Positions 1 to 52,509 of a stretch of 52,509 nt of DNA are shown piece by piece. Numbering within the stretch: position 1 is the stretch's first letter; each line of letters starts with the position of its first letter. The DNA comes from Parachlamydiales bacterium (GTDB lineage: Bacteria; Chlamydiota; Chlamydiia; Chlamydiales; JAEYWL01): contig JAGVLX010000019.1 in the NCBI GenBank assembly GCA_020054065.1, forward strand, positions 1-52,509. The letters are read 5' to 3'. The notes beneath the pieces were generated by a model. The model did not search any database. It was not told where the DNA came from and was given only the letters and a program-made list of their open reading frames with translations. The position numbers were made by a program, and so were the translations under genes.

Positions 1-37
1 AAATCAATAGGTCTATGATCTATAGCATGCGCAGCAT

Positions 38-162
38 GCTTTGGGAGTGCGGGCGATCTATCGCCGCTTTGGATTAATTTCAAAAAACAATCAACATAAC
101 TTTTTTTGAGGATATTTCTTCCGCAAATGAAAGCGGCGATAGATCGCCCGCACTCCCAAAGC
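38..162. repeat. REP/MITE-like inverted repeat pair (GGAGTGCGG...CCGCACTCC family)
   Basis: 38-70 GCTTTGGGAGTGCGGGCGATCTATCGCCGCTTT is the exact reverse complement of 130-162 (33 bp). Each arm is itself a hairpin. Confidence 0.9.
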
Positions 163-223
163 GCACTTCATGCGCCGCGTAGAGATAAAAAAGATGACTT
201 CTGCAATTACCTCTCCCAATTCC

Positions 224-952
224 CTACCAAGTGGGAATTCTATGATTAAACACGGTTCCAAATAATCCGTGAAAGGTGAATCTGATCGCGATAATGAGGC
301 GGTATTGAGCCTCAATTTGATCTTTTTCTTGTTTTATCATCGCTTCCTTAATTTGTTGAAGGCTTGTTGGATCAACAACCTTCACATCTAATTTTCCAAA
401 CAGATTGTTATATTTAATCACGTAAAAGGTGTGGTAGAAAATAGAACCCATCCCCGTTAACCCCATTCCTAGAGAGATAAGTCTCGTTTTTAAGGAGTTG
501 TATAAGCCAGGGTGCTTCTGCGCTTCATTATATTTTGGTAACAGCGAAAGAGCTAACATCGATGCTGAGATTTGAGATTTGGTCATATTCACCCTTGTGG
601 AATCAATCAGAATGTCGAAGCTGTTGCTAGAACTTGAAAATTGATTGATGTACGCAGTATGCAGTAATCCGAAGATAAAAATATAACTCACGCGTCTGAT
701 GAGCAAGTGCAGCTGTAATTCGGTTTGTTGATGAGTTTTCGCACAATATTTAAAGCTTAAATAATGGGTTGTCGTTTTTAAAGTCGTCCATACGATCTTC
801 ATTGTGGTTTCAGTGATCCCTACAGGCATGGAGATTAAAAAGATCCCGCGTGCTTTCCAAATCGATTGATCAGGGCCCGCTTCAGCGTATTTCTTGCCTT
901 GCTCGAACAATTTAGTGGTGGGGTCTGCTAAAAAAGTAATTAAGTTATTCAT
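224..952 (-). CDS. hypothetical membrane-associated protein, paralogue of 49769-50500
   Basis: ORF with hydrophobic segments. FLISMPVGITE..KIVW matches YLIATIPVGIIE..AIW in 49769-50500. Start at 952 or 991. Confidence 0.7.
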   Translation of the reverse strand: MNNLITFLADPTTKLFEQGKKYAEAGPDQSIWKARGIFLISMPVGITETTMKIVWTTLKTTTHYLSFKYCAKTHQQTELQLHLLIRRVSYIFIFGLLHTAYINQFSSSSNSFDILIDSTRVNMTKSQISASMLALSLLPKYNEAQKHPGLYNSLKTRLISLGMGLTGMGSIFYHTFYVIKYNNLFGKLDVKVVDPTSLQQIKEAMIKQEKDQIEAQYRLIIAIRFTFHGLFGTVFNHRIPTW

Positions 953-1023
953 AAAACCATCTTGTAAAAGAATTTTAGAAAAGCATATCATTAATGATAA
1001 TAAAATAAAATTAATCTTTTTAA

Positions 1024-2007
1024 GTGATAATTATTTTTAGAATTTTATATTTATTAAGTATTGGTTCGTTTTCAATTAATTCGAATTACGACATCTGTAA
1101 CCTCGATCTCATTTATAGCAAAGAATCTGGTTACACCTATTCGTTGCCGCGGCCGATTTTAGAAAGTTTTTTATCAGGAAAAGCGTTCGATAACCCCGAA
1201 CCCTATTCCGAACACGAGTTGGCTCAAATCCGCACCGATATCAACCGTCTGTATTGGTCAATGATGGACCTCCATCCCGTTCGAGAAAAGTGGGCGGTTA
1301 TCTCAGCGGGTTCTCCAGGTAGCGGCAAGACGACGCAGCTAAAAATCTTATTAGAAGCAGAGAAGCCCCATCGTTACGCCTACGTGTGCCCGGACGATGT
1401 CAGCCTTAAAGACCTCACCGAGTATCGGCAGGAGATTGCGGAAGGCGATGGGTCGGTTCAGGCGCGCTTAAAGGCTTATAACAAATGGCGTCCGGCTTCC
1501 AATGCCTCAGCCCATATCCTCTTAGCCAACCTGATCCGCGAGCAGTATGCTTTTTATTTTGGCACGACCTGTTCGAGTCCCCAAACAGGCAGATTTTTTG
1601 AGTTCTTAATCAAACAAGGGTACCGCACGCGGGTGATCCACCTCTCTGCGAATGACGATGTGCGCTGGGAATCGATTGTGGAACGGGACAAAATTTTTGT
1701 CCAATCTACTGAGCAAGATATCCGGGATAAGGGAGTGTTAGTGCCGCAGCGGATATCAGACACCTTTCTCAAATATGCGGATGAAATCGAATTTTACTAC
1801 CGCTATGCTGTCAAAGAAGATGCGCGACTGGCAGCTAAATGGGTGCGCAATCCCATGCCCTCACCTTATTTGGGAACCCTGTTCATCCTGGATCGGGATG
1901 CTTATGATCAGCTAAAAGCTGTGCATAATGAAGCAATTGGCCGCGTCAACCAACCCGATCTCTTCTGGGAACATGCAGTTGAGAGCCGATCCCTTCTCAT
2001 TGAATAG
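1024..2007 (+). CDS. zeta-toxin-family P-loop kinase
   Basis: Walker A AGSPGSGKT, downstream xPDD motif and R-rich lid (ESIVERD). The start is uncertain and the N-terminus is hydrophobic. Confidence 0.7.
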   Translation: MIIIFRILYLLSIGSFSINSNYDICNLDLIYSKESGYTYSLPRPILESFLSGKAFDNPEPYSEHELAQIRTDINRLYWSMMDLHPVREKWAVISAGSPGSGKTTQLKILLEAEKPHRYAYVCPDDVSLKDLTEYRQEIAEGDGSVQARLKAYNKWRPASNASAHILLANLIREQYAFYFGTTCSSPQTGRFFEFLIKQGYRTRVIHLSANDDVRWESIVERDKIFVQSTEQDIRDKGVLVPQRISDTFLKYADEIEFYYRYAVKEDARLAAKWVRNPMPSPYLGTLFILDRDAYDQLKAVHNEAIGRVNQPDLFWEHAVESRSLLIE

Positions 2008-2036
2008 ATCCGTTCTTTCTTAGCACTATGAAGATT

Positions 2037-2065
2037 ATTCAACACAGATTCGCTCTGCGTTGAAT
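2037..2065. terminator. hairpin between convergent genes; related to the CTCTGCGTTGAAT repeat at 37971
   Basis: ATTCAACACAGA-ttcgc-TCTGCGTTGAAT with one imperfect pair. Confidence 0.5.
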
Positions 2066-2089
2066 TTAATCATCCTAACACAAAAGATC

Positions 2090-5000
2090 TTAATCTTCGG
2101 TGAGGTGGCGATACTGTTGCAGTACTTCCTCAGAGGCAACATCGGTGACTGCATCTCCGATTGGACTGTCGGCATAGGTCTGTTCCCAAGGGTAAATCAC
2201 ATGGGTATAGAGCATTCTTAGTAAGTCACGCTGCTCACCGCCTTCGGTGCAATTTATCCTTTTGATCGCATTTTGGATAAAGGCAACGACAAAATGATGC
2301 AATGTTACCTTTTTGAAGATTGCACCTTTTATAATCATAAATTTCATGACCCAGATCGCCTGCGCAAAATCGATCGTGTGAAGCGCTTCGAGGAGGAGTC
2401 CTCGGCTGCTATGGGAATAATAACGGGTTAACACACGCCAACAGAGCGATTCATACGTTTCCTGGATATCAAAACGGGTTTGAAGCAGCTGTCTAATCAT
2501 CCGGACATCGTCGAGCGGATGTTTTTTGGGCAACGCTTCGATGAATTCGATCAATACCATCGCTGCTTCTTCTCCGGTATAGTGGTAGTTGATCAGATCA
2601 TACCCCTCCGCATACTGGCCTAACGCGAGATGGGAGTCGAGTAAAGCTCTTACGGCGCGCGTTCGATACAAAGAAGGGATTGCCGACACAAATCTTAGAG
2701 CTGATGCAGGTGAAGCGCGGTTGACTTGATGGATGAGATAAAGCACAAGCGACAGATGGCCTTCACGGATGAGTTGCTGGACAAGGAGCAGTGCATACTC
2801 AACGGCTCCTCTATCTACTATGGAGTCAATGAGAAGCGATGCTTTTTCCAGAATTTGATGGAACGTGCCTAAAACCTGTTGAGGTCTGACCGTAAAAGCG
2901 GATTCCGATTTGGAAGGGTGTTGTTCTCTGATCATTTGCATATATTTTCTTTGGCGGGATTCATCGTGGATCATCGAAGCCACCCCGCGGGCTAGGTCTA
3001 AGGAGCAGATAGACAAGTTTTTTAGCAAAAAGAGTTCAAAGATGCGTTCCGATGTGGTTGTCGGGACAGCGATAGCTAGCCGCTCAGCAAATGCAATTAG
3101 GCTCGGCAAAAGAGTCGGATCTTTTGCGAATTGCAGCTGTTCTAAAATTTCCTCCACAAAACCCATTAATTCTGGGCTTACGGCTGGCAATTTGCAGGCC
3201 TGTTCCAAAAAGCACAGGTAAACATCCATGTAGCACAAAGAACTCTGGTTTGAAGATGGGACATATTTCAATCGATTAAAAATTACCTGGATGGCTTCTG
3301 CTGAAAACGATTCAACCGGTTTTGTTGCAGGCGGCATATGAGCAAAATAGCTAGCAAGCAAGCGCGCAAGAAGGGAAGGGTTGCGGACTGCCAGAACTAA
3401 TGACTTGGTGCAGAGTCCATGAACCAAGCATTTGTGGATCAGCGCGCGGATGACCTTTTCTTTAAAGGGCGTAGCGGATAATTGATGCAGCGCCTGTAGG
3501 ACGAGTTCAGGCTTATGTTGATACCACGCATATACGTTGTGGTTAAGCAAGCGATCCGTTTCGTGCAGCTCTGATGCCCCATCTCGAATCAGCTGTAAGC
3601 CAAATCTAACTTCATGCAAATGTTCGGCGTCAAGATTCTCGATGCATTCGGGGATTAATGCGCGTGTGCGATGTTCTAACCATCTAATTAGTTGATTGCG
3701 ATTTTCAGCCGATCTGACGCATTTAATTAAGTTGTTATAGATGAAAAGTGTCGGGACAGCCGCCTGACGCATGCGGTCCACAAATTTTAACAGGTCCTCT
3801 AAAGGATACGAAGAAAATATGTCGATGATTTCACCATACGCTTTTCGTTGCAAATCGGCGTTCTCTTTAAGCACATGGCATAGTAACGTATGGGCGTCAT
3901 GCTGCGCTTCTTCAAATGACTCGAGACAGGTGACACGGATCAATTTTAAGTATCCTGCAACTTGTTCATTGGTGTCTCTTGAAATGAAGAGAAATTGACG
4001 GTACATTTCAGATAATTCGCGGCGAAGTGTTTCAAAGGCAGATCCATCTAATCCTGCAGCATAAAGATAGCAAAAAGCAAGTTCAAGATCTCTGTATACT
4101 AAACGTTTAGCTTCATTGACTTCCGATCCCGACGCAGTGATTAATCCGATCAAGTTTTTAACATGTTGAAAACTGCAATACAGCTGCCCTTTAGCAAGCC
4201 TGATCACGACCTCAACATTCTTTTCTGTATCAAAGATAATTTCTAACGCTCTTTTCGCTTCCGTCCACCAGTTTTTAGCCAAAAGTTCCGGGACCACCAT
4301 TTCCACGGCTTCAAACTGGGTCGGCACGTGGGAGGCATCATCGATCAATTGATAGGCAGTGCGCGGCAGATGGATCCAGCAACAGAGTTTTGCCCGCATC
4401 CCCACATGGATCAGCTGGCTTAATTTATCAGGATCATTCAGGGCTTGGAATAGGACTAAAATGCCGCCTTGATGCTCTTGAATGCAGACGAGTTCATTCA
4501 AGCGATTAAGCATGTCAAGCACATGCCGTAGGTTTGCCGGACAATGATTGGAGAAGAGGCAATTTTGAACCTCTTTCATATTTTTATCTTGGCAGGCTTG
4601 ACTGAGCTCTTTTAACAGCGCATCCGCCGATTCCTTGTCATCCAAATCTTGCAGATAAAAACAATCCAGTTTAGCGAGATTGCTGGCATTTCGCACACTT
4701 TCAAGAAATAACAAACGGGTTGTCGTAAAAAATGACAGCTCGCCGGCATGCAGCTTACTTTTAAGCGAATGTCCATAAGCTCCGCTCCTAATGGCTTGGT
4801 GGAGGGAGCATAACGTCTGAAAGGTGTGTGGAAATTGGTTGACGATGATTTCGGCGGACTCAGCTTGGTGGACAACTGTAAAAATGATGTCAGGGTCCGC
4901 ATCGTATGCTTCTATTTCTTCCTCTTCTCGCACCTCCGAGGATTCAGGAATGGGAAATGTTTTTAAATAAATGGTGCGGATTAGGGTCGTAATCGCTTGG

Positions 5001-5368
5001 AACGCTTCTAATTTCGAAGCTGAAAAGACAGGATCGATCTTCCTATCCGCTTCAGGAGTTTCTGTTTCGGCTGAGTCGCTCTCTAGGTCAAGAGATGCGC
5101 GAAACGCTAACAATTTCGCTTTTAAGGTTTGAATGTTAGATTCGGCGGCGCCAGCCGACGGAGCAGCTTCTTGTTTCTGCATTTCAGCTTCAGCCAAATC
5201 GCTCACTTTTTTGATTAAGTTGTCCAAGAGTGTACGTTTATCTTTGATAAAGATAGCGCGTATATTTTTCCCGACCTGCGAGGTAAGAAAGTCGTTCAAA
5301 TGTCTGATTTGCGTATGAATGGCTAAGAGCTGCAATTCCGAACTGATGGCTACTGGCGGACTTTCCAT
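2090..5368 (-). CDS. large alpha-helical hypothetical protein (candidate secreted effector)
   Basis: ~1090-aa ORF with AGGAGGGG SD before MESPP. No recognisable catalytic motif. Confidence 0.8.
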   Translation of the reverse strand: MESPPVAISSELQLLAIHTQIRHLNDFLTSQVGKNIRAIFIKDKRTLLDNLIKKVSDLAEAEMQKQEAAPSAGAAESNIQTLKAKLLAFRASLDLESDSAETETPEADRKIDPVFSASKLEAFQAITTLIRTIYLKTFPIPESSEVREEEEIEAYDADPDIIFTVVHQAESAEIIVNQFPHTFQTLCSLHQAIRSGAYGHSLKSKLHAGELSFFTTTRLLFLESVRNASNLAKLDCFYLQDLDDKESADALLKELSQACQDKNMKEVQNCLFSNHCPANLRHVLDMLNRLNELVCIQEHQGGILVLFQALNDPDKLSQLIHVGMRAKLCCWIHLPRTAYQLIDDASHVPTQFEAVEMVVPELLAKNWWTEAKRALEIIFDTEKNVEVVIRLAKGQLYCSFQHVKNLIGLITASGSEVNEAKRLVYRDLELAFCYLYAAGLDGSAFETLRRELSEMYRQFLFISRDTNEQVAGYLKLIRVTCLESFEEAQHDAHTLLCHVLKENADLQRKAYGEIIDIFSSYPLEDLLKFVDRMRQAAVPTLFIYNNLIKCVRSAENRNQLIRWLEHRTRALIPECIENLDAEHLHEVRFGLQLIRDGASELHETDRLLNHNVYAWYQHKPELVLQALHQLSATPFKEKVIRALIHKCLVHGLCTKSLVLAVRNPSLLARLLASYFAHMPPATKPVESFSAEAIQVIFNRLKYVPSSNQSSLCYMDVYLCFLEQACKLPAVSPELMGFVEEILEQLQFAKDPTLLPSLIAFAERLAIAVPTTTSERIFELFLLKNLSICSLDLARGVASMIHDESRQRKYMQMIREQHPSKSESAFTVRPQQVLGTFHQILEKASLLIDSIVDRGAVEYALLLVQQLIREGHLSLVLYLIHQVNRASPASALRFVSAIPSLYRTRAVRALLDSHLALGQYAEGYDLINYHYTGEEAAMVLIEFIEALPKKHPLDDVRMIRQLLQTRFDIQETYESLCWRVLTRYYSHSSRGLLLEALHTIDFAQAIWVMKFMIIKGAIFKKVTLHHFVVAFIQNAIKRINCTEGGEQRDLLRMLYTHVIYPWEQTYADSPIGDAVTDVASEEVLQQYRHLTED

Positions 5369-5530
5369 AGCGCCCCTCCTCATTAGATTAAATTTGATTA
5401 TGTGTATCAGATGACTTTTCGACTACAGCGTTTCCTTAAGGGACTATCAGGTTGTTGCTTATTAATTTAGGTTTACAATCTATTCGTTTAAAATCATAAT
5501 TTATCTGATTTATTACACTTTGAGGAATTC

Positions 5531-6220
5531 ATGAAAATACACTTCGTCATTCATGCCGATTTTGAGATGCCAGGCATCATTCTGTATTGGGCGCGTGAAA
5601 ATGGATTTGAAATGACCTACACCAAAACGTTTAAGGGAGAAAAACTTCCCCAAACAGAAGCGTTCGATTGGCTGATCTTGATGGGTGGACCGCAAAGTCC
5701 GTTAGAATTGGATCTTTATCCTTATTTAGCCGATGAGATCAAGCTTGTGGAACGAGCGGTTGCAGCTGATAAAGTCGTGTTAGGGTTTTGTTTAGGCGCG
5801 CAAGTGATCGGTGAGGCACACGGGGGAAAGACCGAGCGGAGTCCAAATAAAGAAGTGGGAATTTATCCGATTACCTTAACCGAAAAAGGGAAAAAAGATC
5901 CTCTATTAAATGGACTGGAGCCCACATTTCAAGTGATGCATTGGCATAACGACATGCCCGGTTTGGGAACAGATTCCGCCATCTTAGCTTATAGCGAAGG
6001 GTGTCCGCGTCAAATCGTCAAATATGCCCCTAAAATCTATGGGTTTCAGTGTCATCCGGAACCGACCCAAAACGATATCGCGGGGATGGTTGAGCATTGC
6101 GAATCGGATTTGCATCCGGGGCGCTATGTGCAAACCAAAGAGCAGCTGTTGGGTGGAGATTTTCCGGCCATTAATCGCACAATGGTGAAAATCTTGAATA
6201 ACCTTAAGGACTTGAGATGA
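5531..6220 (+). CDS. class I glutamine amidotransferase (GuaA-like, stand-alone)
   Basis: MGGPQS, GFCLGAQ (nucleophile Cys), QCHPE (His-Glu); GAGGA SD. Confidence 0.92.
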   Translation: MKIHFVIHADFEMPGIILYWARENGFEMTYTKTFKGEKLPQTEAFDWLILMGGPQSPLELDLYPYLADEIKLVERAVAADKVVLGFCLGAQVIGEAHGGKTERSPNKEVGIYPITLTEKGKKDPLLNGLEPTFQVMHWHNDMPGLGTDSAILAYSEGCPRQIVKYAPKIYGFQCHPEPTQNDIAGMVEHCESDLHPGRYVQTKEQLLGGDFPAINRTMVKILNNLKDLR

Positions 6221-6786
6221 TTATCGGCGTTTGCGGGATTACCGGAGCGGGTAAATCAGCTCTCGTAGACCGATTGGCGGAAACATTGTCGGGAATAGCA
6301 GTTCATTGGGATGATTTTGACCCCATCTCTGAAGCGCCTGAAGATTATGTTGAGTGGGTTCGAACGAGTAAAAATTATAACGACTGGAAATATGACGGTC
6401 TAGCAGAGGTGTTAAAGAATTTAAAAGCGGGAAATGCAGTGAAGTGTCCGGCGACGCACCGGCTCCTTCAACCTGCACAGCATATTCTATTTGATGCACC
6501 GTTGGGATATCTGCATAAAGCGACCGGTCAATATATTGACTTTCTGGTCGGCTTGGATACTCCCTTGGATATTGCGTTAGCGCGTCGGATTATACGCGAT
6601 CTGAAACGGGGGTTAAGCACGCAGCAGCTCATTTCTGAATTAACTCTCTATCTTGAGCAAGCCCGCCCGTTGTTTATTATGCCGCCTGAAATGAAGCAAG
6701 GCTGCCATCTTTTATTGGACGGCAGCCTTTCAGTGGCTGAATTGGAGCACTTGGTCTTATCAGCATTAAATCAACGCGCTATTTAG
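6217..6786 (+). CDS. uridine-kinase-like P-loop nucleoside/nucleotide kinase
   Basis: GITGAGKS, HWDDF, ALARRIIRD; ATGA overlap with the upstream gene. Confidence 0.8.
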   Translation: MIIGVCGITGAGKSALVDRLAETLSGIAVHWDDFDPISEAPEDYVEWVRTSKNYNDWKYDGLAEVLKNLKAGNAVKCPATHRLLQPAQHILFDAPLGYLHKATGQYIDFLVGLDTPLDIALARRIIRDLKRGLSTQQLISELTLYLEQARPLFIMPPEMKQGCHLLLDGSLSVAELEHLVLSALNQRAI

Positions 6787-7925
6787 AATGCACTTAATTT
6801 AGCAACAATCGTAAGAGTGAACGGCCAGTGGGAGGCGCGCACACTCAAAAACTTGCATGCAATGTTGACCAACGTTAATACAATCAACGCCGGATAGATG
6901 GTCTCCAAGATCGGCCCCAGAAACCGCGCGATGCCCGCAAACTCCAAGGTCGAAATGGCAAAACCAATTCCCAACGTGGTTAGCAAGGCAACCGAATCGC
7001 TGATCCGATCGTTTGCGACCTCTTTTTTTAAGAAATCGGCAAAGAGAGAAGCAAGGACAATCGCGGTCGTCAAGCATGCAAAAACCACCGCAATGCACAG
7101 GCACGGTGCTGCAAATGGTCCTAATGCGTTCTGGGCAATCACCCCAAGCATTTCTTGGGGAGCAACGCCACCTAACAGCGGGGAGTAGATCCATCCGAGA
7201 AGCACAAGCACAAAATAGACAGCCGACAAGATGCCTGCGCCTACAACGGCAGATTGGCAAAAAATCGTCAAGCTTGACATATGTGGAGAATCAGTTTCAT
7301 CACGTTGTTTTAAGTGACCAATCACAAATTGAGAAAAGAAAAATGCGGCCAACAGGTCCATCGTTTGATACCCTTGAAAAAAGCCGTTTTTAAACGGCTC
7401 CCAGCTGCTTGCGCTGCTGGCTTCCGGCAGTGCTCCTTGGGTGAGTCCAAAGTAAGCAATCACACCAATCGAGATCAGGAGAAAAGGCGTTAAAACTGTG
7501 CCTAATAGGGAAACGATATGATTTTTATTGACCGCCAACAGATAGATGACACCGCACAATACCAGGCTTGATACAGGTAAGGAGAGGGTGGGAAACAGCT
7601 GGACCATGGCGCCGTGTGCCACCGTTAAACATCGTGCAAACACGCCAAACGGTCCCATCAGCGCCAACGCAAAGAACGAAAAGATAAAAACTCCGCGCCG
7701 TCCGAATGAGTTGAAAAATTGATAGATGTCGCCTTGATAAAGCAGCATGCCTAAGACGCCTAAAAAGGGGACCGCGACACCGGTCAGCAGAATGCCAAGG
7801 GCTGCCATTCCATAATGCCCGGCGCTCTCTTGTCCAACCGTGATCGGAAACACCAAATTCCCTGATCCAAAAAACATCGAGAAAAGGGCGAACCCGGTGC
7901 TTAACACAAGCCAATTTTTTTTCAT
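6783..7925 (-). CDS. brnQ: branched-chain amino acid transport system II carrier protein
   Basis: GFALFSMFFGSGNLVFP, GYQTMDLLAA and ACLTTA motifs. AGGAG SD precedes the ATG at 7925. Confidence 0.93.
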   Translation of the reverse strand: MKKNWLVLSTGFALFSMFFGSGNLVFPITVGQESAGHYGMAALGILLTGVAVPFLGVLGMLLYQGDIYQFFNSFGRRGVFIFSFFALALMGPFGVFARCLTVAHGAMVQLFPTLSLPVSSLVLCGVIYLLAVNKNHIVSLLGTVLTPFLLISIGVIAYFGLTQGALPEASSASSWEPFKNGFFQGYQTMDLLAAFFFSQFVIGHLKQRDETDSPHMSSLTIFCQSAVVGAGILSAVYFVLVLLGWIYSPLLGGVAPQEMLGVIAQNALGPFAAPCLCIAVVFACLTTAIVLASLFADFLKKEVANDRISDSVALLTTLGIGFAISTLEFAGIARFLGPILETIYPALIVLTLVNIACKFLSVRASHWPFTLTIVAKLSAF

Positions 7926-7938
7926 ATTGCTCCTACAC

Positions 7939-7974
7939 AAAAAAAAAGACCGCATCTCTCGCGAGATGCGGTCT
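7939..7974 (-). terminator. intrinsic terminator (attenuator) in the brnQ 5' leader
   Basis: Minus strand reads AGACCGCATCTC-GCGA-GAGATGCGGTCT: a 12-bp perfect stem with GNRA loop, followed by a U-run, just before the brnQ SD. Confidence 0.9.
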
Positions 7975-8004
7975 CACCTTAACCTAATCTATTCGCATAG
8001 CGAA

Positions 8005-8082
8005 TTACATAGGCCCGCACCTCGTTTGTGGGGGTCTAATAATCAAGCCAGCAGAAATAGAAACTAAAACTGTTTTACTCAT
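8005..8082 (-). CDS. putative BCAA-sensing leader peptide MSKTVLVSISAGLIIRPPQTRCGPM (25 aa)
   Basis: Translated by hand. 7 of codons 5-15 are V/L/I. Its 3' part GAGGTGCGG can pair with the terminator 5' arm. Confidence 0.75.
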   Translation of the reverse strand: MSKTVLVSISAGLIIRPPQTRCGPM

Positions 8083-8091
8083 AAGTAATCT

Positions 8092-8120
8092 ATTAAATCA
8101 TATCTTAGATTAATTTTCAA
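8092..8120 (-). promoter_or_regulatory. putative sigma70/66 promoter of the brnQ leader
   Basis: Minus strand TTGAAA-17nt-TTTAAT, 9 nt before the leader ATG. Confidence 0.5.
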
Positions 8121-8159
8121 GTTAATCTCTTGCCCGTGCCTGATAATGAGACAAGACCT

Positions 8160-9143
8160 CTAAATCCGCAACACCACCGAGCCTTCCACTTTGCCTTGCT
8201 TGATCGCTGCCAAGGCTTGATTTGCTTCTTCGAGTGAGAACACCTTTACGGAAACGTTTAACGGCACCTTTTTAACCATTTCAAAAAAATCGCGCCCATC
8301 TTGACGCGTCAGGTTTGCGACCGAGGAGATCGAACGTTCTTCCCACAACAGTCGATACGGAAACGAGGGAATATCGCTCATATGGATTCCAGCGCTCACA
8401 ACTCGACCGCCTTTTTTGACGGCCTTCAAGGCTTCGACATAGAGCGCTCCGACCGGAGCAAACAGCAGCGCCGCATCTAACTGTTCGGGCGGTTGTTCAT
8501 CCGAACCCCCTGCCCATGTGGCTCCTAACCGTTTGGCAAACGCTTGGGTTTGGACATCTCCCGGCCGCGTAAAGACGTAGACCCGTTTCCCTTGCGCCTT
8601 TGCAACCTGAATCAAAAGATGAGCCGACGAACCAAATCCATATAATCCGATGGTTTGGCAAGGCCCTGCAAGACGGTAGGCTCGATAGCCAATCAAGCCT
8701 GCACATAGAAGGGGAGCGGTGAGCACTGGATCTTTGTCCCCCGTCAAAGGGAGTACGAAATGCTCATCGGCCACGCAATACTCGGCGTAGCCGCCATTAC
8801 GGTGGTATCCGGTAAACACGGCCTGGTCGCACAAGTTCTCCCGGTTGGAGAGACAAAACTCGCACTGTCCGCAGCAGCCTCCCAGCCAAGGAACACCCAC
8901 AAATGTTCCAGCAGGGTATAGGGAGCCGTTGGTTCCAGATTTCACAACCTGTCCGACGACCTGATGGCCTAAAATCAAAGGCAGATGTGGATGGGGAAGT
9001 TCGCCATCCATAATATGCAGATCGGTACGGCACACTCCGCAGGCGAGGACTTTAATTAAGAGCTCTGCAGCTTGCGGTTCAGGAATGGGAAGTTCCTTTA
9101 AAACTAACGGTTTCCCTATTTCTTCTAACACCATTGCATGCAT
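8160..9143 (-). CDS. zinc-dependent alcohol dehydrogenase (AdhP-like, type-2 family)
   Basis: CGVCRTD, GHQ, CCGQCEFC..NLC and APLLCAGLIGY motifs. AAGGAG SD before MHAMVL at 9143. Confidence 0.93.
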   Translation of the reverse strand: MHAMVLEEIGKPLVLKELPIPEPQAAELLIKVLACGVCRTDLHIMDGELPHPHLPLILGHQVVGQVVKSGTNGSLYPAGTFVGVPWLGGCCGQCEFCLSNRENLCDQAVFTGYHRNGGYAEYCVADEHFVLPLTGDKDPVLTAPLLCAGLIGYRAYRLAGPCQTIGLYGFGSSAHLLIQVAKAQGKRVYVFTRPGDVQTQAFAKRLGATWAGGSDEQPPEQLDAALLFAPVGALYVEALKAVKKGGRVVSAGIHMSDIPSFPYRLLWEERSISSVANLTRQDGRDFFEMVKKVPLNVSVKVFSLEEANQALAAIKQGKVEGSVVLRI

Positions 9144-9225
9144 AACCGACTCCTTAACTTTCTTTATATCAACCGTCATGGTAAAATGGCAGCCTAAATC
9201 TAATGAACTTATAATGAATAGCTTT

Positions 9226-10227
9226 ATGACAGAAATTCCTTTGGTTCTTCCGGCGGTGGCAGATGGAGAAGATAAGCGTTCGCCCTTCAAAAATATCATC
9301 CGCAACAACTACAAGCATCTTAAGAAATGGGCTAAGCGCACGCATACCGACAGCTTCCGCATTTATGACCGAGAGGTTCATCATTACCCGCTGGCGATCG
9401 ATTTTTATGCCGGACGATTTTGCGTTCACTATTTTTCCCGCTTCAAAGATGACGAACCCTCGGATGCGTTGGTCAAAGAGGTCACGGATGTTTTAACTTC
9501 CCTCTTTCAAGCTGATCCGCAAGCCATTTATTGGCGTTCGCGCATTAAGCGGAGCAAATACCAGCAATACGAGAAAGCGGAACAACAGCAACAAGAGTTT
9601 TTTACTGTCTACGAGTATGGTCTGCAATTCAAAGTCAACTTGCTCGATTATCTGGATACCGGCTTGTTTTTAGACCATCGTGAAACGCGGAAAATGGTTG
9701 GCTCGCTTGCTAAAGGCAAGCGGGTGTTGAACTTGTTTGCCTATACGTGCGCTTTTAGCGTGCATGCAGCTGCAGGGGGAGCAATCTTCACCAAAAGCGT
9801 CGATATGTCAAATACCTATACCGCTTGGGGAAAAGAGAACTTCATTCTCAATGGACTGCCTTTGCAAAACAATGTGATTATCCGAGAAGATTGTGCGGTA
9901 TTTCTCCAAGATGAAATCCGGCATAAGAATAAATATGATATCATCATCATCGATCCTCCGACGCTCTCGCGCTCAAAAAAGATGGAAAAAATGTTCGATA
10001 TTCAAGAAGACTACATCACGCTGCTTGCGCGCGCCTACCGTCTCTTGGAGCAGGATGGAGTGATTTTTTTCAGTACAAATTCGCGTAAATTCCATTTTGA
10101 TGAAACGCTCTTGGGCTCATTTTCAGTCGCCGAAATCTCGGACAAAACCATTCCGCAAGACTTCCATGATCCCAAAATCCACCGCTGCTGGAGAATCCAA
10201 GCGCCCGAAAATGGTGCTTCAGCCTAA
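9226..10227 (+). CDS. class I SAM-dependent rRNA methyltransferase (RlmK/RlmI-like, C-terminal half of RlmKL)
   Basis: RIYDRE, YLDTGLFLDHR, LNLFAYT, DMSNTY and IIDPPT motifs. Start at 9214 or 9226. Confidence 0.88.
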   Translation: MTEIPLVLPAVADGEDKRSPFKNIIRNNYKHLKKWAKRTHTDSFRIYDREVHHYPLAIDFYAGRFCVHYFSRFKDDEPSDALVKEVTDVLTSLFQADPQAIYWRSRIKRSKYQQYEKAEQQQQEFFTVYEYGLQFKVNLLDYLDTGLFLDHRETRKMVGSLAKGKRVLNLFAYTCAFSVHAAAGGAIFTKSVDMSNTYTAWGKENFILNGLPLQNNVIIREDCAVFLQDEIRHKNKYDIIIIDPPTLSRSKKMEKMFDIQEDYITLLARAYRLLEQDGVIFFSTNSRKFHFDETLLGSFSVAEISDKTIPQDFHDPKIHRCWRIQAPENGASA

Positions 10228-10273
10228 ATGCGCGGTTGAGTTAAGCTCTTTCTCATCAATATGGAGGTATCTT

Positions 10274-11545
10274 ATGGAACCAGGTCCAGTACGGCCAACC
10301 GAACTTTCTCCCTTACTCGCGCGATTAGTCATTGATGAGTATAACCCGACCGCAGGAAATGCAGCGTCGCCCCCGCCTGCACCTGAACCGAAAGCTGAAG
10401 ACAGCGTGCCCAGCTCGCAACAAGAAAAGCAGGTTTTTGCTGCGATGCAGGCGGAACAGCGGAGGGTGATCGTCCATAAAGAGACTGCTCCCTTAAAAGT
10501 GCTTAGAGAAATGATCTTATCTGAGGAAAATATTCGGGCGCGGGCTGAAGAGCTGCTGAATTTAGTGCATGGCTTTTATGGAACAAACGTCATTAAAATC
10601 TTTGGCCAGAAAGAAATAAAAGCTTACCAGCCCGATTTTTCGCGTCCCAAAAATAATCTTGAAAAAGTGCTCTTCTCGCGCCCATTTAATCTTGAACCTG
10701 GACCGGAGGTGATGTTCAAAGAAGCCTGTAAAGAACATCCCCATTTAAAAGCAAGTGATTTACCTGAATTTAAATCTATCTGTAAAGAATTTAAAACGAA
10801 ATCCCAGCAGTTGATGCTCACAAATTTTCTATCGGAAGTTTATGGCGGATTGAATATCGAAGCCAAAGAGTATGATGAGAAATTTGCTATCATTCGTCAT
10901 CAATACATGGGAGCGGTTAGGTACATTGATCCCAAAACTTGGTGGCCGAAAGAAAAAGAATTTCTTCAGCTGCTCTTTAAAACCCTGAGTAGTGAATTGA
11001 ACGATCGTGCTTTAGAAGAACTGGACTTATTTGATAAGGACGTTCAAACCCATCCGAAGTTAGTCAGGGATTTCGTTGCGCTAAAGCTGCTCACGTTGCA
11101 AACGATCTGTTTGCGAACCGAAGAAGGTGTGCCTGAACTTAATTCATACCATCCAGGCGTTCATCCAACCCTTGGTGCACGAGTTTACTTAAGCTGTGCG
11201 CTTGAATATTTAGACGCGCATTTTGCCGAGTGCATTGCACCATCCGATTTTTCTTCTAATGACACGCTGGTAAGATTGTTAAAAATGTATCTATCCGCAG
11301 TATTGCCCATCTACCATTGCCAAAAATTCTTGATCGAAGATTCAAAGGGGGATGCTAAACCCATCAAATATGGAGATCTGCGTGATAAGATCGTTGCAGC
11401 GCTGATGGTACCCAAGTCTATGTATGCGCACTGTTATATGAGCATCCTGTTTCACGCGAGCTCGTTGACCGAAGAAACATTAAAAACACGCGCTGAAAAC
11501 CTCAGGCTTGAATTAGATAAAGATATCGTATCGTTGAAGTCATGA
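10274..11545 (+). CDS. hypothetical protein with Pro/Ser/Ala-rich N-terminus (candidate effector)
   Basis: GGAGGT SD before MEPGP; long ORF with no recognised motif. Confidence 0.75.
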   Translation: MEPGPVRPTELSPLLARLVIDEYNPTAGNAASPPPAPEPKAEDSVPSSQQEKQVFAAMQAEQRRVIVHKETAPLKVLREMILSEENIRARAEELLNLVHGFYGTNVIKIFGQKEIKAYQPDFSRPKNNLEKVLFSRPFNLEPGPEVMFKEACKEHPHLKASDLPEFKSICKEFKTKSQQLMLTNFLSEVYGGLNIEAKEYDEKFAIIRHQYMGAVRYIDPKTWWPKEKEFLQLLFKTLSSELNDRALEELDLFDKDVQTHPKLVRDFVALKLLTLQTICLRTEEGVPELNSYHPGVHPTLGARVYLSCALEYLDAHFAECIAPSDFSSNDTLVRLLKMYLSAVLPIYHCQKFLIEDSKGDAKPIKYGDLRDKIVAALMVPKSMYAHCYMSILFHASSLTEETLKTRAENLRLELDKDIVSLKS

Positions 11546-11570
11546 AACTAAGACGCAATTCAGCTAAGCG

Positions 11571-11783
11571 ATAGCGTGACTTGTCACGCGTAATAGAAAT
11601 GTTTGTTATACAATACACGCGACAAGTCGCGCTATTGAAAGCGGTAACAAGTTACCGCACTCCAAAGCCTCGCTAACGCTCAGCCCAAAAAGCAAAAAAA
11701 AGCAACGCCTTATTGGCGTTGCGGATGGTGTCCAGAGGGCTTTTGCCCTTTGGCAGGGGTTGTAAGGGGACAGAGTCCCCTTA
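11571..11783. repeat. cluster of REP-like palindromes between convergent genes
   Basis: IR ATAGCGTGACTTGTCACGCGTA / TACACGCGACAAGTCGCGCTAT; AAAGCGGTAACAAGTTACCGCACTCCAAAG (same family as 130-162 and 42021-42056); hairpins CCAGAGGGCTTTTGCCCTTTGG and TAAGGGGACAGAGTCCCCTTA. Confidence 0.8.
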
Positions 11784-12458
11784 CATATCGTAGCGGTCAG
11801 AGTCGTCGTTGCGTGGGATTTTGTCGATGAGGATTTGGATGAATTGTTCCCAGTTGCGGGCTTGGATGGAGGGGGTGATGAGGGCTGGGTCGATATTGAC
11901 ATTGCGGGCGAAGTCTTGGATGTATTCCGGTTTCATGTTGTTGCGTGCGGATTCTTCTTCGAGGCTATTTTTGGTGCCGTTGAAGAATTCGCCCCAGATC
12001 CAGCCGCGGTTGCGCATGGCGTGGAGGGAAGTTTTCATTTGGTCGTCGGTGAAGATTGTTTGGAGCCAGCGGAGGGGGTGGATGTGGTCGACGCGTGCGC
12101 CGGCGTCTTTGAGATCTTGGCGGTGGGCGGCGATGGAGATGAGGGAGCTCATGCCCATGGTGTTGATGATGTAGGCGATGTCATTTTTTTCGGTGGGGGT
12201 GACGAGGTGGTTGTAGTCGCGGGCGAGAGTGGCGGCTTTGGAGGCCAGTTTTTGCGGGGCGGCGGCCATGAAATCGAGGAGGAATTCGCCGTTGGAGCCG
12301 TAGTTGGATTGGAGTTCAGCGATGACAGAGGTGAACTCGGCGTTTTCGGTGATGTTGGTGATGGAGAGTTCTCCTTCGGGTGAGCGTGAGACGACATCGA
12401 ATCCGTAGACAGATGTTATCCCAATGAGTGTCAGTAAGATAGATAAATATAACTTCAT
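11781..12458 (-). CDS. conserved hypothetical exported protein, resembles a chlamydial family (VDHIHPLR motif)
   Basis: AGGAGG SD; signal-peptide-like MKLYLSILLTLIGITSVYG; strongly C-ending codons. Confidence 0.8.
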   Translation of the reverse strand: MKLYLSILLTLIGITSVYGFDVVSRSPEGELSITNITENAEFTSVIAELQSNYGSNGEFLLDFMAAAPQKLASKAATLARDYNHLVTPTEKNDIAYIINTMGMSSLISIAAHRQDLKDAGARVDHIHPLRWLQTIFTDDQMKTSLHAMRNRGWIWGEFFNGTKNSLEEESARNNMKPEYIQDFARNVNIDPALITPSIQARNWEQFIQILIDKIPRNDDSDRYDM

Positions 12459-12586
12459 GATCATCCTCCTAAGCGTTTGGTGTGTAACTACCATCAAGGA
12501 TTTAAGAATTGGAGGCAAGGGATATTTGTTTTTGAAAATATAGGGGTAAAGCAGTATCTTTGTCGTTCGATTTTAGGATAATAAGC

Positions 12587-13369
12587 ATGAAACATTTGTA
12601 TTTGATTTGTTGCGCGGGATTGTTGTTTTGGATATCGGCCGTGTGGGGGAATGATGATGTGGGATTATATCGTCATCAAATGTCGTTGGGACCGCAGGGG
12701 TGTCATGTAAAGCGGGTGAAGAAAGGGGGAACGCAGCAGGATGGAGAGGTGTATGGGGTCTCGTTCTCCTATGATCGTTTGAAGTACTGGGGGTGGTATT
12801 GGGGAGTGGGAGCCGATTATGCCTCAGGAGTATTGGACGGGCATTCGGGCAATCGCAAACCTTTGAAGTCCCATTTTAAGGATGGACAGGTGGATGGCCG
12901 ATTTGGATACACCTTTCAGCAGGCGGAAGGGTTTCAGGTAGCGTTGACGCCGTTTATTGGGGGAGGCTATGCTGTTGAGAAGAACGATTTTGTTTCGCCC
13001 AGTCCGTTGCCGGTGCATTTTAAAACCCGTTATGCGTTTGTGGAGTGGGGAGTGTTGTCGTGGGCGCATGTGTATGGGCGTGTTGAGGCGGGACTAAATG
13101 TGAAGATGCGTCTCCCTTTGGCGCCGAAGTGCTGGGTATCGAACGATCCGAAATATGAGCCCATGACGCAGCGAATGGGGGATCGGGTGCAGTATCGCGT
13201 GGATCTTCCCATTACCTATCGTTTAGGATTTCGGGATCATGTGAATGTCGTGGTGGATCCGTTCTTTGAGTACCGCAGTTATGGCGGGCATGTCAATTAT
13301 CCGTTTGATTACTTTGAGACAAAGTTCACGTTATGGGGAGTTGCATTGCAGCTGCAATACCGGATCTAA
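12587..13369 (+). CDS. putative outer-membrane beta-barrel protein
   Basis: Signal peptide, alternating Gly/aromatic strands (GRFGYTF, LTPFIGGGY) and C-terminal LQLQYRI. Confidence 0.75.
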   Translation: MKHLYLICCAGLLFWISAVWGNDDVGLYRHQMSLGPQGCHVKRVKKGGTQQDGEVYGVSFSYDRLKYWGWYWGVGADYASGVLDGHSGNRKPLKSHFKDGQVDGRFGYTFQQAEGFQVALTPFIGGGYAVEKNDFVSPSPLPVHFKTRYAFVEWGVLSWAHVYGRVEAGLNVKMRLPLAPKCWVSNDPKYEPMTQRMGDRVQYRVDLPITYRLGFRDHVNVVVDPFFEYRSYGGHVNYPFDYFETKFTLWGVALQLQYRI

Positions 13370-14292
13370 TAGAACACCGTGCAGCCGCGTTGTTCAAGCT
13401 TGTCGAGCCATCTTGGGAGTGTCAGGTTTTTGTTCAACCTGAGATCTAATTTTTCTAATTGAGACAATTTTTGAATGGATTCGGGAATGGAGCTGAGTTG
13501 GTTATCTCGCAGATCCAGCGTCCGCAAACGGCTCAGGTTGCCGATGGAATCGGGGATGGACGTTAGTTGATTGGTGCGTAGGTCCAGATCGGTTAAGTTT
13601 GCGAGCTCTCCGATGGAGTCGGGGAGGGTTTGCAGCAAGTTATCCTCTAGGAGTAATTTGCGCAGCTGTTTGAGGCGGCCGATGGTGTGCGGCAGAGTCG
13701 CGAGCTTGTTATGCATGGCGTGCCATTCGCGCAGTCGCGCGAGGTTGCTAATGGAATCGCTCACGGAACTGATGGAGTTATTGTACATGCGCAGTTCCAG
13801 CAAGTGGACTAGTCCGCTGACGCCATCAGGTAGTAGCGTGAGTTGGTTGTAGGTGATATTAAGGTAAAGCAAAGAATGAAGTTGTGCCAAGCTTGATGGC
13901 AGCGTAGTGAGGCCGGTGCTGGCAACGTAGAGGTACTGGAGATTGGTTAACTGCCCGATCGATTCAGGTAAGGTGCCGAGCGGATTGTAGTTAAGATCGA
14001 GGACGCGCAAGTTTTTGAGCCGCCCGATGTGTTCTGGAAGGGACGCAAGCTGATTAACGCTGGCATTGATGCGTTCGAGTTGGGGCATTTCAAAAAACAC
14101 GTTAGGGAATGTATGAAGCTCGTTTTTGTAGAGGCTTAACCATTTTAATCGATTTAATTTGGCAAAATCGGATGGGATCTCTCGGATCTTATTTTTATCG
14201 AGCCATAAAGCTTCGATCTCACGCGAATGATCGTAGAGCTGCGGGGGAATTGTGGTTAACTGCTGATTGGATAAGTTGAGGATTTGATTCAT
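13366..14292 (-). CDS. leucine-rich repeat protein
   Basis: About 12 23-aa repeats LxxLxLxxNxLxxLPxxIGxL. Confidence 0.95.
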   Translation of the reverse strand: MNQILNLSNQQLTTIPPQLYDHSREIEALWLDKNKIREIPSDFAKLNRLKWLSLYKNELHTFPNVFFEMPQLERINASVNQLASLPEHIGRLKNLRVLDLNYNPLGTLPESIGQLTNLQYLYVASTGLTTLPSSLAQLHSLLYLNITYNQLTLLPDGVSGLVHLLELRMYNNSISSVSDSISNLARLREWHAMHNKLATLPHTIGRLKQLRKLLLEDNLLQTLPDSIGELANLTDLDLRTNQLTSIPDSIGNLSRLRTLDLRDNQLSSIPESIQKLSQLEKLDLRLNKNLTLPRWLDKLEQRGCTVFY

Positions 14293-14906
14293 GGGGCTGG
14301 GGGATTGTACCGTTTTGCGTCTTCATTTTTTACAGCTTGCATAAACGTATCGAGCTCGGCTTTGCTGGTAAAGGCTTTGACGGTGGCGTCTGGACGGTCG
14401 ATATTGGCGACCCCTTGTAGATGGTCGTATTCATGTTGAAAGACTTTGGCTGCGAACCCTTCGAGCTCTTTTTTTACCGATTCGCCATCCACGTTAAGGT
14501 AGGTGACTTCGATTTTCTCATAACGGGGAATTTTGGCGAGCTTCCAGGTTTTGTCGCTGAGGATGACTGAAAAACACCCTTCCCATCCTTCAACCATTGC
14601 GGTTCCGACCGGTGTAAAATGGGGATTGATGACCACTTCAAGATGTTTAGGGTCCCGATCGTAGCTATAGATAAAGATGGAACGGCTGATGCCGATTTGC
14701 GGAGCCGCAAGTCCAGCAGCCGGCATAAAAGGAGTCAGGGCGTCGGTCAATTGGATGGCAATTTGACGTGCTTCTGGAAGTTGTTCAAGGGTAAACGGAG
14801 TTGTCTTAGTCCGCAGGATGTGTTGTTGCGGGCTGTCTACAGTAATGATGGGCAGAGGAGGAGTGGCGGTCATCAGTAAAGCTCCGAGCAGGAATGTAAT
14901 CAACAT
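14289..14906 (-). CDS. def: peptide deformylase
   Basis: AAGLAAPQIG, EGCFS and QHEYDHLQG motifs. Confidence 0.92.
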   Translation of the reverse strand: MLITFLLGALLMTATPPLPIITVDSPQQHILRTKTTPFTLEQLPEARQIAIQLTDALTPFMPAAGLAAPQIGISRSIFIYSYDRDPKHLEVVINPHFTPVGTAMVEGWEGCFSVILSDKTWKLAKIPRYEKIEVTYLNVDGESVKKELEGFAAKVFQHEYDHLQGVANIDRPDATVKAFTSKAELDTFMQAVKNEDAKRYNPPAP

Positions 14907-14975
14907 ACAGGAAGTTGTATCAAAGCAGCCGTTTTAGGTAAATTCTCTTCTAGTATTCGTGTTTATTCATAGGGA

Positions 14976-15103
14976 AAATTAACCACAGAGACACAGAGGC
15001 ACAGAGAAGAAAATAATAGTTGCAAAATCCTTTCTACAATCTAGCTTATGCAGGCGCAATTATATGAGTTTTGTTTTCTTCTCTGTGCCTCTGTGGTTAA
15101 TTT
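14976..15103. repeat. MITE/REP-like element, AATTAACCACAGAG family, copy 1
   Basis: Left AATTAACCACAGAGACACAGAGGCACAGAGAAGAAAA; right TTTTCTTCTCTGTGCCTCTGTGGTTAATT. Confidence 0.9.
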
Positions 15104-15107
15104 ATGA

Positions 15108-16445
15108 TTACTCTTCCTGCGGAACCGGAACTTGGACTACTCGGTAGGCTGTTGTAAAGTACATCGCGATGCCGATGGACAATAAGACCGCATAAATGAC
15201 AAGCGAGCTCATGCCGTTTAAAAAGAAGCTGCGGATGCATGCCGTCATTAAAATGGCGCAACTAGCTATTCCTAATAGGGGAATCCATTTGCTGATGGTT
15301 GCCTCCGGATTGTGCTTACGAGCACGCAACAGGGATGCGACGCTAAACGAATAAGCAATCACACAGCCGAGCGCTCCGATCTGCTGCAGCGGAATCAGCA
15401 CACCCTGGCTCACAAACAAATAGATCATGCAGAGCGAACCCTCCACAAGCACACAAGCGGCCGGAATTAGGTTCTTATTGAACCGCGTGAAGATCCGCGA
15501 GAACCACACATGCTGATTCTGCGCCAGCACATGCAAGTTCCAGCAGTTGCTGAAGATAATCCCATACGCGGCCCCCAACGTCGATGTGGCAATCGCAATG
15601 TGTAAAATTCCTTCAAATTTATCGGTAAGGAGGGTTGATCCCATTAGCCGGTTTAAGAAAACCGGGAAAATATCGCAATGGCTTTTACACGCTACAAGCA
15701 GTTGCCCTAAAGCACCGTAAAAGACCGATTGGTAGAGGGTAGCGATCAAAATAACAACCGTGAACGAGACCACCACAGCCAGCGGAGCGTTCTTTTGGGC
15801 GTTCCGGATCTTGCCGCTCATCGAACAAGCGGCTTCAAACCCAATCACTGCATAGATCACCAAAGGCAGGCTCGTTTGCAGCCCTTCCCACTTTACCTGG
15901 GAGTAACTGAAATTCTCCGGCTGCAGCAAAAACAACCCCGCTAGAATCGCAAAGAAGATCGGGAAGATTTTGAATACGATAAACATTTTTTGAATTGCGC
16001 TGCCGGCTTTGATGTTCAATAAATTGAGCGCGCTGAAGAGACAGACCACTAAAAAGTCCAGAATAAAGGTGTGGATGTGCCCCAACACCGGAAAAATATG
16101 TTGCAGCAGGGTCACCGACACATGAATCATCAACATGCACGAGGCGATCTTTGAGGTAAAATAACTCCATCCGCTGAGGAATCCCATAAACGGATTCATC
16201 TCTTTTTGGGCAAAAGTGTAGAATCCGCCGGCCGGGTGCAGTTTCAGGAGCTGAGCGATCGATAGGATCAGCGGCAGCATCAGCACTCCGACTAGTATGT
16301 ACATGAACGCTCCCAGCACCCCAGCGCGTTGGGCTAGGGTAGGGGTGTTAATGAAAATTCCAGCGCCGAGCATGATATTGATGTTGATCAAGATCGCGGT
16401 CGTGAGAGAGATTTTATGGTCTTCTGTGGGGGCCAAAGCGCTCAT
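15108..16445 (-). CDS. APC-family amino acid permease
   Basis: NIMLGAGIF, PAGGFYTF, YAVIGFE motifs; about 12 TM segments. Confidence 0.92.
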   Translation of the reverse strand: MSALAPTEDHKISLTTAILININIMLGAGIFINTPTLAQRAGVLGAFMYILVGVLMLPLILSIAQLLKLHPAGGFYTFAQKEMNPFMGFLSGWSYFTSKIASCMLMIHVSVTLLQHIFPVLGHIHTFILDFLVVCLFSALNLLNIKAGSAIQKMFIVFKIFPIFFAILAGLFLLQPENFSYSQVKWEGLQTSLPLVIYAVIGFEAACSMSGKIRNAQKNAPLAVVVSFTVVILIATLYQSVFYGALGQLLVACKSHCDIFPVFLNRLMGSTLLTDKFEGILHIAIATSTLGAAYGIIFSNCWNLHVLAQNQHVWFSRIFTRFNKNLIPAACVLVEGSLCMIYLFVSQGVLIPLQQIGALGCVIAYSFSVASLLRARKHNPEATISKWIPLLGIASCAILMTACIRSFFLNGMSSLVIYAVLLSIGIAMYFTTAYRVVQVPVPQEE

Positions 16446-16621
16446 GCCTACCTTGCTAGGTCTTTTTTAAAATTATTTTTATACAGTTTCTGCTTATTTA
16501 TATCAGAAACTTACACAAAACAATAATTATAGCAAAAAAATCAAAAAAAATCTAGCTTGTTTTTGAATATAACTGACTAATAATAAATTTTGTAGATTTT
16601 AGCCTTCCTTTGGAGGATTGT

Positions 16622-17062
16622 ATGGAAAAGCAATTGGAAAATTACCTGCACCGGCACATCCCGATTTCCAAGGCCATGGGGATAACTGTTGCCGTTGCCA
16701 CTAAGGACAAAGTGGTTTTAGAGGCATCGTTTAGGGAGAACATTAACCACAAGCAGACGGTGTTTGGGGGGAGTTTGCATGCTGCTGCGACGTTGGCGTG
16801 CTGGTCCTTGTTGCATCTCAATTTGAAATCGTGCAATGAAACGTTTCAAATCGTCATTACGCATAGTGAAACGGAGTTTAAAGCTCCCGTTGCGGACGAT
16901 TTTGCAGCCGTGTGTTTGAAGCCCGATCCAGCAGATTGGAACCGATTTGTTCATATGCTTGAGCGGAAAAAGCGCGCCCGTATTCGTTTGACCGCTACCA
17001 TTGAGCACGCTGGTCGAGTGTCCGTGAACTATCACGCAACGTTTGCCGCCCTTGACAGTTAA
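16622..17062 (+). CDS. YiiD C-terminal-like hotdog thioesterase
   Basis: HIPISKAMG and NINHKQTVFGGS; GGAGG SD. Confidence 0.88.
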   Translation: MEKQLENYLHRHIPISKAMGITVAVATKDKVVLEASFRENINHKQTVFGGSLHAAATLACWSLLHLNLKSCNETFQIVITHSETEFKAPVADDFAAVCLKPDPADWNRFVHMLERKKRARIRLTATIEHAGRVSVNYHATFAALDS

Positions 17063-17114
17063 ACGGTAAACAACCAGATTGTTAGTGAATCATAAATTTT
17101 TAAGTGAGAAACCG

Positions 17115-18116
17115 ATGAAATTTCGCAAACTTGGAAAAAACGGACCTAAAGTTTCTGCCCTTGGCTTAGGTTGCATGGGTATTTCAGAAAATTACGGCCC
17201 GACAGATGAAAAGACGGGGATAGAAGTGATTCAAAAAGCCAATGAAATGGGAATCACTTTTTTTGATACAGCAGATATGTATGGTCGGGGAGCCAATGAA
17301 ACCTTGTTGGGAAGAGCTGTTAAGGGATTTCGCGAAAATATCGTGATCGCTACCAAGTGCGGAATCGAGCGCATCGGTGAGGAGATGCGTTTTAATAACT
17401 CGCCTGAATACATTAAAAAGGCATGCGACGCCAGTTTGAAACGTTTAGGAATCGATCAGATTGATCTCTATTATTTGCACCGCTACAATCCTGAAGTTCC
17501 CATCGAAACATCGATGCAAGCGATGCTTGACTTGGTTCAAGCAGGCAAAATTTTGTATGTCGGCCTCTCTGAAGTAGATGGCGAAATTGTAGAGCGTGCG
17601 CATAGAGTGTTAGGGGATAAATTGGTTGCTCTTCAATCGGAATATTCGATTATGAACCGGATCGCTGGAGATGTTGCTTTGCCAGTGTGCCGTAAATTAG
17701 GAGTCGGTTTCGTACCGTTTAGTCCAATTGGCAGAGGTCTACTAACTGGCAAAATCAAGGATCCAAAAATGTTTACTCAAAGCAGTGCATTTGATTTCCG
17801 GAGTATCCATCCGCAATTCCAGAAAGATACCTATCGGAATAATTTGAAGCTGGTGGATGCCCTGCATGCGATTGCCGAAAAGAAAAAATGCACGACAGCG
17901 CAACTGTCGTTAGCCTGGCTGTTGGCGCAAGGGGATGACATGGTGCCAATCCCAGGTACTAAAAGGCTGGACTACTTAAAAGAGAACATTGGGTCGCTGG
18001 ACGTCATCCTTTCAAAAGAAGATTTGGCAGCGATCGACACAGTGATAAAGCAGCATCCTGTCGCTGGCGCCCGCTATCCGGAAGCCATATTAAAAATCGC
18101 CTACCTTAAGTTTTAA
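17115..18116 (+). CDS. aldo/keto reductase
   Basis: GLGCMG, FDTADMYG, IATK, LYYLHR and IPGTK motifs. Confidence 0.95.
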   Translation: MKFRKLGKNGPKVSALGLGCMGISENYGPTDEKTGIEVIQKANEMGITFFDTADMYGRGANETLLGRAVKGFRENIVIATKCGIERIGEEMRFNNSPEYIKKACDASLKRLGIDQIDLYYLHRYNPEVPIETSMQAMLDLVQAGKILYVGLSEVDGEIVERAHRVLGDKLVALQSEYSIMNRIAGDVALPVCRKLGVGFVPFSPIGRGLLTGKIKDPKMFTQSSAFDFRSIHPQFQKDTYRNNLKLVDALHAIAEKKKCTTAQLSLAWLLAQGDDMVPIPGTKRLDYLKENIGSLDVILSKEDLAAIDTVIKQHPVAGARYPEAILKIAYLKF

Positions 18117-18118
18117 GA

Positions 18119-18400
18119 AACAGGACCAGGGCATTCACAACAATCAGGACAAAAACCTTTGCTATTAAAAACACGACCAAATTATCGGGCCCTTGGCCCT
18201 CATGAATAATAGAAAGTGTTTTGTCATTGAAACATTGCTTTAGGGCTGTAAGTCCGGCAATTTTAAAGCCTAGTCCAAGCGAGTGATAGCGAGCGCAGGG
18301 CTAGGTTAGGCAAATCCAAAATCATTGAGGACTGTAAGTCCGGCACAAAAAAAATGTTCTTAAGTTGATGCGTATGCCGTACGTCCTGTATCTCCTGTTA
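18119..18400. repeat. degenerate MITE/REP cluster
   Basis: 18-bp direct repeat AGG(G/A)CTGTAAGTCCGGCA at 18242 and 18328 flanks hairpin 18267-18307. Imperfect TIR pair GGCATTCACAACAA (18130) / TTGATGCGTATGCC (to 18378). Confidence 0.6.
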
Positions 18401-18503
18401 ATCATTATTTAATATTTTATTATTACAATCTTTTAACATTGATTGTTAAGCTTCCGTTAATTATAATAACTTTCATTTTAATTATAATAATTAATAAAAA
18501 TAC

Positions 18504-19031
18504 ATGAATAATACACCTGTCAGAATTGACATTGACCCAATCCTATCCGATCCTTGCAATACAGGCACACACATCGCCCTGAAATTCCACCACAATGCGT
18601 GGAACATACTCCCCTTTCATGCTACCAAACGACACGATACAACAATCATCACCGATATCAGCAAGATCGCCGAAATCCTCAACTCACCAAATCTTGAAAT
18701 CACTCCAACATTCCCCATCTTGAAGTTGACTAAGCGAATCAATCAACTTGTCTTTGAACAAAACGTGCGCAATGAACTCAGACGAAACACAATGGGTGGA
18801 TCTTTACTGCTCGCTATTCCCTATGTCAAAGCGTGTGTCCATTGGAGGGCGCCTGAGATTATCTATCCCACCGGGTTCACCTTGAAGGCCATCCAAGCTC
18901 ATGTAGTAGGCACTGGCCAATCTTTTGACGTGCTGACTCGTATGAACCTCGATGCTCTCGAACAACAGATTCAAGACTTGATGCGATATTGCCTCTACAC
19001 ACCGGATGAGTTGCATCAACTGCAATCCTAA
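18504..19031 (+). CDS. N-terminal part of paralogue 1 of the ~1490-aa family (separated by a +1 frameshift)
   Basis: Aligns with the N-termini of 22987 and 27692 ORFs (ITDIxKIAEILNSP, LKLTKRINQL, LLLAIPYVK). Confidence 0.85.
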   Translation: MNNTPVRIDIDPILSDPCNTGTHIALKFHHNAWNILPFHATKRHDTTIITDISKIAEILNSPNLEITPTFPILKLTKRINQLVFEQNVRNELRRNTMGGSLLLAIPYVKACVHWRAPEIIYPTGFTLKAIQAHVVGTGQSFDVLTRMNLDALEQQIQDLMRYCLYTPDELHQLQS

Positions 19032-22000
19032 TTTAAATATTTTACGGTTTATTCACTCTACTCTCTCCCTTATCAACGGTACCGGTGAACAGGCATTATC
19101 TTTGATCCCCTCAAGATCAAGTTTGAGAAGTCGATGCCAAGCAATCCAAAAAGAGATCAATGAACGGATGAGAACTGCGGATTTCTCAGCTTGTGATTGC
19201 TTGTCCAGGCTACTATCAAAGCTTCAAGCCAAAGAAAATGCTTTAATAGACGAAAAGTTTAAAGAATTGACAGAGGCCAGAACGTGGCAGGGACTCAATC
19301 GAGACAAAATCGTTAGAATCATGACGGAAGATGCTGAAAATTCAGTTGAAAAGGTAGCTAAAAAATTTGATGAAGCACTTTTACTTCTGCAGCTCAATGA
19401 AGAAACCCGAAAAAAATACGATCCAGATGAAATTAGGCAAATCACCCAAGTTGTCGATAATTTAAAAGCCGCTTATTTGCAATATTTAACATTAGTAGTC
19501 GAGACAAGAGCTAAAAGTTCATTATCAACCCCCATTAGCCCGGAAGAATTAAAAATCCTTGAATCATGCGTGGAAAAAATCCTGATTCTTGCTTCATCCC
19601 TCGATCCCATCCGGGCACGGATAGGCCCTATGCGTTCCCTCTTTTCCTTGAAAAGTAAAATACAAACAGGGGAAGCGTATTTTAAGCACTCGACATTCTC
19701 AACGATCGATGCACATCGCAATCAAGCCATACAGGATGCGAGAGATTTCATCCTTCTCTACAAAGAGTTATTTCCCAATGAAAGGGACTGCGATCGGCTC
19801 ATCGAAAGCATCAAGCAATGCTATGAATCGATCCTTAAGGAAAAACGAGGGGCTTACCTTTACGCCACTCAATTCAACCTAGATGAGTTTCCTGATTTGC
19901 TAGACTCTGCAGCAACTTTTGAGGAAGCACGTGAATTAGCTGGCAAAACGCTTTCAAATCTTACCTTATCCGAAAGTCCTAGGGCGTTTCTAACAGCTGA
20001 AGAAGTTCAACAAGTGGAAAATCTTCATCGCGCATGTGAAGAAGCGTACATCGATTGGGTGTTAGGCTATCTCGCTAGAAACGTGGAAAACAGTGTCCAT
20101 CCCATCGTTCTACCTATTTTAGCCCACTATGTAAAGAGTCATCCTGACCTTCCTATGCCGAGGCAGGAGTATATCAAAGCGGTTATTGAAAAATACGGCG
20201 CAGCGCGCGAACAATTGAGAAAAATAAGAGGAGTCACATTTAACGGAAATGATGTTGAGAATACCTATAGGCACTTGAGCGATTATCTATTGGCTATTCA
20301 AAAATTATTATATTTACACACAGAATTATTTCCTGAGCAATTAAATCCATGGGAAGAAGAATTAGCGCAACGGCGCGAACAAGCTCAAGAATATCTAATT
20401 ACCGAAGGCGGGCTGGCTATTGCTGAAGCCTTTAGTTTAAATACAAGATCAACACCCTTATTCACAGAATACCCCCCAGAAGGGTCGCTAGCTAATCTAT
20501 TGAAAGGTTTTCAGTTCTATGTCGCATCGATGTCTGCGCTTAAGAAAACCCGTCGGGAGGTTGGTTCCGAAATTCTGAATGACGCACGCCGCATCCTCAA
20601 GCAAGCGTATAATCAATGGGTGGATCGGTGCATTGCCCATCATCAACAAAAGTCTCTTGATCTGGATCACCCAAATGCAATAGAGGAGCTGCATCTCCCG
20701 TTACTTATTCTTCAAATGACGAAGAATCGGGGTCATAGTCGGGGTGATATTATCTTTGCATCAAAGTCAGCTCTTGCGCTGCTTGATAAACTTAAGCCAA
20801 TTCTGCAACGAAATATCCCATACAATTCCATCGAAGAGTATTTTGATCAATGTGAAAAGCTGATTGACATTTGTGTAAAGAAAAAACTTGTACGGCTAGA
20901 GCCTGGCGTAAAAATTGTTAACGGAGACCGCTACTTAGAAGATCCCCATGATCGAACAATTTATGTCGAATTTCGCGATCATTTCTTATTTATAAATTAT
21001 CGAAATCCGGTCAACGGCTATTCGCTTATATCTTATAAGATTTATTCCTCCAACGAGCTTCATGCACGGTTTCAAGAAAGAAGGCGCTTAATTCAAATAG
21101 CTGATGAAATTTCAGATTGGGAAGCGCATCCACAACCCAGTCGGGCTGTCTTTAGAAGTGTTAGTGCTTTGCCTATTTCAGAAAAAGGCGCAGCGGAACG
21201 GTTTGTGGTGATCTTTATCCCAGATCGCAATGAATTTGTGATGGTGAATAATAAAAGCCGAATGACCTACGCCGAAATTTCCAGCAGAGTGATCAGCCGT
21301 GTGAAAAATGATGACACACTGATCCCTATCGTTTCATTAAGGCAGTTTGAGGAAGTTCAGGCGCGCCTAAAGGATCAAGAGCAGACCGAAAAACTCGACC
21401 AAGAGTTTGTCTTGTCTGAAAAAGCACTCAGGACCATTTCGCCGGCGTCTATTCTCGATCTACCTCCAATGCCCACAGATCTTATCCGTTCGCGGCTGAC
21501 GTACTGTTTGGAACTGTTGAGATCGATCAATTTTACGAATCCGAAACAGAAAAACTACCATTCACCCATGTTCGAAGGTCATGATTTAAGGCAGATGGTT
21601 AAAAAGCTCGTGCAGTTTGTTAAAGGCCGATTGGAATATTATGGGATTCCTAAAAACGATTCCATGAAGAAAAAATGGTACGACCGGTTCGAGGCGATGT
21701 TGCGTCAATCGATTTTGATCATGCGCGAGCGCTTCGATGGGGCGCCCCTCGATAAAAAAGCAGAGGTATTGCGCGACAATCAAACCATGGTTCTGGAAAT
21801 CGGTAAATTTGTTCAATTTTGCGGTGCCCGATGGATCACCGAATTAAATACCATTTATCGCATCTTATCTGGACGGATGGACCAACTGTTTGTAGGAGAT
21901 ATGCCGACGATCATGCATAAAATCTTGGATGACTTGAAAACCGGCATTCTGAATGCGATGGCCAATGAGACACCCTCAACTGTCGTTTACCAATCCTCAC

Positions 22001-22977
22001 ACGGATTGATCTACTACATGCAAGCGCTTGCAAGGCTTAATTACACGATTCCGCAGGCCGAATTAGCAGATTATGAAGATGTATATGACGCGCAAGGCAA
22101 AAGTGGAAAATATAAAACAGACCAAGAAGTTGAAAAGGGATTTAAAGCCCACTTAAAAGCATCAACTGGCATCGGTTTGATTCATACGACGTTAAACGAA
22201 AGAATGGTGACGGAATCGCGCGAAAACATTTTGATTGCATTACGCACATGCATCAAAACACCGCCAGCTGGATTAGCGCAATTGCGTAAAGAGCAAGCTA
22301 ATGAATTAAAAAAAGTGCAAACGCAGCTCGATAAAGAAAGCGCATTGAGTCATGCAGAAAAGCAGCTATTCATCCATCTCTCAACGCTACAGCGCAATGC
22401 CTTTATCATTGGGCAAACGGAAGAAATGAAAACATTCCGCGCACAAATCAAAGCTTTAATAGCAAACAAGCCATCTTACGTGCTCGCTTTTGCAAAACAG
22501 TTAGATGATCAAGAGTTTAATGCACAAAAGAGCAAGGAAATTCCCCTTACAGAATCTGAAAACGCATTTCTTAAAGCAATCCAGCAACAGAGCGCCCTCA
22601 CGCACGAGGATAAGCAGCAATTAACCCAGATGGCCGCAAGTAAGCCCTGCCAGTTAGCGATTCATGAATGCGGTGGTCAAGAAATTTATGCGAAAATTGG
22701 TAAAGAGCCTTATTGTCGGCCTGATCTAATCAATCGCTTCGGCTTAAACGTTGTTCCCTTTAAGACACAGCTGGACGCCCTAAAAGAGCAGCACGCAAGC
22801 CAAATCGCCGAGCTGTTAGATGAGCAATTATTGAATTTAAAATTCTTGCGCAAAGAAACGCGCATGCTGAAGAAGCCCAAATCAGATGAGCTTGTTCCGC
22901 AAGAGGTATTGTTATTAACTGTAGAGGGGACAATGGAACTCCTGCGCCCCACAGGATTATTAGATACGCGGAGATAA
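19030..22977 (+). CDS. main body of paralogue 1; putative NEL-like E3 ligase domain protein (frameshifted, possibly a pseudogene)
   Basis: Homology with the paralogues resumes at NLNIL after one extra base. FCGARW..SSHGLIYY is conserved. Confidence 0.75.
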   Translation, partial: NLNILRFIHSTLSLINGTGEQALSLIPSRSSLRSRCQAIQKEINERMRTADFSACDCLSRLLSKLQAKENALIDEKFKELTEARTWQGLNRDKIVRIMTEDAENSVEKVAKKFDEALLLLQLNEETRKKYDPDEIRQITQVVDNLKAAYLQYLTLVVETRAKSSLSTPISPEELKILESCVEKILILASSLDPIRARIGPMRSLFSLKSKIQTGEAYFKHSTFSTIDAHRNQAIQDARDFILLYKELFPNERDCDRLIESIKQCYESILKEKRGAYLYATQFNLDEFPDLLDSAATFEEARELAGKTLSNLTLSESPRAFLTAEEVQQVENLHRACEEAYIDWVLGYLARNVENSVHPIVLPILAHYVKSHPDLPMPRQEYIKAVIEKYGAAREQLRKIRGVTFNGNDVENTYRHLSDYLLAIQKLLYLHTELFPEQLNPWEEELAQRREQAQEYLITEGGLAIAEAFSLNTRSTPLFTEYPPEGSLANLLKGFQFYVASMSALKKTRREVGSEILNDARRILKQAYNQWVDRCIAHHQQKSLDLDHPNAIEELHLPLLILQMTKNRGHSRGDIIFASKSALALLDKLKPILQRNIPYNSIEEYFDQCEKLIDICVKKKLVRLEPGVKIVNGDRYLEDPHDRTIYVEFRDHFLFINYRNPVNGYSLISYKIYSSNELHARFQERRRLIQIADEISDWEAHPQPSRAVFRSVSALPISEKGAAERFVVIFIPDRNEFVMVNNKSRMTYAEISSRVISRVKNDDTLIPIVSLRQFEEVQARLKDQEQTEKLDQEFVLSEKALRTISPASILDLPPMPTDLIRSRLTYCLELLRSINFTNPKQKNYHSPMFEGHDLRQMVKKLVQFVKGRLEYYGIPKNDSMKKKWYDRFEAMLRQSILIMRERFDGAPLDKKAEVLRDNQTMVLEIGKFVQFCGARWITELNTIYRILSGRMDQLFVGDMPTIMHKILDDLKTGILNAMANETPSTVVYQSSHGLIYYMQALARLNYTIPQAELADYEDVYDAQGKSGKYKTDQEVEKGFKAHLKASTGIGLIHTTLNERMVTESRENILIALRTCIKTPPAGLAQLRKEQANELKKVQTQLDKESALSHAEKQLFIHLSTLQRNAFIIGQTEEMKTFRAQIKALIANKPSYVLAFAKQLDDQEFNAQKSKEIPLTESENAFLKAIQQQSALTHEDKQQLTQMAASKPCQLAIHECGGQEIYAKIGKEPYCRPDLINRFGLNVVPFKTQLDALKEQHASQIAELLDEQLLNLKFLRKETRMLKKPKSDELVPQEVLLLTVEGTMELLRPTGLLDTRR

Positions 22978-22986
22978 AAAGCCAAG

Positions 22987-25900
22987 ATGGATAAAGCGCA
23001 CACAAAAGTTATCATTCACCCTGAATTATCAGATAAGCACTACAATGTGCAAAGATTCGTGCTGATCTCTCAGGCCGGCTCATGGCAGCTTATCCCGGTC
23101 GCTTTGGCCGATTTAACCTGTCAAACAATCACCGATATAACGAAGATTGCTGAAATCCTCAATTCTCCTAACATAGAAATTCAATCCACCTTATCTCATC
23201 TAAAACTGACTAAACGTATCAATCAACTGATTTGTGAACAGAATGTTCGAAATGAAAGCACGCGCAGCTCGGCTGGAGGAGCTCTGCTTCTTGCGATTCC
23301 TTATGTGAAGGGGTGCCTCCAATGGATGACGCCAATCATCTCCTATCCGCATCACTTTACCCGAAAAATGATTCAAAGCTGCATCACCAGCTATACAGAC
23401 TACCCCGAGACACTGACACGAGGCGATGTGGAGGCAATCATTCAGCACACTCAAGATCTCATGCGTTTCTGTCTCTGTACTCCAGCTGAGCTGACCCGAT
23501 TGCAAGAAAATTTAAAGAGTTTACAGTGGATTGTCTCATTTTCCGACCAACAACAGGCACTCTCCTCAATTCCTTCTTGTGCAGCCTTGAGAAATAGATG
23601 CCGAGAGATTACAAAAGAAATCGAAGCAGCTGAAGCTGCTACCTACAAACCAAATCAGGCGTTCTGGACATCTCGAAAAACAATTCTTGCTCAGCGCGAA
23701 AAAGCCCTCATGGATGAAAAATTTAAAGAAATGGTAACCGCCGAAAAATATCAAGGTTTGGATGAAGTTGAGATAAGATGCAACATACGTAAAGAGAGTA
23801 GAGGTGATTATGCGCCTATGAGCATAACCGTTGACAAGGAACTATCCGCTCGCTTTGAAGCGGAGCTATCCGCTCTTAACCTTAATGAAGAGACGCGGAA
23901 AAAATACGATCCTGTTGAAATTGGATGTATCACTCAAACGACAGAAAAATTAAAAAATGCTTATCGGAAGCATCTAAATTCGATAATAGAAATATCTGCA
24001 AGGTATATTTTGAATGTTGTTAAAGTAGAGGATTTTACGCTTATGGAAGCCTACATTGACAAACTTTTAAGCATTCCTCAGATAGATTCCATTCAAGAAC
24101 GCCTAACGAGTATTCGTCTTTTGTTGGGTTTGAAACGTAGATTACAAAATATAGAAGAGTATTATAAGCATTCAACATCGGCAACCATTGAAATGCAGCG
24201 CGATCAAGCATTGCAACATGTCATAGAATTCCTAATTCGACGCAAAGAGCTATTTCCTAGAGATCCAGAAGATGAATTCATTGAGTGGAGTGAAAAATGC
24301 ATTGCACAAATCAAGCAATGTTATGAAGACACTCTCAAACAAAAAAAAGCGGCTTACCTTTTTGCGTCGCAGTTTAATGGTGAGGAATTTCCCGATCTTT
24401 TAGACTCCGAGCCCACCTTGAATGATGCGATTAGGTTAGCGGAAGCGACATTTAGGAAGTTGCTGCTCTCGGACAAGGAACGAGCGTTCTTAAAAGCAGA
24501 AGAAGTTCAATTCGTTGAAGATCGTTCAAAACTCTGTGAAGAAGTGTATATTGATTGGATCATCGGCCATTTTGCTGTACATGCACGACAATATGTGCAT
24601 ACAGAGATAGCGAACCTCTTAAAAACATATCTACTTACGCATCATCATTTGCCGGCCGAAAGGCGGCAGCGCATCAAAGCGATTGTGGATGTATATATTC
24701 CGACGATCGAGGCACTTGTTAATCTTACAAAAGTGTTGTATGAAGACTCAACATTTAAGCAGGTCGGTTTAAGCGAACTATACTACAACCTGCTCGATTA
24801 CGATCTTCTCATTCAAAAACTCCAAAAGCTGCATTCTGAGCAATTTCCTGATGATTTGAATCCGTGGGAGCAAGCGTTAACCCAGGTTCGAACCCAATAT
24901 CAACACTATCTAGAAGAGGAGCGAGACGCCGAACAGCTTTCTATCGCACTGAAATTGAAAACCAGATCAACGCCTCTGTTCTCAGAATATCCTGTCGACA
25001 AGTCGCTCGCTGAATTGATGAATGTTTTTACCGTCTATGCCGAGTGGATGAATACCCTTTATTTACCCATGGATCGCTTTGATGCTGTTCTTGTTGATTC
25101 CCTGCAATGCATCCTATCCGACCTGGAAACTGCTTATTCACGGTGGGTGGATCAATGCATTGCGCATCATCGCCAAAAACCTTTCAATCGAGATCAAATA
25201 GATATTGAAGAACTGAACCTTTTTTCATCCATCATCGCTTTTCGAATCGATAATAAAAGCCAAGAGGCGTTGTCAGAGGTGTTATTCGAAAAGCTCAGAC
25301 CTATCTTTGAACGTCATGTTTCCTCCTATCGGACCTTTGATGGATACGGCATGCAGTATGAACAGCTGGTTGAGGCGTGGATGATGAAAAAGTTGGCAAG
25401 TTTGCAACTGAGACTTGTGCCTTTAAAAGAACTTGATACACGAACAGTTAATCATCGTGATGATCGCAACATTTACTTCTATTTTGATAAAAATCACTGT
25501 TTAGTCTTGCAGTACTTTCATCCAGTGACCGGTGTACCAGAAAATTACACTGTTTTTTCATTGCACATTGAGGCGTGGTTTCAGAAAAGAATGCGCTTAA
25601 TTGAAATGGCACACGACATTTCTGAGTGGGAACACACTCCAAAGAGTGAGCGGATTGTTTTTAGAAGCGCGGGTGCTATGCCTGTTAAAAACGATCTAGC
25701 TGAACAGTTTGTTGTCGTATTCATGCCAGGTCATGACGAATTTCTGGTTGTGTTTAACAAATCGCGCAAATTGAGCTACATCAATGTGATAGATAGAATT
25801 TTCAAACGTTCTGAAAGCGATTGTAGGTTTATATCTATTTCTTCATTGAAGCAATTTGAAGAGGTAAGGGCCCGCATTCTAGAGCAAGAGGAGATTGAAA

Positions 25901-27486
25901 CACTCGATCAAGAATTTTGCCTTTCCGAAAAAGCTCTTAAAACCCTCTCTGCAGCTTCTGTGCTAGATCTTCCTAAAATGCCTGCCGATCTGGTGCGTTC
26001 AAGTTTGTCGTACTTTTTGGAAATCTTAAGAACCATCAATTTTTCAAATCATGCTGATAAAAATTCCCGCTCTCCTTTTTTTGAAGGCCAGGATCTTAGG
26101 GTAATGATAAAACGGCTGATTCGCACTGTTAAGGGGCGTTCGGAATATTCTGGCATCCCTAAAAAAGACCCTATGAAGAAAAAATGGTACGATCGATTCG
26201 AAGCGTTGTTGCGCCATACGGTTCTGATCATGCGCGATCGTTATGAGGCTTCCCTTGCAAATCAGAGAACTGAAATTTTGGGTGATCATCAAAGCATTGT
26301 TTTAGAAATCGGTAAATTTGTTCAATTTTGTGGCGCCAGATGGATCACCGAATTGATTACCATTTATCGTATGGCATCGGGCAGCATAGACACGCTATTC
26401 GTTGGAGATATGCCTACCATTCTTCATAAAATCATAGATGATTTAAAAACGGCAACGTTGGGTGAGATGGCCAATGAAACCCCGTCAACGGTAGAGTACC
26501 AGTCCTCGCATGGATTGATCTACTATATGCAATGCCTTATGGGCCTTAAGTATGCGCTTCCAGAGGCTGAATTGGCCGATTATGAAGATACCTATGATGC
26601 CTTGGGAAAAAGAGGGAGATATAAAACGGCCCAAGATGTCGAGATCGGTTTTAAAACGCGCTTAAAAGCATCGGCCGGAATCGGTTTAATTCATACGACG
26701 TTAAACGACAGAATGCTCACAGAATCACGCGATAATATTCTAGCTGCACTACGCTCATGCATCAAAACACCTCCAGCTGGATTAGAGCGATTGCATAAAG
26801 AACAAGCTGGCGAATTAAAAACCGTTCAAAAACAGCTTGAGGCAGAATGTGGGCTGACTGAAGATGAAAAGAGGTTGTTACTCGAGCTCTCCACGTTAAA
26901 GCGCAATGCGTTTATCATTGGACAAACAACGAAGATGAAGGCATTTCGCACCCAAATCCTGAATTTAATTGCAAACAAGCCATCGCATGTGCTCGCCTTT
27001 GTAAAAGAACTGGATGATCGAGAGTTTGATGCGCAAAAAGCCAAAGAAGCGCCTCTTACAGATGAAGAGATCATGTTCCTTAAATCACAGCATCCGCTGA
27101 AGACAATTTCAGCAGAAAATAAGTCAAAGTTGGCGGCGTTAGCTGAGCGAATGCCCTGTCAGTTGGAGATCCATGAATGCGGTGGTCAAGAAATTTATGC
27201 GAAAATTGGTAAAGAGCCTTATTGCCGGCCCGACTTGATCAGACGTTTTGGCTTAAACGTGATTCCCTTTAAGACACAGCTGAATGGGTTAAAAGAGCAA
27301 CATGCCAGCCAAATTGCTGAGCTATTGGATGAAGAGTTGTTGAAACAAGGGCTTTTACGCAAAGAAACACGCATGCTGAAGAAGTCCAAATCCAGCGAGC
27401 TCGTTCCGCAAGAGGTATTATTATTAACCGTCGCGGGGACGCTCGAACTCCTGCGCCCTACCGGCTTATTAGATAAACGGAGATAA
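22987..27486 (+). CDS. 1499-aa paralogue 2; putative NEL-like E3 ligase domain effector
   Basis: Intact ORF; same conserved C-terminal block with Cys codon at 26329. Confidence 0.75.
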   Translation: MDKAHTKVIIHPELSDKHYNVQRFVLISQAGSWQLIPVALADLTCQTITDITKIAEILNSPNIEIQSTLSHLKLTKRINQLICEQNVRNESTRSSAGGALLLAIPYVKGCLQWMTPIISYPHHFTRKMIQSCITSYTDYPETLTRGDVEAIIQHTQDLMRFCLCTPAELTRLQENLKSLQWIVSFSDQQQALSSIPSCAALRNRCREITKEIEAAEAATYKPNQAFWTSRKTILAQREKALMDEKFKEMVTAEKYQGLDEVEIRCNIRKESRGDYAPMSITVDKELSARFEAELSALNLNEETRKKYDPVEIGCITQTTEKLKNAYRKHLNSIIEISARYILNVVKVEDFTLMEAYIDKLLSIPQIDSIQERLTSIRLLLGLKRRLQNIEEYYKHSTSATIEMQRDQALQHVIEFLIRRKELFPRDPEDEFIEWSEKCIAQIKQCYEDTLKQKKAAYLFASQFNGEEFPDLLDSEPTLNDAIRLAEATFRKLLLSDKERAFLKAEEVQFVEDRSKLCEEVYIDWIIGHFAVHARQYVHTEIANLLKTYLLTHHHLPAERRQRIKAIVDVYIPTIEALVNLTKVLYEDSTFKQVGLSELYYNLLDYDLLIQKLQKLHSEQFPDDLNPWEQALTQVRTQYQHYLEEERDAEQLSIALKLKTRSTPLFSEYPVDKSLAELMNVFTVYAEWMNTLYLPMDRFDAVLVDSLQCILSDLETAYSRWVDQCIAHHRQKPFNRDQIDIEELNLFSSIIAFRIDNKSQEALSEVLFEKLRPIFERHVSSYRTFDGYGMQYEQLVEAWMMKKLASLQLRLVPLKELDTRTVNHRDDRNIYFYFDKNHCLVLQYFHPVTGVPENYTVFSLHIEAWFQKRMRLIEMAHDISEWEHTPKSERIVFRSAGAMPVKNDLAEQFVVVFMPGHDEFLVVFNKSRKLSYINVIDRIFKRSESDCRFISISSLKQFEEVRARILEQEEIETLDQEFCLSEKALKTLSAASVLDLPKMPADLVRSSLSYFLEILRTINFSNHADKNSRSPFFEGQDLRVMIKRLIRTVKGRSEYSGIPKKDPMKKKWYDRFEALLRHTVLIMRDRYEASLANQRTEILGDHQSIVLEIGKFVQFCGARWITELITIYRMASGSIDTLFVGDMPTILHKIIDDLKTATLGEMANETPSTVEYQSSHGLIYYMQCLMGLKYALPEAELADYEDTYDALGKRGRYKTAQDVEIGFKTRLKASAGIGLIHTTLNDRMLTESRDNILAALRSCIKTPPAGLERLHKEQAGELKTVQKQLEAECGLTEDEKRLLLELSTLKRNAFIIGQTTKMKAFRTQILNLIANKPSHVLAFVKELDDREFDAQKAKEAPLTDEEIMFLKSQHPLKTISAENKSKLAALAERMPCQLEIHECGGQEIYAKIGKEPYCRPDLIRRFGLNVIPFKTQLNGLKEQHASQIAELLDEELLKQGLLRKETRMLKKSKSSELVPQEVLLLTVAGTLELLRPTGLLDKRR

Positions 27487-27511
27487 AAGAAAAATTTGGA
27501 GTAGGCGACAA

Positions 27512-27662
27512 AAAATTAACCACAGAGACACAGAGGCACAGAGAAAAAATTGAACACCTCGTTAAACAAATACACTCGCGATGTAAAATATCCTATCACA
27601 TTCAGCAATATTATCTATCCTCGCCTGCTTTCTCTGTGCCTCTGTGTCTCTGTGGTAATTTT
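27512..27662. repeat. MITE/REP-like element, AATTAACCACAGAG family, copy 2
   Basis: AATTAACCACAGAGACACAGAGGCACAGAGAAA ... TTTCTCTGTGCCTCTGTGTCTCTGTGGTAATT. Confidence 0.9.
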
Positions 27663-27691
27663 AATTAACGCACTCCAAATAGCTTATAAAG

Positions 27692-30600
27692 ATGATGAAT
27701 ATGCATAAAATACGTACGGTAGAAATCCATCCTGATTTAGCGGATGGGAATTATCACACACAAAGGTTCGCGCTGAAATCTCATGGCATAGGCGTATGGC
27801 AGCTCATTCCGATTGCGTTGGCGGATCCCTCTTGTCAAATCATTACCGACATTGCAAAGATCGCTGAAATCATCAACTCCCCCAAGGTGGAAATCGTTAG
27901 CAGCAGAGCCTATTTGAAGCTCACTCGGCGGATTAATGATTTAGTCTATCAGTATAATGGGAAAAATGATCAAGCCCACGCCGCAACGGCCGTTTCGATT
28001 CTTGATAGAGTGCCTTATGTGAAGCAATGCGTCGGCTGGCTGCTTCCGTCCATTCCTTATCCCCACACTTTTACCATGCAAGCGATGCTTAACGCGCTAT
28101 CCTACCATGCAGGCCATCTGGAAACTTTAGGCTGCCCAAGCCTCGACGAGCTTAGATGTCAAATTCAAGATCTGCTACGCTATTGCTTATGCACACAGGA
28201 AGAAAAGTCGTTGTTAAAAGACAACCTGCAACTGCTTGAAACTTACCTCGCGTGGCTTGGCGATCCAGCCACCACAGCGACTACACGCGACATGGTAAAG
28301 GGAATGACGACAGCTCAGTTTCGTGAGCGCTGTTTCCACATTAAAAGGCTAGCCGATCAATCTCAATCCCTATGCAGCTCTAATTCGATTGGGAAGGCCT
28401 TTTCAATGTTGATGAGTTGTAAAGAGGCCGAGTTATTCCCAGAACTATCTGCAGCAAATGTTTATCTACAGGCAGACGTCAATGTGATTAAATCTGACTT
28501 GGGGATGAATAGCCCCCATCCTGTCGATGTGGTGACTAAACTCTTTGAAAAAGCATTAATCCCTTTAACATTAACTGAACAAACCCGAAAAAGATACGAT
28601 CCATCCGAAATTGAAAGGATAGGCCAGGCGATAAGAAAGATTGAATCGGTTTATTTTTCAAATATAGAAGCTCACCTGCTAGGCATGGTCGAAAGATTCT
28701 ACAATGTTACTTCCGAAGACCTTACATACCTTGTGAATTGGATCGACCTCTATAAAGCGAAGTTTGATCCCTCTGTTAACATCATAGAGAAATTTAGAAA
28801 GATTAAATACTTTTTCACTTTAAGATTTAAGTTAACGACGCTTGATAAATATTTCAAAAAAGCCACTTCGGCAACCATTGCGAGACAGTGCGATTGTGCT
28901 TATGAACAATTAAAGGAACTTCACCGCCTCTACGGGGAAATTGTGCCGCATGCCAACAAGGAAACCGCCAATCAATGGTTTAAGAACGTCCGCGAGATGA
29001 TTATAAAACGTTACGAGTTTCTTATTGCGGAGAACATGTCTCCCTACATCATTGCAAAAGACTTGAATCTTGGCGAATTCACCGAAGAATTAGAAGCGAT
29101 GGATTCATTAGATAAAGGCTGTGCATTGATTGCGCATACCTTAAAACGGCTTGAAGTTTCTGAAGCTCAGCGACTGTTTTTATCTTCTGAAGAAGTTCAA
29201 CTCATCCACTCGCAGCGCAAAGCTCTTTTAAATGCTAGAGTGGATTGGGTGCTCCTTTGTATATCAAAGCATGTGATTTGTCCGAACGCCTTCCATATCC
29301 TTTCAAAATTAAAAAGTTTTATGGCCCTGGCTGAAAATTCAGAAGTTTCAGCCGATCGGTGTGAACGGATGAAGGCGGTCGTGGAAACCTATGAACCAGC
29401 TCTTAAAAAGTTAATCAGCGACATTGGAAGTGTGTGGGATGTTACCGGATTTAAAACAAATGATCTAAATGTTCTTTATGGCGCAATTCTTAGATTAAAT
29501 GGTTCGTGTCAGGCCATTTTAAAACTGCACAGTGAACTCTTTCCGGATGAAATTAATCCTTGGGTAAAATTTTTAAAACGCACACAGAAGAAATATATTG
29601 ATTATTTATATGACGTGTTAGGGGCAACAGATATTGAACAAGCTCTCTATGTCGCAACCTTGACGACTCCGTTATTTTCCACTCACCAGGCAGAAAAATC
29701 AGTCGGTACGATTATCTCTGTATTTAATGATTTTGAAGGGATCATGCAATCCTTAAACACACGGAGTGAAGGGTTAACTCGAACCACCCTAGACGAAATC
29801 GAAAAAGCGAAACAGACGATTCAAGCTGCTTTTGATGCGTGGATTGCTCGCTGGGTCGCCCATCATATGCATACGACACTTACTCCGGATGAGATCACAG
29901 CGGATGTTTTCTATTTTTTAACGTTCATGAATCAAAATTTCAATGAAATCGAGGGAGAGCTCTTTAAAATTTGCTTTTTGCAATTATATGACAAGGTAAG
30001 ACCCGTAGCGAATCGTTATCTCCACGTGCCAGTGGCGGCTGATGAATATGCCATCCATTTTAAAACCTTTTTGAAAGACTATTTTACTAGAGTGGCAAGC
30101 AAAAAATATGGCACGAAATTCCTCGAAGATGATCAAGGGATGAATAGCGAGGACAAGTGCATTTATTTTAGTTTAAATGGCATAGGGCCGTGTATCCTTA
30201 GAGCAATAAACCCGGTAAATAGACAGATTTTAGCCTTTTTTCACCCTGCACGGCTCGAAGAGTTGATTCATGCGAGAAGGATGTATAACCGGATGCATCG
30301 TGAAATTTCAGAATGGGAAGGGACCCCCCATCCTGAACGGATCGTTTTTAGGAAGAAGGAGCAACTCGAGGAGGCGGCACGTCAAAACAATGTCCCGCCA
30401 CGCTTTGTTGTGCTCTACTCAAATGAACACTATCAAGTATTTTTTAATCCACGTCAGACACTGACTTATCAACAGATCCTTGATAAAATGAAAGCACAGA
30501 AACCGAAAGATCCTTCTTGTGCATTTATTGCCTCATTGGCGCAATTTGAGGAAGTCGCTAACCGATTTAATGAACAAGAGCAGATCGAACACTTAGATCA

Positions 30601-38185: not shown

Positions 38186-39949
38186 ATGCAATCCAAAATA
38201 AATTTACTCTCTTTTGTTTGGCAATTTATTCGCCGTCAGCCGGTGAGCTTTTTGATTATTTTTCTCTTTTCTTTGGGCTGGACTCTGGATTCTCTTACCT
38301 GGTCCTACCTAATGCGGATTGTTATCGATACGCTCACTCAATACGATACAAACCGCACAGCGATTTGGGGGGCGTTGAAATGGGTGATCATCGCCGGTGT
38401 CTCGTTGTGGATATTTGTGGAGCTGCTCTTCCGCACGCGTGACTACATTCGCTCCAAAGCGATCCCAAAATTGGAAGCCGAGATGCGCATGGCGATGTTT
38501 AACCATATCCAGCACCATTCTCCGAAATACTTCAATGAACATTTTGCCGGCAGCTTGGCGAATAAAATCAGCGATATGGTCACCCAGGTCACATCGATGA
38601 TCATGACGTTGAACATTTTTATCCCTGCGATCGCTTCAAGCATTCTTGTCTTAGTCTTGTTTTCACAAGTCAATCCGCTCTTTGCCTTGATTTTGGGCAG
38701 CTGGATGGTACTCCACTTTGGCGTATGCGCATTTTTTACCAAAAAATGTGTGGAAACATCAAATATTCATGGGGAGGCTCGGAGCACGTTAGCCGGTAAA
38801 ATCGTCGATAGCTTGACCAATAACTTCGCCGTCAACCTCTTTTACCGCTTTGGTTACGAGTATGAGCGGGTCGGAGTCAATCAAAAAATAGAACAAACAA
38901 GAAACTCACAAGCGATGTTTGTCGTGTTTCAAATGTTGTTAGCGATGTCGGTCTTGTTTATCATTATGATTGTTTCGATTAATGGATTTCTCCTGCTCAC
39001 GTGGACGCAAAACAAAATCACGACCGGCGAGGTCGTCCAGGTTTTCTACACCACCTTTAATGTCGTGATGATCTTGTGGATCTCAGGCGACCTTCTGCCC
39101 CAGTTTTTTAGATCGTATGGGGTTGCAACGCAGGCCTTAACTGTGATGAACGATCCGCAAGATGTGGTGGACGTCCCGCAGGCCGCAGAGCTAATCGTCC
39201 GCAAAGGGGAGATCGTGTTTGACCGTGTTTCATTCAAATACTCCGATGCGCCGCTATTTGAGAATAAAAATGTCGTGATTCGTGGCGGAGAAAAAGTTGG
39301 GCTGGTCGGTTATTCGGGTGCGGGAAAATCGACATTTGTGAAGTTGATCTTGCGCTTTTATCCTCTTGAATCCGGCAGAATCTTGATTGATGATCAAGAT
39401 ATCGCGCATGTGACGTTACGTTCATTGCATGAGCAGGTCGCGCTTATTCCTCAAGATCCGCTTTTATTCCACCGGTCACTAGAAGATAACATTCACTACG
39501 GCAATCTAGAGGCGACAAAGGAAGAAGTTATTCAAGCCGCACAAATGGCCCAGTGCGATGAATTTATTCGGAAAACCCCAAAAGGTTATGAATCGAAAGT
39601 CGGGGAGCGGGGTACTAAGCTGTCTGGAGGAGAGCGCCAAAGGATAGCGATTGCCCGCGCGATTCTTGCCGATGCGCCGATTTTAATCTTAGATGAGGCC
39701 ACCTCATCGCTCGATTCGGTGACTGAGCGCTATATTCAAGACAGTTTAGAAAGCTTGATGCAAGATCGCACCACTATCGTCATCGCCCACCGGTTATCCA
39801 CACTGGCAAAAATGGACCGCATCCTAGTCTTTGACGAAGGCGCGATTGTTGAGGAAGGAACACATACCGAACTCTTAGAAAAGAATGGACAATACGCCAA
39901 GATGTGGAAGATGCAAGTGGGCGGCTTCCTACCCATTACACCCAACTAA
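38186..39949 (+). CDS. ABC exporter, fused permease/ATP-binding protein
   Basis: N-terminal TM domain; GYSGAGKS, LSGGERQR, ILDEATS and IAHRLST motifs. Confidence 0.95.
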   Translation: MQSKINLLSFVWQFIRRQPVSFLIIFLFSLGWTLDSLTWSYLMRIVIDTLTQYDTNRTAIWGALKWVIIAGVSLWIFVELLFRTRDYIRSKAIPKLEAEMRMAMFNHIQHHSPKYFNEHFAGSLANKISDMVTQVTSMIMTLNIFIPAIASSILVLVLFSQVNPLFALILGSWMVLHFGVCAFFTKKCVETSNIHGEARSTLAGKIVDSLTNNFAVNLFYRFGYEYERVGVNQKIEQTRNSQAMFVVFQMLLAMSVLFIIMIVSINGFLLLTWTQNKITTGEVVQVFYTTFNVVMILWISGDLLPQFFRSYGVATQALTVMNDPQDVVDVPQAAELIVRKGEIVFDRVSFKYSDAPLFENKNVVIRGGEKVGLVGYSGAGKSTFVKLILRFYPLESGRILIDDQDIAHVTLRSLHEQVALIPQDPLLFHRSLEDNIHYGNLEATKEEVIQAAQMAQCDEFIRKTPKGYESKVGERGTKLSGGERQRIAIARAILADAPILILDEATSSLDSVTERYIQDSLESLMQDRTTIVIAHRLSTLAKMDRILVFDEGAIVEEGTHTELLEKNGQYAKMWKMQVGGFLPITPN

Positions 39950-40100
39950 CCACCACAAAATGTTTAGAGACAATTGCATCATGCTGCGAGGTCTGAATTG
40001 TTTTTGATCTCGCTGCGCTCGATCAAGAAACTGTACGTTCTGATTGTCCTGTAAAGGACACTCATGCTAAGGTAAGGTTGAGGATGCAAGGAGGTGGTTT

Positions 40101-40295
40101 ATGCCTAAAAAAAGATCAGATGATCCCAAACCGCTCAATTTTGATCATGATGAAGAGGACGGAGTCAGCGACCGTTTAAAAAAACCGTTCATGACTCCTG
40201 AAGAAGAGCGTGGCGATCTTGAAGAGGATCAATTTTACGAAGAAGATGTGGAAAGCCCTGAAGAACGCAAAATCCGCAAAGAAGAGGAAGAATAA
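40101..40295 (+). CDS. small acidic hypothetical protein
   Basis: Strong AAGGAGGT SD; 64 aa, E/D/K/R-rich; followed by a hairpin at about 40304-40338. Confidence 0.7.
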   Translation: MPKKRSDDPKPLNFDHDEEDGVSDRLKKPFMTPEEERGDLEEDQFYEEDVESPEERKIRKEEEE

Positions 40296-40472
40296 CTTAA
40301 GGCAAACTGGGCACACCGAACCCAGTATGCCCTAGTTTGTCTTGTTCCTAATTTTAGATTTTCCTCTTTCGATCAATATGAAAAATTTAAGATTAGAAGC
40401 AAAAATTTTGGCTAGCTGTTCCCATGCATTCAAATTCCGCAGGTTAGTTTTGGGATGTCTATAATGTAAAGC

Positions 40473-40502
40473 TTGAATTTATTTTAAAATTGCATTTATA
40501 AT
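40473..40502 (+). promoter_or_regulatory. putative sigma70/66 promoter of the arg leader and argG
   Basis: TTGAAT-18nt-TATAAT. Confidence 0.6.
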
Positions 40503-40532
40503 AGATTGCAGCTGTCAAGGAGGCAGTCCTAT

Positions 40533-40616
40533 ATGAACCTATCAAAACCAAAACAGTTTTTTAAGGTAAACTCATACAGTCTATCGTTCCGTCAAGTTTC
40601 CCGCCGTCGCCGTTAA
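40533..40616 (+). CDS. putative arginine-sensing leader peptide MNLSKPKQFFKVNSYSLSFRQVSRRRR (27 aa)
   Basis: AAGGAGG SD at 40517-40523. It ends CGC CGT CGC CGT TAA, 148 nt upstream of argG. Confidence 0.78.
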   Translation: MNLSKPKQFFKVNSYSLSFRQVSRRRR

Positions 40617-40764
40617 GGCACTTCCATTTTTTCATTTTTACATTTTTTTGAAAGCAGCAACTAAAAGCGTTCTTTGTCGCTTTTTGCTTTCCCATTATCA
40701 GATTTGATCTTGCACATCGCTGCAGGGTTAATTCTAAAACAATTATTTTAAAGGAAATTTTTTT

Positions 40765-42006
40765 ATGGAAATTCAAACCATTTTAGAGAAAATTCATCAA
40801 ACACCCATCACCAAAGGGCAAAAAGTAGCCGTTGCCTTTTCTGGAGGACTTGATTCCTCACTAGCTATCGCATTGTTAAGGCATGTGTATCACGCCAGAG
40901 AGATTGTCCCTATTACCATCGATGTGGGGCAAGGGGATGCAGAGATGCAAGAGATGCATCAAAAATCACAAGCATTAAACATTAAGCCGGTCATTATTGA
41001 TGCGAAAGCGGAGTTTTCCCAAAAGTGGCTTTCAAAAGCAATTAGGGCGAACTCGGACTACAATGGTTATCCTGTCTCTACTTCCATGACCAGACAGCTG
41101 GTAGCGAAGCTAGTGGCGCTTGAAGCCAAGAAACAAGGGTGCGACGCCATTCTTGAAGGGTCAACTGGCAAGGGAAACGATCAATACCGGATGCATAATG
41201 TGTTTAAACTGTTTGCTCCTGAGCTGGATATTTTAGTCCCGGTACGGGATTTTAATCTCACCCGGCCAGAAGAACAGGCTCTATGCGCGTACTGGGGAGT
41301 GCCGGTTAATGAGCAAATCATTGGAGGTGACGACAAAACTTTGTGGTGCCGGTCAATCGCTTCAGGCGCCATCGACCTCAACCAAGCGATTCCTGATGAT
41401 GTGTGGATGTGGAGGATTCCGCCTTATCAAGCTGGAGAACAAGGCATAGAAATCAAATTGCAGTTTGAGTCAGGCATTCCTACAGCCTTGAATGATCAAG
41501 CGATGCCATTGGATCAATTGATTGCCGAATTAAATGTTTTGGCTGGCAGCCAAGGGATAGGGCTGATTGATATGTTTGAGGATGGCATCATGGATCTAAA
41601 GAGTCGCGAGATATATGAAGCTCCCGCCGCGCATGTCATTCTCAAGCTGCATCGGGATTTGGAGCAGCAGTGTTTAACGAAGGAAGAGATTCAATTTAAG
41701 AAAGTGATCGACGCCCAATGGGCCTATCAAGTGTATCACGGATTGTGGTTTTCGCCTTTAAAAGAAGCGTTGGATGCATTTATTTTACAGACCCAAACAA
41801 TGGTCTCAGGAACGATTAAAGCCAAGCTTTATAAGGGGAATATAGAAATCGTGTATCGGGAATCTGATCATTCGCTATTTGCGCCAGAAATCCGGTCCAT
41901 TAAGAGTGTATCTTTTGACCAACGCTGGTGTGCGCACGCTGCCAAAATTCGGGGGCTTCCTTGTGAAATTTTGGCTAAACGAAATCAGATAACATTGACT
42001 ACATAG
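40765..42006 (+). CDS. argG: argininosuccinate synthase
   Basis: AFSGGLDSS, GSTGKGNDQYR and KSREIYEAPAA motifs. Confidence 0.93.
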   Translation: MEIQTILEKIHQTPITKGQKVAVAFSGGLDSSLAIALLRHVYHAREIVPITIDVGQGDAEMQEMHQKSQALNIKPVIIDAKAEFSQKWLSKAIRANSDYNGYPVSTSMTRQLVAKLVALEAKKQGCDAILEGSTGKGNDQYRMHNVFKLFAPELDILVPVRDFNLTRPEEQALCAYWGVPVNEQIIGGDDKTLWCRSIASGAIDLNQAIPDDVWMWRIPPYQAGEQGIEIKLQFESGIPTALNDQAMPLDQLIAELNVLAGSQGIGLIDMFEDGIMDLKSREIYEAPAAHVILKLHRDLEQQCLTKEEIQFKKVIDAQWAYQVYHGLWFSPLKEALDAFILQTQTMVSGTIKAKLYKGNIEIVYRESDHSLFAPEIRSIKSVSFDQRWCAHAAKIRGLPCEILAKRNQITLTT

Positions 42007-42010
42007 CAGA

Positions 42011-42072
42011 CACAAAGAAAATTTGGAGTGCAGTAACAAGTTACCGCACTCCAAATTTTTCTTTTCTTTGTG
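42011..42072 (+). terminator. REP-derived hairpin probably acting as the argG terminator
   Basis: AAAATTTGGAGTGCAGTAAC-AA-GTTACCGCACTCCAAATTTT with a T-rich tail; same family as 11638-11667. Confidence 0.75.
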
Positions 42073-42085
42073 CCTTCATTCTTTA

Positions 42086-42115
42086 TTGACATAATTGTCT
42101 AATTTAGACTAAAAT
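42086..42115 (+). promoter_or_regulatory. promoter with palindromic operator in the spacer
   Basis: TTGACA-18nt-TAAAAT; GTCTAA-T-TTAGAC at 42097-42109. Confidence 0.7.
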
Positions 42116-42134
42116 GTATTAAAAGGAAGTTTTT

Positions 42135-42740
42135 ATGACGGATCTTGAACTCTATTTCCCGGTGGCCCAGGCGATCCACATTCTTCTTCATCCGCATGGA
42201 GAAGTGGTGGTTCACAATCTTAAAACCGGAAAAATTGCCGCGATCTATAACAATTTTTCGAAACGGAAAGTGGGAGATGAATCGCTGATTGAAGAGCTTG
42301 CCGATTACACAAAACTCCCCGACGTGTTTCCTCCTTACACGAAGACCAACTGGGATGGCCGTCAGCTGAAATCGGCGACCGCAACGTTGCGCGATAAAAA
42401 AGGCACTCCCATTGGCCTCCTATGCATCAATCTGGATGTTTCTAGATGGGAGGATTTTCGCCTGCTTTTAACGCAGTGGCTTAGTAATCAAAATCAGCCG
42501 GAAGTGCTATTCAAGGATGATTGGCGCGAAAAAATCAATCTCTATGTGTCCGATTATTTGAAGAAAGAGGGAACTGTGCTCAAAGCGCTATCCAAAGAGA
42601 AGAAACAAGAGCTGATCAAAGCCCTGCATCGCGAAGGTGCTTTTAGAGCCAAAAACGCAGCCACCTATGTCGCTGATGTACTCGATCTTTCGCGGGCAAC
42701 CATTTACAATTACTTAAGGACTGCCGATGAAATTGCCTGA
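42135..42740 (+). CDS. YheO/DauR-like PAS + HTH transcriptional regulator
   Basis: EVVVHNL, FSKRKVGD, DGRQLKSAT, GLLCINLD and LSRATIYNYL motifs. Confidence 0.93.
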   Translation: MTDLELYFPVAQAIHILLHPHGEVVVHNLKTGKIAAIYNNFSKRKVGDESLIEELADYTKLPDVFPPYTKTNWDGRQLKSATATLRDKKGTPIGLLCINLDVSRWEDFRLLLTQWLSNQNQPEVLFKDDWREKINLYVSDYLKKEGTVLKALSKEKKQELIKALHREGAFRAKNAATYVADVLDLSRATIYNYLRTADEIA

Positions 42741-43863
42741 ATTTAAACTAGAAGAGTTTTGGAAAACCTACGAGTTTACCGCACCCTATCTATTGTGCTG
42801 TTCCGATGCCGAAACCTGGAGCCTTCAAGAAATTGTGTCGATGGCCGATCCTGAAGCGAAAAAATTATGGGAATCCCTTCGCTTAGGCTATACGGAGTCG
42901 CCTGGACATCCGCTGCTGCGCCAAGAAATTTCTCAACTTTACTCCACACTGAATGCAGATCAGATCCTGACCTGCGCAGGCGCTGAAGAGGGGATCTATT
43001 GCTCCATGCGTGTATTGATCGAACCAAACGATCATGTAATCGTCATCGAGCCGTGCTACCAATCGCTTATCACATTGGCGCAGTCAATGGGTGCTGAGGT
43101 GACCACAATCCGGCTTAAGCCGGAAACACAATGGAAATTGAACCTGGAAGAAGTCAGGCAAGCGTTTCGTCCTAACACCAAGCTGCTGATCCTTAATTAT
43201 CCCCAAAATCCCACGGGAACGTTGTTAGACCCCATGGTTCAAGAAGGGTTAATCGAACTCGCTCGAATCAGCGAAGCCTACATTTTTTGTGACGAAGTTT
43301 ACCGTTATATGGAGGTGGAGGAATCAATGCGTCTTCCGTCGCTAGCCGACGCATATGAAAAAGGGATTGCATTGAATGTCCTCACCAAATCGTTTGGATT
43401 GGCAGGTTTGCGAATCGGATGGCTAGCAACGCGCGATCCGATCCTAAAAAAGATAAGCTCCTACAAACTCTACACGTCGATTTGCAATAGCGCTCCCAGC
43501 GAAATTTTAGCGATCATCGCTCTGCGCGCGAAAGCGCACCTTCTCGGACGGAACCGACAACTGATGCTAGCGAATTTGCAACTTCTCGATCACTTTGTAG
43601 AACGCAATTCAAAATCTGTCTCTTGGATTCGTCCGCAAAGCGGGACGATCGCTGTCTTGAAATTGCTGCTGCCGATATCGGTCGAAACTTTTGCTCAAGA
43701 TCTTGTCAAGACACGAGGCGTACTCGTGATGCCTGGTTCTGTGTTTGATTTACCGGGAAATTTCTTTCGCGTTGGTTTTGGCAAACAGAATATGCCTGAT
43801 ATCTTAGGCCGGTTTGAAAAATATCTACAGTTGGAGGCCTCCCACCATGCAACAGCTCATTGA
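42727..43863 (+). CDS. PLP-dependent aminotransferase class I/II
   Basis: NYPQNPTG, DEVY and TKSFGLAGLRIGW motifs. Confidence 0.93.
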   Translation: MKLPEFKLEEFWKTYEFTAPYLLCCSDAETWSLQEIVSMADPEAKKLWESLRLGYTESPGHPLLRQEISQLYSTLNADQILTCAGAEEGIYCSMRVLIEPNDHVIVIEPCYQSLITLAQSMGAEVTTIRLKPETQWKLNLEEVRQAFRPNTKLLILNYPQNPTGTLLDPMVQEGLIELARISEAYIFCDEVYRYMEVEESMRLPSLADAYEKGIALNVLTKSFGLAGLRIGWLATRDPILKKISSYKLYTSICNSAPSEILAIIALRAKAHLLGRNRQLMLANLQLLDHFVERNSKSVSWIRPQSGTIAVLKLLLPISVETFAQDLVKTRGVLVMPGSVFDLPGNFFRVGFGKQNMPDILGRFEKYLQLEASHHATAH

Positions 43864-44815
43864 TCAAGCAGCAAGTGTCCTAAAAGGACAGATCCGAACC
43901 ACTCCAATCGAATTTTCTGCTAAGCTATCGACTCTTGTTGGACAGCCCGTTTATTTAAAACTGGAATGTTTGCAGCTTACCGGTTCCTTTAAAGTACGAG
44001 GCGGTTTGTTTTACTTATCGACGTTGAGTCAGGCTGAACGGGCGAATGGAGTGGCCGCTTGTTCGGCCGGTAATCACGGTTTAGGAGTCGCGTTTGCAGC
44101 CAGGCAGCTACAGGTTCCCTGTACCGTTTTTGTTCCCAAGCAAGTCGATCAAGCTAAATACGATCAACTAGTCGAGTTAGGGGCCTCAGTCATCAAATCT
44201 GACTTTATCGGCTATGATGATACTCTAGCCTGGGCGCTGAATCAAGCGAAGAGCCTTAACGTTCCTCTTGTTCCGGCTTATGATGATTCGAGGATCATGG
44301 CAGCCAATGGAGGAACCCTGGCTGCGGAGGTACTGGAACAAGTCCCAGACGCGGTTCATTTCGTTTTACCAATGGGAGGGGGCGGACTGGCTGGGGGATT
44401 TTTAGGGTGCCTTAAGGAACGCAGGCCGCAGGCTAAAACAACCATTTGCCAACTCGCTGATTGTCCAGCGCTTCAATTGTCCTGTGAGCAAGGGAAGGCG
44501 ATGACCTATATGCCGCCAGTCGAGACCTTAGCGGGCGGCTTAGAAGGAGGGTTGGGAGCTCAATGCTTTGATGTATTGAGGACACGCATTGATGAAATCG
44601 CACATGTAACAGAAGAAGAGTTAAAGGAAGCGCTGGCTTGGTTGTTGAAGTACCACCAATATCTGATTGAACCTTCGGCCGCCGTTGCGTTAGCAAGTTG
44701 CTTAAATGGCAGTATTAAACCGAAAGGGACGACCGTGTTGATTTTGACCGGACGCAATGTCGATGAAGCAAAAGTAAGGAATATCTTAGCGCGCCATGAA
44801 AATCATCACCCGTAA
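43847..44815 (+). CDS. threonine/serine dehydratase family PLP enzyme (no regulatory domain)
   Basis: KLECLQLTGSFKVRG, SAGNHG, PMGGGGL and EPSAA motifs. Confidence 0.92.
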   Translation: MQQLIDQAASVLKGQIRTTPIEFSAKLSTLVGQPVYLKLECLQLTGSFKVRGGLFYLSTLSQAERANGVAACSAGNHGLGVAFAARQLQVPCTVFVPKQVDQAKYDQLVELGASVIKSDFIGYDDTLAWALNQAKSLNVPLVPAYDDSRIMAANGGTLAAEVLEQVPDAVHFVLPMGGGGLAGGFLGCLKERRPQAKTTICQLADCPALQLSCEQGKAMTYMPPVETLAGGLEGGLGAQCFDVLRTRIDEIAHVTEEELKEALAWLLKYHQYLIEPSAAVALASCLNGSIKPKGTTVLILTGRNVDEAKVRNILARHENHHP

Positions 44816-45740
44816 AGAAATTGAATCGGTCTTATGCATCCCTTCTGTTTTGGAAGCGATTGAACGCGGTTTTGTGGCTTATAGCTTAGGAGAAGCCGTC
44901 ATTCCTCCCGTTGCCGCACTGCATTTTGATGCTCCCCGCGGCGATTGCCACATCAAGTATGGTTATGCAAAAAGCGGCCGCCACTACGTCATCAAGATTG
45001 CTTCAGGGTTTTACGATAACGATCAGCTTGGTCTGCCTTCTAATCATGGACTTATGCTCTTATTTGACAAACAAACGGGTGCGCCTGTGTGCGGATTGCT
45101 TGACGAAGGATTTTTGACCGATATTCGTACGGCTGCAGCAGGATCGATTGCCGCCAAGTATCTTGCACCAAAAAATGTTGAATGTGTGGGAATCATTGGA
45201 ACAGGTGCCCAAGCGCTGTATCAATTAAAATGGTTAACCTTTGCGACAACTTGTCGAAAGGCAATCATTTGGGGGCGCGATCGAGAAAAAGCGAAAAAAC
45301 TGACCCTCCATCCGGAATTGTGGGAGTGGAAATTAGAAGTTGTTCCTAGCATCGATCAACTGGCTGAACAGTGCCATTTAATTGTTACGGCGACCTCCTC
45401 TTCAAGTCCGCTGTTATTTGCTCATCAAATCCAATCGGGCACCCATATTACGGCGGTTGGTGCGGACGATCAAGGGAAGCAAGAGCTTGATCCAAAGCTT
45501 TTCGAAAAAGCGGACTGCGTGGTTGTGGATAGCCGCAGCCAATGCGCAGCCTTTGGCGATACAGCCTATGCGCTTCAGCAAGGACTTATTAGGTCTGAGA
45601 AATTGATCGAATTAGGTGAACTTTTGGCAAAGCCCTCTTTAGGGCGTATATCCGATAATCAAATTACCCTCTGCGATTTGACAGGAGTCGCCATTCAAGA
45701 TTTACAAATTGCCGAAAGCATTTATAATAAAATCTTCTAA
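44796..45740 (+). CDS. ornithine cyclodeaminase/mu-crystallin family protein
   Basis: LTDIRTAAAG, GTGAQA, HITAVGAD and DLTGVAIQD motifs. Confidence 0.93.
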   Translation: MKIITRKEIESVLCIPSVLEAIERGFVAYSLGEAVIPPVAALHFDAPRGDCHIKYGYAKSGRHYVIKIASGFYDNDQLGLPSNHGLMLLFDKQTGAPVCGLLDEGFLTDIRTAAAGSIAAKYLAPKNVECVGIIGTGAQALYQLKWLTFATTCRKAIIWGRDREKAKKLTLHPELWEWKLEVVPSIDQLAEQCHLIVTATSSSSPLLFAHQIQSGTHITAVGADDQGKQELDPKLFEKADCVVVDSRSQCAAFGDTAYALQQGLIRSEKLIELGELLAKPSLGRISDNQITLCDLTGVAIQDLQIAESIYNKIF

Positions 45741-45833
45741 GAAGTAAATTTGTTACGTCACCGTAAATTTCAAAGCAACTTAAACAACTAAAATGTAATG
45801 TGCATCCTATAAGCTTCACTAAACAGGATTGTC

Positions 45834-47081
45834 ATGGACGCAGCCGCTGTTTTATTAGATTCTACCCGCCAGACTTCGTTACTGCCGCTTTGTTTTGAAA
45901 AGAAAAAAATCCTGCTCAGCGTGGGGAGATATTTAACCCTCCCAGATCTATTTCATGCATCGCAAGCTTGTCGTAAATGGCGAAGGTTATTCGCAGATCC
46001 TGATCTTCGTCTCGTCGTAAATGGATGTGTATTTATAATTGCTTATTCAGATAGTCGCGAGATGACCCAGCCATTCCTATTTTGCGGGAATACCAGAGTT
46101 GAAAGCTATTACAGTACACTTGAGTTTTACCATCATAAAACAGTAACCCGTTGGCGTCACGAAGAACTGACACCGATCGATCGAATCTTAGCTGTATGGC
46201 AAAATCGCTTATACTATTCCTGCGTCGGACCGAATGTCTCAAAAATGTTAATCTTTGATCCGAAGACCGGTCAGTTGTTGAGTACCTATCTAGAATACAC
46301 TCCCACTTTTTGGGATCTTATTGCGCGTAACATGAATCATGTATTTGAATCAGGAGAATACCTGATCGCCAAATGTGAGAAGTGGGTAAAAATTTGGTAT
46401 CGCAATCATGCAAACCCTATCGTACAACTTCCATTTCCAGAATATTATCGCTTGCACGATGCAGTCATTTCAGGCGATAGGCTTACCCTTAGCGCGATGC
46501 AAAATGATAAACTCCTAAAAATATACGAATGCAATTGGAAGACAGATCACTCTCTTACGCTTGTTTATGAATATGGCACCCATAACCGTAGACGATCAAA
46601 AACCTGCTTTGTCAAAACAACAGGGCAATTTATTTGCATTCATAATGGTAAGCAATGGGAATTCGTCTTCAAGCGTAGATATTTTAAGCTGCCTCCCGAA
46701 TTTAAAGATGTGCGGGGAGTTGCAGCCGTGCCTAATCGATTGTTCATTGCTAATTTCGATGGTCAAATGGCCGAAATAAACACGGAAACAGGAGAGGCTA
46801 ACTTTTTTAGTCTTCATATAGATAAAATTGTCCATTTAGAAGTGGTGATGGATCACTTCTTGCTAGCTATCACACAAGAGGGGTCGGTGGTTTTTACCTC
46901 TCTTAAAAAAGATTTTTTGCATGTTTTTCAGTTAAACTTAAACTTTCAACGTTTATTGCGAGAGGACTCCAATGCTTTGAATCCGTATGTACGGGTTGAC
47001 GGAGCAAAAGTGTCGTTCTGGCAAAAAAATGGCGGGGCAGATTGTTGCATTTTAATGGATCTGAGGCGCCTATTTAATTAG
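45834..47081 (+). CDS. F-box-like protein with beta-rich (propeller-like) C-terminus
   Basis: YLTLPDLFHASQACRKWRRL resembles the C-terminal half of an F-box. Confidence 0.7.
   Translation: MDAAAVLLDSTRQTSLLPLCFEKKKILLSVGRYLTLPDLFHASQACRKWRRLFADPDLRLVVNGCVFIIAYSDSREMTQPFLFCGNTRVESYYSTLEFYHHKTVTRWRHEELTPIDRILAVWQNRLYYSCVGPNVSKMLIFDPKTGQLLSTYLEYTPTFWDLIARNMNHVFESGEYLIAKCEKWVKIWYRNHANPIVQLPFPEYYRLHDAVISGDRLTLSAMQNDKLLKIYECNWKTDHSLTLVYEYGTHNRRRSKTCFVKTTGQFICIHNGKQWEFVFKRRYFKLPPEFKDVRGVAAVPNRLFIANFDGQMAEINTETGEANFFSLHIDKIVHLEVVMDHFLLAITQEGSVVFTSLKKDFLHVFQLNLNFQRLLREDSNALNPYVRVDGAKVSFWQKNGGADCCILMDLRRLFN

Positions 47082-52509: not shown

Follow-up and report, generated by a model that had tools for sequence, protein, structure and literature searches.

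A probable leader-peptide attenuator ahead of the branched-chain amino acid carrier gene brnQ in a Parachlamydiales bacterium and its relatives

The RNA element directly upstream of brnQ, a branched-chain amino acid (BCAA) carrier gene, in a Parachlamydiales bacterium is probably a ribosome-mediated (leader-peptide) transcription attenuator that controls this gene; from the sequence features described below, we put the probability of this reading at about 0.85. It most likely senses mainly isoleucine and mainly controls uptake. An earlier interpretation of the same DNA, made from its letters (hereafter the sequence-only reading), had proposed a leader-peptide attenuator that ties brnQ to the supply of BCAA aminoacyl-tRNAs, and this proposal is supported here by a conserved open reading frame (ORF), positioned Ile/Val/Leu codons and conserved structures. 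The mechanism is classical, but the RNA family that appears to use it is apparently previously undescribed and specific to the phylum; it extends a textbook mechanism and is not a new one. All positions below refer to the window, that is, the whole 52,509-nt stretch of DNA that was analysed.

The proposed regulated gene, brnQ, spans 6783..7934 on the minus strand, with a Shine-Dalgarno (SD) sequence AGGAG at 7934-7930 and 380 codons starting from the ATG at 7925. Its product matches the BCAA transport protein family PF05525 of Pfam over residues 7-373 (187.5 bits, cut-off 22.3). The gene on the 5' side encodes a zinc-type alcohol dehydrogenase (ADH) that ends at 8160, and no terminator-like site was found between the ADH stop and the leader. 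The leader ORF itself lies at 8005..8082 (minus), where an ATG at 8082 opens 25 codons followed by TAA (8007-8005), encoding MSKTVLVSISAGLIIRPPQTRCGPM; direct re-reading of the DNA returned the same coordinates that had first been assigned to it. A predicted promoter, TTAACT-17 nt-TATGAT (8097..8125, minus), is a consensus match only, with 9 of 12 positions in a consensus scan, and it ends 14 nt before the leader ATG. No SD-like motif was found 5' of this ATG, just as the sequence-only reading had described; the leader mRNA may, as that reading supposed, be nearly leaderless.

The codons Leu13-Ile14-Ile15 (8038..8046, minus) are proposed to be the regulatory ones, and they fall at -8, -7 and -6 in the family numbering, which counts from an Arg codon in segment 2, the strand described in the next paragraph. 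A spacing of about 15 nt between these codons and that strand had been claimed, and the last Ile codon (8040-8038) indeed ends 15 nt before 8023. The critical stretch of the window leader contains only two Ile codons, fewer than in most relatives, suggesting that the window sensor may be weak or may respond to BCAAs more broadly.

Downstream of the leader, an intrinsic terminator hairpin occupies 7946..7975 (minus), with 13 pairs (seven G-C) and a GCGA loop, and folds in isolation with -23.9 kcal/mol. It is accompanied by a nine-U run at 7939..7947 (minus), which overlaps the base of the stem in part and ends 13 nt before the brnQ ATG. The sequence-only reading had placed both parts within a base of these positions, but the stem contains 13 pairs, not 12 as it had counted. 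Segment 2, the antiterminator 5' strand CGAGGUGCGG (8015..8024, minus), lies inside leader codons Thr20 to Gly23 and is able to form 10 bp with 7971-7962. The latter strand, segment 3 (7962..7971, minus), is shared, its partner being either segment 2 or the terminator 3' arm. The core of this competing helix is the complementarity between GAGGUGCGG (8023-8015) and CCGCAUCUC (7971-7963), which comprises 9 bp including one G-U, precisely as originally described, and a C-G pair (8024/7962) lengthens it to 10 bp. The antiterminator would enclose a further hairpin, P1 (7982..8014, minus), which appeared when the leader region was folded and whose 5' strand carries the final leader codons together with the stop. 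A candidate segment 1 (anti-antiterminator; 8028..8034, minus) can form 3+3 bp with 8020-8014 and is weakly supported, since its fold reaches -6.3 kcal/mol compared with -5.9 kcal/mol for shuffles; the segment 1 hairpin of the family is likewise close to shuffles in energy (mean -6.1 versus -5.3 kcal/mol).

Folding of the alternative structures, a check suggested together with the original proposal, yielded antiterminator and terminator folds that are mutually exclusive. Without the 3' arm of the terminator, the nascent leader RNA forms the antiterminator and P1 (-27.6 kcal/mol); when segment 2 is masked, the terminator alone is left (-24.3 kcal/mol). The minimum free energy structure of the full leader RNA combines P1 with the terminator at -36.3 kcal/mol, compared with -30.9 kcal/mol when the antiterminator is enforced. 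The full-length terminator state is therefore the more stable one, implying that anti-termination must be kinetic.

Homologous elements were found well beyond the window. Among BrnQ orthologs from 40 relatives, the locus L003 (66% identity) carries a clearly homologous leader, hairpin and terminator. When positions 7930-8130 (201 nt) were compared by blastn with 400 genomes of the same order (Chlamydiota), 18 of them contained matches, at 71-87% identity and E <= 2.2e-4, that span the leader end through the terminator. A covariance model, R1, was built from an alignment of 28 units and applied to candidates from blastn (weaker matches included) and from pattern matches. R1 confirmed 43 units at 29 loci, with 44-104 bits, in 26 of the 401 sampled genomes of the order, representing nine families; this number of genomes is a floor because candidates were taken by blastn or pattern first. 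A 44th R1 match was spurious and lay on the reverse strand. The window unit scores 85 bits (E 1.4e-14) and is the sole R1 match in its 2.39-Mb genome. This match, together with the homologous units in 25 other genomes, indicates that the window element did not arise by chance.

R1 found no match in the genome holding the closest BrnQ ortholog, in the only other genome from the family to which the window belongs, or in three genomes of 1.0-1.1 Mb from family f35, and blastn of the leader region likewise matched no f35 genome. The pattern GAGGTGCGGNCCTATG, searched with two mismatches in the 401 genomes, was too loose, its reversed-pattern controls matching about equally often, and among the followed pattern matches with 0-1 mismatch, L108 and L109 were not confirmed by R1. 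A search of 7000-9000 against Rfam 15 at E <= 10 returned sub-threshold matches only, none of which reached half its gathering score; the best overlapping ones, FopS (23.3 bits, gathering 56) and Thr_leader (19.8 bits, gathering 55), mainly align the terminator.

An ATG-started ORF that enters segment 2 is present in 43 of the 43 units, with a length of 19-40 codons (median 25); because each ORF was counted from its earliest in-frame ATG, some leaders are over-extended. Its stop lies five codons (31 units) or six codons (nine units) past the segment 2 Arg codon, 40 of 43 in total. We observed that Ile makes up 192 of the 1128 leader residues (17.0%), compared with 6.8% in a background of 13,423 residues from the long ORFs of the window, whereas Val is close to its background (7.0% versus 5.8%) and Leu is depleted (6.1% versus 11.9%). 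Ile triplets occur 192 times in the leader frame and 48 and 22 times in the other two frames. Counted backwards from the Arg codon, Ile is found in 26-37% of leaders at positions -13 to -9, in 56% at -8, in 63% at -7 and in 51% at -5, compared with at most 9% at -4 and -3, and Ile, Val and Leu combined reach 91% at -7. The codons themselves vary (ATT, ATC, ATA, GTN and CTN) at these fixed positions, implying that the amino-acid class is conserved and not the bases. The element had been suggested to sense Val, Leu and Ile together; the position-specific BCAA codons uphold this in part, but the family relies mainly on Ile and then on Val, while Leu is depleted overall.

Leaders ahead of genes other than brnQ are richer in Val or Leu. 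An SD-like motif was detected in 12 of the 43 family leaders with a simple regular expression. Both the ending R-C-G-P-M and an N-terminal M-F-S/N-K recur in many units. The conservation of the R-C-G-P-M ending is best explained at the RNA level, because its codons form the antiterminator strand and the P1 outer helix. In several units the amino acid is altered while the pairing is preserved, with Arg replaced by Gly, Pro by Ser or Leu, and Met by Ile, Val or Arg.

Covariation among relatives, which had also been suggested as a check on the proposal, was found in both of the competing structures. RNAalifold analysis of 28 units revealed compensatory changes in 5 of the 17 predicted terminator pairs, including pair 66-94 (GC in 17 units, AU in 10) and pair 73-87 (CG in 19 units, UA in five). 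For the antiterminator, pairing holds in 98% of cells when 28 units are aligned and in 95.1% of 387 cells when all 43 are, compared with 33-57% when the partner is slid. Four of its nine pairs change on both sides, a level reached by none of 500 shuffles, although the double-change cells number only four. The strong sequence conservation of segments 2 and 3 makes this covariation sparse, and since the alignment is a model-fitted one of related sequences, the result is supportive rather than decisive.

The two-tier hairpin P1 is possible in every unit, with the last codons and the stop codon in its 5' strand. Over the 43 units it has a mean energy of -9.3 kcal/mol and a mean z of -1.96 (z < -1 in 36 of 43), and the sequence of its inner helix differs among units. 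At least 5 nt of segment 2 can pair with upstream bases in 35 of the 43 units. Segment 2, the P1 outer helix and a UAGGU motif (window 8024-8008 and 7986-7982; columns 6-22 and 63-67 of alignment A2) are near-invariant in the nine families. Such near-invariance exceeds what structure alone needs, and a three-way pairing constraint may account for it, although a further function is conceivable.

The gene downstream of the units is brnQ at 23 of the 29 loci, one copy being truncated; at that locus, two intact units precede a brnQ (L054:1802-2010, plus) that breaks off after about 68 codons in the available sequence. The large subunit of acetolactate synthase follows at one of the 29 loci (TIGR00118, 533 bits on a cut 440-aa piece; unit L060:1326-1417 and gene L060:3-1322, both minus), and leuC at another one (TIGR00170, 625 bits; units L066:1508-1599 and 1716-1806 and gene L066:52-1446, all minus). 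Units ahead of acetolactate synthase and leuC indicate that the family is not limited to transporters. At 4 of the 29 loci, the downstream gene encodes an ATP-grasp-like uncharacterized protein of 266-272 aa, assigned from a weak Pfam match and language-model neighbours. These genes (L104:651-1466, plus; L105:1914-2729, minus; L107:443-1258, plus; L061:1630-2427, plus) show a weak ATP-grasp_3 match and ATP-grasp/DcsG-like language-model neighbours, and each lies behind one or two units with Val-, Ile- and Leu-rich leaders. The next ORF in L104 and L111 has no Pfam match. The ATP-grasp-like protein may be a BCAA-related ligase.

Two complete leader-plus-terminator units stand in tandem before the same gene at 14 of the 29 loci (L044, L045, L048, L052, L053, L054, L056, L058, L060, L066 and L104-L107), while the window has one. 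The second unit is often of a distinct subtype, with a longer leader rich in Ile and Val. To our knowledge, tandem leader-peptide attenuators have not been described.

In a quick, midpoint-rooted IQ-TREE analysis of 53 BrnQ rows, which leaves many forks unresolved, all 20 unit-bearing rows fell into one clade of 23 rows with an SH-aLRT of 100; the unit-bearing loci L053, L054 and L056 were left out because their brnQ ORFs are cut or short. The three unit-less rows of this clade are L002 (69% protein identity) and L004, both nested among unit-bearing rows, and L033, which is basal. Their placement implies that unit-based control is dispensable. Unit-bearing BrnQ proteins from families f3, f31 and f33 are split over two subclades, with one genome (G137) represented in both, which suggests paralogy or transfer within the phylum.

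We also searched for BCAA synthesis genes in the window's genome, which is 91% complete. Neither ilvD, ilvC nor ilvB was found, with controls matched in 14 of 14 reference genomes, and leuC was represented by sub-threshold aconitase-like matches only. These results fit the argument, made in the sequence-only reading, that induction of uptake rather than synthesis would suit an auxotroph.

The other three brnQ paralogs of the same genome have no R1 match. One of them (contig C30, start L113:492) is preceded by a 37-codon small ORF (L113:263-376, plus) that ends with six Val in seven codons and has a 6-bp GC-rich hairpin behind it. The Val codons of this ORF are complementary to bases immediately 5' of the paralog start, with a fold z of -1.1 that is not significant. 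Such a Val-run small ORF was found in only two of the eight loci orthologous to L113, and the closest ortholog is without one. Two distant brnQ orthologs, at L005 (about 270 nt upstream, minus) and L010 (1381-1437, plus), are preceded by small ORFs with runs of at least six Ile codons; neither ORF has an R1 match or an intrinsic terminator. In L010, the small-ORF ATG lies about 7 nt past the end of a promoter that matches 11 of 12 positions and has a TG extension, which suggests that this leader mRNA may be leaderless.

From the sequence features, the extent to which they are conserved, the positioned codon bias and the alternative folds, we infer a transcription start, translation of the leader, a ribosome footprint geometry and a direction of regulation that together would work as follows. 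The footprint geometry is taken from the trp, his and ilv attenuators. The regulatory codons are found 5-13 codons ahead of segment 2, and in 40 of 43 units the stop comes 5-6 codons past the start of that segment; with a footprint of the assumed size, a ribosome stalled at these codons would leave the antiterminator strand free and one at the stop would cover it. The transcript would begin 5' of the 25-codon leader, and segment 2 (8024-8015) and segment 3 (7971-7962) could form a long antiterminator around P1. When charged tRNA-Ile (and, to a lesser extent, charged tRNA for Leu and Val) is ample, the ribosome would reach the stop codon at 8007-8005 and mask both segment 2 and the P1 5' strand. 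This would free segment 3 to pair with 7958-7946, and the resulting terminator would stop transcription at the U-run 13 nt before brnQ. Under low tRNA-Ile charging, the ribosome would instead stall at Leu-Ile-Ile (8046-8038), about 15-20 nt 5' of segment 2. Segment 2 would thus stay free, the antiterminator would form once segment 3 is transcribed, and the polymerase would enter brnQ. The expected outcome is induced uptake in an organism that apparently cannot make BCAAs.

Other explanations of the element deserve consideration. The simplest is that the hairpin merely terminates the upstream ADH gene, whose stop lies at 8160, and that the small ORF is a chance frame. The ADH transcript could reach the hairpin, given the lack of a terminator-like site on the way. 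However, the unit is kept at 28 other loci that all lack an ADH homolog, indicating that the hairpin is not merely an ADH terminator. Moreover, brnQ or another BCAA gene always follows the unit within 3-64 nt at those loci (126 nt in one locus), and conservation extends to the ORF, its frame and the places of its Ile codons. In the window, the hairpin lies 13 nt before the brnQ start, so that no space is left for a separate brnQ promoter. We therefore consider an ADH terminator extremely improbable. It is also hard to believe, if a little less so, that the conserved 90-nt RNA acts as a ligand-, protein- or tRNA-binding switch of the riboswitch or T-box kind with an incidental ORF. The sequence itself is unusually conserved over the nine families (segment 2, the P1 outer helix and UAGGU) and the antiterminator covariation is sparse, both as such a switch might have it. 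On the other hand, the region resembles no Rfam family even at half its gathering score, every unit has the ORF, which ends at a constant point, the BCAA codon class is fixed by position though the bases vary, and leader composition moves to Val or Leu before other genes. The ORF, codon-class and composition patterns are not expected of a ligand-binding RNA.

An attenuator with an additional function was weighed as well, either through a C-terminal arrest peptide that slows termination or through the terminated leader RNA of about 140 nt acting in trans as a small RNA. The recurrence of R-C-G-P-M and M-F-S/N-K in many units would be in line with this idea, and small RNAs derived from attenuators are described in other bacteria (PMC7968998). 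The family nevertheless tolerates amino-acid changes that preserve RNA pairing, which places the constraint on the RNA rather than on the peptide, and we regard a second function as unlikely. A wider reading, tentative and on balance doubtful, is that the units form a portable, codon-programmable cassette of environmental Chlamydiota. The same core would stand before brnQ, ilvB, leuC and an ATP-grasp ligase-like operon, with leaders retuned among Ile, Val and Leu; tandem copies would give a sharper or a two-input response, and the strict conservation of the core would reflect a further function as a termination-pausing peptide or a trans-acting leader RNA. If this cassette reading is true, leader composition could predict the substrate of each BrnQ paralog.

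The leader-peptide attenuator that we favour for the window has well-known counterparts. The ilvGMEDA operon (with its leader ilvL) and ilvBN of Escherichia coli are the classical BCAA leader-peptide attenuators. They share with the present element a short leader ORF enriched in BCAA codons, an antiterminator and a terminator that exclude each other, a U-run directly 5' of the regulated gene and, as predicted here, read-through caused by a stalled ribosome. They differ in that a biosynthetic operon is controlled there, whereas here it would be mainly an importer in an apparent auxotroph; in addition, segment 2 lies inside the last leader codons here and a segment 1 is weakly supported. R1 scored the E. 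coli ilvL region (NC_000913.3 3949500-3951500) at 18.3 bits, compared with 44-104 within the family, and BLASTP gave no alignment between the window leader peptide and E. coli IlvL. Homology to E. coli ilvL was rejected on these grounds. The resemblance to IlvL pointed out in the sequence-only reading consequently stands as an analogy of design and not as homology, and the conserved R-C-G-P-M ending is best accounted for by RNA pairing.

BrnQ-type transporters are also among the targets of T-boxes in Firmicutes. That system acts on the same gene class, and uncharged tRNA or low charging leads through anti-termination to uptake; unlike the present element, it senses uncharged tRNA directly by RNA-tRNA pairing, without translation of a leader. 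No T-box match was found at the window with Rfam 15 (7000-9000). T-box regulation in Firmicutes is treated in PMC2494555, and the literature has brnQ under T-box, CodY or TyrR control. Outside Proteobacteria, BCAA leader-peptide attenuators are described for the ilv-leu operon of Staphylococcus aureus, with a leucine-rich attenuator peptide (PMC5794164), and for ilvBNC of Corynebacterium glutamicum (PMC11857589). According to their abstracts, both control biosynthesis, and they belong to other phyla and other RNA families; tandem copies go unmentioned in these abstracts. Within the same phylum, a trpL leader and attenuator have been predicted for the trpRBA operon of Chlamydiaceae (PMC3937554), likewise a proposed leader-peptide attenuator, but this one is Trp-specific and unrelated in sequence to the present family. 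A full-text literature search outside subscription journals brought up no leader-peptide attenuator described for brnQ or BCAA genes in Chlamydiae.

Chlamydiota have few known mechanisms of regulation, and the family offers a conserved candidate sensor of aminoacyl-tRNA supply in this phylum. If the attenuator works as proposed, it implies transcription-translation coupling in these bacteria. The units make up a new cis-regulatory RNA family, whose working covariance model can be used in the annotation of chlamydial genomes, and this family may provide a handle on the specificity of BrnQ paralogs. Taken together, we propose that leader-peptide attenuation can, as these sequences suggest, reach beyond biosynthesis and may govern amino-acid uptake in an apparent auxotroph.

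Follow-up and report, generated by a model that had tools for sequence, protein, structure and literature searches.

Candidate arginine-sensing leader peptides without a canonical terminator upstream of arginine genes in chlamydiae

Leader-peptide attenuation is textbook biology for the Trp, His, Phe, Leu, Thr and Ile/Val pathways, while arginine is taught as the domain of ArgR, a repressor that acts with ARG boxes and is the usual means of arginine control. An open reading frame (ORF) of 27 codons that ends in four arginine codons, located upstream of an argininosuccinate synthase gene in a Parachlamydiales bacterium, therefore raises a question: could a leader peptide govern arginine genes in these organisms, and by what output? 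All coordinates below refer to the window, the whole stretch of 52,509 nt that was analysed, and G000 is the label of its own genome. A preliminary description had read the locus as a candidate arginine attenuator, and the promoter, Shine-Dalgarno sequence, leader ORF with its Arg4 end, G-free tract and hairpin that it listed are all found where it placed them (Table 1).

Table 1. Features of the leader locus and its downstream gene in the window.
Feature	Coordinates	Strand	Basis
Hairpin GGGCACACCGAACCCAGTATGCCC then TAGTTTGTCTTG, likely terminator of the upstream gene	40309..40332	+	scan lists minus strand; plus-strand tail read directly
Sigma-70-like promoter, TTGAAT (40473-78), 18 nt, TATAAT (40497-502)	40473..40502	+	10/12 matches
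Shine-Dalgarno sequence AAGGAGG, 9 nt 5' of ATG 40533	40517..40523	+	read directly
Leader ORF, 27 codons plus TAA (40614-16), MNLSKPKQFFKVNSYSLSFRQVSRRRR	40533..40616	+	sequence, family, R1 model
Upstream Arg codon CGT, codon 20; RR pair at the same place in most relatives	40590..40592	+	
Four consecutive Arg codons CGC CGT CGC CGT, adjoining the stop	40602..40613	+	read directly
G-free tract, 31 nt, 84% pyrimidine, U-rich; candidate Rho-loading or pause region	40619..40649	+	composition; family alignment
Hairpin GAAAGCA/AAAAGCG...CGCTTTT/TGCTTTC, 7+7 bp, 6-nt bulge, -13.1 kcal/mol, without U tail	40650..40691	+	fold
Second predicted hairpin, 14 pairs, several G-U	40700..40735	+	fold
argG2 ribosome-binding region AAAGGAAA plus ATG	40750..40767	+	fold
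argG2, argininosuccinate synthase, second paralog, 413 aa	40765..42006	+	profile models
Hairpin, 19 bp, then TCTTTTCTTTG; canonical terminator	42018..42059	+	terminator scan

Since the gene upstream is probably closed by a terminator, the leader requires a promoter of its own. Taken by itself, the promoter in Table 1 is within chance, because the scan of 39900-41000 returned two promoter-like sites, no more than shuffled sequence does (2.5 +/- 1.4). In the predicted fold, a small 5' hairpin holds the Shine-Dalgarno sequence in its loop. A model of the family (R1) matches the leader at 40580-40657 with 55 bits (E 1.1e-14 in one search and 4.1e-16 in another); its Arg codons are common CGN codons, and all four of the terminal run are codons read by tRNA-Arg(ACG). 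Leader and argG2 form a monocistronic unit that ends at the canonical terminator. The downstream gene had been described simply as argG, an identity borne out by two profile models over 40765-42006 (TIGR00032, 333.3 bits against a cut-off of 268.2; NF001770, 339.7 bits against 334), with the refinement that the genome has two argG paralogs, of which this one is the second and has been relocated in the lineage of the window. Among the genomes searched, this arrangement was found in G000 only. A scan of JGI metagenomes with argG2 gave a best match of 73% identity and no close relative sharing the arrangement, and a search of sequencing runs listed no RNA run and one DNA run with 0.53 of the words.

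Could such an ORF have arisen by chance? Runs of at least four Arg codons are frequent, with 434 across the six frames. Together with a promoter scan that does not rise above shuffles and an argG2 arrangement unique to G000, this number would suit a leader without any regulatory role, which would then be either an ORF that arose by chance within a promoter region or what is left of a decayed argG1, the gene that precedes argG2 in relatives. Yet RRRR is present in only two of the 941 mini-ORFs of G000 that have an ATG start, 8-60 codons and an SD-like site, one being the window leader, and a paralog and 11 orthologous leaders stand before arginine genes with substitutions that show codon periodicity. 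It is thus extremely unlikely that the leader has no role. The remnant idea was dropped, a blastx search of 39950-40764 against four argG1 proteins being empty (best E 4.6). The second of the two RRRR mini-ORFs is at C27. In 4.78 Mb of sequence, both strands included, there are 137 G-free runs with a length of at least 31 nt and a pyrimidine share of at least 75%. No Pfam or NCBIfam family matched the leader peptide, and a scan of 40250-40850 with Rfam 15 produced 14 matches with E up to 10, none near its gathering score; the best was OrzO-P (24.6 bits; gathering score 60), and no T-box or leader family appeared. As no family model recognises them, mini-ORFs of this kind are left unannotated.

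Evidence for a function also comes from relatives of the leader. The preliminary description had proposed to look for conserved Arg-run mini-ORFs in related genomes, and this search found the leader to be conserved, with 13 members in 12 chlamydial genomes, i.e. G000 and 11 others of the same order. Two of the members belong to G000 itself. Its second leader precedes a gene for an ArtJ-like arginine-binding protein and heads a set of ArtJ, ABC transporter, argG1 and argH genes; the paralogy within the genome is evident from window 40599-40652 and C114:40739-40791, which are 81% identical over 54 nt (E 9.6e-7). Across the family the next gene is ArtJ-like in 11 cases, argG1 in one and argG2 in one. 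The common layout consists of the end of an Arg-run mini-ORF with its stop, a G-poor U-rich tract and then the arginine gene, with a spacer of 91-295 nt between leader and gene in 12 leaders (142 nt in L211). By reading, the other 11 leaders with printed upstream sequence carry TTGAxx, about 17 nt and a TAxxxT-like hexamer, and the leaders of relatives have an AGG-type site 7-9 nt 5' of the likely ATG.

Conservation within the peptide is concentrated at its end. The last ten codons include 3-6 Arg codons in all 13 leaders (five in the window), 12 of them have Arg as their final codon, and most end in ..SFRRRR-stop. The N-termini are unrelated and the lengths, as called from the first ATG, vary from 22 to 52 codons. 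Minor-allele counts over the last four codons are 3, 1 and 9 for the first, second and third codon positions, and L200 uses AGA where other leaders use CGT or CGC. This pattern of mainly third-position variation and AGA/CGN exchange in the Arg block suggests that selection acts at the codon level. On a further reading, the peptide arrests the ribosome: ..SFRRRR-stop, while in the tunnel at the stop codon, would respond to free arginine or ornithine, in the manner of the fungal arginine attenuator peptide, TnaC and SpeFL and not as a sensor of tRNA charging. Alternatively, the product could be a small cationic peptide that has its own function. Leaders that sense free ligands are known, SpeFL responding to ornithine, and the abutment of the Arg run on the stop in 13 of 13, F at -5 in nine of the 13 leaders and S at -6 in seven would be compatible with this. 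Still, the conserved residues are few, F is missing from both G000 copies (the window copy has S at -5), the N-termini share nothing, and no Pfam or NCBIfam family matches the peptide. A stall at high arginine would also need some way to repress a gene at a distance of 91-295 nt, and none is visible; a run of cognate codons would be the simpler sensor for a biosynthesis or uptake operon. We consider an arrest or autonomous peptide very unlikely.

How specific is the association with arginine? A search of 401 genomes with the pattern TTYCGNCGNCGNCGNTAR matched 27 places in 25 genomes. The leader context is present at eight of these places; the remaining 19 lack it and apparently are other frames of genes. 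The pattern was not enriched over its reversed control, which matched many genomes too, and the case for a family rests on context and not on pattern counts. Weak R1 matches (E above 4e-5), 14 of them in G070, cover the U-rich half only and are not leaders. One genome (G043) has the same operon and no leader within 5 kb upstream; three others (G095, G112, G113) have argG above cut-off and no strong match to the R1 model. A third candidate in G000, at C98:646-702 (..FRCRPSRRRR), was rejected as another frame of a pseudouridine-synthase-like gene, so named from its translation, without a U tract. Upstream of 154 argG2 homologues, chlamydial and non-chlamydial, with at least 120 nt available, there were 29 RRR ORFs; by reading, those other than the window leader belong to GC-rich loci and have no terminal Arg run or SD. 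The leaders are tied exclusively to arginine genes. We regard it as very probable that the cassette is an arginine-sensing leader peptide of some kind. Because the same design precedes arginine uptake or synthesis genes in a dozen related chlamydiae, the Arg-run leader very likely turns these genes on when arginine is scarce.

Such a sensor would serve the functions that elsewhere belong to ArgR and its ARG boxes, namely control of arginine transport and of argG/argH. Unlike ArgR systems, the leaders occur without an ArgR domain (PF01316) in the search of G000 or in the seven leader-bearing genomes of a 150-genome sample, of which 26 have ArgR above cut-off. The absence from these seven is not significant: at the rate of the other genomes (26 of 143), about 1.3 of the seven would have ArgR. 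G112 has argG and ArgR and lacks the leader.

What, then, would the ribosome control? The RNA around the leader end is G-poor and rich in U. The ORF tails (-48..-13) have C 0.29, U 0.51 and G 0.09, with 2.55 YC dinucleotides per 10 nt compared with 1.06 in the ORF heads; the 40 nt after the stop (+1..+40) have U 0.53, C 0.21 and G 0.07. In both segments C/G is about 3, which is rut-like by composition only. The longest G-free run after the stop reaches at least 27 nt in nine of 12 leaders. In all, a pyrimidine-rich stretch of about 90 nt surrounds the Arg block, predicted folds leave the tract unpaired, and the U-rich tract is the feature conserved through the family, with U runs after the stop in all aligned rows. 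G000 encodes rho (PF07497, 118.4 bits, C53). The length and variability of the spacer between leader and gene also accord with a Rho-based output.

The preliminary description had remarked that the hairpin downstream of the tract has no poly-U tail; indeed there is none at 40650-91, and no plus-strand intrinsic terminator was found in 39900-41000, in a genome that uses canonical terminators elsewhere. The hairpin itself exists and is not conserved in sequence, although most members have some hairpin after the tract, and a U run often lies no more than about 10 nt from it. These AU-rich hairpins have z below 0 in 12 of 13 leaders and z of -2 or lower in four. A trp-style antiterminator was sought and dropped: the 5' arm of the downstream hairpin gains 0 to -6.7 kcal/mol with upstream RNA, with no consistent pairing partner across the leaders. 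Taken together, neither a canonical terminator/antiterminator pair nor a stop-codon hairpin or anti-Shine-Dalgarno pairing kept across the family withstood testing.

A stalled ribosome that masks a Rho-loading site, an output already proposed in the preliminary description, is suggested as the best fit to this composition, and a Rho-based reading is favoured because about 90 nt are pyrimidine-rich and unstructured and Rho is present. In the proposed mechanism, the 27-codon ORF would serve as a regulatory leader peptide through which the supply of charged tRNA-Arg is read. With ample arginine, the ribosome would pass the terminal RRRR codons and be released at the stop, baring about 90 nt of unstructured, G-poor, pyrimidine-rich RNA made up of the last dozen codons and the 31-nt tract. 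Rho could then load on the bare tract and, within the hairpin-rich spacer, end transcription short of argG2. Under arginine shortage, the ribosome would stall on the Arg codons in the middle of the tract with followers queued behind, and this convoy would block Rho loading and allow transcription to continue into argG2. That the leader senses charged tRNA-Arg and acts by such relief of Rho-dependent termination has, in our estimate, a little less than an even chance, and this estimate is the one for Rho dependence of the output. Several observations run counter to it. The tract is U-rich and not C-rich (C 0.21-0.29), and a ribosome stalled on RRRR would itself leave about +12..+40 of the tract bare. 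Furthermore, four of 12 leaders pass a loose terminator rule, with a mini GC stem and a U run at the Arg/stop block that resemble a weak intrinsic terminator. With the hairpins that most members have after the tract, this leaves intrinsic termination some probability.

This resemblance is the starting point for another output of the same sensor, in which a weak intrinsic terminator or hairpin-stabilised pause is made from the Arg codons themselves. The last Arg codons would form a small GC stem, sometimes with the stop in its loop, directly followed by the U-rich tract; a ribosome stalled on RRRR would keep the 5' arm in its mRNA channel, preventing the stem and giving read-through. For instance, the ArtJ copy of G000 has GCGGC-UAA-GCCGC then UUUUAUUUUUU, and L192 has GGCGGC-GUUAA-GCCGUU then CUUUUUUUU. 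Local folds place stems of -4.4 to -8.8 kcal/mol at the Arg/stop block in all 12 leaders, GGC..GCC of most relatives is replaced by GCC..GGC in the window copy (one pair altered on both sides), the Arg block is kept even at synonymous sites, as CGC CGT CGG CGT TAA in seven of the 13 leaders, and the aligned rows all have U runs beyond the stop. As a conserved helix, however, the stop-codon hairpin was no better than controls and was dropped: it is paired in 56.7% of cells, which is no better than with slid partners or in shuffles, 417 of 500 of which reach this value. RNAalifold retains a nearly invariant 4-bp CGCC/GGCG stem that lacks covariation and is broken in both G000 copies. The eight leaders that do not pass even the loose rule weigh against this output, as does the length of the stems, 3-6 bp being short for intrinsic terminators. 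Discrimination by arginine would also be hard to explain, since a ribosome at the stop would hide the stem equally. We judge this output unlikely.

A third output would be translational. The pyrimidine-rich codons 5' of the Arg run could act as an anti-Shine-Dalgarno sequence against the argG2 site 150 nt downstream, which a ribosome stalled on RRRR would free by covering these codons. The minimum-free-energy fold of the window's leader, modestly better than shuffles (z -2.32; 2 of 200 shuffles equally good), does pair leader nucleotides 40587-40601 with the argG2 ribosome-binding region, specifically with GGAAAUUU and AUGGAA. The duplex has -10.4 kcal/mol, matched by 2% of shuffled tails, and L194 and L169 are likewise better than about 98% of shuffles. 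There is also a published Arg-codon leader acting on translation, rbfL of S. aureus (PMC13009471). The pairing is nevertheless peculiar to the window copy and not kept across the family: nine of 12 tails pair no better than their own shuffles, and the summed cognate energy of -88.8 compares with -82.1 +/- 6.1 for permuted pairs, 13.8% of permutations being as low. Anti-Shine-Dalgarno pairing as a family feature was dropped because cognate pairs are not better than permuted ones. Direct occlusion in the style of rbfL is impossible, as the structural start is 91-295 nt from the leader, and the conserved U-rich tract is left without explanation. Translational control is quite unlikely.

Relief of Rho-dependent termination also invites a broader evolutionary reading. 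Environmental chlamydiae without ArgR may use a terminator-less cassette for arginine import and synthesis in which the Arg run is centred in the Rho-loading tract, so that the stalled ribosome would be the sole antiterminator, with no RNA switch. The cassette would be modular: in G000 its 3' half, composed of the final codons plus the U-rich tract, would have been copied to a new promoter and start before the relocated argG paralog. We hold this to be possible but rather doubtful; if true, it would show how such sensors spread to new genes.

How do these leaders compare with systems already described? The classical attenuators that control transcription of amino-acid operons through a leader peptide are treated in PMC2965389. 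Like trpL, hisL, pheL, leuL, thrL and ilvL, the chlamydial leaders have a promoter of their own, a Shine-Dalgarno sequence and a short ORF in which codons for the amino acid made or imported downstream stand in a row; the ORF ends near a U-rich region and the peptide is conserved only at the regulatory codons. In contrast to these attenuators, no mutually exclusive antiterminator was found, nor a GC-rich terminator followed by a U tail; the codon run adjoins the stop, the amino acid is arginine and the phylum is Chlamydiota. A different precedent is tnaC of E. coli, an example of Rho-dependent leader-peptide control. According to PMC6386406, orf34 (speFL) of Salmonella speF has consecutive Arg codons, and pausing on them responds to arginine and acts via mRNA structure and RNase G. 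As proposed here for the chlamydial leaders, translation or stalling in the short upstream ORF of orf34 and tnaC decides Rho termination, and the setting is similar as well, with a G-poor pyrimidine tract flanking the ORF end and rho present. Those two leaders serve polyamine synthesis or tryptophan catabolism and also respond to a free ligand, whereas the chlamydial ones serve arginine uptake and synthesis; no sequence similarity to orf34 or tnaC was seen, and nothing came near an Rfam threshold.

Two further parallels, one in the amino acid that is sensed and one in phylum, differ in direction. According to PMC13009471, rbfL has eight codons with rare AGA/AGG and overlaps the rbf ribosome-binding site, so that occlusion represses on starvation. 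The chlamydial leaders share the small upstream ORF with Arg codons and, as proposed here, ribosome pausing at arginine limitation, but they use common CGN codons, 91-295 nt separate them from the structural start, and starvation is expected to induce the genes. In C. trachomatis, the WWW motif of YtgCR combines stalling at Trp codons with Rho-mediated polarity, and chlamydial Rho is functional and bicyclomycin-sensitive, as reported in PMC7755916. The phylum is the same, and so is the proposed coupling of termination to stalling at consecutive cognate codons; in YtgCR the codons are inside a long protein gene and stalling causes termination, whereas the leader is a separate mini-ORF in which stalling is expected to prevent it.

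Our literature search found no description of a leader with Arg codons ahead of genes for the synthesis or uptake of arginine, and none of the papers it turned up names arginine as a leader-controlled biosynthetic pathway. To our knowledge, few cis-regulatory RNA elements are known in chlamydiae. Because chlamydiae depend on host amino acids, a tRNA-Arg read-out over ArtJ and argG/argH would be relevant to host-nutrient sensing, with a bearing that spans amoeba symbionts and pathogenic relatives. The signature ..FRRRR-stop followed by a U-rich tract can be used to annotate such mini-ORFs and, as no terminator/antiterminator pair was found, the family offers a compact natural test case for ribosome-occluded Rho loading or weak termination. 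Against the background of trpL, tnaC, rbfL and YtgCR, the arginine-codon leaders are a variation on known leader-peptide attenuation in which no canonical terminator was found.

The arginine-codon leader upstream of argG2, the second of two argininosuccinate synthase genes, is a real and conserved element, and the interpretation placed on it in the preliminary description holds. Direct reading of 40200-41000 located every component that had been claimed, each at its place: a promoter-like site, a Shine-Dalgarno sequence, a 27-codon ORF with an arginine-rich end, a G-free tract, and a hairpin lacking a poly-U tail. The final four codons, CGC CGT CGC CGT (40602-13), directly abut TAA, and an additional CGT is codon 20. 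The upstream gene is followed by a hairpin of its own, so a separate promoter-like site is required for the leader, and one is present; a promoter scan alone did not rise above chance (2 sites vs 2.5 +/- 1.4 in shuffles). Arginine runs of at least four codons are common over the six frames (434 in 2.39 Mb of genome). Among mini-ORFs with an ATG start, 8-60 codons and an SD-like site, RRRR occurs in only 2 of 941, one of them the window leader. G-free runs of at least 31 nt with at least 75% pyrimidine number 137 on both genome strands. A short, very acidic ORF (..EEERGDLEEDQFYEEDVESPEERKIRKEEEE) occupies 40101-40295; an MsbA-like ABC transporter gene (38147-39949) precedes it, and the promoter of the leader follows.

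Features of the argG2 leader and its surroundings
Feature	Position	Strand	Basis or remark
Hairpin of upstream gene (gene end 40295)	40309-32		reading and terminator scan
Promoter-like site, TTGAAT, 18 nt, TATAAT	40473-78, 40497-502	+	direct reading of 40200-41000
Shine-Dalgarno AAGGAGG	40517-23	+	9 nt 5' of ATG 40533
Leader ORF, 27 codons, MNLSKPKQFFKVNSYSLSFRQVSRRRR	ATG 40533 to TAA 40614-16	+	direct reading
G-free stretch, 31 nt, 84% pyrimidine	40619-49	+	composition
Bulged 7+7 bp hairpin; tail CCATTATCAG, not a U run	40650-91	+	fold
Second hairpin	40700-35	+	fold
Perfect 19-bp hairpin, A run on one flank, TCTTTTCTTTG on the other	42018-42059		closes argG2
YheO-like PAS/HTH regulator	42135-42740		cluster 3' of argG2
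Aminotransferase, nearest PRK07324, GntC and VioD (enzymes acting on arginine derivatives)	42727-43863
EutB-like threonine/serine dehydratase	43814-44815		cluster 3' of argG2
Ornithine-cyclodeaminase/EutC-like protein	44796-45740		cluster 3' of argG2

The same genome (G000) carries a second copy. When the spacer was compared with G000 by blastn, the sole significant match joined 40599-40652 to C114:40739-40791 (81% over 54 nt, E 9.6e-7). This copy is a 28-codon ORF, MDAHNKITSVTYKRSTIFSFRRPSRRRG, with GCGGC-UAA-GCCGC at its stop, then UUUUAUUUUUU and ACAUUUUUUUU. Both peptides share S-F-R-x-x-S-R-R-R-x-stop, with the synonymous differences TCG/TCA and CGT/CGC. A lipoprotein with the motif GLQSGYPPFEF, typical of ArtJ (an arginine-binding protein of ABC transporters), begins 91 nt 3' of the second stop. 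Contig C114 terminates within this ArtJ-like gene, and C54, with the order permease, ATPase, argG1, argH (L005), starts within the same kind of protein. Judging from these contig ends, the second leader probably heads an ArtJ/permease/ATPase/argG1/argH operon.

The preliminary description had called for a conserved mini-ORF with an arginine run in related genomes, and this is borne out by 13 leaders in 12 genomes, all before arginine genes; five family codes (f1, f31, f37, f42, f44) cover 11 of the genomes, G041 having none. A search with the ArtJ-like fragment found homologues in all five relatives searched, and a mini-ORF with a terminal arginine run precedes the ArtJ-like gene in all four relatives parsed. 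The fifth, G043, has a different gene order, and no leader was found within 5 kb. Across the order's 401 genomes, the pattern F-R-R-R-R-stop matched 27 times in 25 of them, with no enrichment over a reversed-pattern control; eight matches are mini-ORF ends with a U-rich tract next and, beyond it, an ArtJ-like gene (seven) or argG1 (one), two of the eight being the same sequences as loci already found. R1, a sequence-only model of the leader region, gave strong matches (E at most 1.8e-10) in seven genomes out of 151 sampled, both G000 copies included, and brought in G101 (..SSRRPIRRGR-stop, followed by ArtJ-like) as an additional member. Fourteen weak matches in G070 (L213, L223-L235) cover only the U-rich half of R1 and point to a U-rich element that is repeated there.

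The leaders have unrelated N-terminal parts of differing length. Each of the 13 has three to six arginine codons among its last ten, the last codon is arginine in 12, and phenylalanine stands at -5 in nine. Over the four terminal codons, minor alleles count 3, 1 and 9 by codon position, mostly in third positions, and one leader has AGA where others have CGT or CGC; this pattern would be expected if selection were for an arginine codon at these sites. Two further blocks were observed. A conserved ATCGCAT..A(T/C)AGGTTGCGA(n)ATG lies roughly 30 nt 5' of the leader start codon in L189, L200, L202, L170 and also L169; pairing of ATCGCA with TGCGAT could give a stem whose loop holds the SD-like AGG of the leader. 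A comparable small hairpin occurs in the window, where AAGGAGG occupies the loop; hairpins of this kind may govern how fast the leader is translated. A (T)TAGCTAAC-like block, loosely conserved at roughly +35 to +60 relative to the stop (L170, L194, L202, L185, L195, L200; GCAGCAACTAAAAGC at 40654-40668 in the window), often appears, from reading of the alignment, to be the 5' arm of the hairpin after the tract.

Among 150 scored genomes, argG was above cut-off in nine, six of them with the leader; no strong R1 match was found in the other three (G095, G112, G113). G031 has a family leader (L194) before an ArtJ-like gene and no argG above cut-off; hence the element can control arginine import alone. 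The repressor ArgR (PF01316) was above cut-off in 26 of the 150 and in none of the seven leader-bearing genomes, and G112 has both argG and ArgR. This is suggestive of leader and ArgR being complementary across genomes, at numbers too small for significance.

The window's argG2 (40765-42006) scores above the cut-offs of two curated argG models (TIGR00032, 333.3 vs 268.2 bits; NF001770, 339.7 vs 334) and is 33% identical to argG1 on C54. It is closed by its own hairpin, likely a two-way terminator, beyond which the next gene has a TTGACA-18-TAAAAT site, so the leader serves argG alone. On a G024 fragment and in the five nearest public relatives (chlamydial or chlamydia-like MAGs, 76-79% identical), argG2 immediately follows argG1. 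Of the loci in these five relatives, four read ABC-transporter genes, argG1, argG2, argH, with few bases between the two paralogs, and the fifth (L008) reads ATPase, ArtJ-like, argG1, argG2, argH. In G000, argG1 and argH remain joined and argG2 is alone on a different contig, which argues that argG2 moved out of the operon in this lineage. Neither the genome collection nor JGI metagenomes yielded a close relative sharing this arrangement. The 470-nt spacer was also considered as a decayed argG1 and rejected (best blastx E only 4.6).

The cluster at 42086-45740, with its TTGACA-18-TAAAAT site, adjoins argG2 and may encode a pathway for some compound derived from arginine or ornithine. Among four other ORFs (36319-37758 +, 47078-48814 -, 45834-47081 +, 48849-49772 +), two translations contain what look like protein-kinase motifs (HRDLKPENIL, HHDLTLENVL). 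The other two have apparently F-box-like N-termini, one with leucine-rich repeats; such features are typical of amoeba-symbiont effectors.

The mini-ORF is very probably an arginine-sensing leader peptide. The arginine codons at its end, CGC and CGT, rank first and second in genome-wide arginine codon use (35% and 20%), both being read by tRNA-Arg(ACG); the genome has five tRNA-Arg genes. The sensor would thus respond to the main isoacceptor, with no dependence on codon rarity. How stalling would be converted into output is less certain. No canonical terminator of a trp-style switch was found in the window leader, and a loose scan of 12 leaders returned nothing beyond mini-stems, located at the Arg/stop block of four. 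Small stems of this kind, in which the last arginine codons pair around a looped stop codon, have local folds of -4.4 to -8.8 kcal/mol (GCC..GGC in the window vs GGC..GCC in others). As a conserved helix the stem was rejected, being paired in only 56.7% of alignment cells, no better than with shuffled or slid partners; RNAalifold kept only an invariant 4-bp stem. That the same sensor acts on a weak terminator is less probable than Rho-dependent output. Beyond the U-rich tract, a hairpin is seen in most leaders (z vs shuffles negative in 12 of 13, and at or below -2 in four, the window included), several with a U run within about 10 nt by reading. The 5' arm of this hairpin has no consistent upstream alternative partner (gain only 0 to -6.7 kcal/mol), and ordinary strong terminators occur elsewhere in G000 where needed. 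Control of argG translation seems improbable: the ORF tail is predicted to pair with the argG2 ribosome-binding site at -10.4 kcal/mol in the window, a value reached by 2% of shuffles, and such sequestration was rejected as a family feature, as it beats shuffles in 3 of 12 leaders and cognate pairs do no better than permuted ones.

Rho-dependent output is the reading tentatively favored here, at somewhat less than even confidence. In the 36 nt of the ORFs that precede the Arg block, pyrimidines make up 80% (C 0.29, U 0.51, G 0.09), and YC dinucleotides number 2.55 per 10 nt in these ORF tails vs 1.06 in ORF heads; the 40 nt 3' of the stop are also G-poor (U 0.53, C 0.21, G 0.07), the tract is single-stranded in predicted folds, and rho is encoded in G000. 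A ribosome released at the leader stop would expose a pyrimidine-rich, unstructured Rho-loading site of about 90 nt, and one stalled on the arginine codons mid-site, with followers behind it, would hide most of that site. Rho dependence would account for the Ser/Phe/Leu-rich, pyrimidine-coded ORF tail, the arginine run abutting the stop, the long variable spacer, and the absence of an RNA switch. Against it, the tract is U-rich, not C-rich, and part of it would stay bare.

In the full-text collection searched, which covers a minority of subscription journals, no Arg-codon leader was found before arginine synthesis or transport genes, nor any in chlamydiae. An attenuator survey noted that almost none of the predicted chlamydial attenuators had a function; the words arginine and argG are absent from its main text (PMC2965389). 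A study of C. trachomatis links Trp-codon stalling to Rho-dependent and Rho-independent termination within genes (PMC7755916). The family shares the design of classical leader-peptide attenuators; of the two parts that define these, no canonical terminator and no consistent antiterminator was found. The closest published systems reading arginine codons are Salmonella speF orf34, where translation counteracts Rho and pausing at two Arg codons works via RNA structure and RNase G (PMC6386406), and S. aureus rbfL, which uses translational occlusion (PMC13009471); neither controls arginine supply.
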